Shown: positions 1-64,000 of the stretch, piece after piece
How positions within the stretch are numbered: position 1 is the first letter of the stretch
Layout: each line of letters starts with the position of its first letter
DNA from: Lama guanicoe
Lineage: Eukaryota
Direction of reading: 5' to 3'
DNA length: 64,000 nt
Assembly: GCA_013239625.1 (NCBI GenBank)
Contig: MU053588.1
Coordinates: forward strand, 3,872,799-3,936,798
Notes under the pieces: model-generated
Seen by the model: only the letters and a program-made list of their open reading frames with translations
Databases searched by the model: none
Told to the model about the DNA's origin: nothing
Position numbers and translations under genes: made by a program

Positions 1-976
1 CTACACTGTATACCACATGACTCCACTCCTATCCGTAAGTAGACCTGTTAACATATTCAACAAAATCAGTAAACAGAGGTGTTTAGGAGCAGGGATCCTA
101 CCAGACTGCCAGGATTTAAATCCCAGCTCTGCCTCTTCCTGGCTGTGTGGCTTGAGTAATCTCCTTAAGCTTTCTCCTCAGTTTCCTCATCTGTAAAATG
201 AGGATACCAATAGTCTCAAGTTCTCAGGGTGACTGTGAAGTTAATATACAAGAGAGAGAGTAGAGGCTTGGACTGGGAGGTGGGAGTAAAGGAGAGAAGC
301 AGGCAAATTCTCAAGATAATTAGGAGGGAAAACTTAAGAGACCTGATGGCAAGAGCTGGTACCAAAGTCCACTGGCTGACCTGCCTCAAAAAGGCACGTT
401 ATGCCTAAAAGATTCTCTCTAGCTTGGGAGTCTGAGTTGAGAGCCATGGGGAAGTTCTGCTAGTTGAGGGTGGAGGCTGACATGGGAAGAAGGCTACCCA
501 AGAGAGTGGCAGCTCTTCCAGAGCAGAGCCGGGCTGTGCTGAAGCCAAGAGTGAGAAGAGAGGGATGGAGCTGACCCGGGAGACAGAGCAACCCTGCAGT
601 TCTGGTTCTGGTGATGCATGTTCTCATGACAGTGGTTCTTAACCTGTGGGTTTCCATCAGGCCCCTCTGAGGTCCCTGACTGTAGATGAGTGTAAAATTC
701 TGCATATTCCGTCAGAGGGTGCATGGACCCCTGATGCCCATTCATGGAGTCCAGGGTAGTATCACCTGCTTTGCAAGAAACCAAGCCCCTGTGTTTTTTA
801 AATAACCCCAAGTGCCTAATGCCCCTTCTCACTCCCCACCTGGATTCTCCCTTATTAGACTGTCTCTGTCTCCTACTTTGCCTTCTCTCTTTCCTTCCCT
901 GCCCCTAGTCTGGGGCTCTAGTTCTTAAATTTCCTTCTCCCCCAAATCCTCTCCTGTGACTTCATCCTTCATCTTT

Positions 977-1122
977 TTTTAATTTTAATTTTTTAAATTT
1001 TGGGGCAGGAGGTAATCAGGTATTTATTTACATGTTTATTTTTAATGGTGGTACTGGGGATTGAACCCAGGATCTTGTGCACGTTAGGCATGCACTCTAC
1101 CACTAAGCTATACCTTCCCCCC
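977..1122 (-). mobile_element. tRNA-derived SINE (camelid Vic-like)
   Basis: Pol III A/B boxes on minus strand, A-rich tail, 15-bp TSD TCATCCTTCATCTTT (962-976 and 1123-1137). Confidence 0.9.
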
Positions 1123-1720
1123 TCATCCTTCATCTTTGCAATCACTCCCCATTCCTGCAGGGGAATGCAGGACTGAAGCTGGTCTAGAACTCATGCCCCT
1201 CATCCAGGTCTCCTGCCCCACAGTCTCCCAGGCCACATTGGCCACATCTTGTGAGCATTTGCTCTGCGTCAGGTTCTTGTTAACTTTTGCCTTCCTGATC
1301 TTGTCTCAGCCTCTAAAAACCCACTTTGCAGATGAGGAAGTGAGATACTAGGAGGTGAAGGGCCCTAACCAAGGTCAACTAGCTGGTGAGTGGCAGGGCT
1401 GAGACATGAGGTAAATCTAAATCCAGACTTAATGAAGACATCATCCCAGTTCCTGGCTGGGCCCTGTACCATTTTATGGAGCAAAGCAGGGAGGGAAGGA
1501 TGGAAGAACAGGACTGGTTACCTTGGAGCTACATGAAGATTTGGTCCAGCCCCTAATCATCCTCGTCTGACAAAGACATTGAGGTCAAGGGAGGAGAAAC
1601 AACTTCCCAAAGTCCTTGGTGACACCACTTACAATACCCAGGCCCACGCTCCCCTGACCCAGGTGGGTGCCCACCTCCCTCCCAGCCTCTTCCACACATT
1701 TCCCCAGGGACTCTCCTCAC

Positions 1721-1833
1721 CTCTGGTCCTCCTCGGGAGTGTTGGCTGACAACAACGACATAACCATGGACTTGCCTGTCCCCTGGAGGCCCAGGACACC
1801 AACCACCAAGACATCAGTCTGATCCAACAGGTA
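1721..1833 (-). CDS. SMG9: SMG9 exon 6 (P-loop NTPase region); gene continues left of the window
   Basis: Encodes YLLDQTDVLVVGVLGLQGTGKSMVMSLLSANTPEEDQ(R) with Walker A GLQGTGKS; cag acceptor, gtgagg donor; 113 nt, phase consistent. Confidence 0.97.
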
Positions 1834-2539
1834 CTGTGGGAAGATGCAGCAATGTGACCCTGAGAAATCTGTCAGTTGCGGGAGCAGAACGGAGAGAGGG
1901 GCCCTGGAGGCTTCCATGGCTCACATACCTGCCTTGTCAGATATGAAGGGAAAACTGTCACGGCCCCAAATCCCCTCAATTGGGCAAAGGACCTCTGTAT
2001 GTGCGTGGTGGTGAGGCATATGATTGTTCTGGGCACAAAGAATGGCATCTGCGAGAGCTCCAGAGTAGAAAAGAACCTGGTGTGGTCAAGACACTAACAG
2101 GAACGCGGGCGGCTAGAACACACTGGGAAAGGGCTGCTTGACTTTTGGGAGAGAAGGGCAGAGGCACAGAACGAGACAACGGGGGAGGACAGGACTGGGT
2201 AACTGAGGACAACTGGAACAGACTCCCGGGAGGTTTTTGGCTTCAGGTAGGTTGGGAAACGGGGCAGCAGTGAGCAGGCAGGGGAGACCAGTCTGTCCTG
2301 TCTGTGGGATTTAAAAGTGTCCTGGAGAATCCTGAGATCTACACCTCAGGGCCACTAGCCCTGCTGACTTTCACCACCAGGGGGTGTAAGAGACGCGCCT
2401 CAAGGAAAAGAGTCAAGTAGTTAAGGTGGCTGCTGCTCCTTAGAGTCACCTGGAGAGCTTTAAAAAAAAAAAAAGGACAGCTAATCCTGGGCCTAACCCT
2501 AGGCACGTTAACAGAATATGAATATCTAGGGTTTGCTTT

Positions 2540-2760
2540 GTTCTATATGATAGAACCTGACTACGTCTGGCTATTTAAATTAAAATTAATTCAAATTAAA
2601 CAAAACTAAAAATGTAGTTCCTCAGTTATACTAGCCACAAATGGGGATGTGTGGATCCGTGCTCAACAGCCACACACAAAGACAGTGGCCACCACATCAG
2701 ATGGCACAAATACAGACCGTTTTCATCACTGCAGAGAGCTCTACTTGGTGGTGCTGAAGG
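2540..2760. mobile_element. MER3/MER33-like DNA transposon
   Basis: GGCTATTTAAATTAAAATTAATT...AGTTCCTCAGTTATACTAGCCAC; a related copy lies at about 54285-54475. Confidence 0.6.
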
Positions 2761-3464
2761 GTGGGGCCTGGACACTGGCTCGCTCGCTCTTTTTTAAAGC
2801 TCCCCAGTTGGTATCAATGTGAGCATGGACATAGAAAGGCAGCAGGGGCCTGGTAACAAATGGGCTTGGCATGCTGTCCTCATAAATCCAAGCTGCTGGA
2901 GAAGGAGAGGGGATACCTGGCAGAATCTGAGCAGGGATGTGGTGACAGGTCGGGGGGAAGGCAGCAGGAGAGGGGAAATGAAGACTGGGAGACTGGAGGG
3001 AGATACAATGGTCCAGGAGGAGATACGTAGAAGATACGACAGAGATACGAAGTCTGAACTAGAGTGGGGGCCGCTGGGATGGAGGGGAACCTCTGGAGCG
3101 TGACATTCAAACCAGTTAACACTAGGACAGCGCGGGTCTCAGCCACTTAGGGGAAGGACTGGAGCAGGCCCAGGAGGGATGGTGCAGGAGATCCCAGCGC
3201 CTCTGCAGTGGTCGTGGCTCCCTCTCTGCTAATCAGTATCAACGTATTTCAGCAGTTCAATGACCAGCACAGCTGAGCTAGCGTAAGCCACTGAAATTCA
3301 GCCCAGCTGGCTGAGAACTTTCCAATCCAATCCCTCTCATTGCTGCAATTGCTTGAAAGCTGTCCAGTCTGGCATCACCTACCAAGAGGGTGGGGAGTAG
3401 GGAGGAGGCGAGGGTGTGAGACCCGGAGAAGGTGGAGCAGGGAGGACCTCCAAGCCCCCAGTAC

Positions 3465-3562
3465 CTCGATGGCACTGTCGCACCAGTTCATCTGGTCATC
3501 CACCAACTTGATGCTGTGTTTCATGCGCTCAGGGGGCAGGAGTTTGGCCTGGCCCACAACAG
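3465..3562 (-). CDS. SMG9: SMG9 exon 5
   Basis: (P)VVGQAKLLPPERMKHSIKLVDDQMNWCDSAIE; cag/gtactg; 98 nt. Confidence 0.96.
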
Positions 3563-3657
3563 CTGGAGACAGGAGAAAGCAGGAGACAAAGGGCGTGCTG
3601 AGGGCCTGTGCGAAGGGGTTCCAGCTCCCATCCAGACCCTGCCTGGCCCCAACTCAC

Positions 3658-3922
3658 GGTCCATGGCTGCTGGTGCAGCAGTGCCCATGCCCCGGTTCTG
3701 AATCTGGTACACAGGCTGCGTGGGCCTCTGCCCTTCCTTCTCCCCCTTGGGTGGCGTGGGGGCCGCAGGGGGTGGGGGTGCGGTGCCCTCGGGGGTTGAG
3801 GCACTTGTCGAGGCCACAGGCCCTTTCCCCTCCTCCCGTGGTTTCATGAGGACGATGGGCTTCTCAAGAGGGGCCGGAGCAGGCGGGGCAGCAGGGGCTG
3901 CTGGAGGCGGTGGCTGTTTTGA
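3658..3922 (-). CDS. SMG9: SMG9 exon 4 (Pro-rich region)
   Basis: SKQPPPP...LEKPIVLMKPREEGKG...QPVYQIQNRGMGTAAPAAMD; tag/gtgagt; 265 nt. Confidence 0.96.
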
Positions 3923-4010
3923 CTACGGAGTGAGAAGGTTCCAGTCACTGGAGGAGATCTTGGCCCTAATTGCTCCCAGCCTCCCTTTCCAAAAATTCTT
4001 CCCCACTCAC

Positions 4011-4085
4011 CCGCTCTGCTGGAGGTTTGGAGAGGATTATGGGGGTTTTCTGCATGACCGACGCGCTTGCCTCTTCGCTGCCATC
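4011..4085 (-). CDS. SMG9: SMG9 exon 3
   Basis: DGSEEASASVMQKTPIILSKPPAER; cag/gtgagt; 75 nt. Confidence 0.95.
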
Positions 4086-6210
4086 CTGCGATCAGGGAGG
4101 GCGGTTACTCAGGAATGGCTCCCCTGACTCCCTGGCCACTCCTTTCCATGCCAGGTACCCACCATTCTGAGTAACTCCTTCAATCCTACCAACAGCTGTG
4201 AGAGATACTATCATCCCCACTTTACAAATGAAGGAATGGAGATCCAGAGAGGTTAACTGGCTTGCCCAAGGTCACACAGCCATTAAACTGTGTAGCCAGG
4301 ATGTGAAACCAGGAAGCCTGGCTCCAGAACCTCCATTTGGCTGCCTCTGCTAGACAAACCAAGGGAGGAGGACCCAGGGCTCTGGAGCTAGATCGAGCCG
4401 GGTTCAAACTTGGCCCTGGCTTTTGCTGGCCATGTGAACGCAGATCAGGGACCGCCCTCACTTAGGCCTGCTTCTTCATCTGGTGAACAGGGATAGAATT
4501 CCTTTCAAGGCTGAAAGTAGACAGGACTTGCTGAGAGCTGTCCACTGGCATTCAGGGCATGGCAGGTGCACACTACCCTGTCCCAGCCTCTCCTCGGCTC
4601 TCCTCCGGGGCTGGCCAAGTCGGCAGGCTGATTCCCACACCTTGTCCTCTTCATGCCTCTGCTGACTCACCCCCGATCTGCTTCAGAAAAGGGAGAGACC
4701 TGAGTCTGAGTCTTATTCTTTCTCTGGTTCCCTGAGTAAGACGACAGAGTCCTGACACCTTTCTGGGTCTGTTCCTTCACCCACATATTGAGGCTACTTA
4801 CTGAAATCCCGTTCACTCACTGGCCTACGGTGAAGGGCGAACAAAAGGATATGAAAGTGCTTTAGTGGGAATAGTTGAGTGGGGAGAGAAGACAACAGCT
4901 GGGAGGCACAATGGTGCCTGACGGCGTGGGGGGAGTCCAGGACGAGGCCCGCTGGGCTATCACTGACACTGGGAGAGCGAGGAATGGCAGGAAGATGCCG
5001 AGGTCAGCGGGAGACATGGGGATGTGAGGAGTCCTCTGCCAGTCAGGAGGCTGCCAGGGCTCAGTTCCAAGGTCAGGGTCAAAGAGAAGAGTCCTGGGAG
5101 CTACTGTTCAAAGACTGAAGCTGAGGTGCAGGAAGATGGTAATGTTCCCCAGAAGGATGTGTGAGGGAGACTGCGTGTTCTCACTTCTGCTGCAACCCCA
5201 GGGGAGGAACAAGCAACAGCCAGGCTCACTGTGAATAAATTTCCTTCATGTTTATAGTTTTATGGCTCAGAAACTGGTCGCAACCGTTACCTTCTTCAGC
5301 TCCACCAAATAGCCCTCAGAGGTGGGTGGAGCCCTGGGGAAAGAACCCGGGGGAGGGGGGCAGGTTCTGGCAGTGAGTCACCTATGCCCAGGAGAGGAGC
5401 CAGGCAGGGGCCACACCCACACCGAAGCCCACGATTCCCAGGCCAGGACACTCCATGGCAGGCAAAACACTGCTGTGCCTGAGGCTCACTTGGTTTGGGG
5501 TTCATGTCCTGGCCCCAAAGCTCATTGACTCTGTGACTTTCTAAGCCTCCTCTCATTAGTGAGAACCAGATCTGCTGTAGGCTCCACTTCATGGAGCTGC
5601 AGGAGCTCAGGAAGACCCAAAGGGTAGAAAGCACCTCTGCACGGAGCCAGCGCACTGCACGCTGCTCAATAAACAGAATCAGCTGCTATTACCATACGAC
5701 TCCTTCAAACATGAGTGCAGGGCACCTCTCGGCTCAAACTCTCCAATGCCAATTCCATGCAGTGAAATCCTAAGTTCTTCAGGGCCTACCAGGTCCCATG
5801 TATGTGGCCCAAGTTCTCCCTCTGACCTCATCCTCTAACACTTTCCCTTCTTCTTCATCCACTGCAGCCACACTGGCCTCTTTGCTACTCTGTGAACTCA
5901 CCAGGTGAAGGCCTCAGGACCCTCGCATCTGCTGTTCCTTCTGTTCTGAGCGCTCTTCAATCAGATTTTGTCATGGCCAGTTTCCTCCACCTCCTTCAGG
6001 TCTCTGCTCAAAAGTCAGTCCTCCAGAGCAGCCTTCTCTGACTGCTTCATTTACAATAGCCCCTTTATCGCCCTCTGAGGGAGGGCAGTCCGCTTTGTCC
6101 CCAGATGTGTCCCTAGCATCAAGATGATGGCCTGGCACCTGGCAGATGCTCACCAAACTGCTGTGGAAGGAGTGGACACATGAATGCTGCCCTTGGGCCC
6201 AGACACTTAC

Positions 6211-6360
6211 CCGTCTCTCTCTTTCCCAGGGTGCAATGTAGTCCCTCTCCCGACCGCCAGGCCCAGAGAGATTCTGGGGGCCACCAGGGCCTGGCTCCTT
6301 CCATCGTCGTCGCCTCTCTATCCCGTAGAGCCCAGGCTGACTGTGCCCAGACTCAGACAT
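6211..6360 (-). CDS. SMG9: SMG9 exon 2, first coding exon (exon starts at 6366)
   Basis: MSESGHSQPGLYGIERRRRWKEPG...WERERR matches the SMG9 N-terminus; tag|GTAACCATG acceptor, gtaagt donor; 150 nt. Confidence 0.97.
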
Positions 6361-6469
6361 GGTTACCTACAGGGAGAAAGAGGTCAATTTCAGGGTGAAG
6401 AGAGTCTCTCCCTACTCTATTTGGCTTACTCTGGACTATTAAGAAGGCACTTCCTTTCAAGAGAGCTCT

Positions 6470-6960
6470 GTGGCTGTGGTGGTGACTGCTAGCTGGCTCC
6501 CAATACCCATTCTTAATTTCTTCAAAGAAAGAAAACCTCCAGTTCTGGGTACATGGCTATCCAGAATACACTTCTCAGCCTAGTTTGCAGTTAGGTGTGG
6601 CCATGTGACTAAGTTCTTTCTGGCCAATGGTATGACACTAGAAGTGTGTCATGACAGCATTCAGAAACTTTTCTTCACAGACTCTGGCACATGTCTTTTG
6701 TCCCTTCCTCCTCCTAGCTGAAAGGAATGTGGGTATGGAGGCTGGAACTCAAGCAGCCACTGTGGTCTGTGAGGCAACTTAATGGAAGGAAGGCAAGGCA
6801 GAACAAAATACAAAGTTCAGGGGTTCCCTATTAACCAACCTTACATTGCCTATCTCTGGAGGCAGTGAGAAACAAATACCCTTCCATCTCTTGCAGCCAA
6901 AACTATTCCCAACTATTAACCACTTAGCCACAAAATAAGTAATAACCCAAAGGAGGAAAG
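6470..6960 (+). mobile_element. MLT1 (MaLR) LTR relic
   Basis: TTGCAGTTAGGTGTGGCCATGTGACTAAGTTCT...GGCCAATGG; boundaries approximate. Confidence 0.65.
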
Positions 6961-7355
6961 TCACATAAAAATGGGACATACTCTTTCTCAAAGTGCAACA
7001 AAGTGTTTCCTTACAAATCTATAACATGATCCCCAGTCTGAAAACTACTCTTTTGATTACACAATACGGGCACATGTAGGGGTGGGGCTGCAGCATTCAA
7101 GGGCCTATTTTCATCTGGTGTCTTACATCTCAGCATATTTACCTTCCATTCCTGATGGTCTGCCATCCATCACACTCCAAGGTCTCACCAGTGTTTAATC
7201 TAAGATGTTATAAAATGTAGGATAAGCTATATGACCCACTCCCTACCATTTAACTAGCTGTTTACAGGTCCCTAGGGAGTTTCCCCAGCTGTTTATACTT
7301 CATTCCAGGGAAGTCTTTGTCTGCAAAACTGTGAGGCCAACCGCTGCAGCTCACA

Positions 7356-7582
7356 GGTCAAGTTGGCAAACTGTAGCCTATGAACCAACTCTGGTCTGCC
7401 CTCTGTTTTTGTAAATAAAGTTTTACTGGAACACAGCCACGTCCCTCAATTTATACACTGTCTATGGCTGCCTTCTTGGTACACTGGCAGGGCTGAGTAG
7501 CCGAGACAGAGACAGTGTGGCCTGCAGAGTCTAAAATAATTAGTCTCTGGCCCTTTACAGAAAAAGTTTGCTGACTCTTGCT
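7356..7582. mobile_element. MER58A-like DNA transposon
   Basis: GTTTTTGTAAATAAAGTTTTACTGGAACACAGCCAC...TTTACAGAAAAAGTTTGCTGAC. Confidence 0.8.
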
Positions 7583-7599
7583 TAGCTCTTAAATGCCTT

Positions 7600-8830
7600 C
7601 ATATCATTCTATGAATCCCCCCACCTCCCACCCCAGTATACAGTGACATTAACACGTCCCTGGGAGACACTTTCCCCAGAACTGACGTTTCTGTTTACAG
7701 GATGCAAAAATAATTTTGCTAGCCAGGAAGACATTTGTTTAGCTCCTCTCTCACTGCTGACCTCTCCTCCAAACACAACTAGGTGGAAGACTGTCTTCTG
7801 AGACAAAGGAAGGCAAGGCCAGTTTACAGATGCTTCTGCAAACTGATTTATTCAGCACTTAAACGACTGTTCAGTCTCAGATGGAGAGTCCCTTCAGAAA
7901 CTGGGATCCCTCCCTCCTTTGCAATTAAGTGTCTGTTTACACATTATTCTGGAAACCTCCCTCGCACTTACTTACATATCTGTCTTCATGCCTCAATGGA
8001 GATCCCACTCTAGCACTAAGGTGTCTGTTTAAATATCTGCGAGGACCCACTTCCCACCCATGTTATTCTGGGAACTTACACAGTATTTGAGTCTATTCAA
8101 CAGTCTCTATGGGGAGCTCCCCAGAATTAAAGGATCTACTTACAAGCATTTTGGGGACTCCCCAATAATTTCCAGGCTCCTCTGGGGATTCTGCCCAAAG
8201 TTATAAAGCCATCTGTGTTCGTTTACAGGACTCTTACAGTAACCTCCCAGAGATTGAGTCTTAATTACAAATTCTTTGGCGGGCTTCCTCAGTACTTAAG
8301 CATCTATTCACATGCCCCTTTAGGGAATCTCCCAGAATCTAAGCGTCTATCTGCAAATTATTTGGAGAGACTCCAAATTCCTAACTCCGTATTTATGGTC
8401 TAATGAAGCACCCCTGGCCGAGAACTTAAGTCTACCCACACTATTTTTCTAAGAACTCTTGAACACTTACACATACAGATACAGTCTCCTATATGGGGCC
8501 TCCTCTACAACTCAAGTCTACCTATGTTTCATTCGGGGGATGCCCCACCATCAGGCATGTGTTTATAAGGCCTCCCGTGGGGAACTCCAGAAGTTCAATT
8601 TCTATGTACCCAGTATCTGGAGATATTTGGAGGACCTCCCAATGTTTAAGGATCTGTTCGGAGGCCCGCTCCAAGTGTTCCCAGAACTTGTTTCTCTTTA
8701 CACGTTACTGGAGGGATCTTCGAGGAACTTTCTGGTCAGTTTACAGGCCCTCTCTATTACAGTCTACAAGAACTGAAGTTCCTACATACACATTATTTGC
8801 CTCCTTTCCACCCTACTCCCGCCAACCCGG
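7600..8830. repeat. Highly degenerate ~42-bp tandem array in SMG9 intron 1
   Basis: Recurring GGGGAnCTCCCCAGAAnTTAAGnnTCTATTTACA-like units, e.g. 8111-8152, 8281-8321, 8322-8363. Confidence 0.6.
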
Positions 8831-8849
8831 TATTTAACCGGTTACTCTT

Positions 8850-10000
8850 GGCTCCGTACACAGTTACGCACACCGCGGGGAGTCCAAGCGACCGGTTAGC
8901 GGTCGAGGAGGGGGCGGGGCCCCGAAACGCGCCCCACGCCCCGCCCCGCGCCAGCCCCGCGCGGGCACGCGAGCCCCTTACCTAAGGCGGCTGCTGATTG
9001 GTTCCTGGGGCGCAGCGGGACGCGCGCTCTCCGTGACGGGGGTGGGTGGGCTGGGGGCGGGGAGTACCACCACAAGCCACCGGCCTGTAAATGGAGTCTG
9101 GGGGTGCCGGGAGTGTGGGAGAGAAAGGGAGAGAACCCGCACCAGTTACTCCAGAACCGGTGTGGGCATTCTAGAAGCGGCACCCAAGGAAGGACAGCCC
9201 GAAGGAGGAAAAGGTAGAGGCGATATCGCGAGGCCAAGCCGAGCTCAGGTCTCGCGGGCTGCCGACCTTACGCACGCGCCGCGGGCTGGGCGCGCGAGAA
9301 CCGAGTGTGAGCGCTGGGCTGAGCATGCGCTGATGGAGATGGTTGGACGCAGCACGCATGCGGATTACGGAGGGGCGAAAGGAGGGCGTTGCGACTCCGC
9401 CTCAGTGCGCGTGCGCTTCGCTGGAGGTATGAGTGGGCGCACAGAAAGAAAGAAGAGGGGGCGAGCCGGGAAATTTGAGGTTCGAGTCCCGCCTTCTCAG
9501 TGGTGTTGGCGGGATGCGGTCGGGTGGGGCGGCAGGGAGGAATTTCAGTGTCCTGGGCTGAGTAAGTGGTGAATGAGTCAGACCTGGCGTATGCGCTGGA
9601 AGATAGCCCGGTCTGTGGAGGGAGACAGCTAGGGGATCAAATCACTTAGGGAAGGGCGAAGGTCTGGTTAGACCTTGAAGGGTAGGGCGAGGGAACCCCT
9701 GGAGAAAGGTCCAGACTGACTAGGACTTACGGAGTTACACCGGGGTGGGAGGTGAGGCAGCAGAGATGGGCAGGTCAGATCTTGAATGCATGTGAGACGC
9801 GGAGTGGTCCTTACGACCACGTAAGTCCCTCAGGGGCTGCGGTGGAGGAGGGATTCAGTACTAAGAGTCGAGATTCAAACGCCTGCGGACGGATCCCTGA
9901 GCGCGCCAAAAACGAAAGCCAGGCCAGAGCGCCGCTCGCGGAGGGCGCATGCGCAGGCCGGAAGGCTTCGCGACTTTTTACCTGGAGCGGGTGGTTGGTT
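8850..10000. promoter_or_regulatory. SMG9: SMG9 CpG-island promoter with non-coding first exon
   Basis: High CpG density, GC boxes, NRF1-like GCGC motifs; minus-strand GTAAGG donors at 9271 and 8981. Confidence 0.85.
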
Positions 10001-10103
10001 GCCAGGGGGAACGACAGATTGTTCAAGAGAAGAGAGGAGTATAAATATATTCATAGATACGTGAGTGGGGAGTTTCCCGTTTTTAATTTGAAATCTTAGT
10101 AGG

Positions 10104-10231
10104 TTTTTTTTCGGGGTGAGGGGAGGTAATTGGGCTAATGTTATTTGTTTTATAATAGAGGTACTGGGGATTGAACCTAGGACCTCGTGCATGCTAAGCA
10201 CTCACTCTACCACTGAACTACACCCCTCCCC
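10104..10231 (-). mobile_element. tRNA-derived SINE (Vic-like)
   Basis: Same head and body as the other copies. Confidence 0.88.
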
Positions 10232-10485
10232 AGTAAAGTCTTAAAAGTTATATTTGAACACAGAATGCATGTACATTCTGACAAAGTTCAAGCAGCCAAT
10301 GGGGTACATGATAAAAGTAAGTCTCCACTCTGGTTTCCATATTCCTCCATTCCTAGAGCACCAGTTCCCAGTTTCCTGTGAGCTGCTGTTACAGCAAAGC
10401 ATTGGAGTTGAGAGCTTGAGCCGGGTTCCTATAAATGGTGGGGGACCTTGGCCAAGTTCCTTAACCCTCTCTGCCTCTAGGTCCG

Positions 10486-10619
10486 TTTTTTTGGAGGGGT
10501 GAGTAGCGGGGAGGTAATTAGGTTTATTTATTTTTCTTTTTATTAGAGGTATTGGGGAATGAACCCAGGACCTTGTGCATGCAAGCATGCTCTCTACCAC
10601 TTGAGCTATACCCTGCTCC
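10486..10619 (-). mobile_element. tRNA-derived SINE (Vic-like) inserted in a MIR
   Basis: Same family; MIR-like sequence on both flanks. Confidence 0.85.
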
Positions 10620-11609
10620 TTGGGTTCCTGTTTCTGAAATGGAGATGTGGGGCACCGGCTGATGATACTGGCAGAGTTAAATGGGTGAAAGTGCCTCGAA
10701 GAGCGCCTGGTAGCACTACGTGCTGTCATTTTGTAGTTTACGAGGATAATGATAGTGATTGAGTCTGAATCGCCCCCTCCCCTCCAGGCCTCATCCCTGC
10801 TACCATTTTCTCAGCACAGGTACCAAGTGGAACCATATCTCCAGGCTGTCACAGGCTGAGTGAAAACAACCACCAGACAGACTGAGTTGAGAGTCCTGTT
10901 GTTTATGGATTCTCCAGAAGACTGTGGGTGTTTGGTGGAGATACACATGACAAGCTACCTTAGTGTTGTGTCTGTCAGTGTCTCTCTTAAGCATCTTCAT
11001 TTGTTAGCTCCTATCGTTTTCTTACCTGAATTTCTCAACCCCATGTTACCCTCCATGCCAGTTTCACATATGGGCAACCCTCAGAGGTGGAACTTTGACT
11101 TAAGGGAAAAGGAAGGACTTGGCGTTGGACCACAGGCCCACTGAATACCAGGTTCTGGCTTACGTACCTCACTCCAACCTTCTCCCCTCCTCATTTAACA
11201 GATGCAGAAAATGAGTCTGAAAGAAGAAGGGCTTACTTGAAGTCCCCATAGCCAGGAAGCATCAGGGCCTGGATTCAAACCCAAGCCTGCCTCACTCTAG
11301 GGCGAGCCCACAGTTTTTCCCTGGCAACAGGCAGCCTGCCTAGTGGTGAGTCAGTGGTGCAATCAAGCACCCAGAGAGCTGCCTTTTCTCTTATATAGTG
11401 AGATGGAATGCTGTTGTATGAATGTACTTTATTTAATCACTTCCTACTGATAAACATTTAGGCTGTTTCTGAACTTTTGCTCTTGTGAACATTTGCCACA
11501 ATTAGTATGCTTGTACATCTGATTGCATGTATATGATAGTATTATCATTAGAATATCTTATTTGAAGTAGAGTTGCTGACTCAAAGGGTACATGCACTGG
11601 GAATTTTAA

Positions 11610-12530
11610 GAGCCATTGCCCAATGATCTATTCATTCCTCAGTTCACTTCTCTGTCCATTTCATTCATTTATTTGTATATACTGAGTGAATTATGGAACT
11701 CCAGTCATCTGCTGGCATGGCTGTCAGCTGGAGATCCTATAGTGAATAGGACAGAGTATCTGTCCTTTAGGAACAATTATCGTAGTGGGGCAGCTGATGC
11801 CAGGTAAAAGATGCTTGAAAGGAAAAATCAGGATAGGAATTGGAAGTGATGGAGGTCACAGAGAGTGACAGGTCTGTCAGGGAAGGCTGCTCTGAAAAGG
11901 TGACATCTGAATAGAGGCCTGAAAGACTGTAAGGAAATGAGCTTCATGAAGATGCTGAAGAACAGTAAGTAGAAAAACCATGAAGTAGGAGTGAACCTGA
12001 GTATTCTCAGAATATCGAGGTGACCAGAGTGGCTGGAGCAGAGTGGAAGAGGATTATTTAGAGATAGAGCTGTAGAGAGGGCCAGGTTGCATGGGGTTCT
12101 TATGGGCCATGGTAAGGGCTTTTGAATTTACTTTCAAGTGTAACAGGAAGCCTTTGGAGGGCTGTGAACAAGGACCAGCATGTTGTGATGTATGTTTTAT
12201 AAAGACTTCCCTTGTGAACATGAAAAAGTAATAACGGGTTGCATGTGGGGGTGAAAGTTATAGGTCAATGTGGATCAGAACCATGAGGAAGACTTCTAAA
12301 GACTTACATTTTTGAACCACGTGACTGTCACCTATGCACATAAAAGCCAAAGTGGCCCTGGCTGCCATGAGGAGAGTAGGATGCAGCTGGGCAGGCCTGG
12401 AAGCAGAAGATGAGGAAGCTGCTGTCCCTGCCTGGACGAGAAATGATGGTGACTCAGGAAGAGGGTTGTGTGAGAGGAAGCATGAATCAGGGATGACTTG
12501 AAAGTTATCCTGAAGGTTTGGGCCCGACCA
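11610..12530. mobile_element. L2 fragment(s); many other unlisted L2/MIR pieces occur across the window
   Basis: TTCATTCATT tail, CAGGGAAGGCTGCTCTGAAAAGGTGACATCTGA, GGCCATGGTAAGGGCTTT. Confidence 0.6.
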
Positions 12531-12552
12531 AGTGGGTGAAGAGTGATGCTTT

Positions 12553-12741
12553 CTTTTTTGTAATTAATTTTTTATTGACATATAGTTGATTTACAATATT
12601 GTGTTAGTTTCTGGTGTACAGCAAAGTGATTCAGTGATATACATACACACACACACACACTCTTTCAGATTCTTTTCCATTATGGCTTATTACAGAATGT
12701 TGGGTATAGTTCCCTGTGCTCTACAGTAGGACCTTGTTTGG
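12553..12741 (-). mobile_element. Short L1 3'-end insertion
   Basis: L1 3'-UTR-like sequence with poly-T; TSD GAGTGATGCTTT (12541-12552 and 12742-12753). Confidence 0.8.
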
Positions 12742-13416
12742 GAGTGATGCTTTTTACCAAGTTGGGGAGGAGTAGTCTTGATGGGAAACTGACAAGCTTT
12801 GAACTTATTAACTTTGAGGTGCACGTAGGACGTAAGTTAAGTGGTTGCAGTTGGGAGAAGCCAGGGTTTGTAGATACAGAATTTTTACTGCCTTTTCATT
12901 ATGAAATTTTGAAAACATATATAAAAACATATAAAATTATTTAAAAAAATGTACCATAAAACCTTTGTGTATACTGGGTATGTGTTTGGTCTAAAGAACT
13001 CCCACCTACCCACCACCCAGTATGGACAGTCATCTACATTTTACTTGTTTCTTCTATTTCTTTCTGGTACATACATATAAGCACATTTTTTCCTTTAGTT
13101 TCTTTCCTTATTTTTTAAGCATTTAGGCAAATTGCAGCTGTCCTGTCATTTTATCAGTAACTATACAAGTATGCTATTTGAGGGGTCTGTTAATATATAG
13201 ATGGTATTTAAAGCCTTGGGATTTGCTGAAACCATCCAGACTGAGGGGGTGTAGAGAGCAGAGACTGAGCCCTGGGCCTCCCACATTTAGGAATCAGGAA
13301 AGGACCAGCATCCTGGACAGGGGCTAACAGGGAGCAGGAACATTAGGACAAGCGATGACCTGGGGCCAGGGGAACAAAGGGTTCCAAAAAGATGGTGATC
13401 AACTAGGGAGCAGGTG

Positions 13417-13556
13417 GGGAGGGCAGAACTCAGTGGCAGAGTGGGTGCTTAGCATGCACCAGGTCCTGGGTTCAATCCCCAGTCCATCCATTAAAAATAA
13501 ATAAATAAACCTAATCCCCCCCCCCAAAAAATTAAAAAACAAGAAAACAAGCAAAA
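13417..13556 (+). mobile_element. tRNA-derived SINE (Vic-like)
   Basis: GGGGAGGGCAGAACTCAGTGG...GGTTCAATCCCCAG...AATAAATAAACCTAAT, A-rich tail. Confidence 0.88.
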
Positions 13557-14689
13557 CCTAAGGGGCAGAGTTACGGGCAGTAGCTGGAGGTGGACATGGT
13601 GTCTGCCATGAAGAAAACATGGCTGTCTTATCCCCCTCTCAACTGTGTTACGGAAATGTTTCAATATCATAATACAGATTTTATAAGGAAAAGTTTATGG
13701 GTTCTTATTTTTCCTTAGCTTTTTACTGGTGAGGTATAACTTAAATGTGGCAAAATACAGAAAAGGCACAGATCTTAAGGGTACAGGTCAATGAATTTTT
13801 ATAAAATATATACTTGTGTAACCACTATCCAAGTCAAGATAAAGACCATTTCCAGCACCCCAGAAATTTCTCTTGGGCCCTTTCCCTGTCAACTCCCCCA
13901 CTCCAGAAGCAACCACTGGTCTGATTCTGGTCACTATGGTGAGTTGTGCCTGATCTTGAACTTGATATAAATGAAATCTTACAGCAGGCCTTCTGTGTTG
14001 TCTGCCTTCTTTAGCTCTTTGGTCTGTAAGGGTCTTCCCTTTTGTTGAACATAACAGGAGTTAGTTCTATAGAAACTTTGAAAGGATTTCCACACACTGA
14101 TTATTTCGCAATATCTAAAATAAAGCCTCTGAATATGAATTCCAGATGTTTTGCAGTTTGGTGACTCATAGGGAGCTTTAAGGATAATGGAGGATATAAA
14201 CTGCTTCATGTCCCAGTGGCGTGTTTTTAAGATGAGAGGGATGACAGCACGTTTGTGTGCTGATGGAAGTAAGAGCGGGGAAATGGACAAGAGAGGAGAC
14301 TCAGGACCTGGGTCCTCAAGAAGATGAGAGAAAGTGCAGACGGGGTACAGGTGGAGACGGGGTTGGACCTGAATAGAAGGAGGGCCAGCTCATCCTGGTA
14401 AAAGAAAAGAAAGTGTTACCATTTGACATCTCCAAATTATAAAAACCACTCTCCTTGTCTTTATATGTTGGAACTATTCCACACAGCATCAATGCTCAGA
14501 ACAGGTCCTTGGCGTGCAGTCTGGTGTTGATGGAGATGATATGGCTTCCTATATGGATCATAGTGAAGAACTGGCCAAACACTGGCGATGTTTGTTCTAT
14601 GTGGGTGAAGCAAAATGGATGCGAGAGTGGTGTGCAGTTACAGCGAGGAGTCTTTGGGAAGGAAGAGGAGTCCTGGGGCAGGAGCAGCT

Positions 14690-15450
14690 GTGATACTGTC
14701 ATTTGTAATAAATATGTACTTAGTCTTTGTCCTGGAGTCTGGCACAGAGCTCCCAAAACTGTTGGAACTTCCTGTGATGAGAACAGATGCCACAGTCTTT
14801 TGTTATGTTAATGAGGTGGCTTTTGGAAAGCACCTAGGTAACCTAAGGATGGCTGGTTGCCAGGGGACCCGACCATGTGATTAGAGGGTTGAGACTCCTA
14901 GTCCTACACCTCCGCCTCCAGGGAGGGCAGAGGGGTTGGAGGGCAAATCAAGGGCCAATGGTCAATGATATAATCAATCATGACTATATAATGGAGCCTC
15001 CATAAAAAACTCAAAAGCATGGGGTTTGGAGAGCTTTCAGGTTGGTTGAACGTGTGATTTGGAGAGAGAGGTACCTGGAGAGGGTATGAAAGTTCCCTGC
15101 CCCTTCCCTGTACCTTACCCTAGGCATCTCTTCCCTGAAGTAGTTCCTGAGTTACTTCTTTTCATAATAAACCAATAATCTAGTAAGTAAATAGTGTCTC
15201 TTGGTTCTGTGAGCCACTCATCAAACCCAAGTAAGGAGTTGCTGAAACCTCTGATCTGTAGTCAATTGGTCAGAAGCACAGGTGACAGCCTGGACTTGCA
15301 ATTGGCATCTGAAGCGGGGAGGGTTGGGGGAGTCTTGTAAGACCAAGCCCTTAACCCATGGATTCTGATGCTGTCTCCAGGCAGTGTCAGGGTTAAGTTG
15401 AATTGTGGTGTCTGAGAATTGCTTGGTGTGGGGAAAAACGTCACACACTG
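14690..15450 (+). mobile_element. MER21-like LTR
   Basis: CTGGCACAGAGCTCCCAAAAC...CATGTGATTAGAGGGTTG...GGTCAGAAGCACAGGTGACAGCCTGG; family from memory. Confidence 0.7.
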
Positions 15451-18104
15451 GAATTGGGTGCAGAATTCTGAGCAGCCAGGACAGGGAGGCTGGAGGAGGG
15501 CTGGGGCCAGAGCCTAGAGAGCCCCTGCTCTGCTACCCCCCACCCCCAGCCACAGGTGAGGCCTGTGGGTGTATTCACACTATCCCGTAGTGAAAACAAA
15601 TGCATACCTGGCTGGTCCCAAGAAGCAGGTACCAGGTGTGCAGCACGGTTCTTTCAAAGTTGGGCAGAAGGAGTCAAGATGGGAGGGACGTGAGAGTTTT
15701 CGGGACTGGAAACGTCAAGCTGGAGCTGCGTGGTGGCTACTTGGGTGAATGCATTTGTAAAAATCAACTAAGCCTACACTTAAAATTTGTGTACTTTATA
15801 TAAAATCAGTCTCAGTCAAAGAGAAAGTGACTTAAGCCTAGGAGCTAGACTTTGACAGAAGGGCAGGTGGGAGCCATGGAAAGGTTTTGAGCAAGAGAAG
15901 GGCCCAGTCGTGTCTGGGGCCATGTAGTGGGGGAGAGGGGGTTGTATGTGTGGGAGAGGCCCTGCCCTGAGCCTGGGCTTCTGACTGCCTCTCTAAGCCT
16001 GGTAAGCCCCAGGCCTCTCTGGACCCACTTTTCTCCACCCAATTCTCTTCTGGGAGAGGAGGCAAGACAGAAGGAGGAGAGAGAAATGGCCAAAATCACT
16101 GTGAGACAGAGTCCCTCAAGGACAGAGCCCTCCGACTCATGCCTACAGCCCCCACCCCTGGTGCAGGGCCTTCAAGAAGTGCCAGTTGTTTGAGGGGATA
16201 GCAAAGGTTGAGGGGTGGGGATCAGGACCCATGCCCCACAGTGGAGAATGGGGGCAGGGAGGTGAATCTGGATCCGAGATAATTCAGAACAGGAGCTCGC
16301 TTGTGTGTGCCCTTAGTCACTTAGGCAAAGCCCCCTCTAACCAGTTCCCATCTCAGTGAAACTAACGTGGCAGGTGATGAGCTTCTGGCCATCCCAGGTG
16401 GTCAGCGTGTTCATTCATTGCTATTCACCGAGGCTCTGCATACGCCAGGCCCTTGACATTGAAGACATGATAAAGAACAAAAATGAAAATCTTGGATGTA
16501 ATGATCTCCGAGTGTCTGAATGGGCAGCTGTCTAAGTGCTGGGGCACTCCAGAGCCAGGCTGCCGGGATCAGATCCCAGCTCCCCCGGCTCTTTCTTGTG
16601 GCTTTGGGCAGGTTTCTTAATTTCTGTGTCTCAGTTTCTTCTTCTGTCAAATGGGACCAGTAATACCCACCTAACCTCCTTTTGCAGAGGTTCTGTGAGA
16701 TCATTTATATAAAGGACTTAACATGGGGCTTGGTGCAGTAAATATTCTTGTGATAGAGGCAGGTTCATGGGGCTCTGGGAGCTTCAGAGAGGGCCTCCTG
16801 GAGGAGGGGATGTCTAAGCTAAGACCCAAAGGAGAAGTAGGAAGGAGTTTACCAGCTGAAGCAGAGTAGACTAGGAAGGGAATGAGTCTGCAGGGGATCT
16901 GGCAACACTGAAGAGGCCTTACTGCAGGGGGAGGGTGTTGGAAATATCTTTGGAGGGCCCGTCTAGTTCCCGTTGACTCTCCTCCCCACATAGGCTGGCG
17001 GCCAGAGGAAGGGCAATCAGTGGGAGTGGGTGGCTTAGGCCCCAGTTTAGCTCTGGGGGCTGAGGGGCGAGGCTGGCTGTGGACCTGCAGGGAAATCCAA
17101 AGATAGCTCAGCAGAGGATGACTGGCAGCCTGGGCTTCCCCACAAATCAGAGGAAGTGAGGATGAATCAGCCTCTCAAAATGGAACAAAGTGGCGGTGGG
17201 AAGGGAGACCTAGGTCTGGGGTCCAAGGCCACTCTGCCTGTGACTCACCTCAAGTAGGGCAGAGAAGTCGGGCTCAGGAGCAGAACGAGATGGGTGTGAA
17301 TCTGGGCCCTGCAGCCCAGATTCTCTCTCTGTCTCTGTCTCTCTTTTCTTTTTAATTATTTTAATTTTTCTTACTTTTTTCTGGCCCTACTCCTCTTGAA
17401 ACCTCAGTTCCTGTGTCTGTACAGTGGGATGGAGTGGGGCAGGGAGTGGGGGTGGTGATTTATAAAAAGAGAGCGCAGAGCTGGGCATACAATAGACCTC
17501 CCCTTTTCCTGTCTGAGTCCCGGCAGATACGAAAGGAGTATGTGGGTTGGTCTGGGGTTCCTGTTAAGTCTCCTGATGGGTGAGTTGTCATCTAGGTTCT
17601 GGTGGATATGAGTAGAGGGAAAAAGGCAGCAGAGAAAAGAAAAAGGGCCTCCATGCATTCCTTGTGTCTGAAAATCAATAGCATAATAAAAACAATTAAG
17701 TATCTCACTTCGATTTGCTTCTTACTAAATGCCTGACCTCCCCGCTGCCCCGCTGTGCCACTCCTGGTTTTAATCTTCACAGCAGTCCCATGGGGAGGTT
17801 GGCTTCATCTTACAAGTGAGGCAAAATGTTCAGAGAGGTGAAGCCACTTGCCCAAAGTCATACAGCCAGTGGATGGCAGAGCCAGGATTTGGACTGTGAT
17901 CTGTCTAAATTGGAAGCCCTTGCTCTTAACCTCAGATCTGGGCAAGGCAGGGGGCCGGTGTTGAGGACTCACTAGCCTACAGACCTGGGAGGGCACTTCT
18001 GGAGGCCTCTGTTCTATAGATGAGGAAACAGGTTAAGAGAGGGCAAGGGCCTTTCAGTGGCCGACCTACTTGTTTGGAGTGTGGTTATGTTTAGAAAGAA
18101 ACAG

Positions 18105-18671
18105 TAACTTCTGACTTTTACATTTATTACAAATAATGCACCCTCCACCCCCCAGTCCACCTTATCCAGACAGGTAATTATCTGCTGCTCTGGAAAAATG
18201 GTGTCCTCCTCGCTCTCCCACCAGGGAACGCTGCCTCCCACCTCATCCCAGCCTCAGGCCTGGTTCCTTTGGCTCTGCCGGCCAGCGGGTGACTGGGGCA
18301 GCCCAGGATCCTGGACACCCCAACTCCCCTCCTCCTCTGGGACCCAGGAGTCCCAGCTCCCAGGCAACTCCACGTCTCACTGAAAGCAGGTGGTCGTCTG
18401 TAGCAGCAGAGTGAGGGTGTTTTTGTCGAGGGTATTGGGGTAGGGGTGACCATTTTCCCATTTGGGGCCTCGGTGGGGGTTGGGCCATGGCCTCCCTCCT
18501 TCAGCCAGTGTCCCCTCCGGCAGCCAGCAGCAAGTCAGCCCACCCCAAGGTGGGGCCCCCTTAGATCCTCACACTTGAGGTGCTTTCTGCCTGGGGCTGC
18601 GTCAGGAGTAGCAGGGAAAATGTCCTTGACCTCAGTCCTGGAGAAAGTAGTCTGGTTCTTCCTCCGTGGGT
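18105..18671 (-). other. KCNN4: KCNN4 terminal non-coding exon (3' UTR)
   Basis: Pyrimidine tract plus cag acceptor at 18672-18674; AATAAA on minus strand at 18123-18128; resembles the human 3' UTR as recalled; 3' end approximate. Confidence 0.8.
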
Positions 18672-19106
18672 CTGGGGAGACACAGAGAAATGGCTAGACA
18701 GGCAGGCCAGACACCAGAGGGAGGGCCAGAGCAGGGGCACTGAAGTAGAGACAGACAGGAACCAGTGGGTGGAGGAGGAGGGTGGGTGGACTTGATACCA
18801 AGAGACAAGGGTGTGGATGGGCACTTGGGCAGAGCCAGAGAACATGTCCAGGGACAGGCAGAGACAGAGACCAAGCAAAGAGAGAGGGAGAGGGTTCTGA
18901 TCGTCAGCGGAGGGCAGAAGGAATGTCTGCTGCTTTTGCTGCCAGTTCAGCCCGGAACTTGGAGTCCTTTCCTCCAGACAGAGCCAGAGCAGAAGAGAAA
19001 GAGTGGCTGGATCCCCATCTCCCACGCCCTTAGCCACGTGAGGTGCCAGCCACAGGCATCCTTCCTCCAGGATGCTCTCCTGCCCAAGTCCCAGCCCCCT
19101 CACCAG

Positions 19107-19271
19107 CTACGTGGCCTCCTGGCTTGGTTCTGGAAGCTGCCGGGGCCCCAGGGCCGCACTAAGCAGCTCGGTCAGGGTGTCCAGCCTCCCTGCCAGCGCG
19201 TCAATCCGCTTCTCCAGGGCCTGGTGTGAGCTGCTCAGACCCAGCTGCAGGTCACACAGGATCATGTGCAT
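19107..19271 (-). CDS. KCNN4: KCNN4 exon 8 (coiled coil, stop)
   Basis: [57 protein letters not shown] then CTG|gtgagg donor. Confidence 0.96.
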
Positions 19272-20392
19272 CTGGGCAGGGAGAGGTCGGAGGGATCAGG
19301 GGGCTGGGGAAGGTGCCCTCCCGCCCTGTGGGGTGAGGCAGCAGAACCATCATTGACTAAACCCTTACAGGCTCTTGGGGATTATGCCCAATAAAAGCAG
19401 TTACCATTCCTGCCACATCCCAGCCACCTGGCCCAGTGCTTCTCATATATAGTTTAAAATCCTCCTAAAAGTGAGGGGAACGAGAATCTTGTTTCCATTT
19501 TTAACAGCTGAGGAAACAGGCCTGGAGCTGTTAAAGGACACGCCCAAGGCAGCACCTAGAATAGGGAGGCCCTGGGACGTAGTAGGTGCTCACTTAAATC
19601 TTTGTAGCCTTGATGACCGCCTGGCTTCACAATCCACACAATCCGTGTCCCCTGCCTTCTCAAACTAGGATTCCCAGCTTCATCCTTGAGGGTGTGAGAG
19701 CTTTCTGTGAGAACTCTTAACTTCCGTGTTTTGGGCCAGATGGATAGCCTTGGAAATCAGGACCTGCCAATTCCGGCACATCTAGGCCACCACTGCCTCA
19801 CGGAGGCCTGCCGTGCAGTTCAGGGGCCGGCATCTGGGGCTGTGTTTACCATGGCACAGGTGCCAGGGGCCACTGTTTGAATTGTCGCGGACTAGTGAGA
19901 AAAAAACAAAGGCTACCGGATTAGCAAGAGGTTCAGTGAGCCAAGCTGTGGGCCACAGGGCAGGGTGCTGACATCACCACCTCCTCCTGGCACTTCAGAG
20001 TCAAGTGGTCCCAGCAGGGAGGGCCAGCTGAGTCACATCTTGGCCAGGCAAGGGTGCCCAGGATAGGAGCACCCAGGGCCTGGGGCCCCGTCTTCACAGT
20101 AGCAGCACAGATTGAGTTTTCCCGAAACAGTGTCACCCTTTTGTGTGTCGGGGCTTTTAATTTGCATTTTATTGCTCTGCCCTTTATGTTTGAACTTGGT
20201 TTGTCAATTTGCTTTGGTTTTATTGTTGTACAAGAGTTGTAGTTGAAGGGAATTTTTGTATCCGTCTAGTGCAAATAATTTAACATCAAACAGTGGAGTT
20301 CTTTGTACAAATTCTTTTAAGTTTGGAGGAAGCTGCATCTTACAGGAGGAACTCTGTTGCATCATTCACTCATTCATTCACTTATTCATTCA

Positions 20393-20599
<207 letters not shown>

Positions 20600-20932
20600 T
20601 CAGAAGTGGCCCTAGCTCAGGGGTGAAGTGAGGGGAGGAGAGACCCACGGAGAAAAGTTCAAAGAGGAAAAGCCAGAGAACTGAAGGGATGGGAGATGGT
20701 GGCTGCACCTGTGAGCCTACCTCCCAGGTAGAGGCCCAGGCATCCAGTCCCCCAGGCCCTCTGAGACATGCAAACTGAACTGTCACAGACACACGGAGTC
20801 AGTGTGAGGTCCAGGTGGGCCCGCACGTGGGCATCCCAACCTGGCCACGCATTCCTGCTTGGACACACAAGCTGTGCAGAGAGGAGGAGACGCGGACACA
20901 GATGCACACGGCATGCACACAGAGGCCCTCAC

Positions 20933-21051
20933 GTGTTGATGGCGGCCAGCAGCCTGCGCTGGTGCCTGCGGGCTGGTCTGGAGTCCTTCCTGCGCGTGTG
21001 TTTGTAGAACATCCAGGACTCTTGAAGCACCCGGGCGGCTGACTCCTTCAT
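20933..21051 (-). CDS. KCNN4: KCNN4 exon 6 (calmodulin-binding domain)
   Basis: [39 protein letters not shown]; tag/gtgagg; 119 nt. Confidence 0.97.
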
Positions 21052-21054
21052 CTA

Positions 21055-21381
<327 letters not shown>

Positions 21382-23523
21382 CTAGTTGACAGAGAAGCAT
21401 ACAGGCCTGGAGAGAACCAGGGTCTCACAGCTCCGACAAGCAGAGCCAGGATCCTAAATTACATGTCTGGGGTCCAACTCCTGGGTGTGGCTTTTACACC
21501 ATTAGACAGGCCTCTTTTGTTAAGAGTGTGATTGGAGATAGGAGAGAAGGGCTGGTTTTGAGTGAGGGGCCAAGGTCTGGCTCCTGTGGGACCCCTTCCT
21601 CCCCACAGCCTAGCCGGCCATCAGGTCACCAAGGGTGTCCCTCCCCCTCCTTCCCACTTCCTCAGCCTCTGCCCTGCTCTTGCTGTGTCCTCTCCCTCCT
21701 GGACATTCTCTAGCCTCCTCCTTATCCCACCCAAACCCCAGGGAGATCTAATACCCAATTATGACCCTGCCCCCCTCACATTAATCTTCTAGGCTCCAAC
21801 TATCGCAGACTTCATAGAGCGGCTTTTAAGGCCTTCCAAGGTCTAGGCTGCTCTTCCTTCTCTGCCCAGCCTCCCTCCCAGGCAACTCAGCCTCAGCATC
21901 ATTCTTTCTCACCTGCCTGAGCACCTTGGTCTGAACAGTCACTGTTTTCCCTTCCTTCTCCCAAGGCCTCTGATCCTTCAAGGCCCCATCAAATCCCATT
22001 GCTCTATAGCACCTGTTCACTCTCCCTGGAGTTGGAATCGGTCTTTGTAGCCTTCCTCCACCCTATGTGTTTCAGCTCTGGACCATCAGAACTGGTTTGT
22101 CATTTACCAGTTACCAACATTGGCTTGGGGACTGCCTCGGTTCCAAGTCCAGCTCTGTGCAAGTTATCTAATCTCGAGTTTCTTATTTGTAAAATGGGCA
22201 CACCCTCACACTATTACTCCAAGGGTTCCATAAATTAACACCTGGAAAGTCGTCAGAGCAGGGACTGCACAGAGTCTGTGTCCAATAAAAGTTAGCCATT
22301 ATTACTATTATTATTATTATTGTTACTGTTGTTATTTTGAAGCTGGGGAAGGTAGCCATTATTATTCCGTTGTTCCATGGAACCTCTGGGCCAGGAGTGG
22401 GCTGTGCGCTCTAGTGCAGGTCACTTTCTCTGTCTCTGTCTCAGTTTCTCCTTTTCAAATGAGACAGGAGGTCCCAGGCAGCCCTGAGGGTCCCTGACCC
22501 TTTGGGAGTGTTGTGCTGGCTGAGCCTCTGCCCCGCTTCCTAGTTGGAAAGACTCACCAGTTGGTGGGGAAGGGGAGTTGTCACATTTCCCTGCCACCCC
22601 ATCCAGCACCTGTGGACCCAGGGCTGGAAGATTCAGCATGTCCTTCCTGGGACAACAACAGAACTGGGGGAGGGCAGCTTGAGTCCCTGAGGGTGAGGGG
22701 AGCCAGATCTCATGGGAACATGAAGGCCAAGGCATTGGGGGCTGGGTACTGGAAGGGGATAGAGGCTGGGTGGGGGGAACTGGAGGCCTGGGCCTCTGAA
22801 GGGAAGGGAGTGGTTGTCTAGATTTGGGAGGAGGCTTGAGTCTGGGGCTTGGGGAGCCTCTGCCTCATCCTTGAGGACCCAGGAGCTGGGGTAGGGATAG
22901 TTGGATGCTTGGAACCAGTTACGATAACAGTGTCAACCATCCCTACCCCCTGACCCATTTATGGGGCATTTCCTATGTGTTTTAGACCCTTTACATGGTT
23001 TAATTCATTTAATATTCTCAGGAAGCCCATGAGGAGGACAGTGGTATCAGCAGCCCTGGTTTTATAGATGAGGAAGCTGAGGCCCAGAAAGGTTATATGG
23101 CTGACTCCCAGCTAGGAAGTGGCAGGAGCAGGATTCGGACCCAGGCAGCCTGCACGCACAGGCTGCTCTTGATGATTGGACTCAGTCGCCCTAATGGAGG
23201 CTGGGAGACTGGGTTCCTAGGTGTTGGAGGAGCCTAGAGCTAAGAAACCAGGTTCTTGAGTGATTGAGAGGGCAAGTGGCGGGGGAGACAAGACACCCAC
23301 GCCTTAATGGAGCTCTGCACTGGATTCCTGGATCCTGGGAGGAAACAGGGCTGGGAAGTCAGGGGCCTTTGTTCCTGAGGAGGATGACGGCTGGGGTCCT
23401 AGGTTCTGGAGAGAGCAAGGACTTTGGGGATGGATTCTTGGGTTTTCAAGGGAAACAGGGCTGGCTGGTGTCTGTGTCCTGGACTGGGAACGGGACTGTA
23501 GGGACAGACACCCAAGTTTCTCA

Positions 23524-23778
<255 letters not shown>

Positions 23779-24669
23779 TTAGTTCACAGCCGCCCCAGGG
23801 GTTTCTGTGATGTTTGATACCGTTTTTATTAACATGTACCCACTGTCCCAAGAAGCATTCAGAGAAAAAGCCAGTAAGAACTGGGCTTTGGCGCCTGGCT
23901 TTCTCTTTGCTGTGAGATTTGAACCTGGATCCGGCCAATTCCTAAGCCTGTTTGGTTTTAGCTAGGCTACCAGGGCCGCCAGGCATGTGGTTGAGGGGGT
24001 TTAGAGGGGGCCACTTGTCAGACTGGCAGAAGGCTACATGACCCCGAGGAAAGGGCACCTTTTTCTAACTTCTCACAAACTCCCAGGTCCCTGATACGGC
24101 CTGGAGACGTCCCTATCAGGACTAGAAAGGTGGGACTCTAAAAAGGCTTGGCAGGACTCTACCCTCTTTCCCCCTCATTTCATAGAAAGGGACATTTTAG
24201 GCAGTCATGGAAGGGATTGAAAATCAGGGTTTGTCTAACTCTGACCCACAGTTAGACCAAAGCAGGGAAAGCGTCATTCATCAGCGCCCCAGATACTCAG
24301 ACCCACTGAATTAGTGTCTGGAGGTGGAGTTGAATCTTCACTAAGCCCCACCCGCCTCATCCCAAAGTACATTCCAGTTTGAGGACTTCTGTCTTGGGAT
24401 TTAGCAATTTGACTTCCTCCCCATCCTCCCATTTTTCAGCTGAGAGAATTAGCAGGAGGATCACTTACAGATCCTGACTGATTTCCCCACTGAGAGAACC
24501 GAGATCTGTAAGACGAATGAGTTTAAAAGCTTGAAAGATTAGAATTGCCAGGGAGATTTTAAAGATGGTGGAATTTGACACCCATTTTACAGAGGCTCAG
24601 AGAGAAGAGATCTAAGGGCAGATCTTCTCATTCACCACCTCCCCTCAAAAATCCTTTACCAAATGTACT

Positions 24670-24850
24670 AGAGTAGAAGTTCTCAGACTTGAGACAGCAT
24701 CAGAATCAACTGTTAAAACAGATTGCTGGGCCCCTCCCACCAAGAGTCTTGGATTCCATAGATCTGGATGGGGTCCTGGGAATTTGGATATGCAACCAGT
24801 TCCCAAGTGATGCTGCTGGTCCTGGAACTACACTTTGAGAACCACTGGCC
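24670..24850. mobile_element. MER5A-like DNA transposon
   Basis: GCATCAGAATCA...TTAAAACAGATTGCTGGGCCC...CACTTTGAGAACCACTG. Confidence 0.8.
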
Positions 24851-25333
24851 AAGACTACCCCCGATTTCTTTACCTGTAAGATAAATGGAGGCCCTCAAAA
24901 GGTACAGGCCCAGCACCAGGTCAAAGTCTAGCAGGCAGCCTGGAATTCCATACCATTTCCCTGCAGGGCAGTCCCTTCCAGAGCAGCCCCCGGGTCACCC
25001 GGAGTGCCTACGGTGCATCTGTGCTAATTCAGAAAAGGTGTCCGGTTCTTCAGTGCAGATGCAGCCCTTGGCCAGGCCCCAGCGCCTAGCTTTGGAGACT
25101 GAACGGATGCCTGGAAACCTAAGGTAGGAGAGGTTTGAAAGCAGGAAGGACAGGGCTTCCTGGGGTCTGTGTGTGTCTGGGGAGACTGGAGGCTGCAGGT
25201 GGAGGAAAGGGTCTGGGGCTGGCCTGTGGTGTCCTCCCACCCCAGTGGGTGAGAGTATGGACAGATAGCTTTCCCCAAGTGGCTCCTCCAGATGCTCCAG
25301 GTACCCTCACTCCACACCCTCCAGCACCCTCAC

Positions 25334-25764
25334 CTCTCGGCCACCGACAGCACCCAGGCGGTGGTGAGCCAGAGGCCAAGCGTGAGGCAGAGCAGTAGGC
25401 GGCCGGGGTGCGTGTTCATGTACAGCTTGGCCACGAACCAGTGGCGGAAGCGGACCTGGTTGAGCGCGCCGATGCTGCGGTAGGAGGCGTTGAGCAGGAC
25501 GCCGCTGCGCAGGAGCACGGCGCGGGGCACGAGGTAGAGGCGCAGCAGCATGACCAGTGACAGCACTGCCTCCCCCTGGCCCAGGAAGCCCGGCCAGGAC
25601 TGCGTGACCGCTGTCTGCTGGGACCTGGAACGCAGCGTGCACGGCGGGCCACTCCCAGGCACTGGGTGCAGCCCGCATACCACCAGCTCCAGCACGATCT
25701 GCGCCACCTGCCGCCCGGTCAGCGCCACACGCCAGTCGCGGAGCCCGTTGTCCGTCATGAACAA
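25334..25764 (-). CDS. KCNN4: KCNN4 exon 3 (S3-S5)
   Basis: [15 protein letters not shown]...[14 protein letters not shown]...WVLSVAE(R); cag/gtgagg; 431 nt. Confidence 0.97.
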
Positions 25765-26947
25765 CTGCGGGGAGGGGGCGGACGGAGAGGAGAGGGGGTC
25801 ACACGAAGGTCAGGTGCTCGCTCCCCAGCCTGCGCTGGAAGATAAGGGGGGTGTGCCTGCTGGGCCCGAGAGGGGATAGCGCAAGGCCAGGGCATGGGGC
25901 TGGGGAGGGGGGGGAAGGAGCAGGGCAGGACCGAAGGAAGACATCTCTCCACCTTCTGCCCTGTCCTAGGTTTAGCCCACTTCCAGAACTTACAGGAACA
26001 CTTACTGAGTGCCTACGGTGTGCCAACATTGTTCTATATACCGAGGCTGTGGGCGAACAGAACAGAAACCCTGCCTCCCTGGAGCTTACGTTCCACATCC
26101 ATGGAGCCATGTCCTGCTCCTTTTTGGGGGGACACTATAGTAACTGCAGTCATCCCAGTAGCAAAAACAATAGTTAGCATGTATGGGGCACTTTGGAGGT
26201 ACTAGGCATTGCTCCATCCCTTTTATGGGTTGTGACTCTGCACACAAGTCAGTGAGGTTGAAAGTATCCTTATCCCCATTTTATAGATGTGGAAACTGAG
26301 GTCCAGGGCTCAAATGACTGCTATTAATGATAATGTGTACTTCTTATTGAGCGCCACTTGTGTGCCAGGCACTGCAAGGGGCACTATCTCACATTGCCAA
26401 TAACCCGCATTTTATACCCAAAGGTATGGGGGAAAGAAGGGCAGGCAGTGTGATTGGGGATGTGGGGGATGGGATGAGAGGGGAAAGGGTGGAGAGCTGA
26501 GTGTCCAGTGAGGCATGAGATAGGAGGCAGGGTATGGGTGGGAAGGGCTCCTGGGTTTGGGGGTGGGTTATTGGGAGCTCAGGTGTAGGGAAGGACCTGT
26601 GGGCACACAACTAGGATCTTGGGTTGCTTGGGACTGGAATAGGTGAGGACTCAAGGATGCAGGATGAAGATCTGGGAGGCTGCGCCCTGCCTGGGGGCAG
26701 GAACTCTCAGCATCTACAGGTGTGCAAGGTGAGACCAAGGGCAGCAGGTGGAGAAACATCAGAGCTGCTCCAGGTGGCTCTGTCTGTCTGTCAGTGGTTC
26801 ATCCCCTCCGGGTGGATGAGGGTGTGGATGTATTGCAGGGTGGAGGAAGCACATTACTCAGCCCAGGAGGTGGAAAGTGTGAGCCAACAGGGTGTGGTGG
26901 GGGCAGGGGGGAGCAAGGAAGGGACTCAGGGGCTGGGCCTGCCCTAC

Positions 26948-27043
26948 CTGGACCTCTTTGGCGTGAAAGGCCACAATAAGGCATAGGAGCAACAACGTGG
27001 AAATGCTGATCATACATTTAACCAGGAACAAGTAGACCACCCA
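26948..27043 (-). CDS. KCNN4: KCNN4 exon 2 (S2)
   Basis: [32 protein letters not shown]; cag/gtaggg; 96 nt. Confidence 0.97.
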
Positions 27044-27372
27044 CTGTCGGGAGGGAGAGAAAAAGGGGTGAGATCCTAGGTCAGTTCCCTCTACCTGCCT
27101 CCCAAACCCACATCCCTTCTCAATCCCCAATTTCCTAGTTTCTTAATCCCCAACCCAGTTCCTCCCGATGTCTCAGGTCTGGGGACGTCTCAAAACCATC
27201 ATCTGGTCCTCAAGGAGAGCACCCTCTTCTTTCCCAATGGGACAGCCCTAGCCTAGATGCCAGTGTCCACCCTCCTCCTCAGCTCTTCTAGGACCACACG
27301 CCTGAGGAAAGACCTTGAAACGCACATTTCTTCTTAAATCCCCATACCCTTCCCTGTCAAAAGTAATTCCTC

Positions 27373-27374
<2 letters not shown>

Positions 27375-27406
<32 letters not shown>
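27375..27406. repeat. (GT)n microsatellite
   Basis: About 16 perfect GT units. Confidence 0.95.
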
Positions 27407-27408
<2 letters not shown>

Positions 27409-29279
27409 AGGGGTGTCTAGAAACAGACATTTAGTCTCTAAAGAGCACCCCTTCCCTTCCCACTCAACTGGTTTCTGCCCTAGAGAGCAACTTCAAGTCC
27501 CCCTGAATCCCCCCCACCCAATCCCTGAGGAGCTTAGAAACTTATCACTCAATCCCCGAGGAATGAGTGACACCCTCCACTGCCCTCATCCAGGGAGCTG
27601 GGTACCTGAGACCTGAGCCCCAGCTCTGAGAAGGGCCCCCCAGTCCTGCCCTGTGCATCTCCTCTCCACCTGCCCCCCCAACCCACCTCCTGCCCTGCCT
27701 CTTGGCTCTAAGCCCAGGACAGATCTGGCTGGAAGCACATGGCCTCCAGAAACCACGGGAAGTTTTTTTTCCCTCTCTTTGTGTAACAGTAACTTAGAGG
27801 AATCTAGAATTCTTGAGCGAAAGATTTAGAGGGGACTGGGGCTGCTGGATTCCCTAGGAGGTGTTGTGGGGGGGGGTCCCTGCCTGGGAGGTGGTGTGGG
27901 GAGAAAGGGGCCACCTAGGCTCCCACACAGAGTTCAGCACCTGTTTCTCCTAAAACGCTGCCAGCTCCCCTCGCCTGGCCAGCCTCTGCAGAGGAAGAGG
28001 GCCAGTTTCCTGCCCCAGGGAGCCTACCCCCCCTCCCTGAACAATGGTCCTCTTGTCCTTAGCCCTCCCCCACCCTTTCATCCTTCCATGGCTCCCCAGT
28101 TACCTGTCTTCTTTGTTTTGTCCCAGACAACACCTCACTAGACACAACCCCCTCCCCACTCCCCAATCCACTTCTCTGGTGGTCCTATCTCCTTTCCAGT
28201 TCCTCTTGCCCCAGATCCTAGACCCCTTTCTCTGTGGCTGTACCACTCTGTCTCTCACTGCATCTTTGTCTTAGTCTCTCTGTCTTTGTCTCTCTGTGTA
28301 TCTCTGTCTCTCTCAGTCTCTGCCTCTGTCCCTCTCTCCATCCTTCCCTTTTCCCCAACCCCTGCTGATATCCCCATCATGTTCCCCTGCATCCGTGGGA
28401 TTTGGCACCTGTCTCTGCCCCTGTCCCTCCCCTCTGGTGAGCAGGTGCCTAGATCTCAGCAAAATGAGCCATTAGATTGCGATGAAGGTGGAGAGAGGAC
28501 ATGGATGTTGTCAAGGCTGTCACAGAAAGGGGGCTGAGGAAGCATGTATTTCAACCCTTACCCCCAGTTTCCAGTTGGGGAAACTGAGGCTCAGAGAGCT
28601 GCAGCAGATTTCAGAGTCCCACTGCTGGACAGAGGCAGCAGCCTGGCAGGTGGTGGAGGGAAGGCAGCCATGGGAGGTGAGAGAGCCAGGGGACAGGGTG
28701 GTGAAAGAAAGACCACCCCACCCCCCATCCTTCCCATCAGCCAAAGCTCCTCTGTCCTCACCTCCCCTGCTGGCGGGGCACTGAAGCATGGGAGCGGTGG
28801 GTCGGCCCAGCCATGGGCTTCCTGTTGGCAAGGGCTTTAGCGGCCCCACCCCCTCAGTGCCCGCTGCCCTCGCCTGGCTACCCGGCCAGAGGAACCTAGC
28901 CTGCCCTGACCCTCCGTGTGGCTTCCGGTCACTTCCAAGCTGTCTGCCTGTCCCACCTGCAAATTTCAGCCTGAGTCCCCCAGGAATCCCCCAACTCAGT
29001 CCTCAAATCAGTGTGCCCCAACCAGCCCAATTCCTGGTCCCTTACCCCAGACAGATCCCCAACCCCTCCTTTCCTGTTGAGTAATTCTGTCCTGTCCTTA
29101 AGCCGCCAATTCTGACCTGGGTCCTTCATCTGCCCCCATCGCTGCCTGGACCGGGGCTGAAATGTGCTGGGAGCCTGCTCAAACCTGTCCCAGGGCCCCA
29201 TCTGTTCTTTCCTTCCCCACTAACACTAGCCTCAAAGTCAGTCCCTCTTCCCCTATAAGATGCTCTAAGCCTCCTTCAA

Positions 29280-30560
<1,281 letters not shown>

Positions 30561-33399
30561 CTGAAACCCACAGCCACACCCAGACACCGCACACATGGTG
30601 TGACACACGCCAGCACTTGCCGAGGCAGTCAGCGCCCCGTGGCACACATGGCCACCCAAATACTGTCCACACACAGGCACACACGTTGCAATCAAAGTTG
30701 GCACACAAATGGCCACACTGAGACGCCACACAGGGTGATGCCGATTCATAGCTACACAGAAACAACAGATACCAAGTGTTCCACAAACACACAATCTGTA
30801 TTGACCTAGCAGTATCCAGATGCCACATGCAACATATCTTTGTGAACAGGGCACTCATAGCACCCAGACGTCACACTCCCGTGGAATGATAACCAACAGG
30901 TGCAAGCATACAATTAAGGACACACCCCTGGCAGCCTCCAATCACTCAGCATGTAGAGGAACACACACACATACTTCATGGCACACGGTGACTCCAGCAC
31001 ATGTGTTCATAGAATGATTCACAACACACATGGATTCACCTGGACACACCATATACCCGGCACACAACACCATTCAAATATACAGTCAGAGAGCAGGATG
31101 CATGCAGGGACCTACAGGCTTAGTGACACACAGAAACCCCAGTAGCACATGCCCCATGTAAGACATTCTGATCTACTTCGATGCATCACGTGGCACAACC
31201 CAGAATGGTGCCCCACGGGGCCAGGCACAAACTACACGGACCCCGATGCCCAAGAGCAATGTGCACAGAGTAAATCAGGCACCGTCGCCTCAGACTGACA
31301 ACACATACCGCACCTACACACGGCCTGGGACACCACACACTCCGACATGGGTGGCCACACAAACACAACATATACAGAGTAATATGCAAAGACAAAATGA
31401 CGCAAAACACATTGATACAGTCTTGCCAGCACAGCCTTTCACAAACACCATGTGTCACATGAAACAGCAGATGTGACCCAGTGACACAGCCGACACAGAC
31501 TTGCATCAGCACCACACATTGCATCAGGAGACACCCTCTGGTACAGTGAGATCCATAGCCATGCAAACACAACACTCCAAGTGTGGGTACTCGGGCTGTG
31601 TTCTTGGCAGGGAAAGGAGCAGCCCCTGACACGGACAGGTACCTCAAAGGAGACACAGGTCACATCCCTGAGTGATACACAGCTTTACACACACGATGCC
31701 CATAAAGAGACACAACACACACTGACAGGCAGGAAAACAAATACTATGCAGAGTGATGCCTGGTGACTCCCAGAAGTCACAGCAACGCAGCATGTGACCA
31801 CATGCAGCAGCGCAGAAGTCATGTATGGACCCGTACACACCATACACCTGGACACAGATCAAAACCGTCTTACAGCAATGCACAGGGACTCACTGGCACA
31901 GTGACACAAAACTACTCGCATGGTGTCACCGGTGACCCTCTGGACACCACTCTTGGGGGAACACACAGATGTAACTCCTCGCCGCTCCCGTGTCATATGT
32001 CATGCAGGAACGTGGACCCGCCAGCCACAGCGCAATGAGACACACAGAGGCAAGCCTGGCGTCACACCAACGCAACCCACACAGACACACCCAGAGACAC
32101 CAAACCGCACACATAGACCCGCCCAGTGACAAAAACACAACCTATGCTGGGGCCCCGCCCCATGGCGCAAATGTGATTCCCACTCGGGGTGAGATGCGGT
32201 GGTGGGAGAGTGATGGAGACACTCCTGGACGTCGCTCGCATATCTGCTGGAGAAGATGCCGCCCATCTGTCTCTCCCTCTCTCTGTGCCTCTCTCCTTCC
32301 TCTCACCTTCTCCGGGCCTCACCCCAGTCTTTCCTGCTCTGGAAGCCTCTGGGTTCATCTTTGTCTCTGACCCTGTCTGTCTTCCTCTCCTTTATGCCTT
32401 TGTCTCCCTCGGTCTGTTCTGGCTCTGTCTCTAAGTATCTCTCTGTCTGTTTGTCTGTGTCCGTTTCTCTCTCTGGCTCTGCCTCTCTTTGTGCCTCTCT
32501 GGCTCTCAGCAACTCTTGTCTCTATCTCTGCTTTTCTATTTCATTCTCCCTCCTTGGCACTGACTCTGCCCCCTTGTCCCTCTCTGTGTTCCTCCTTCTC
32601 TGTCTCTGTGCTCCCGTCTCTGTCTCTCGCTCTCTGATTCTGTCTCCATCTCTGTGCTCTCTTTTCTGTCTCATTCTCTCTGTCTCTAGTGCTTCGTATC
32701 TGCATCTCTTTTTGATTCTAGGTCTTTCTCTCTCTGTCGGTGACGCGGTTTCTCTGTCTTGCTCTCTCCCTGCCTCTAGGTCTCCCTTTGGGCCTCTCTC
32801 TATCTCTCTCTTAGAGGGTCTCTAAGCTGACCTCCGCCTCCATTTCCCTCTCCTGTTCACCAGCACAGCTGGGGGACAGCCTCGCCCAGGTGTCAAGGAC
32901 CAGAGACGCAGAGAGTGCAGCTGCCTGAGAGGGTCAGCAGCCACGGAACAAGACCACGAGCCCCAGGCCCTCCACAGCCTCTGTGCTTCAGTGCAGGCAA
33001 CTGTGAAAAACTGACCGACAGAAGAGAGAGAGGGAAACTTTGAGTGCTGTAGCCAGAGGGGAGGGAGGGAGGGAGACAGAGGAGGTGGGGGAAGAGGTGA
33101 AGGAGAGAGAGAAAATTTTTAAAAATCTCAAAAGAAACAGAGACAGAAGAAACCCAGAGGTAAAGAGAAAGCAGGAGTCAGAATGAAGACATGGAAGTTA
33201 GAGCAGAGGGAAATTTTATCTCCAAAGAGATCATGACTAAAAGAGAAAAACAGAGTGAAGGCTGGGTGTGGGAGACGCCAGGGTGGGCAGCAATGTGGTC
33301 GCAGTGGGAAGGGCACCTGCCTCCAAAGGGAAGTTCTGGGCTGTGTGGGTCAGTTGGTTGGACATGCGGCTCCAGAGCCAGCTCCCTCCAGCCCAGAGA

Positions 33400-33436
33400 G
33401 GGTGACTCAGGGCCCCAGCGCTTCCTGTGACTCAGC
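33400..33436. promoter_or_regulatory. Paired AP-1 sites with adjacent ETS motif (candidate enhancer)
   Basis: TGACTCA at 33403-33409 and 33428-33434; CTTCCTG at 33421-33427. Confidence 0.5.
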
Positions 33437-34351
33437 CTTGGTCTCAATCCTGGAGTGGGGAGTGGAGGGGGAGAGGGGTCTCTGGAAAAGAGGGAGGGGG
33501 GACCACCAGGGGACCCCTGTGCCGAGAGGAGGGGGTGGGGCAGCTGAATGGGACTTTGAGGGGAGGAGGGGCTGTGGGCCTGGACTCCTGGGTCTGAGGC
33601 AGAAGGGGCTGAATCCCCTATTCCTGGTCCAGGAAGACTAGAAGAACTGATTCCAAAGTCCCTAAGACTTTTCCTTGGCTTCCTCCCAGCTGCCCCACCT
33701 TCATCCCAGCCCCATCTCCGGGCCTGGAAATGTCCCAGATGCCTTGGGGCCCAGCCGGAAGGGGCCAAAGACAAAGAATTGTTTAACTAGGCAGGGTGGC
33801 GGAGGGGTGAAGAGGGTGTCTCTGACAGAAAGGTCACTCATGGCCCAGCGTTGTGCAGAGAAAGGCGGGGCTCAGCCCCTGGGGGAAGACATCCTGAAAG
33901 TCTGAGGTCTGTGGCAGCAAATCCTCCACCGCTGTTTTTTGGATTTAGCCGTTTGGAGGCTTCAGGGCATTGGGGTACTGCCACCTGGTGGTGTCTTTGG
34001 AACTGCAGGCTCTCTGCTTGTCTAGCCTCGTTTCTGGCGGGCATTGATGGAGCGTCAGGTACTGCTTTAAGCGTTGGGGATACAGTCTTAACAGATAAAA
34101 CCCCTGCTCCCATTGGGAGCTCTCAGGCTAAAGGATGGAGACTTTGTGGCTCTGTCAATCTCTCCCTTTTGCCTTTCTCTCTGTGAGTCTTTCCTTCTCT
34201 CTCTGTATCTCACTGGCCTTACTTCTTAGTTTCTGTCTCCCTGGTCTTTGTCTCCAAGTGCATGCCTGTTTTTACTTTCTCTTTGTATCTCCGTGTTCCC
34301 CACCAATTAAAAATTATGTATTTTATTAGGATAAATTTATATATATTTTGA

Positions 34352-34460
34352 GGGGAGGGTATAGCTCAGTGGTAGAGTGCCTGCTTAGCATGCACAAGGC
34401 CCTGGGTTCAATCCCCAGTATCTCCATTAAAAAAATAAATGTAAAAAAAGAAAGAAAAAA
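34352..34460 (+). mobile_element. tRNA-derived SINE (short Vic-like copy)
   Basis: GGGGAGGGTATAGCTCAGTGGTAGAG...GGTTCAATCCCCAG plus A-rich tail. Confidence 0.88.
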
Positions 34461-35945
34461 TATATATGTACAGCTCTATCACATTCTGGGTGTCTAGAGA
34501 CTTTGGGTCAGTTGAGTCAAGCCTTAGTATGACCATGGCCACTGACTTTATATTTTTGTGTGGAGCATAACACATGTTCAGCCTGATTTAGAGACAGACC
34601 TAAGTTCATGTCCAGCTCTGCTATCCCTATGTGCCCTGTGAAACCTGTCAAATGGGGATGCTTGTATTCTGTTTCACAGGGTTGTTTGAGGATTAGGTGA
34701 GGTGGAATATCTGGATCCCTCAGCACAGGGCCTGGCATATGTAAGCACTTGTGGTACATTGTCTCCCAAGCTGGTTCCAGTAATTCCTCCTCTCTGTGCC
34801 AATGTGTGGCTTCTCCAACCAACAGGTAGGCTCTTTGTTCCTTCTCCTTCAATCTGGCTGGCTTTTGGATTGTTCTGACTAATAGGATGTGGCGGAAATG
34901 CTGCTGGGCCAGTTCCCATTCCAGTTCTTAAGAGATCTAGAAGCTTTTGCTTTTGTTCTTTTCAAACTCTAAGGCTGCCATGCTGTGAGGAAGTCCGACT
35001 GGTCACATGGAGAGGCCTTGCAGAGGAGGATCAAAGCATCCTGGCCAAAAGCCCCAGTCCAGCCCCAACTGAATTCAGCTGCTTGAGTGACCTCTGAAGA
35101 GACCAGCAGAAGTGCCCAGTCAACCCTCAGAATCATGAGAAATAATACACAATAGTAAAAATAAGTTATCGTACTCATCTGCTCATTTTTATGTTTTATT
35201 AAAAGTTTCCATAATAAAAGTATGTATGAATAGCTAATGGAATAGATAGTAGAAATTGCACTTTATAAATTGCAGCTAGTATCATTTTGCTTCTCTCTTT
35301 TTGCCTCTTAGTCTTTCTTGACTCTTTCAGTCTCTGCTTATCTTTCATATTTTCCTATCACTCTTTATCTCTTGCTCTTAGTGTGTCTTGGTCTACTACT
35401 ATCTTGCCCAAACCCCTCCTGCCACTTTCCCCTCCGTTTACTTTGCTCCCCTACATTGGCCTTCTTGCTGCTCCTCAAACATGCCTTGCCCTTTCCTGCC
35501 TCAGGGTCTTGGTGCCTGCTTTCTCCTCAGCCTGGGTGCTTTTACCTCCAATCTACTCACGGATCATGCCTTTCCTTCATCCATTTGCTGCTTGATACGG
35601 TCTCCTCCTTGACCACCTCTTCAAAAATGGTCTCCTCCCACCTCATAAATAACCCTATATGATATTTCATTGCTTTGTCTTTATCATGGCACTCAGGACT
35701 ACTCAAATGATCTTGTTTTCTTGTTTTTCTAATTGTTCAGGACAGGGATCTTGCCATTCCCAGCATTCAGAACAGTGCCTGGTGCATCGGAGATGCTCAC
35801 TGGCTGTTTTTTTTGAAGGAATGCTCTTATTCAATAGTACTGATTGGTTCTCCTTCAACTCTACCCTCTCCCCCTGTTCCATACTGTCCTGGAAATGGGA
35901 AGGATGTCATTTCCTCATTTCCTTTGTCCCACCTATAGGAGTTGA

Positions 35946-35999
35946 GTTGCTGTCTGTGGTTCTGAGACCCAGTGCTGTGGATCTGTCCTTGGTGCTGAC
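35946..35999 (-). promoter_or_regulatory. Tandem RE1/NRSE (REST) sites
   Basis: GTCAGCACCAAGGACAGATCC (35979-35999) and CTCAGAACCACAGACAGCAAC (35946-35966) versus consensus TTCAGCACCACGGACAGCGCC. Confidence 0.7.
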
Positions 36000-37767
36000 T
36001 CAGGCTCCCATTTCCATTAATCCGGGGAGGGCAGCAGAATGTTAGGAAAGGGACAGTGTGTACATGATCCAGGCATTGGACCATCTGGATCACTCAGAGA
36101 AGGCAGGCATCTGAATTCTGAAGGGAGGGAGTGCCTGGGTTATTGGGTTCAACAGGTATGTGTTCTGTCTATCATCTATCTATTCATGCATACATACAGT
36201 TGTATACATATTATTATCAAGGAAAACGTCAAACAAATAGAAGTGCACTGAAGAATACAATAAACCTCCATGTACCCATATAACAAATACCAGCTCATGG
36301 TTAATTGCATCTCACCTGTGCCTCCTCCCACTCACTCACTTCCTATGTTATTTTCATGCAAATCCCAGACATGATATCACTTAATTATATGTCATATTTT
36401 GTATTTTGTTTCTTTTTGTTGGGGTTTGGCTCACACACATTGTAAAGTTCACAGTTCTTAGGAGTACAGCTTGATGCTGTCCTCCCTGTGTATAGACACG
36501 TGTGACCATTACCTCAAGCAAGTCATTGAGCACCTTCATTGTCACAAGAGGTTCTCCTGTGCCCTCTCGCAGTTGATACACCAGAGGTAGCCAGTATTCT
36601 GATCTCTGTCACCAAAGATTAAAAAGCCACACTCGGAGAGTCCCAAGACCTGGGCTCTAGCCTTGACTTTGCTGTTGGCATTAGTAATTTTTTTGGTATG
36701 AAATATACCATGCGTGCAGAGAGTGCATAACTATAGAGCTATATATTGGACAAGTGACTATATTTGTGAACCTCCATGAAATCACAACACACCCAGAGAG
36801 AAAACTGCCACTCCCCACAATCTTCCGGTGTGTTCTTCTGTGACCACATCCCCCTTCCCAACCTCTAGAGGAAACCAGTCTCCTCACTCGTCAGGAATTT
36901 TACACCTCAGCCCTGACACATTCTGTTTTCTTGGTTCTTCCTTCTCCCTCTGAGCCCTTCAACACTAAGTGACCTCTGACCCTGGAAACCGTGAATGAGA
37001 GACCCCATCACCAACCTCTTCCTGGTCTTGCTGCCTCTTTCCCCGCCATGGGTCCCCTGCAGGATCACAGGGACAGCTGGCTTTGACCATGCTTCTCCCC
37101 TGCTTGAAGCCCTTCTGTGGATCTCCATTGGCTGCAGGGTAAGTTCTGGAAACTTTATCCTCATCTGACATTTTAAGCCCCTCAGGGGTGCTGCCACCCT
37201 CTCCATCCTCATCTTCTTTTCTCACTTTGTACACAGACCACGCCCCGCCCTGATGCATACAGTCCTTCCTACCTGGAATGCCCTTCTTCCTGCTCCTTTG
37301 CCAATTCCTGCTTGTCATTTAGGAGTCTTCTCAGAGATCCATTCCCATCAAGAGCCTTCTCTGGTTTACCTCTTTGGAGTTCCCTTAGACCTTCGTGCTT
37401 TGTGATTCATCAGCCATGAGCCTCCAGGTTTGGGACTGTCTCTTTCCAGGCCAGGAGGGCTGGGTTGGGTCTGACTCATTGCTGGGTCCCTGGCATCACC
37501 CAGTTCAGAAGAAGAGGTTATAAATGTTTGCTGACTGTCCTTCCCTGTAGCTCCCTCTGTCGCTTATTTGTTCCTGCTTCTGTCCTGCTGTCTCTCTGCC
37601 GTTTAACAAATGTTTTCTGAGACCTTGTTGTGGGGTGGCCCTCCTACCTGGAATGCTCTTCCCCACTCTGTCCACCTGGTGACCTCCTACTCACCCTTCA
37701 GGACCCAGCACAGGCTTCGTCCTCAGTGAAGTCACCCCCGATGCCCCAACCCCTAATCAGAGTAGCA

Positions 37768-37822
37768 TATCTATCTATCTATCTGTCTATCTTTCTATCT
37801 GTCTGTCTGTCTATCTATCTAT
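37768..37822. repeat. (TATC/TGTC)n tetranucleotide microsatellite
   Basis: Directly visible. Confidence 0.9.
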
Positions 37823-37844
37823 CCGCCTGGTGTAAATCCTCCAA

Positions 37845-38272
37845 TGGATTCTGTATCACTTTGGAATCGAACAACAGAACTAGTGGGAGATATATATTAA
37901 GAGACTGATTGCAAGGAATTGGCTTATGTGATTTGGGGGGGCTGCCAGGCAAGTTCAAAATCATAGGGCAGACTGTCAGGAAGGGCAGGCTGTCAGGAAG
38001 GACAGGCTGGAACTGTTGGTCATGGGCTGAAGCTACTGTCTACAGGTGGATTTCTTTTGCAGGGAGTCCTCAGCTCTGCTCTTAAGGTGTTTGAACTGGC
38101 TGAATCAGCCCCTGGCCAGATGATCTTGGATAATCTCCCTTAGTTAAAGTCAACTGATCATGGACTTTCATCCCATCTCCAAAAACCATTCACAGCAACA
38201 GTGAGATTAGCATTTGAATAAATAACTGGGACTGTAGCCTAGCCAAGTGGACACATCAGACAGACCACTGTA
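37845..38272. mobile_element. MLT2 (ERVL) LTR relic
   Basis: AAGGAATTGGCTTATGTGATT...TTAAAGTCAACTGAT...AGCCTAGCCAAGTGGACACAT. Confidence 0.7.
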
Positions 38273-39809
38273 GCTTTGAACCACATTTGCAATCAAATTC
38301 AAAGTCGGCTTTCCCCACTAGAAAGGCTATTTCCTAGACTGTGGGCAATTTGCCTGTTTTGTTTACTGCTGTAGGCCCAGCAACTAGAATAGTGCCTGGC
38401 ACACAGTAGGTGCTCATACATGGGACAAATGTACGAATAATGACATTCAGCTTCCCCGTCTTTGTCAGGCTGTAGGGACACCTAGAGCCCCTCTCCTTGT
38501 CCTCACAGGCATGTAGCAGCGTTTCTGAGATGCCCTCCTCCACACAAAGCTGCCTGGCGGAAGAGAGTTGAAGATGTGGAAGTCCATCCTTGCTATGGCA
38601 CTTACTTGGAAAATCACTCTCTCTTCCTGTGCCTTGGGCAACTTGTCTGCAAAACGGGGATGCAGCGCCCTTTCCTGCTTACCTCACCGGGTCGTTAGGA
38701 GGATTAAGTTGGGGGGAAATGATGGGAAAGGACATTGTAAAGCACGTGCACAGAGGATGTGCTGGAGGATTCCATGTCTATGAAGCTCACTTGCTTGTGT
38801 AAGTGTCCTGCACACTCTGGGTCTCTTCCTACCTCCAGCTCTTTGTCCAGGTTTTCTCCTTGACCCAGAATGCCCTTCCTCCTCTTTCTCTTTGCCATTT
38901 CCTCTTTATCCTTTAGGATTTTGCTTAAGGTTACTTCCTCCAGGAAGTCTTCCCTGATCTCCATGGGTTGGAGAATTTTGCCTGGTTCAGCTTTGCCTCC
39001 AGTGTTTTTCTGTCGGTTTAATCAACACTCATGTGTCTGGGAGATAGAGTTGCCTAGCAGTTCATAGGGCTTGAAGTCACACTCCAGGTTCCCCATTTAC
39101 TAGATATATGAGCTCAAACAAATGCCTTCACCTCTGATTTCCTCATCTGTAACATGGGGATTAAGACAGTTGGCTACTTGGGTGACTTTTGTGTCCCTGG
39201 GACTCCATATTCATCCCATTAAATCCTGATCACAACCATTCTGAAGTAGTTCTTGTCATTATGGTAGGTTTTATTTTCACCCCTGCCTGACAGATGAGGA
39301 AACATAGGCTCAGACAGGTTAAGGATCTTGCCCAAGGTCACCCACAGGCAAGTAGAACTAGGGTTGGAATCCATGCAGCCTAGCTCCAAGGTCTGGGCTC
39401 TGAACTTCTAGAATATACTGGATATACTGCTTCTTGAGGCTCCCCTGATGATACTAATAAAGACATCATCGTAGCTCCTTGCTGGAGCTGGTCCTAGGCT
39501 CTGGAGAGAGAGCACAGGAAATGGGTTTTGAGGAACCAGGGCCTGGTGCTGAGCAAGTGATATCTACGATCAGGTCTGCTCTTCATGCAGGGTGGGATGT
39601 GGCTGTTTCTCCCCACTCTGGGATGCTGGGGACTCTGCCAAATTTCTCCCAGGCCTGCTGACCAGGTAAGGACTGGGCATTGGTGGGAAAGTAGGAGGAA
39701 GAAAGAGAGAGACAGACAGGAGTGCAACATTCCAGGGACTGGGCAGTGAGAACGGGGTGTGTGTGCCCTGCCCCCAGTATCCTGCCTGTGGAGAGGCTGG
39801 AGGGGCTGT

Positions 39810-40069
39810 CTATGAGGAGAGCCCGAGGGGTCCTCTCAGAGTGCCAACCATTAGGGGGACCGTGAGGAGCAGGAGCAGGAGGTGGGGCGCCCGGGGAGGG
39901 GCGGTGGCCAAGGCACTGGTGAAGGACTGGCTCACGGAGTCCTTGTTGCAGAGATGCCCCTCACAGCAGGAGCCCTGGAGGTCGATGTTGGTCCACGGGC
40001 TGGTGGTGCCCTTGATGGTGCAGGAGGGCCGCTGGCAGGTTCTGATGTACACAGGGACTGAGAGATTGC
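39810..40069 (-). CDS. LYPD5: LYPD5 exon 5 (end of LU domain 2, GPI signal, stop)
   Basis: [16 protein letters not shown]...[10 protein letters not shown]...[15 protein letters not shown]...*; Ly6/uPAR CCxxxxCN motif; aag acceptor. Confidence 0.93.
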
Positions 40070-40294
40070 CTTGGGGGTAGAGCAGTGGAGAGGGGTCAGA
40101 ATCGAGGGAGGCAGCTGCACCTGAACCTCCATCTCAGAGGCCAGGGTCACGACTGGGCCCTTAGATCACCTTCCAATCTCCCTCTTTAGAATAGGGCCAT
40201 GCCTCCTCCTTCAGACCGGAGCCGCGTCTCCCTGTCAGGCCTGCCCTGCCTCCACACCGGTTGCCCAGGCCCTCCTACAATCCCAGGTCCTCAC

Positions 40295-40441
40295 CAGCGG
40301 TCATTTGGCCATTGCCCTGGAAGCAGACGCTTTGGTCCTGGTGACACTGGACCCGCCGGGATTTCTCCGGGGTGCAGTCCTCTGGATGGATCCCCACGCA
40401 GGCGTAGCACTCGATGCCGCTGAGCGTGGGTGGGTTGGGCG
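40295..40441 (-). CDS. LYPD5: LYPD5 exon 4
   Basis: [48 protein letters not shown]; cag/gtgagg; phase 1-1. Confidence 0.95.
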
Positions 40442-40649
40442 CTGGCGAGAGTGGAGACGCACACTCAGATAATGGTCCTCAGGTACGGTCGTGCGGGTTG
40501 CGTGCGCACTGCCTGGCTCCAAGTCGGGGCTGGAATCCTGGCGGGCCTACGGGAGGAGCCCGGCGGAAGCCACGCCCCTCCCGCCTGGGCCTGGGCCCCT
40601 CCCAGCCCGGTTGGTCCCGCCCCACACCCAGCCCCGCCCCCTCGCACAC

Positions 40650-40826
40650 CTGGGCTCAGATTGGGGAGGGAGTCGTGGGTCAAGAGGTGCGCGTTACAGA
40701 AGTCGGTCCCACAGCCGCGCACCACGGAGTAGTCGGGCGGCAGCGCCTTGTCGTTCCACTGCATCTGGCCCGTAGGCGGGCCTGTCCAGCACCCCTTCTG
40801 AACCAGGGTCACTGCGGCGCGGTACC
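40650..40826 (-). CDS. LYPD5: LYPD5 exon 3
   Basis: [19 protein letters not shown]...[31 protein letters not shown]; cag/gtgtgc; phase 1-1. Confidence 0.94.
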
Positions 40827-40859
40827 CTGGGGGCAGGAGGGGATGGGGTCTGGTGCGCT

Positions 40860-41410
40860 GCCTTCTCCTCTCCAGCTCTCTCCTCCTCTCCCACGCCCCC
40901 TCCTGTCTTACCTCTCCACATCTCTCCCTCCGGTCTCTAATCTCTTCTCTCCTCTCTCTTCCTCCTTCTCCTCCTCCCCTCCTCCTTCTCCTCCAGCTCC
41001 TCCTGGGCTCTCCTCTCTCACACAGCCCCACTTCTCCTTCCTGCCCTGCCCTTCCCTTCCATCGCTTCCTCCCTCCCTCTCAAACTCCGCTTTCCCCTAC
41101 ACCTCCTCCCCTCGCCTCTTCCCCTCCCTCTCATCACCAACCCTCTCCGCCTCACCTCTCCCTCCAGGCTTCCTTTCTGCCCTCTCCCACCTCCTCTTCC
41201 TGGCTTCCCACTGTCTCCTCCTCCCATCTCTTGCCCTCATCCCCTTTTCTCTCGCTCCCTTCTCCTCCCTCCACCTCCCTATCTCTAGCCTTATCTTTCC
41301 CCTCCTCTTCTACCCAATTCCACCCCCCAAGCCCCCTGACTCCTCTCCCTCCCCGCATCCTCCATCCTTGTCCCTGTCTCACAGCCCCCCCCCTTTTCTG
41401 TGCTTCTTGC
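40860..41410. repeat. Polypyrimidine/polypurine low-complexity tract filling LYPD5 intron 2
   Basis: Plus strand is overwhelmingly C/T for about 550 bp. Confidence 0.85.
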
Positions 41411-41417
41411 CCCTCAC

Positions 41418-41546
41418 CTGTGTTCAGAGACAAGACAGCCTCAGAGCATCCGTGGAGACAGGAGATGTTGAGGAATTTCGTGCCACTGAGGTCAAAGGGC
41501 CCAAAGTAGATGTGCTGAAAACTGTAGCATTTCAGGGCTTGGGACC
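41418..41546 (-). CDS. LYPD5: LYPD5 exon 2
   Basis: [42 protein letters not shown]; cag/gtgagg; phase 1-1. Confidence 0.95.
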
Positions 41547-42873
41547 CTGGGGAGAGGAGCAGGAGTGGGGTGAGAGGAGCAGGCCAGAGATGAGCCTGTG
41601 CCAGGAACTCAGGGCTCCACCCTGATCATGGCTGTGTCTACCTCTTGACACAGTAATGACCTCTGCACCTGTCAGTCCAGTTCTTTCCCCCTAGGCTGTT
41701 CCAGATCTCCACCCTCTCTGGAAGCCCACTGAGATTTTGATAAAGGAGGAAGTGATTCACTTCTGCTCTGTTTGCCCCTCTCCCAACTAATCTCACCATG
41801 TCCAGCAGCACCAAAAGGCCACCAGTTGAAAACAGACACTTTAGTACAGTCAGTGGGATGTGCAATCTCATATACAAATACACACACAGCCCCAGCAATA
41901 TGCACACAGAACAGATACAAACAGGCCACACAAAATAAGTACCACACAGACCCTCCAGTAGAACCCCCCCAAACTAAGGCACAGCATCTCACACAAGCAA
42001 AATCACAATCACAGGCAGAAAAACATATGGATACAGAAACAGTCACAACACACAGACCCAGAAACAGAGGAAGTCGTACCCAGAGAGAGACAGATACAGA
42101 CTCAAGAATCACAGACTCACAAATAAAATGAGAGACCACAATTAGGTGAAGTGAGAGATCCACCAAAAAGAGACCCACAAAAATAGACAACTTAAAATTG
42201 TATTCATATGCGGGATACACAGAGACGCGTGACACAGATACACAGAGAGACGGACACACACATCAAAGCACCCAAACACAGGTACACGGAGAGAAATACA
42301 CGCCTACCAATCACAGAGATGCACAGACACAAAGAGAAACAGATATGCAAATTGATACACACATCTCTTTTACAAAGAAACCGAGGCTCAGAGATAAACA
42401 GACCCATAAAAGCATTTGTTCAAACACCCAGACACCAAAACTTGGTACAGAGAAGCACACACAAGCGCAGAGACCCACAGGACATGCTAACACTTAGACA
42501 CAAACAGAAATCAAATTCTCTTCTGTGAATGAGCGCACGCACACACATACACAATCACTGGGAGCAGGCGCAGCCTCCTTCCGGCCTCTTGAATTCCCTG
42601 TCTTTGTACTTGCTTCAGTCCTGATATGAATATGTCCCTGTCCTGACCCAAACGGGGGGAGGGGGTTGCCCAAGGATGAGGCTAAGGTTCCCCGCCAGTT
42701 CTGGAGGGAGCCTCCATGATTCTCCAGAAGAACCTTTGAATGGGGGCGTGGGCAAGGAGGATGGGAAAGGCTGGGGTGGTGGACGAGAGACACTAGAGGA
42801 ATCAGTGATATCGGAAGAACGGAGGAGGGAATGAGAAATGGAGAGGACACGGTCTCCAGGCCTCCTCCTACCA

Positions 42874-42953
42874 AGACCCAGGATCCAGGCCCCCAGTCCC
42901 TCCTCCCTCAGACCCAGGATCCAGGCCCCAGCCCCTCCTCCTTCAGACCCAGG
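42874..42953 (+). repeat. MSR1-like units (left arm of inverted repeat)
   Basis: AGACCCAGGATCCAGGCCCCCAGTCCCTCCTCCCTC, about 2.2 units. Confidence 0.85.
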
Positions 42954-43014
42954 AGAATCCTACGTCCCCCCACCCAACTGCCCTTCTTACCATTGGACTC
43001 AAAAGTCTGGACAC

Positions 43015-43072
43015 CTGTCAGGCAGAGAACAATCCCAAAGAGGCACAGCTGGATGGCTCTGGGGACTCCCAT
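43015..43072 (-). CDS. LYPD5: LYPD5 exon 1 (signal peptide); alternative in-frame donor would extend it to 42991
   Basis: MGVPRAIQLCLFGIVLCLT(G); donor G|gtgtcc, or stronger G|gtaaga 24 nt downstream. Confidence 0.88.
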
Positions 43073-43260
43073 TGCCAGGTTGTGGAGCTGAGTGGAGACA
43101 CCGAGGACAGCTCCTCTTGCTCTGATTTCTGCCAGGCTGGTTCTCCCAGCCAAGCCCCAGGCATCCGGGCTACCCAGCCTGGCCAGGATTCCTCCACCCC
43201 CGCCCCCCCCTCGCTTGGGCTGGTCTCCTCCTAGATAATCACGATGGGGCTGTGTTGTGT

Positions 43261-43370
43261 CCTGGGTTTGAGGGAGGAGGGGCTGGGCCCTGGATCCTGG
43301 GTCTGAGGGAGGAGAGGCTGGGGGCCTGGATCCTGGGTCTGAAGGAGGAGGGAGCTAGGGGCCTGGAACC
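43261..43370 (-). repeat. MSR1-like units (right arm of inverted repeat)
   Basis: About 3 units in reverse orientation. Confidence 0.85.
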
Positions 43371-43947
43371 CTTAATTTTGGCGGGATTTGTGTTTTGCAG
43401 GCTCTTTCTACCCTGTTCTCCACACTGTGTTCTAGTCTGAGGTTGGCACACGTGGTCTCTTGATTTCTCTCCTCTTCCTCTGCCCCAGCACACACCACCT
43501 AAATGGGACCCCGTCTCCAGGCCCAGAGACACAAACGTCACCTCCTTACTGAAGACTTCTCTGACTCTCCCCACCTCAATCATCCACCCACCCTCAGCCT
43601 CAAGCACCTCCCTGTCTCCCAGCCTTGGTCACCCTGGGTTGGGCTAGTGTCTGTCTCTTCCATCAGGCTGTGAACTCCTCAGAGGCCTCAGGGGATGTTG
43701 GTGATGTATGAATGAGTGAATCAATGAAACTTACAAGCAAACAGAGAGGCAGAGAGAGAATGACAAGGAGATAGAGACACCCGGAGAGGCAGTTACACAT
43801 GGGATGCAGAAGGACAGATAGACCTGGTGTGGACAGATGCAAAGGTAGACAAACCCAGACTTGATGGACGGGCCATGCCCACAGAAGGTGCTTAATAAGT
43901 ATGTATTAGATTCTTAAATGAATGAATTAAAAAACATTGGAGGAGGA

Positions 43948-44092
43948 GGGGGAGAGTATAGCTCAGTGGTGGAGTGCATGTCTAGCATGCACGAGGTCCT
44001 GGGTTCAATCCTCAGTACCTCCATTAAATAAATAAATAAACCTAATTATCCCCCCCACCCCACCCCCCAAAAAACCCCAAAACCAACCAAAC
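43948..44092 (+). mobile_element. tRNA-derived SINE (Vic-like)
   Basis: Full head and tail; imperfect TSD AAAAACATTGGAGGAG / AAAAATATTGGAAGAG. Confidence 0.9.
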
Positions 44093-44367
44093 AAAAATAT
44101 TGGAAGAGATGAGACACAGGCAGACAACCAGAGGGATACGCTGTCCCCCAAAGACACAGACGAACCCATGTGGACACTCAGACACTGGTCCACATGGATG
44201 TCCCTGCAGGCGGTGGGAACCAGGGCAGAGACCCCAGGTCGGTACCTCCTGATATGCCTTGCTTCTCGCGGCTTGGAGGAGCACCAGGCATGTGCAGAGG
44301 CAGATGGATGGGCATAGGCGACATAATGGCAGTGACCAGTGCAACCGTAAGAGTCCCCTGAGCTCAC

Positions 44368-44889
44368 TGAAACTTTACATGGATTTCTTCCTGACTATGG
44401 GCCCCCGATCTCCCTTTTCTTAGAACATTTACTTGGGAACACCTGTCACTGCAAATTCTTCCTCTGTTCCTTTGAAATGTAGGTAAATCTTCTCCCAGCT
44501 CTTGCCAGTTATACAACCCAGGAATGTCTTTCTTAGGGACTTGGGAGCCATCCCTTTGAGATATTATCAAGGAATATAGAAGCCCTGTCCCCTGGGCTCT
44601 GTGAGAGGGTAGCAGTTGAACTTGTATACACAGCAATTAGCAAACACAGATGGCCAGATCACAGAGAAAAACATTTGCAAACTCAGGAGTAGGTCAGGGT
44701 GCTATCTACTCCCATGGATCAATCTCCCCTCTGTCTCTGGCACTTTCCCGAGAGCCCATCCAGCGCTGAAAGCCCCTTCCATGTTTTGTTTCAGCGGAGT
44801 TGAGTTTAGTTTCTTTCTCCTATTGCCATAGTCTTGAATAAAGTCTGCTGTGCCTGTTTAACTTTTCTCAGTGCAATTTTCCCTTGACA
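44368..44889 (+). mobile_element. Solo LTR, MER67/MER31-like (ERV1)
   Basis: TG...CA termini, AATAAA near the 3' end, ACAACCCAGGAATGTCTTTCT motif. Confidence 0.7.
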
Positions 44890-45353
44890 GTAAACACCCA
44901 GGCACTGTGGACACTCACCAGAGTCCTGGACCCACACTTGCCAAATTCCTGCTCCTCCCAGCAGGCCCCAGTTACCCAAACCTGTTTTGCATCTAAATTA
45001 TTCTTCCTGTTTCTCCCATCTCTGCCCCAGGCTCTCTGTCAGGGGCTGGTCCCTGAGGGGCAGGGTGGAGCTAAGGGCCCCTAGAGAGTAGAGACTGGCC
45101 AGGGGAGGAGGCTGGGTTTTCTGAAGCACCTTTGAAAGGTGGAGGCATTGGAGGTGTCCACAGAGCTTCACAGTTTCAGAGTTTGACTTGGGCAACCAGT
45201 GTCGGAGTGTGTGTGTGTGGGAGTGTGTGTGTGTGGGAGTGTAAGTGGCTGTGTAAGTGTGTGGCTGTGTCTGTGTGATTTTAACTCTGGCCACCTTCAG
45301 ATCCCTTAGGATGCTGTGAGATATTAGGTGGGCAGCTCCCCACTGCAGGAGGT

Positions 45354-45756
45354 TGTCGACAAAAAATTAATCAGTAGTCCATCTAAGAAATAAATGAAAA
45401 ATTGTATTCAAGCCAACCCGAGGATTATAACTCAGGAGACAGTCTTTCTGAAAGCTCGGAGGACTGTTTCCACCCATCAGAGGTTAAAGTACAGTTATAT
45501 ACGTTTTTGAGACAAAGGGGTAGCTGTTGAATGACAGATTGACAGTTTACACAACCCTGATCTGCAGGTACAGAGCAAGTCCTGGGGCTTCATGATCCTT
45601 TACACGTTGAAGAAGGAAGTTATCTCCTAAGGAGGTCTGGTTAATGCAGATGCACAATATACACTAAGGGGAAAGGAGGATGCCCAAATGGGGAGAGAGA
45701 ATTTTTATGTTTAGATTTTTCTTATCTTGCCATAAAATAGGAATTTTATTTCATCA
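45354..45756 (-). mobile_element. Solo LTR (ERV1/MER41-like)
   Basis: TG...CA termini; its 3' end resembles the LTR-like piece at 54945-55196, both ending GTCGACA. Confidence 0.6.
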
Positions 45757-46089
45757 AGGGTAATCACGTGGAGACCCAGTGATCTAGGTCTAGAGATCTT
45801 GGCGGGGCTCCTGCATCTACAGAGGATGAACTCTGAGTTCCCTATGAACCTAGAAGTTCTTTTTTTTTTTTTGGTAATCACTTTTTAGTAATTAAACTGC
45901 GGCAATTAAGTGATTAATTATTTGAGAGATTGGGGAAAACTGAGGGTGTTTTGTGGTGGCCATTAAGGTGCTACTTTTCAAACTTTTCAAAAATTGTCAA
46001 ACAAACACAAACACGCAGAGAATAGTGCACCCATCACCTGGACTCGGCAATTTTTAACATATTGCTGGTCTTGCGTAATTTATTCTTCC

Positions 46090-49000
46090 CCGCTTAGGTG
46101 CTCTTAACCAAATCTTGAATTGGATTTTTGCATTTTTTTCTCAAAATATTAATTTTACTGAAAACACCATTTCAGTGTAGGTGATTTTCGAAGGGCAACT
46201 TTGGCTTATGTTCTAAGGTACCAATCTTTAGGAACGTCATGAACAATTTCTAAAAGGGCGCCACTTGCCACCTTGAATTGAATTCTTAGCGTGTTCATGC
46301 CACCAAATCCACTTTCTCTTTGCATGTTGAATAGTTTCAAGTCTATTTTCAATACACTCATTTATTAGAAGCTGGAGAGTAGTTGTGGAGTGCTTGAATA
46401 ATGTTTAAAAGTTCAGTGGTATAAAAAGAACTTTTTGCTGCATTGTTCGTTACTCGGTTTAAAGAATGGGCAGAAGGATTAGCTCTTCCAAGAAGAGAGA
46501 AAGGAGGCAGATCAGGAGGTGTTACCCAGTCTCTGCCCAACCCCAACCACCTACTGGAGCATCTGTGTGGATGTCTTCAACTGCCTGTTGGAGCGTCCAC
46601 ATGGGTGGGTTGAATGCTTTGAACAATTTTCAAGGATCTTTGGTTGTATTCCATAAGTCCCCATGAACTTGTCCATTCCCATGCACATTTACAAATACCT
46701 GGCTTCTCAAATGATTTTTTTCCCCAGATTTGATTTGTTTCAGCAGTTGACTAAATGCATGCATCATCTGTGTTGGTGTGTATCCTCTACTAGACAAAAG
46801 TCCCCAAAATGTTTACATATAAGAACAGGTGCAATCTGGAAATTCACCTACCTAGCAAAAACTGTTAACTGGCTTTTAACTACAAACAGGCTTTTGTAGC
46901 CAAAATAATTAAGAGTTACTTAGTATTCCTTACCTTATTCGAAATGATTCCACTAATCCTTAACATGATATAATTGTAATGATTTGTGTTTTTTTTAAAA
47001 TGTCATCTCCTAAAATAGTGTGTGACATCACTTGCTGACAATCTTTATATTCTGCATAAATGTTCTTTGATACGTTAATTAGAACTGGGGAGTTTTCTTC
47101 TGGAACTCTAGTCACTGACTTGCCAAAAAACTGAATTGTGTGTATTGTATGCCAATATGTTCTTTTATTTTCATGTAATAAAATCTGCCTGCCACATCAA
47201 TATTTCTTTTTCAGATCAGATTTTACTTTTTTTTTTTTACAGGTTAGTAGTGTTAAGTATGTTTACGTTGTTGTGTGACCAATCTTTTCGACCTTTTTCG
47301 TCCTGCAAAACTGAAACTTTAGACCCATTAAACAACATCTTCTCGTACCCTCTCCCCACAAACGCGGGCATCCACCATTCTACTTTGTGTTTCTATGAAT
47401 TTGACTACTCTAGATACTTCATATATGTGGAATCGTACAATGTTTATCTTGTTACGACTGGCTTATTTCATTTAGTATCATATCCACATGGTTCATCCAT
47501 GTTGTAGCATGTATCAGAATTTCCTTTCTTTTTTTAAGGTTGAGTAATAGTCCATCATATTTATATACTGCATTTGCTTTATCCATTCACCCATCGAAGT
47601 GCACTTGGATTGCTTCGACCTCTTGGCCATTGTGAATAAGGCTGCAATGAACATTGGTGTACAGACGTCTGTTTGGGACCTTGTTTTCAATTCTTTTGGG
47701 TGTATAATAAATCAGATCCTAACTTTGAATACTGCAAACTATTGTGGATGTGCCCTTCACTTTCTTGTTTTTAAGTATGTGATCAAGGCTACCAATTTGT
47801 GTGTGGCCCCTTGGGAGGCAAGACTGAGGCAGAGATTAATGGTAAGGACAGTGGGACCCAAGCTGTGGAAGGGAAGCAAAGGGTGCAGGTCCAGGAGAAG
47901 CAGGGCTGTGATGCAGTCCCAACAAAGGGCTCAGTCCACCCCAGGAAGCTCTGGTGTGTGGGGCTCCCAGCAGCTGAGGCAATCCCCAAGGGGGCATCAG
48001 CTGAGAGAAGTCCTTCCTTCCTAAGCAGTTCTTGGTGGCAGATCACAGCATCTGCCACACTCTACTCATTCTCTTTTTTAGTGTATTTTTTCCCCCAATC
48101 TCCAGAGTTTGACATAAAGATGGGTTACAGGAATCTTTGAGATAAAATAAACTTACCCAAATCTGATCATTTATTTCCCAATTGGAACGATATGGTGAAA
48201 CAACATTTCTGTCTACCATATTGTCTTTTGGAAGTTAAACATTCTTATTTAAAGGGAATAATTTTAAAGAGTTTAAATTTGAGTTTGATATCGTAACATT
48301 CAAATGTTGAGTTTAGATTTAAGACTCTAATATTCAAATTAGATGGCTGGGTACCTGAATTGAATTAAAGATGCAAAAATCATATTGAATTAAAGGATTC
48401 TTCATTTTCATTTTTCTCCTCTCCCACTCATTTCTTGAAATTTTTCCTTCACGGTTTACACGGAGGTAGGCAAATTCATGCCAATCATTAATGGGTCTGG
48501 ATTCATCTATATTCACCTGAAATAACATCTGTGGAAAATTTTTCCCCGTGCCACCTTATTTTTCACAAAATGTATTCAGTGAACCAGTTAATTCTGTAAT
48601 AGTTTTCCACTTTCTGATCCTGATTATTTTTCCTTCTTGATAGTGTCAAATAGAGTTAGTTTTTTTCTTTTAAGAATTTTAACACCTTAAAATAATATGC
48701 AGGTAACAAGTCATTAAATTTAAATAATTGTTAATTTTTATACTGTTGCAATTTCTAAAGCAATAATAAACACTGCTATAATAATATAATTAACAGACTA
48801 TTGTGTAATACTCTTTAATTTCCACCCACCTACGTTCTTTGTGTATTACTAATGGTAATTGGATGTTGGTTATTATATAGTGATTTATGCCAAGTGAAAA
48901 GACATGTGCATTTAAATTTGGAATTCAATAATTCTGGTCTGGTGCAGTAAATAATTTGCAGAAATATGAACTGCAATATGAAACACTGAATGCAGCCAAA

Positions 49001-49220
49001 GCACAGATACCAGTAGGGATTTTTTTAAAAGATTCTCTGTATATCAGGTGGAAAAGTAGTTCTTTGTTTAGAAGCACTGGCTATTTTAGATGCTATGAGA
49101 TCAACAAAGTCTTTCCATTTTCAAACTTACCCTTTGTAAGTGGAAGTGAATGGGTGCTACCTACCCTGTTGGAACAAGACACTTTACTGCCATCTGCTGG
49201 AAAGTGGTTGCAATAAATTA
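46090..49220 (-). mobile_element. Fragmented hAT (Tip100/Zaphod-like) transposase relic with nested insertions
   Basis: Minus-strand peptide AHSLNRVTNNAAKSS..LNIIQALHNY resembles the hAT CxAHSLNL motif; also KEHLCRI and FLASQ remnants. Confidence 0.55.
47225..47710 (-). mobile_element. L1 3' fragment (L1MA-like)
   Basis: Typical antisense L1 text: GGTTCATCCATGTTGTAGCATGT, GCTGCAATGAACATTGGTGTAC. Confidence 0.8.
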
Positions 49221-49997
49221 TAAATCACTTTGCAGTCAGCAAAAGAGTAACAATATACACAAACACTTCCAAAAATTTGTTTTCAAAATAATAAAGATGT
49301 CCATGATGTGAATGGTACTCCCTTAGGTGTAGTGCTCTTGTGCAGTCCCCAACACAAACAACTGTACATGGTGACACTGGAAAGCCACACACAGATGAAG
49401 CAGATGTGGGAGAGGGATGGGAGGATTGGCTCATGACAAAGAAGTCAGAAGGCTTCTAGGAAGAGATCCACAGCCAGAAGTAGCAGGACTTGGGAGTTAG
49501 ATAGGAGTGGGTTTTAAGACCATCTCAATGGATGATTGGGATCAGAGACAGGCAAATCAAGATGGCAGGTGTTGTTGGAAGGTCATTTGTGGGCCAGGAG
49601 ACCCAGGCTCTACCCTGCATTTAATGTGTCTCCTTAAAAGAATCCCTCCTTCTCCCTGAGTTTCTTTTGCTCCTTTTGGATGTGGTGGTGGGCAAGATTT
49701 GCTGTACTCTGGGAGCCCTGCCCTTTTTGACCTTCCGGGTTTCTGAGAACTAAAGAGACTGGGGTCTCCAGGAATGGATCTCCAGGAATGGATGGGAGGG
49801 GGCAGGGATCATATGCTGTCACTGTAGGAGCAGAAATGGCTGAACTTCAGGGGAGACTTGGCCATGTTCTGGCCACACCAGTGTATACATTCACCCATGG
49901 TCTACACTGGTGGGGTAAGGGACTAAGGGATCTCAGATAGTGTTGGGAAGAACATCCAGAAGAGTCTCTCTTGATCCCTGGATTTCTATCCACAAAG

Positions 49998-50119
49998 TTT
50001 TTTTTGGGGGGGGTGGTAATTAGGCTTATTTATTTATTTATTAATGGAGGCACTTGGATTGAACCCAGGACCTCGTGCATGCTAAGTATTCACTCTACCA
50101 CTGAGCTATACCCTCCTCC
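49998..50119 (-). mobile_element. tRNA-derived SINE (Vic-like)
   Basis: Same family, minus orientation. Confidence 0.87.
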
Positions 50120-50701
50120 TGCATCAGTTAGCTTCTGCTGCACAACAAGCAACAGACAAAACTTAGTGGTTTAAAACAACAGGTATTTTATGTATCTCCT
50201 GATTCTCTGTGTCTCCTGGGTTGTTCTTCTGGTATGGGCTGACTTGACTGGTCACTGTTGGGCTCTCTCACGTGTCTGTGGTCAGCTGATGGGTTGGATG
50301 GTGGTTGGATGATCTAGGCTGGTCTCACTCACAAGACTGCTAGCCAGTCAGGCCTCAGTTCTCCCCATGGGAATGGCAAGATTCCAATGGGCAGTGAAAA
50401 AGGACAACCTCCAGTAAGCAAGTGCTTTTCATGCCTTTGCTCTGCAAAGTTATATTTGCTAATGTCACTGGCCAGCAAGTCACCAGGCTTGCTCAGTCAG
50501 TGTGGAAGGGCACTAACAAACTGTGTGGACAGAAGGAGGGGAATAATTCATGGTTATTTTTGCCCTGTCTGTCTCCCTATCTGGGTTGAATCACTAAAAG
50601 CCAGTGACAGATATCATTTTGCTTCACTTCTAAATATAAATCCTGGAGTAGGCAAGGGATCTTTCCTCAATGTGACTCTCCTCTTCCCTCTCTGCAGGCG
50701 A

Positions 50702-51286
50702 TTTTTAAAATTTTTTTTTAAATTGAAGTATAGTTGTTTTACAATGTTGTGTTAGTTTCAAGTGTACAGCAAAGGGATTCAGATATATATATATATTCTA
50801 TATATCTATATGTAGAATATCTATATATTCAGATTCCTTTCCATTATAGGTTATTACAAGATAACCCTGTGCTATACAATAGGTCCTTGTTGTTTTTCTA
50901 TTTTATGTATAGTAGTGTGTATCTGCTAATCCCAAACTCCTAATTTATCCCTCCCCTCCTTTCCCCTTTGGTAACCATAAGTTTGTTTTCTGTGTCTGTG
51001 AGTCTGTTTCTGTTTTGTAAATAAGTTCATTTGTATCATGTTTTTAGATTCTACATATAAGTGATATCATATTGTATTTGTCTTTCTCTTTCTGGCTTAC
51101 TACACTTAGAATGATGATCTCCAGGTCCATCCATGTTGTTGCATATGGCATTATCTTTATGGCTAAGTAGTATACCATTATATAAATATACCACAACTTC
51201 TTTATCCAGTCATCTGTCCATGGACATTTCGGTTGTTTCCATATCTTGGCTATTATAAATAGTGCTGCTGTGAACATTGGGGTGTC
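50702..51286 (-). mobile_element. L1 3' end with ORF2 C-terminus
   Basis: Minus-strand ORF MFTAALFIIAKIWKQPKCP..DDWIKKLWYIY is the L1 ORF2 C-terminal motif. Confidence 0.9.
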
Positions 51287-51960
51287 AAATACTCACTTTA
51301 AATAATCAGTTATTGGTGTTTGGCCTCTCTGTTGCATCAGTGTTTTCTACTTAATTTATGCTTATTACTTGCTTTGACACTTTTTTTTGTTATTCACTCT
51401 GTTATTCTTTGGTTTCTAACTTCCCAAGTTGGACAAAGCCTATAATTTTCATCCTTTTTATTTTTCTTTCTTTTGAACTTATGTTACATTATGTATGCAA
51501 TAAATGTAATACCTAAATTTCTTGGTGTTCTATTTATGTTGTTTGTTGTTTTTGCTACTGAAATTCATGGTGGCTTGTCTCCTTATGTTAAATTTAGGGT
51601 CATCTGTAAAAATTCTTCAAGACATGAATGGATGTTAAAATCCTCCAGAAATTTCCTTGATGATTTCTCCAAACATCCTGGCACTCCAAGCTGAGGATAA
51701 ATTTTATACTAATATCTCAGCCCAAGTTTCCCAGTACATGCTGGCAATATAAGTCAAGCTACTAACAAAATATTAACAGAAGTACACAACAATTTACGAA
51801 AAGGATCTTACATCATGCTGTAGTTGGCTTATTCCAAAAATGTAAGGTTGGTTTAACATTCAAATAACCAATGTATTCTTACCATGTTATCAAAATAAAG
51901 AAGAACTTTATGGTCATATTAGAGGATACAGAAAAGACATTTGATGAAAAATCAGCAGAA

Positions 51961-51962
<2 letters not shown>

Positions 51963-52002
<40 letters not shown>

Positions 52003-52015
52003 GATGATGATAATG
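51963..52015. repeat. (AAT)n(GAT)n compound microsatellite
   Basis: Directly visible. Confidence 0.9.
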
Positions 52016-52879
52016 AAAACTCTTGGCAAACGAATTGAAATTAACTTACTTCTTCAGATTTAGAGTGTCTATTTTTTAAAAAGAAAGTTAGAGCAAACAT
52101 AATACTAAGCAGCACCCCCAACAAACGTACCACGCAACAAACATACCACTCAACAAACACACACAATACTTGTCACATATAGTCACAGAGCTATATGCTG
52201 ACGTGTCACAGGCATGGATGGTCATACATACACAGTTGTACCACATAATCACAGAGCTACACCCCAGACCTGTCACACATCACACAGCACGTTCACACCC
52301 CTGCTCTGTCATGATACACAAAAACACGGTTCCATCACAGTCACAGATTCATCCTGATCTTGTCATGCAGAAAGTGCTGTCTTCTCTCTGGTGCACACAC
52401 ACATACAGTCTGTCACATAGTCGTGGAGAAACACTCCAGATCCGCCCTGAGCACTAGATAAGCACATACAACGCATTCTACATACAGTCACAGAGACATA
52501 CACTGGCCATTTCGTGTGCACAGACGCCCTCTTTTACAAACACTTACACACACACACTCCATCCGTCACAGGACATCCCAGTCCTGTCATGTGCGCAGTC
52601 ATGCAAATGCAACATCATCTTTCACATAGTGAAAGATGTGGCTCTACCTTGGCTCTACCATGCGCATGATGTTCACACACAACCCTTACACCATGTCTGT
52701 CCCTCACCATCACGGAAACGTCGTGTCCCATACCTGACTCTCCGTTGCACCTGTCCAGGAGACACCCTGACCTGTTTTGACCACCCCTCCCGGTCACATC
52801 TGTCACACCATTACTTCCTTCAGCAGCTTGCGTTCTCCTGGAGCGCTTCCCTCCCGCCAGTGGCTGCCGGCTGGGCTCC

Positions 52880-53190
52880 GAGTTCCCAAAGTCCTCTCCG
52901 CCTCACTCTGCATCGATTTCTCCTTCCACAGGACCTGCTCACACGCGGAGCCCCAAAACCACTAGGATGCTGTACGGACACTTGGGAAATTCCCGGTTGT
53001 TTGGGCCCAGTGGCCTATGGGAAATGTAGTCCAGAGCTAGAAAAGCAGGAGACACAGGAAACCCAAAGTCCACGGAACCACCCGCTCCGGGGGTTTCTGG
53101 GAGTTGTAGTCGTTGCTAGCATTGCGCAGGCGCCTGCACCTGAAGGCCTTAGAGGGGTGTGTGTGTGCGTGCGCGAGCGCGAGCGATTAA
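52880..53190. promoter_or_regulatory. CpG-rich ZNF143/NRF1-type promoter, probably a distal LYPD5 promoter
   Basis: TGGGAAATGTAGTCC 53018-53032, CTGGGAGTTGTAGTC 53097-53111, TGCGCAGGCGC 53123-53133; minus-strand donor CAG|GTATGG at 52733. Confidence 0.65.
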
Positions 53191-53254
53191 GTGGCTGTAG
53201 ATAGATGTAGCTTTGTTATGGAGGCAGTTTCTAGTGGCAGATCCTCACAAAATT

Positions 53255-53550
53255 TGAGATGGTATCCACTGGGGTTCCAGGGCTCCCACCTGGGGTTAGT
53301 GCTGAGGATGCTGAAGTCCCTTACACAAAACGGTGTAGTATTTGCATGTAACCTATGTACATCCTTCCTTATACTTTAAATCATCTGTAGATTACTTGTA
53401 CTTAATACAATGTAAATTCTATGTAAATAGTTGCTGTCTTGCAGCAAATTCATTTTACTTTTTGGAAATTTCTGGAATTTTAAAAAATATTTTGGATTAA
53501 CGGTTGAATCCAGTGATGCCGAATGGGTGGATATGGAGGGCTGACTGTAT
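53255..53550. mobile_element. MER2 (Tigger-derived) element
   Basis: GTATTTGCATGTAACCTATGTACATCC...TTTAAATCATCT...GGATATGGAGGGCTGACTGTA. Confidence 0.75.
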
Positions 53551-54504
53551 TTAAAAATTATGTAGACTTACAACAAAGTGAATACATTTAGAAAACTAAG
53601 GTAATAAATATCCAACATGTTACTTCCTAATTATTAACTATCCTCTTGAGATTATGTCTATTGCATCTGTTTGGTGGAAATACTGTATCATGGTATACTA
53701 CTGTCCATCTCTTCCCAACTCCACCTGCAGGAATACCACATTGGTAGCTAGAAATTGGCCATGACCAGAACTGTTCACACCATGGGAACTGACAATTGCA
53801 ACAAATCAGGGCTTGATTTACTGTTTTGTTGATTGGGGGTTGGGGAGCTCCCCAAAGTCCTACCTCCTCCTTCTGCAATGTCCCCCTAGTGCCGTTTCCT
53901 GGTAAGGCTTACCATTGTGAGCTGAGGCAAAAAATTGATAACAGAAAAAAATGACATACCACATTTTCACTTATCAAATTTAAAAAACAAATGTACATAG
54001 TATACAGTATCGTTGAGAATGTGGCAGAAATGAGAACTCTCATAGGTAGCTATTGGTAATGACAACAACCTTTTTACAATTGAGTTGAATTAGTAACTAT
54101 TACAATGTCTGAAAACAAACCCCTAATCAATGAGCATTTTTACATTTAAGAATACAGCTTACAAAAATGCTGACTTGAAGGGAAAAGGTATGGATATAGT
54201 AATGCTTACTGAAGCCATGTCTGTAATACTGAAGAACTGAAACCAACCTCAGTGTTCATCTTTTGAGGAATTGTTAATCTCAGTTGACCAATATGGTAGC
54301 TATTTGTGGCTATTTAAAGTTATTAAAATTAAATAAAATTTAATAGTCAGTTACTTAGTCAGTCTAGTCACATTTCAAATGCTCAGTAGCCAGTGTGAGT
54401 AGTCATTACTATATTGGACAACATAGATATAAATAAAACATTATCAGCATCACAGAAAGTTATACTGGACAGTTAGATAATAATTCAACATTTAAAAGGG
54501 GTTA

Positions 54505-54942
54505 AATCTCTATATTCCACTCTGGGAATAAATCTGAAAAAAACCAAAAACACTAATTTGAAAAGATACATGCACCCCAGTGTTCATAGCAACATTATTT
54601 AAAATTGCCAAGATATGGAAGCAACGTGTGTCCGTCAACAGATGAATGGATAAAGAAGATGTGGCATATATATATATATATAGTACTCAACCATAAGAAT
54701 GAAATTTTGTCATTTGCAGCAACATGGATGGACTTAGAGGGCATCATGCTAGGTGAAGTAAGTTAGAGAAAAAACAAATGCTGTATGATTTCACTCATAT
54801 GTGGAATATAAAAACCAAACAAAAAACAAAATAATGAACAAATCCAACCAAATCTAACCAAACATGTAGATATAGAGAACAGAATGGCAGTTACCAGAGT
54901 GGGAGGCAAGTGGTGGGGTGGAAAGTGAAATGGGTAAAGTGT
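54505..54942 (+). mobile_element. L1 3' fragment
   Basis: AAAGATACATGCACCCCAGTGTTCATAGCA...GCAACATGGATGGACTTAGAGGG. Confidence 0.85.
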
Positions 54943-54944
54943 GT

Positions 54945-55196
54945 GTGCGAGTCAACCACACTGACTCCATTCTGCCAGCTCCATCTCGCCCACAGTCCTA
55001 CTCCCATGCCTCTCAGCATGACTGAAACGTAGCCCACTCACAAAGGCTGCGCCCAGTGTCACTGTTTGTTTTCTTCTCCGGAGTAGATCCTTGGAGCTAC
55101 ATGAGAGGCTGTCTGCTGGGCTATAGTTCTGAGTTTGGCTCAAATGACTCTTTTCTATTCCAAGTATAGGTGGCTTAGTGATGATTTCCGTCGACA
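54945..55196 (+). mobile_element. Short LTR-like insertion in the L1 tail
   Basis: Ends ...TTTCCGTCGACA; similar to the 45354-45756 element. Confidence 0.5.
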
Positions 55197-56639
55197 GATG
55201 GATGTATGGATAAAAGGAAAGATGGACTGATGGATGAATAGAAAAGAAAGCAGGGGTGGCCATACTTACATTACACAAAATACACTTTGTCAAAATTTCA
55301 AGCAGGGCATAAAAATACCAAGTGAAAATACCTGAAAGCCTATTACCTTGTGATAATGATCTTGAGTATTTCTTAGTATCTTCTAACGCATACACATGTA
55401 AATAACAGAGATGTATGTATGTATTTTATTTTAAACTTTTAACAGGCATTTTTCTTACATCACTTACCAGTTTCTCCTCTGTACATACTTTCACAAGCCC
55501 CTGCACTCTCCTTGTGTAGAACAGTGTTAAAAATCTGGCATACATATCCCATAACTTTCTCCATGTTCATACAATTATTCATATACAAATGTACACAGTT
55601 GCCTTCAACCTCTATATCAAAACATATTTAAATTTCATCACAAGTAAATTATTTATAACTAATGAGGAATATATTTTGAAAGTATACAATTATGTAAATA
55701 CAATCCAACTTAAGAAATAGAATACACAAAATAACTCAGAATCCTTCTGCAAACTTATCTCTTCATCTTCCTGCCTTCCTGTAGTTTCTGCATTCCTGAA
55801 TTTTCTCATATCCTGTTTTTTTTTAAAATTATGTACCATTTATGCACAAAATACCATTTATTTTGCCTCTTTTTAAAGTTTTATGAATGGAATTATACAG
55901 TATGTATATTTCTGATTTGTTGCTCATCATATTTGTTAAATTCTGTAGCTTTCACTGCTGTGCACTATTCCACTGTATAGGTCCTCCACACCTAATTATC
56001 CATCTTTGATTCATTATAAAATATCCAAATTTTTGGCAGGTAAGTTGCAAACCTTTTTCTGCATGTTAAATTTGATTCTTCCAAGACGATGTAGTAACAC
56101 TATTTTATAGGTAACAAAATTGTGGACTATTGTCACACACTGTCACAACACACAGTCACATATAGTGGCTGGTAGTCACATAATCAAACTAACACATACC
56201 AAGCGAGGCAACATTGTAGTTTTTCAATCCCAGCTGGATGGTGGTCTACTTTCACAATCAAAAGAAAAGCGTATCAGGAAAAATATCTCACAAATATTGT
56301 CACCTTCAGTTACTGACATTAAGAGAAACATACAAAGTCACAGACCTCAAGTCTCAGTCCTACAGACACCTCCTCAAGGTCCCCATGGGCACAATTACCA
56401 TTTACGACCACTTATTGTTGCTTTCCAACAGTGGCATATAGTATCTAACATAAACCACCTTACCCCAAAGGAAACAAAGATTCATATTTGCAGAAACTAC
56501 CCCATGAATATAAACAACTCTACAGAGTTCCAGACACCGAATCGGACCCACAAACTCACACAAAGCAAGACACACTCATTTTTTCAACTGCCAGACCCTG
56601 CTCCAGTCTCTTGTACCTCGCTTAACGCGCCATGTCTCA

Positions 56640-57300
56640 GCTTACCGAGGGGTCCCTGGTCACCTCCCACCCCATTCCCATCCCCACCCGCTCTGGATTC
56701 CACAATGGGTTCCTCAGCTTTCGCTGAGACCCTTTTAATTCGCCCTCGGCCACGATAAAGACAAATGAGCCATCAGGTTCGCGCAAGACACGAATGTCTC
56801 CCTCCACCAAAGACCAGAAATCCCGGCGACCTTTGGAAAACCTTCCTCTGATAGGCAGAGCCGAGTTGCATGCTGGGAGCTTCCGGGGCTTCACCTACTG
56901 CGGACTACATTTCCCAGAAGTCGCCGAGCTCAGGTTTTCGCTGGGTGGGGCCAGTTTGCCTAGGAAGAGTGCTTTGAACCGCCTGGCTCCGAGCCTCCGA
57001 GGATTTTCCGGCTCTTATTTCCCATGAGCCTCTGGGCGCAAATTAACCTCCGTCTCTAGGTCCCTTTCCGGTGTCTTCAAGGTGCTTGGACTTTGGGCGG
57101 TGAGTTGGACCTGTCCGAGGAAGTAGTCAGTGCAGAATGAGGGTGGGAGGGCTCCGGCGACTTCACCAGAGCCGGGTCGCAACCAGCAGTGAGGGTAGGG
57201 TGGGGTGACACTGGGAGGCGCTCGGGGTAAGAAGGTCCTTGTCACGGACAGGCGCCTCAGGGCGTGTCGTGTCTGGAGCCTCAGTCTTGTGTGTGAGAAG
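56640..57300 (+). promoter_or_regulatory. CpG promoter and non-coding exon 1 (ending 57099) of a probable KRAB zinc-finger gene, likely ZNF283 by synteny
   Basis: GGACTACATTTCCCAGAAG 56902-56920, GCATGCTGGGA 56868-56878, ETS TTCCGG motifs, GCG|GTGAGT donor at 57100; no KRAB or zinc-finger exon seen in the window. Confidence 0.65.
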
Positions 57301-57692
57301 AGTAGTGCGTGACAGATGGCGTGACAGGGCCCGGGGGTGTCTCCCTCACGGTGTGTGCCTTTGGGAATATGTTGGTGGGATGATGAGGTGCGTGGCCTTA
57401 TTTGTAGGTTCAGTTTGCTTTGGCTGTGTGCTCTGGGTTCCCGCTAGACTGTCTTAGGGACTGCCGAAGTTAAATGACCGCCATAAAAGAAGTCCTGTAC
57501 TAAGCCCTAGAATGTACGTTTCCAGCAAGGAGGCAGAGATCTAGTCTTGGAATGAGAATTTTACATCTGGAAGTGTCCTCGTGACCGGTTTCTGGGAAGA
57601 CATGATGGGAAGGAAAGTCCAGGAGGTAGAATTCCTAGAAGGGGGCACTTCCTTTGATACAGGAAAAACAAATGTGGGGCAAGAGCAGGGCC

Positions 57693-58297
57693 ATGTCCCA
57701 GGTCTCAGTTGAGTCCCTGAGATGTGCCCCCGCTTCATAGAGGAAAGAATTCAGGAGTGGGCCACAGCTGAGTAAAGGTAGGTTTTTTTAGGGAGATACA
57801 TATTACATAGAGTGTAGGCTGTTTCAGAAGGTGAGAGAAAGGCCTCGAGGTGTAGGGGTTGGGTGCTCAAGTTAAAGTAAAAGTAGATACACACTGTGTA
57901 GGCAGAGTGTGGGCGTCTCCCAAGAGGAGGGAGCAAGAAAGGCAGCGAGGCGCCGTGTTGCTAGTTTTTATGGGCTGCGTAGCTTCATGTGCCAAGAAGT
58001 GGGAGAACCATTCCAACTACTCTGGGGAAGGGGCTGGGATCCCCAGGAATTGGGCCACCATCCACTCTTCGACCTTTTATGGTCAACCTCAAAGCTGTCG
58101 TAGTGCCAGTGGGAGTGTCATTTACCATGTCAGTAATATAATGAGCACATAATGAAGCTCAAGGTCTACTAGAAGTCAAATGTCCCACCATCTTGAGCCT
58201 CAAGGCCTAGTGGGAGTTGAATCTTCCACCATTTTGGTGTTAATTGCTCTATCATTCCTTGAATGGCTATGCCTTGCCCTACTTTCCTCCTGTCTCA
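57693..58297 (-). mobile_element. Solo LTR (ERV1-like) in intron 1 of the plus-strand gene
   Basis: TG...CA termini about 600 bp apart, LTR-like composition. Confidence 0.55.
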
Positions 58298-59761
58298 CCC
58301 TAGGGGCCAACTACACATTTCAGAGCCACTGGAACTAGACTTCTGTCCCCAGGAACTGCTGTCAACTCAATTCCAGCTTCCCCTTTAATTCCATTTGTTT
58401 ATGTGTGGATAAAGGCAAATGTAGCCTGGGAGGTTGTTTCACTTCTGTTTTGTTTTTGGTTTTGTTTTTAGTTGAGTCTCCCAGTGTTCCAAGAAATACT
58501 AGTGTCTCGTGGTTTCTTTTTTTCCCCCTCTTGCTGCTCGGTTTCTAAAAAGGACCATGAGGAGGAGGGGAAATTGTTGCATATTTAGAAATCACAGATC
58601 TGAGTTTTCCAGAGAGATAATATGGAATGTGGGATTTCTTGGTCTCAGCATCAATTTGTATGAGATCACAGGCTTTGTGAGCGTTCAGGATTAGAGTGGG
58701 GAGTGAATGGTTCTTTCCAGGGACTCTCTAGACAATAAACACCAGTGTCAAAGCCCATTTTGTTATTGGCCAGGATGTGCCATCTGTGCCATGTCTGATA
58801 TCCTTTATCAATATCCTCCAACTTGGGGACAAGGAGTATGTTAAGTGATGAGTGGTTGATGATACCATGTAAGAAAATGATCTAGACTCCTAACTGCTGG
58901 GTGACAATAGACTCCTAGAATTAAGAAAATCTTTAGAAGTTTTGTTCAAACTAAATGTATAATAGTTACTGGTCTCTTATATCCATATGATGAACTGAAT
59001 TACAGCTCATAAACATTTTGTGTATTCATCATAATAAGAAAAATGCTTGTGATGTAGTCTAATCGAATGATTCACTTGAGGCTTAATGATAATTCTTTAT
59101 GGAAATCATTTTTCTAAAACAGATTTTATAGTACATTTGGGGAAAAAGTCTTTTTTTGTGTGTTTCTTAGAGGGAAAAGATGGTATAGCAGTTCACATTT
59201 ATAAGGAATTTATGAAACAGGCACCTAGCAGGTTGTATATATGTATATACACCCATAAACACCTGTATCACTTACCAGCACACACTATTTTTATTTAATA
59301 AAAGAGAAGCTGGGATTATTTTATATATTATTAGATCTGGATAGCTGAGTTATCTCACAGTATCCAGGAAATTTTTTCTGCTGTAACTGGATTCTTCTAG
59401 AACATGGAAATGCTCTGCTTTAGTCCTATTAATTTTCTTACTTTTCCCTACCTGTACATCTCACAGTGATTGTTATATTTTCCTCTTCTTATAGTTTATC
59501 CTTCATAATCCTCATTTTTCCCCCCTTGGAAATATTTTCTGAAATTCTTAAATGTCTTTAATTTCACAAGTAATGTGTGGCCATCATTAAAAAGTCCACA
59601 CTTTCTCCAGTATTTATTATTCATGGACTTTTTAACGATGGCTGTTCTGACTGGTGTGAGGTGATACCTCATTGTAGTTTTTCTTTGCATTTCTCTGATA
59701 ATTAGCAATAAATTAAGGAGTTTTGTTTGTAAACTTTTTCTCAAAATCTTGTGAATATCAG

Positions 59762-61012
59762 GAGAAAAGACTGTCTCTTCAATAAGTGGTGCTAGGAAAC
59801 CTGGACATGTAAAAGAATGAAATTAGAACACTCTCTGACACCATATACAAAAATAAAATCAAAATGGATTAAAGACCTAAATGGAAGATCAGATACTATA
59901 AAACTCCTAGAGGAAAACATAGGCAGAACACTGACATAAATCACAGCAATATTTTTTTTTAGATCTGCCTCCTAAAGTAAAGAAAACAAAAGCAAAAATA
60001 AACTTATGGGACCTAATTAAACTTAAAAGCTTTTGTACACAAAGGAAACCATTGACAAAATGAAAAGACAGTTCTACTGAATGGGAGAAGATCATTGCAA
60101 ATAAGGGGTTAATATCCAATGTATTAAACAGCTCATACAACTCAACGTCAAAAAAACAAGTAACCTGATTAGAAAATGGGCGGGAGAACTGAATAGACAT
60201 TTTTCCAAAGAGGAAATGTAGAAGGCCAACAGGCACACAGAAAGATGCTCAACATCACAAATCATCAAGGACATGAAAGTCAAATCAACAACGAGATATC
60301 GCATCACACCAGTCAGAATGGCTATCATCAAAAAGAACACAAATAACAAATGTTGGCAAGAATGTGGAGAAAAGGGAACCTTTGTACATTGTTGGTGGGA
60401 ATGTAAATTGGTGCAGCAACTGTGGAAAACAGTATGGAGGTTTCTCAAAAAACTACAAATAGAACTACCATATGACCCAGCAATTCTTCTTCTGGATATA
60501 TATCTGAAAAAAAAACACTAATTCAAGAAGATACATGCACCCCAATGTTCACAGCAGCGTTATTTACAATTGCCAAGGTATAGAAGCAATCTAAGTGTCC
60601 ATCAACAAATGGATAGAGATGTGGTATATATTCACAATGGAATACTACCCAGCCATAAAAAGAATGAAAATCTGCCATTTGCAGCAACATGGATGGACTT
60701 GGAGGGCATTATGCTAAGTGAAATAAGTCAGAGAAAGACAAATACTGTATGATATCACTTATATGTGGAATCTAAAAAATACCTCAAACTAGTGAACAAA
60801 AAGAAGAAAAGAAGCCGACTCACAGATATAGAGAACAAACTAGTGGTAACCAGTGGGGAAAGGAATGGGAGGAGGGGCAGTATAGGGGTAGGGAGGACAA
60901 AAGGGTTTTTATGAGATTACATTAAGTCATGTGTGTGAAATTTTTGAAAATTGTAAAACACCACAGAATTTAAAGAACCTTTTTATTCAATAAAAATCAA
61001 CTAAAAAAGAAA
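59762..61012 (+). mobile_element. 5'-truncated L1 with TSD
   Basis: ORF2 remnants ([15 protein letters not shown]...[10 protein letters not shown]); 15-bp TSD TCTTGTGAATATCAG (59747-59761 and 61017-61031). Confidence 0.92.
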
Positions 61013-61769
61013 CAAGTCTTGTGAATATCAGTTATTATATCTACATAATTATTAATATCTATCAAGTTTTCCAATTTTTTTTGGACTACAATACTTTATC
61101 TTTCTGTACACAATTGTTGTTGATCATTTTCAAACCTTGTTAATATAAATAATCCTATAGAAATGTACTTTTTTCACTCTAGTTTATCTCATTAACATGA
61201 GATATATAGATGGATTGCTGGACTTAAATATATGCTTATTTTAAATAAGGATGTAACATACTCTCTGCAAAAGTTATGTATGGTTTATTTATCACCAAAA
61301 TTGATTAGGGATTAATAGCACATCAAAATTAAGATACAATGGATATTATTTTAATAAAAACTTGCTAGTGTCAGTTTTAAGGCCAATATGACATATTTTA
61401 TAACATTTTTATTTGTCGTAAGCTAGACAGTTTTTATGTACACATTCATTCATTTTTTATTCCTCTTTTATTAAATCTCCATTTCTATCCTTAGCTCATT
61501 CTTTTTACATTGATGTATTCATATGTATATTATTTTAAAAATTAAGTTCAGTATTTTGTTTCTCATAGTTGGAACAAAAATTTTCCACTTAATTTGCTTT
61601 AACGTTGCTCAAGGGGATATTGAAATAGGAGCTTTACTATTTTCATAGGTAAGTTTATTCATTATTTACTTTGTTTTCTACTTGGATGTCATGCACCCAC
61701 ACACGGATTATAAAAGCCTTCTTTTATATTTTATAAATATATTGGTAGTCTATGTTTCTTTCGTTATTT

Positions 61770-63171
61770 TTCTTATTATGGTTAAAATACATATTATAAT
61801 GTTTACCATTTTAACCATTTTTAAGTGTTCAGCTCAGTAGGACTAAGCAATTCACACTACCACTATCCATCTCCAGACCCTCTGTATCATCCAAAACTGA
61901 AACTATGTACTTATCAAACAGTGACTCCCCTTCACCCCAGCCTCTGCTCCCGTAAGCCCCTGGTAACCACATTCTACTTTCTGTCTCTGAATTTGACTGT
62001 TCTGAGTACCTTATATAAGTGAAATCATACAATATTTGATATTTTGTGTCTGGCTTATTTCATTTAGCATAATATTTTCAGGGTTTCCATGTGGTAGCAT
62101 GTATTAAAATTGTACTCCTTTTTAAAGCTGAATAATATTTCATAATATGTGTAAACTACATTTTGTTTATGCACTCATCTATTGTGTACATGTGTTTTTT
62201 TCCACCACCTTTGGCTACTGTAATGTTGCTATGAACACTGGTGTACAAATATCCATTTAAATTCTTGCCTTCAGTTCTTTTGGGTATATACCTTAAAGTG
62301 GGATTGTTGGATTACAGGGTAATTCTATGTCAGAATTTTCGAGGAACCACCATATTGTTTTCCACAGCAGCTGCACCGTTTTACATTCCTACCAGCAATG
62401 CACAAGAGTTCTAATTTCTCCACATCCTCACCAACACTTGTCATTATCTTTTTTCTTTTATAATAGTAGCCATCATAATGCATGTGAAGTGGTATCTAAT
62501 TGTGGTTTTGATTTGCATTTCCCCAATAATGAATGATATTGATCATCTTTTCATGTTCTTTTTGGCCATTTGTATATTTTCATGGAAGAAATATCTATTC
62601 ATTTGCTCACTTAAGAATGGGGTTGTTTGTTTTCTATTGTTGAGTTGTAGAAATTCTTTATATATTTTGGATATTAATTTCCTGTCAGATAAATAATTTG
62701 AAAATCTTTTTCCCTTTCTGAGGGTTGCCTTTTTACTACATTTATATTTACCTTTGATGCACAAAAGTATTTAATTTTGATGAAGTCCAATTGATTTATT
62801 TTTTCTGTGCTTGCAGTATCATGTCCAAGAAATTGTTGCCAAATCCAGTGTCATGAAGATTCCCCTATATGTTTTATTTTAAGAGTTTTATAGTATTAAC
62901 TCTTACTTTTAAATCTTTGATCCATTTTGAGTTAATTTTTGATTATGGTGTGAGGTACGTGTCCAAATTCATTCTTCTGCATGTAGGTGTCTCGTTTTCC
63001 CAGCACCATTTGTTGAAGAGACTGTTCTTTCCCCCATTGAATGGTCTTAGCCCCCTTGTCAAAATCAATTGACGGTCCATGTGTGAGTTTTTATGGACTC
63101 TGAATTCTGTTCCATTGATCTGTATGCCTGTCTTTATGTCAGCAACACAGTTTTTTATTATGATACCTTTG
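61770..63171 (-). mobile_element. Older L1 (L1MA/MB-like), interrupted by the provirus
   Basis: Antisense L1 ORF2/3' UTR sequence, e.g. CCAGCACCATTTGTTGAAGAGACT, ending abruptly at the LTR TG. Confidence 0.85.
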
Positions 63172-64000
63172 TGTAGGCCCCCGCCTGAAGGCTCTAGAGA
63201 ATAAGCTGTGGGCTGAACTGATAAACAAGCTGTGAGGAATGTCATCATGTATCCAGTATAGATGGCTGGATAGTCAATGACGGGTAAGATCCTCAGAGGA
63301 GGACAACCTAAGACAGGCACAGCCGGCTGGATGAGAGATGGCCTACTTAATGAAGTTTCGTGACGAACTTTAAAACAGTCTGTCCTTGATCATGTAACAT
63401 CCTGTGCTTACTGCAGGAACTTGGGGACCTAAATAGATTAAGATTATTAACATTGTCATAACTTAGATGATATGTGAGGCATCGTGCATGTCCTATATAA
63501 ACCTTTTTCCAAGAGTCAATAAACAGAGAACTGCTTCGCTTCTCTCCACATGGTGTTCGTGTGTACATGATATCGCGCCACCGACATTTGGTGACCCCGA
63601 CGTGATATCAGCGTGGTGACTACATGTAAGTAAGGGGAAAAATTTATATCGGGGACTTTCAGCCTATCAGGTGCGCCGCAATGTAACTATGGGACAGCAG
63701 CTGACAGTACAGCAGAGGATTTATTTCCGTATTCGGCAGCAATTGTTAAAGGCTATTTCAAAGCAGGGCACCCTCCCAGGGGCCCCTCAAAAACAAATAT
63801 AGGAAATCACTGTCAGCCAAAGTCCCATCTCACCATTTCTGACCTCATCACATCTTCCCCCGGGAGTGCAAGTTTAGATCTAATGACTATTGATAATGAG
63901 TTGATACATGACAGTAATAAAACCTACTTAATCTCTACTGGAGTTCTGGGTATTTTGGATTGCTATTAGGGAGATTATCTGTGGGCTTAAACGGGTTAAC
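63172..64000 (+). mobile_element. 5' end of a betaretrovirus-like endogenous provirus (LTR 63172-63586, PBS-Trp 63589-63606, deleted gag, dUTPase relic)
   Basis: TGTAG...CGACA termini, TATATAA 63494-63500, AATAAA 63518-63523, PBS TGGTGACCCCGACGTGAT, donor GTAAGT 63626, MGQQL... start at 63689, dUTPase motifs PGSASLDL, STG and FGLLLGR. Confidence 0.9.
63689..64000 (+). pseudogene. Defective retroviral gag (37-aa MA/C-terminus fusion, 63689-63802) and frameshifted dUTPase-pro
   Basis: MGQQLTVQQRIYFRIRQQLLKAISKQGTLPGAPQKQI*; -1 frame reads TISDLITSSPGSASLDL...YLISTGVLG, then a frameshift to YFGLLLGRLSVGLNGL. Confidence 0.8.

Follow-up and report, generated by a model that had tools for sequence, protein, structure and literature searches.

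Mammalian class II retroviruses are usually taught as lysine-primed. Some derivatives of endogenous retroviruses (ERVs) are non-autonomous and move with a helper, as ETn is moved by MusD in the mouse. For EqERV-u1, a lineage of the horse family, Zhu, Gifford and Murcia are said to have reported a tRNA-Trp primer site in 2018.

According to the accessible text of PMC3621094, every betaretrovirus uses variants of the lysine tRNA. Class II retroviruses are marked by dUTPase, zinc-finger, frameshift and G-patch features (PMC1224870, available in part). In birds, intermediates between alpha- and betaretroviruses and a Phe-primed beta clade have been described (PMC3482500); as far as the available parts of PMC3482500 and PMC1224870 go, the avian intermediates have a dUTPase but no G-patch. 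A felid class II clade lies between alpha and beta in the accessible part of PMC4373062. The available part of PMC5046194 presents EqERV-u1 as unique to Equidae and as standing between the alpha- and betaretroviruses; its type II genome is described as having a dUTPase upstream of gag, and its entry is put at possibly more than 18 Myr ago. A JSRV-like virus of dromedaries (PMC9122393, available in part) is unrelated to the family described below.

The DNA analysed here, termed the window, is a stretch of 64,000 nucleotides from Lama guanicoe (contig MU053588.1, positions 3,872,799 to 3,936,798), which ends within a retroviral element. A camelid host agrees with an interferon-alpha ORF of this genome, which was identical to a protein labelled Vicugna pacos; of the 21 members of its cluster, the 15 listed were all camelid. 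The reading that we consider probable is that the window holds the 5′ portion of a dead class II ERV copy, deleted in gag and with a primer-binding site (PBS) for the host tRNA-Trp, that an equid retrovirus (likely EqERV-u1) is the nearest to it by Gag, and that the copy was likely packaged by a related gag-bearing helper.

Layout and state of the window copy

The insertion target was an old LINE-1 fragment outside the ERV (61830–63171, minus strand, left edge approximate), whose minus-strand frames we take to resemble the C-terminus of LINE-1 ORF2. The observed/expected CpG ratio was 0.16 across 62001–63171 of this flank versus 0.54 in the LTR. All ERV features lay on the plus strand. Judging from the target-site duplications of the family, positions 63167–63171 are likely the left half of a 5-bp duplication whose partner was lost. 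The 5′ LTR (63172–63586) was 415 bp long with TG...CA ends and belonged, by LTR search, to a short subfamily of ~412 bp. Two nucleotides separated it from the PBS (63589–63606). From the letters alone, the LTR contains a TATA-like box (63494–63501) and a candidate polyadenylation signal (63518–63523), and a match to the hexamer consensus marks a candidate major splice donor in the leader (63626–63631).

A Gag-like ATG was found at 63689, and the frame starting there closed after 37 residues. The gag stub (63689–63765) comprised the first 24–25 matrix codons; 14 of the first 24 residues were identical to the N-terminus of an equid ERV Gag (P0009). The junction of a ~1.5-kb gag deletion shared with other copies, which removed the rest of the matrix, the capsid and the nucleocapsid, lay at 63765/63766, so that the dUTPase followed only ~24 codons after the gag start. 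A decayed dUTPase-protease (pro) start occupied 63766–64000 and ran past the window through the protease into the first part of the reverse transcriptase (RT). Its dUTPase frame opened at 63921, extended beyond the window end and matched PF00692 (E=2.6e-14); the in-window piece of this frame alone gave no Pfam match. The order LTR, PBS, Gag start and dUTPase proposed in the first-pass annotation is real, with the LTR and PBS coordinates, the likeness of the Gag N-terminus and the PF00692 match all in agreement.

Over ~1,360 columns, the window copy was 90% identical to the gag-less copies L005 and L008. Family homology stopped within RT, ~930 bases beyond the window end, at position 2233 of L001, a fetched stretch that spans the window end and contains no N. 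Beyond that point, neither a 3′ LTR nor internal sequence of the family turned up in what remained of L001 or in three further 10-kb stretches (~37 kb), which leaves no right-hand partner for the target-site duplication predicted for this copy. After insertion, the window copy likely lost the 3′ three-quarters of its sequence, and what is left is decaying. Nothing points to a function of this dead fragment.

Minor observations were made around the element. A C2H2 zinc-finger exon with 13 fingers (L001:8895-9998, minus strand) lay ~6.6 kb past the break, facing the truncated provirus. Within the window, one tRNA-Val-like and three tRNA-Ala-like hits were found (1046–1117, 10156–10227, 34355–34426 and 43952–44023); the tRNA-Ala-like hits may be tRNA-derived SINEs, which we assume to occur in camelids. 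In a search of sequencing runs, 20 of 24 rows, from five organisms, held 0.47–0.61 of the words of window positions 62600–64000.

The primer-binding site

The PBS was the exact 18-nt complement of the end of the genome's own tRNA-Trp(CCA) gene plus CCA. Across the 2.05 Gb of the genome, this 18-mer had eight occurrences and the reversed control none. Six of the eight occurrences sat behind LTRs of the window copy's family and its sister lineages, one behind an LTR resembling that of a second Trp-primed group, and one (L036) had no retroviral context that we could find. Without the CCA part, the pattern had 15 matches in the genome versus 7 for the control, and six of the seven additional matches were tRNA-Trp(CCA) genes by ARAGORN. 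At L036 (C6341:4446863-4446880), the 18-mer was flanked by two copies of a short sequence and is possibly a small insertion of a tRNA end.

The Trp primer site is a trait of the whole family. Among 19 distinct internal copies, the PBS was readable in 15, and all 15 were Trp-type: six were exact, eight had one to three changes and one had a one-base insertion (the other four copies were unreadable). Ten of the 15 PBS changes were CpG-type. Family members with a Lys site, which had been named as evidence against an unusual primer in this lineage, were not seen among the readable copies. As a control, nine other class II loci of the same genome had Lys-type sites, some of them presumably Lys1,2. 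The Lys3 primer-site sequence was taken from the available part of PMC3185775.

By textbook retrovirology, minus-strand DNA synthesis would have started from a host tRNA-Trp paired with the 18-nt site. A hairpin between U5 and the PBS was tried as additional support for the Trp site and rejected: its fold is possible, with z=-1.12 and 27 of 200 shuffles equally good, and two-sided change was seen in one of 17 pairs, which is no evidence for it.

Copies, genome plan and age of the family

The LTR search gave at least 43 matches from 40 scored of 570 candidates, so the copy number is a lower bound. The 19 distinct internal copies were picked through LTR, PBS, capsid and RT searches, leaving out L006 as a duplicate of L005. 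These two (C5396:236100-269200) are one provirus present twice, ~26 kb apart with the same flanks, as a segmental or assembly duplicate. A family LTR was also found inverted at the 3′ end of, or within, another family copy (L007:5244-5688 and L003:1467-1572).

Capsid and nucleocapsid were kept in only two of the 19 copies, L002 and L024. The parent genome plan was LTR-PBS(Trp)-gag-dUTPase/pro-pol-env-PPT-LTR, ~7.6 kb long, with a beta-type env. L002 (7.6 kb) used a separate frame for each of gag, pro and pol; it had two zinc fingers and matches to Gag_p10, Gag_p24, zf-CCHC_5, dUTPase, integrase and GP41, with its genes interrupted at several points. Taken together, the sister copies L002 and L005 matched Gag_p10, Gag_p24, zf-CCHC_5, dUTPase, RVT_1, RVT_thumb, rve and GP41 in Pfam.

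Target-site duplications were scored at 28 fetched LTR loci, 27 of which were readable at both ends. Fifteen of the 27 were perfect at 5 bp and one at 6 bp, and two more fitted 5 of 6; the duplication of about 6 bp that had been predicted does not hold for a family that mostly makes 5 bp. A 5-bp duplication was discarded as a family marker, with one also found at the Lys-primed locus L045 of the same genome.

Nine distinct LTR pairs had K2P distances of 0.032–0.087; the pair of L026 (74% identity, misplaced) was left out. With T=d/2r and r=0.2% per Myr, a rate that is not camelid-specific, the family dates to ~8–22 Myr, or to 5–29 Myr over the rate range of 0.15–0.3% per Myr given in the available part of PMC5682256. 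The window LTR compared with 10 close LTRs had K2P distances of 0.051–0.089, for an upper bound of ~13–22 Myr. The earlier description of the provirus as not very old is weakened to an age of ~8–22 Myr.

Placement among class II retroviruses

References came from a viral collection. L075 matched RSV/ASV integrase chains, L068 was HERV-K-like by RT, and L067 matched 3jca/7usf, which we take to be MMTV, making L067 MMTV-like; the remaining viral references were labelled by their genome length. The RT tree (40 rows, 309 columns) contained 11 labelled rows of the family and L027, which came out together within class II with 100/100 support. They stood apart from the alpha reference and from four Lys-primed beta references, themselves a 100/100 clade, with the deeper forks open. 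The window copy, which filled 87 of the columns (29%), fell in a gag-less subclade of nine rows (100/100). Together with RVT_thumb in sister copies, and with the two zinc fingers and the separate gag, pro and pol frames of L002, features that the window copy lacks through its gag deletion, the tree supports a class II ERV.

A second Trp-primed group was found in the same genome (L037, L041, L042, L052, L058, L059, L060 and L063), with sites differing by 0–3 changes and with different LTRs. It formed its own clade in RT and capsid (100/99). In the largest Gag tree, it joined the family, the equid Gag and two further proteins (95/93), and in two other Gag trees it did not. A single Trp-primed clade is likely from these alignments, though not settled. 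In the whole-pol tree (24 rows, 817 columns), bird ERVs, the alpha reference and the second Trp group were neighbours of the family with weak support (83/85, 80/73). A single beta-type query served as anchor for both pol alignments, a possible source of bias.

One alternative takes the family for an ordinary betaretrovirus in which tRNA-Trp replaced tRNA-Lys as the primer within camelids. It shares with Betaretrovirus (MMTV, JSRV/ENTV, MPMV/SRV) and HERV-K(HML) the dUTPase at the pro start, the three frames of gag, pro and pol, two nucleocapsid zinc fingers, the Gag_p10 matrix and a beta-type env. Its best solved-structure matches were a HERV-K-type Gag and RT and a beta-type integrase; in the RT structure search 7sr6 was the best PDB match, followed by lentiviral RTs, and the integrase scored 161 bits against beta-type chains versus 124 bits against alpharetrovirus chains. 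Forcing the family together with the beta references cost 38.6 log units in an AU test and was not rejected (p-AU 0.054). We nevertheless think such a switch unlikely. Left free, the Gag trees, like the RT tree, placed the family outside the Lys-primed beta clade. The G-patch was absent in L002 and L024 and present in L044, L064 and L066, a difference that is not decisive given that it is also missing in the MMTV-like reference L067 and marks many, not all, mammalian members. Next to the equid protein, the nearest named Gag relatives are non-mammalian, and in the largest Gag tree another Trp-primed group lies close by, which speaks for a primer held in common since long ago rather than for a recent switch.

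The opposite reading is that the element derives from alpharetroviruses, or came recently from birds, and inherited its Trp site from viruses of the avian leukosis type. The 18-mer was indeed identical to that of alpharetrovirus-like references, and the whole-pol grouping with bird ERVs and the alpha reference agrees, weakly. But alpharetroviruses lack a dUTPase and have their protease in the gag frame, whereas the family carries a dUTPase and gives pro a frame of its own, besides having a beta-type env and target-site duplications mostly of 5 bp; its RT was not sister to L075; and in the capsid the equid Gag was 18% identical to the alpha reference versus 65–66% to the family. We therefore give an alpharetroviral or recent avian origin very little weight. 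With the avian intermediates, the family has in common a dUTPase without a G-patch; from both these and the alpharetroviruses it differs in its mammalian host, its beta-type env and its position, which was not sister to the alpha reference in Gag either.

What we prefer is a class II lineage that works like a beta-type retrovirus, and for which the present tests do not warrant a place in the genus Betaretrovirus. The first-pass label of betaretrovirus holds only loosely: the dUTPase N-terminal of the protease and the beta-type env agree with it, the Trp primer does not, and RT and Gag fell outside the Lys-primed clade, though the AU test (p=0.054) did not reject joining the two. With its Trp primer and dUTPase, its beta-type env and its nearest named relatives among reptiles and birds, the family would supply mammalian material for the space that separates alpha- from betaretroviruses.

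The equid sister lineage

The best Gag match in the protein collection was an Equus protein (E=3e-133, 51% identical over 82%), and the next was 30% identical, among the best 7,992 candidates scored. The members of the equid cluster came from Przewalski's horse, donkey and zebra. Capsid identity of the equid Gag was 65–66% with L002 and L024; none of the other 28 rows outside the equid pair exceeded 42%. A Gag search of 1.84 billion representatives placed P0010 (67%) first; it was sister to the Equus Gag in the Gag trees, and the other full-length matches reached at most 43%. Of ten such matches that were looked up, seven had names, all of them turtle, bird, lizard or caecilian. A clade of the family and the equid Gag was recovered in an anchored tree (87/92), with MAFFT and a mixture model (98/99) and with 23 added relatives (100/100). 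The suggestion of a camelid-specific element thus fails at the level of the lineage, where the equid Gag is the sister group. Searches with RT and integrase retrieved no protein from camelids or equids.

Across horse, zebra and donkey, the Gag ORF of the P0009 cluster has been kept at 92–98% identity, and it may be one old shared locus or a case of co-option.

By exclusion and tree position, P0009 likely belongs to the EqERV-u1 lineage, and the family is most likely the camelid sister of EqERV-u1. Compared with the available part of PMC5046194, both have a dUTPase, an alpha/beta-intermediate position would be common to both (the whole-pol tree fits it with weak support), and their entry times overlap, possibly more than 18 Myr ago for EqERV-u1 and ~8–22 Myr for the camelid family. 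They differ in the host, which is a camelid here and was given as Equidae only in that source. Unlike EqERV-u1, the common camelid form lacks gag altogether. A genome of the EqERV-u1 kind with the dUTPase before the capsid was not found among the examined loci, and L002 and L024 had the type I-like order.

If the family is indeed the sister of EqERV-u1, the lineage extends beyond equids, and a transmission between orders long ago could be dated from both sides. Our literature search found no description of a Trp-primed class II ERV in camelids; Repbase, Dfam and supplements lay outside it and may hold one. An equid alpha/beta-intermediate lineage is already on record in the accessible text of PMC5046194, which weakens the expectation of a poorly described element. 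What is new is a real extension of the host range of a known lineage type to camelids.

Loss of gag and mosaic genomes

The distance from the PBS to the dUTPase was 181–316 nt in 12 copies versus 1682–1687 nt in the two gag-bearing ones. Copy-by-copy loss of gag after insertion would make these plain decayed proviruses with no spread in trans, and the copies are indeed old, with many private deletions, and L030 has its own, separate gag-deletion junction. Against this, the same junction motif was found in eight of the 12 gag-less copies at different loci, three more shared the boundary within a few bases, and gag-less copies have their own target-site duplications and LTR pairs. A junction shared by unlinked loci largely refutes deletion after insertion, which we regard as highly improbable.

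Rather, the deletion goes back to one virus. At least three Trp-primed viruses that had diverged to pro-pol nucleotide identities of 61–73% entered the germline, and one of these lost nearly all of gag at a single junction. Compared with L002, the copies L005, L008, L029 and L031 were 61–70% identical from dUTPase to integrase and 87–91% in env, whereas L027, L032 and L033 were 62–70% identical throughout. This difference, together with the shared junction, indicates that some copies then took LTR and env from the gag-bearing virus. Four gag-less copies had ~112 extra bases of helper-like leader ahead of their own. The window copy combined a mosaic-type LTR, the gag-less junction, a gag-less pro-pol and an end within RT; it has no env, and its mosaic state was read from LTR versus pro-pol only.

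Without a capsid of its own, a gag-less RNA would move only inside the particles of another virus, and the mosaic copies would fit template switching between co-packaged RNAs. The gag-less copies probably spread by means of the Gag of a related helper virus, and their mosaics would then testify to packaging between viruses with a pol identity of only about two-thirds. Part of the mosaic pattern could also be expected from recombination among exogenous viruses before germline entry. As in ETn/MusD, an internal deletion is common to many loci and the LTR is common with the helper; the difference is that here only gag was lost, the dUTPase, pro, pol and env were retained, and pro-pol came from a virus diverged from the source of LTR and env.

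Pairwise dN/dS, computed by a crude method without CpG correction, was 0.35–1.13 for pro, pol and env in the gag-less group, 0.56–0.75 for the gag-bearing pair and 0.10–0.15 between lineages, where computable. Within the gag-less group, these pairwise values gave no sign of continued selection on pro, pol or env. The pattern suggests selection during viral life and drift afterwards.

Relatives in other collections and in the same genome

No relatives with DNA context were found in viral contigs (by integrase) or in metagenomes (by Gag alignment). A PBS scan of metagenomes gave at least 110 loci, and among the matches listed there was no matrix, nucleocapsid or dUTPase, only weak or alpha-like pol matches. 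A search of the ESM Atlas with the env SU returned no usable match.

Horses and camels both lived in North America in the Miocene. A broader scenario can be offered tentatively, and we are more inclined to doubt it than to accept it: the two camelid groups would belong to one Trp-primed alpha/beta-intermediate clade, for which the horse family is the sole further mammalian host found by name; with one group being sister to the equid virus, a virus would have crossed between horses and camels in the Miocene; and the gag-less form, which has its dUTPase directly after a matrix stub and has recombined with a helper in the leader, would be the type of intermediate behind the EqERV-u1 genome with its dUTPase before gag.

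One copy of the second Trp group had only gag and env matches, LTRs that were 99% identical and a 6-bp target duplication; the near identity of its LTRs indicates that this group was active more recently. An internal block of the LTRs of L030, L033 and L058, ~82% identical over 190–250 bases, was common to the first and second Trp groups, which hints at a possible exchange between them.

The same genome also holds a younger betaretrovirus family (L044-L050, L057 and L062). It was Lys3-primed, had a G-patch and was nearest to a beta reference of 7,434 bases, and its LTR pairs were 93–99.8% identical.
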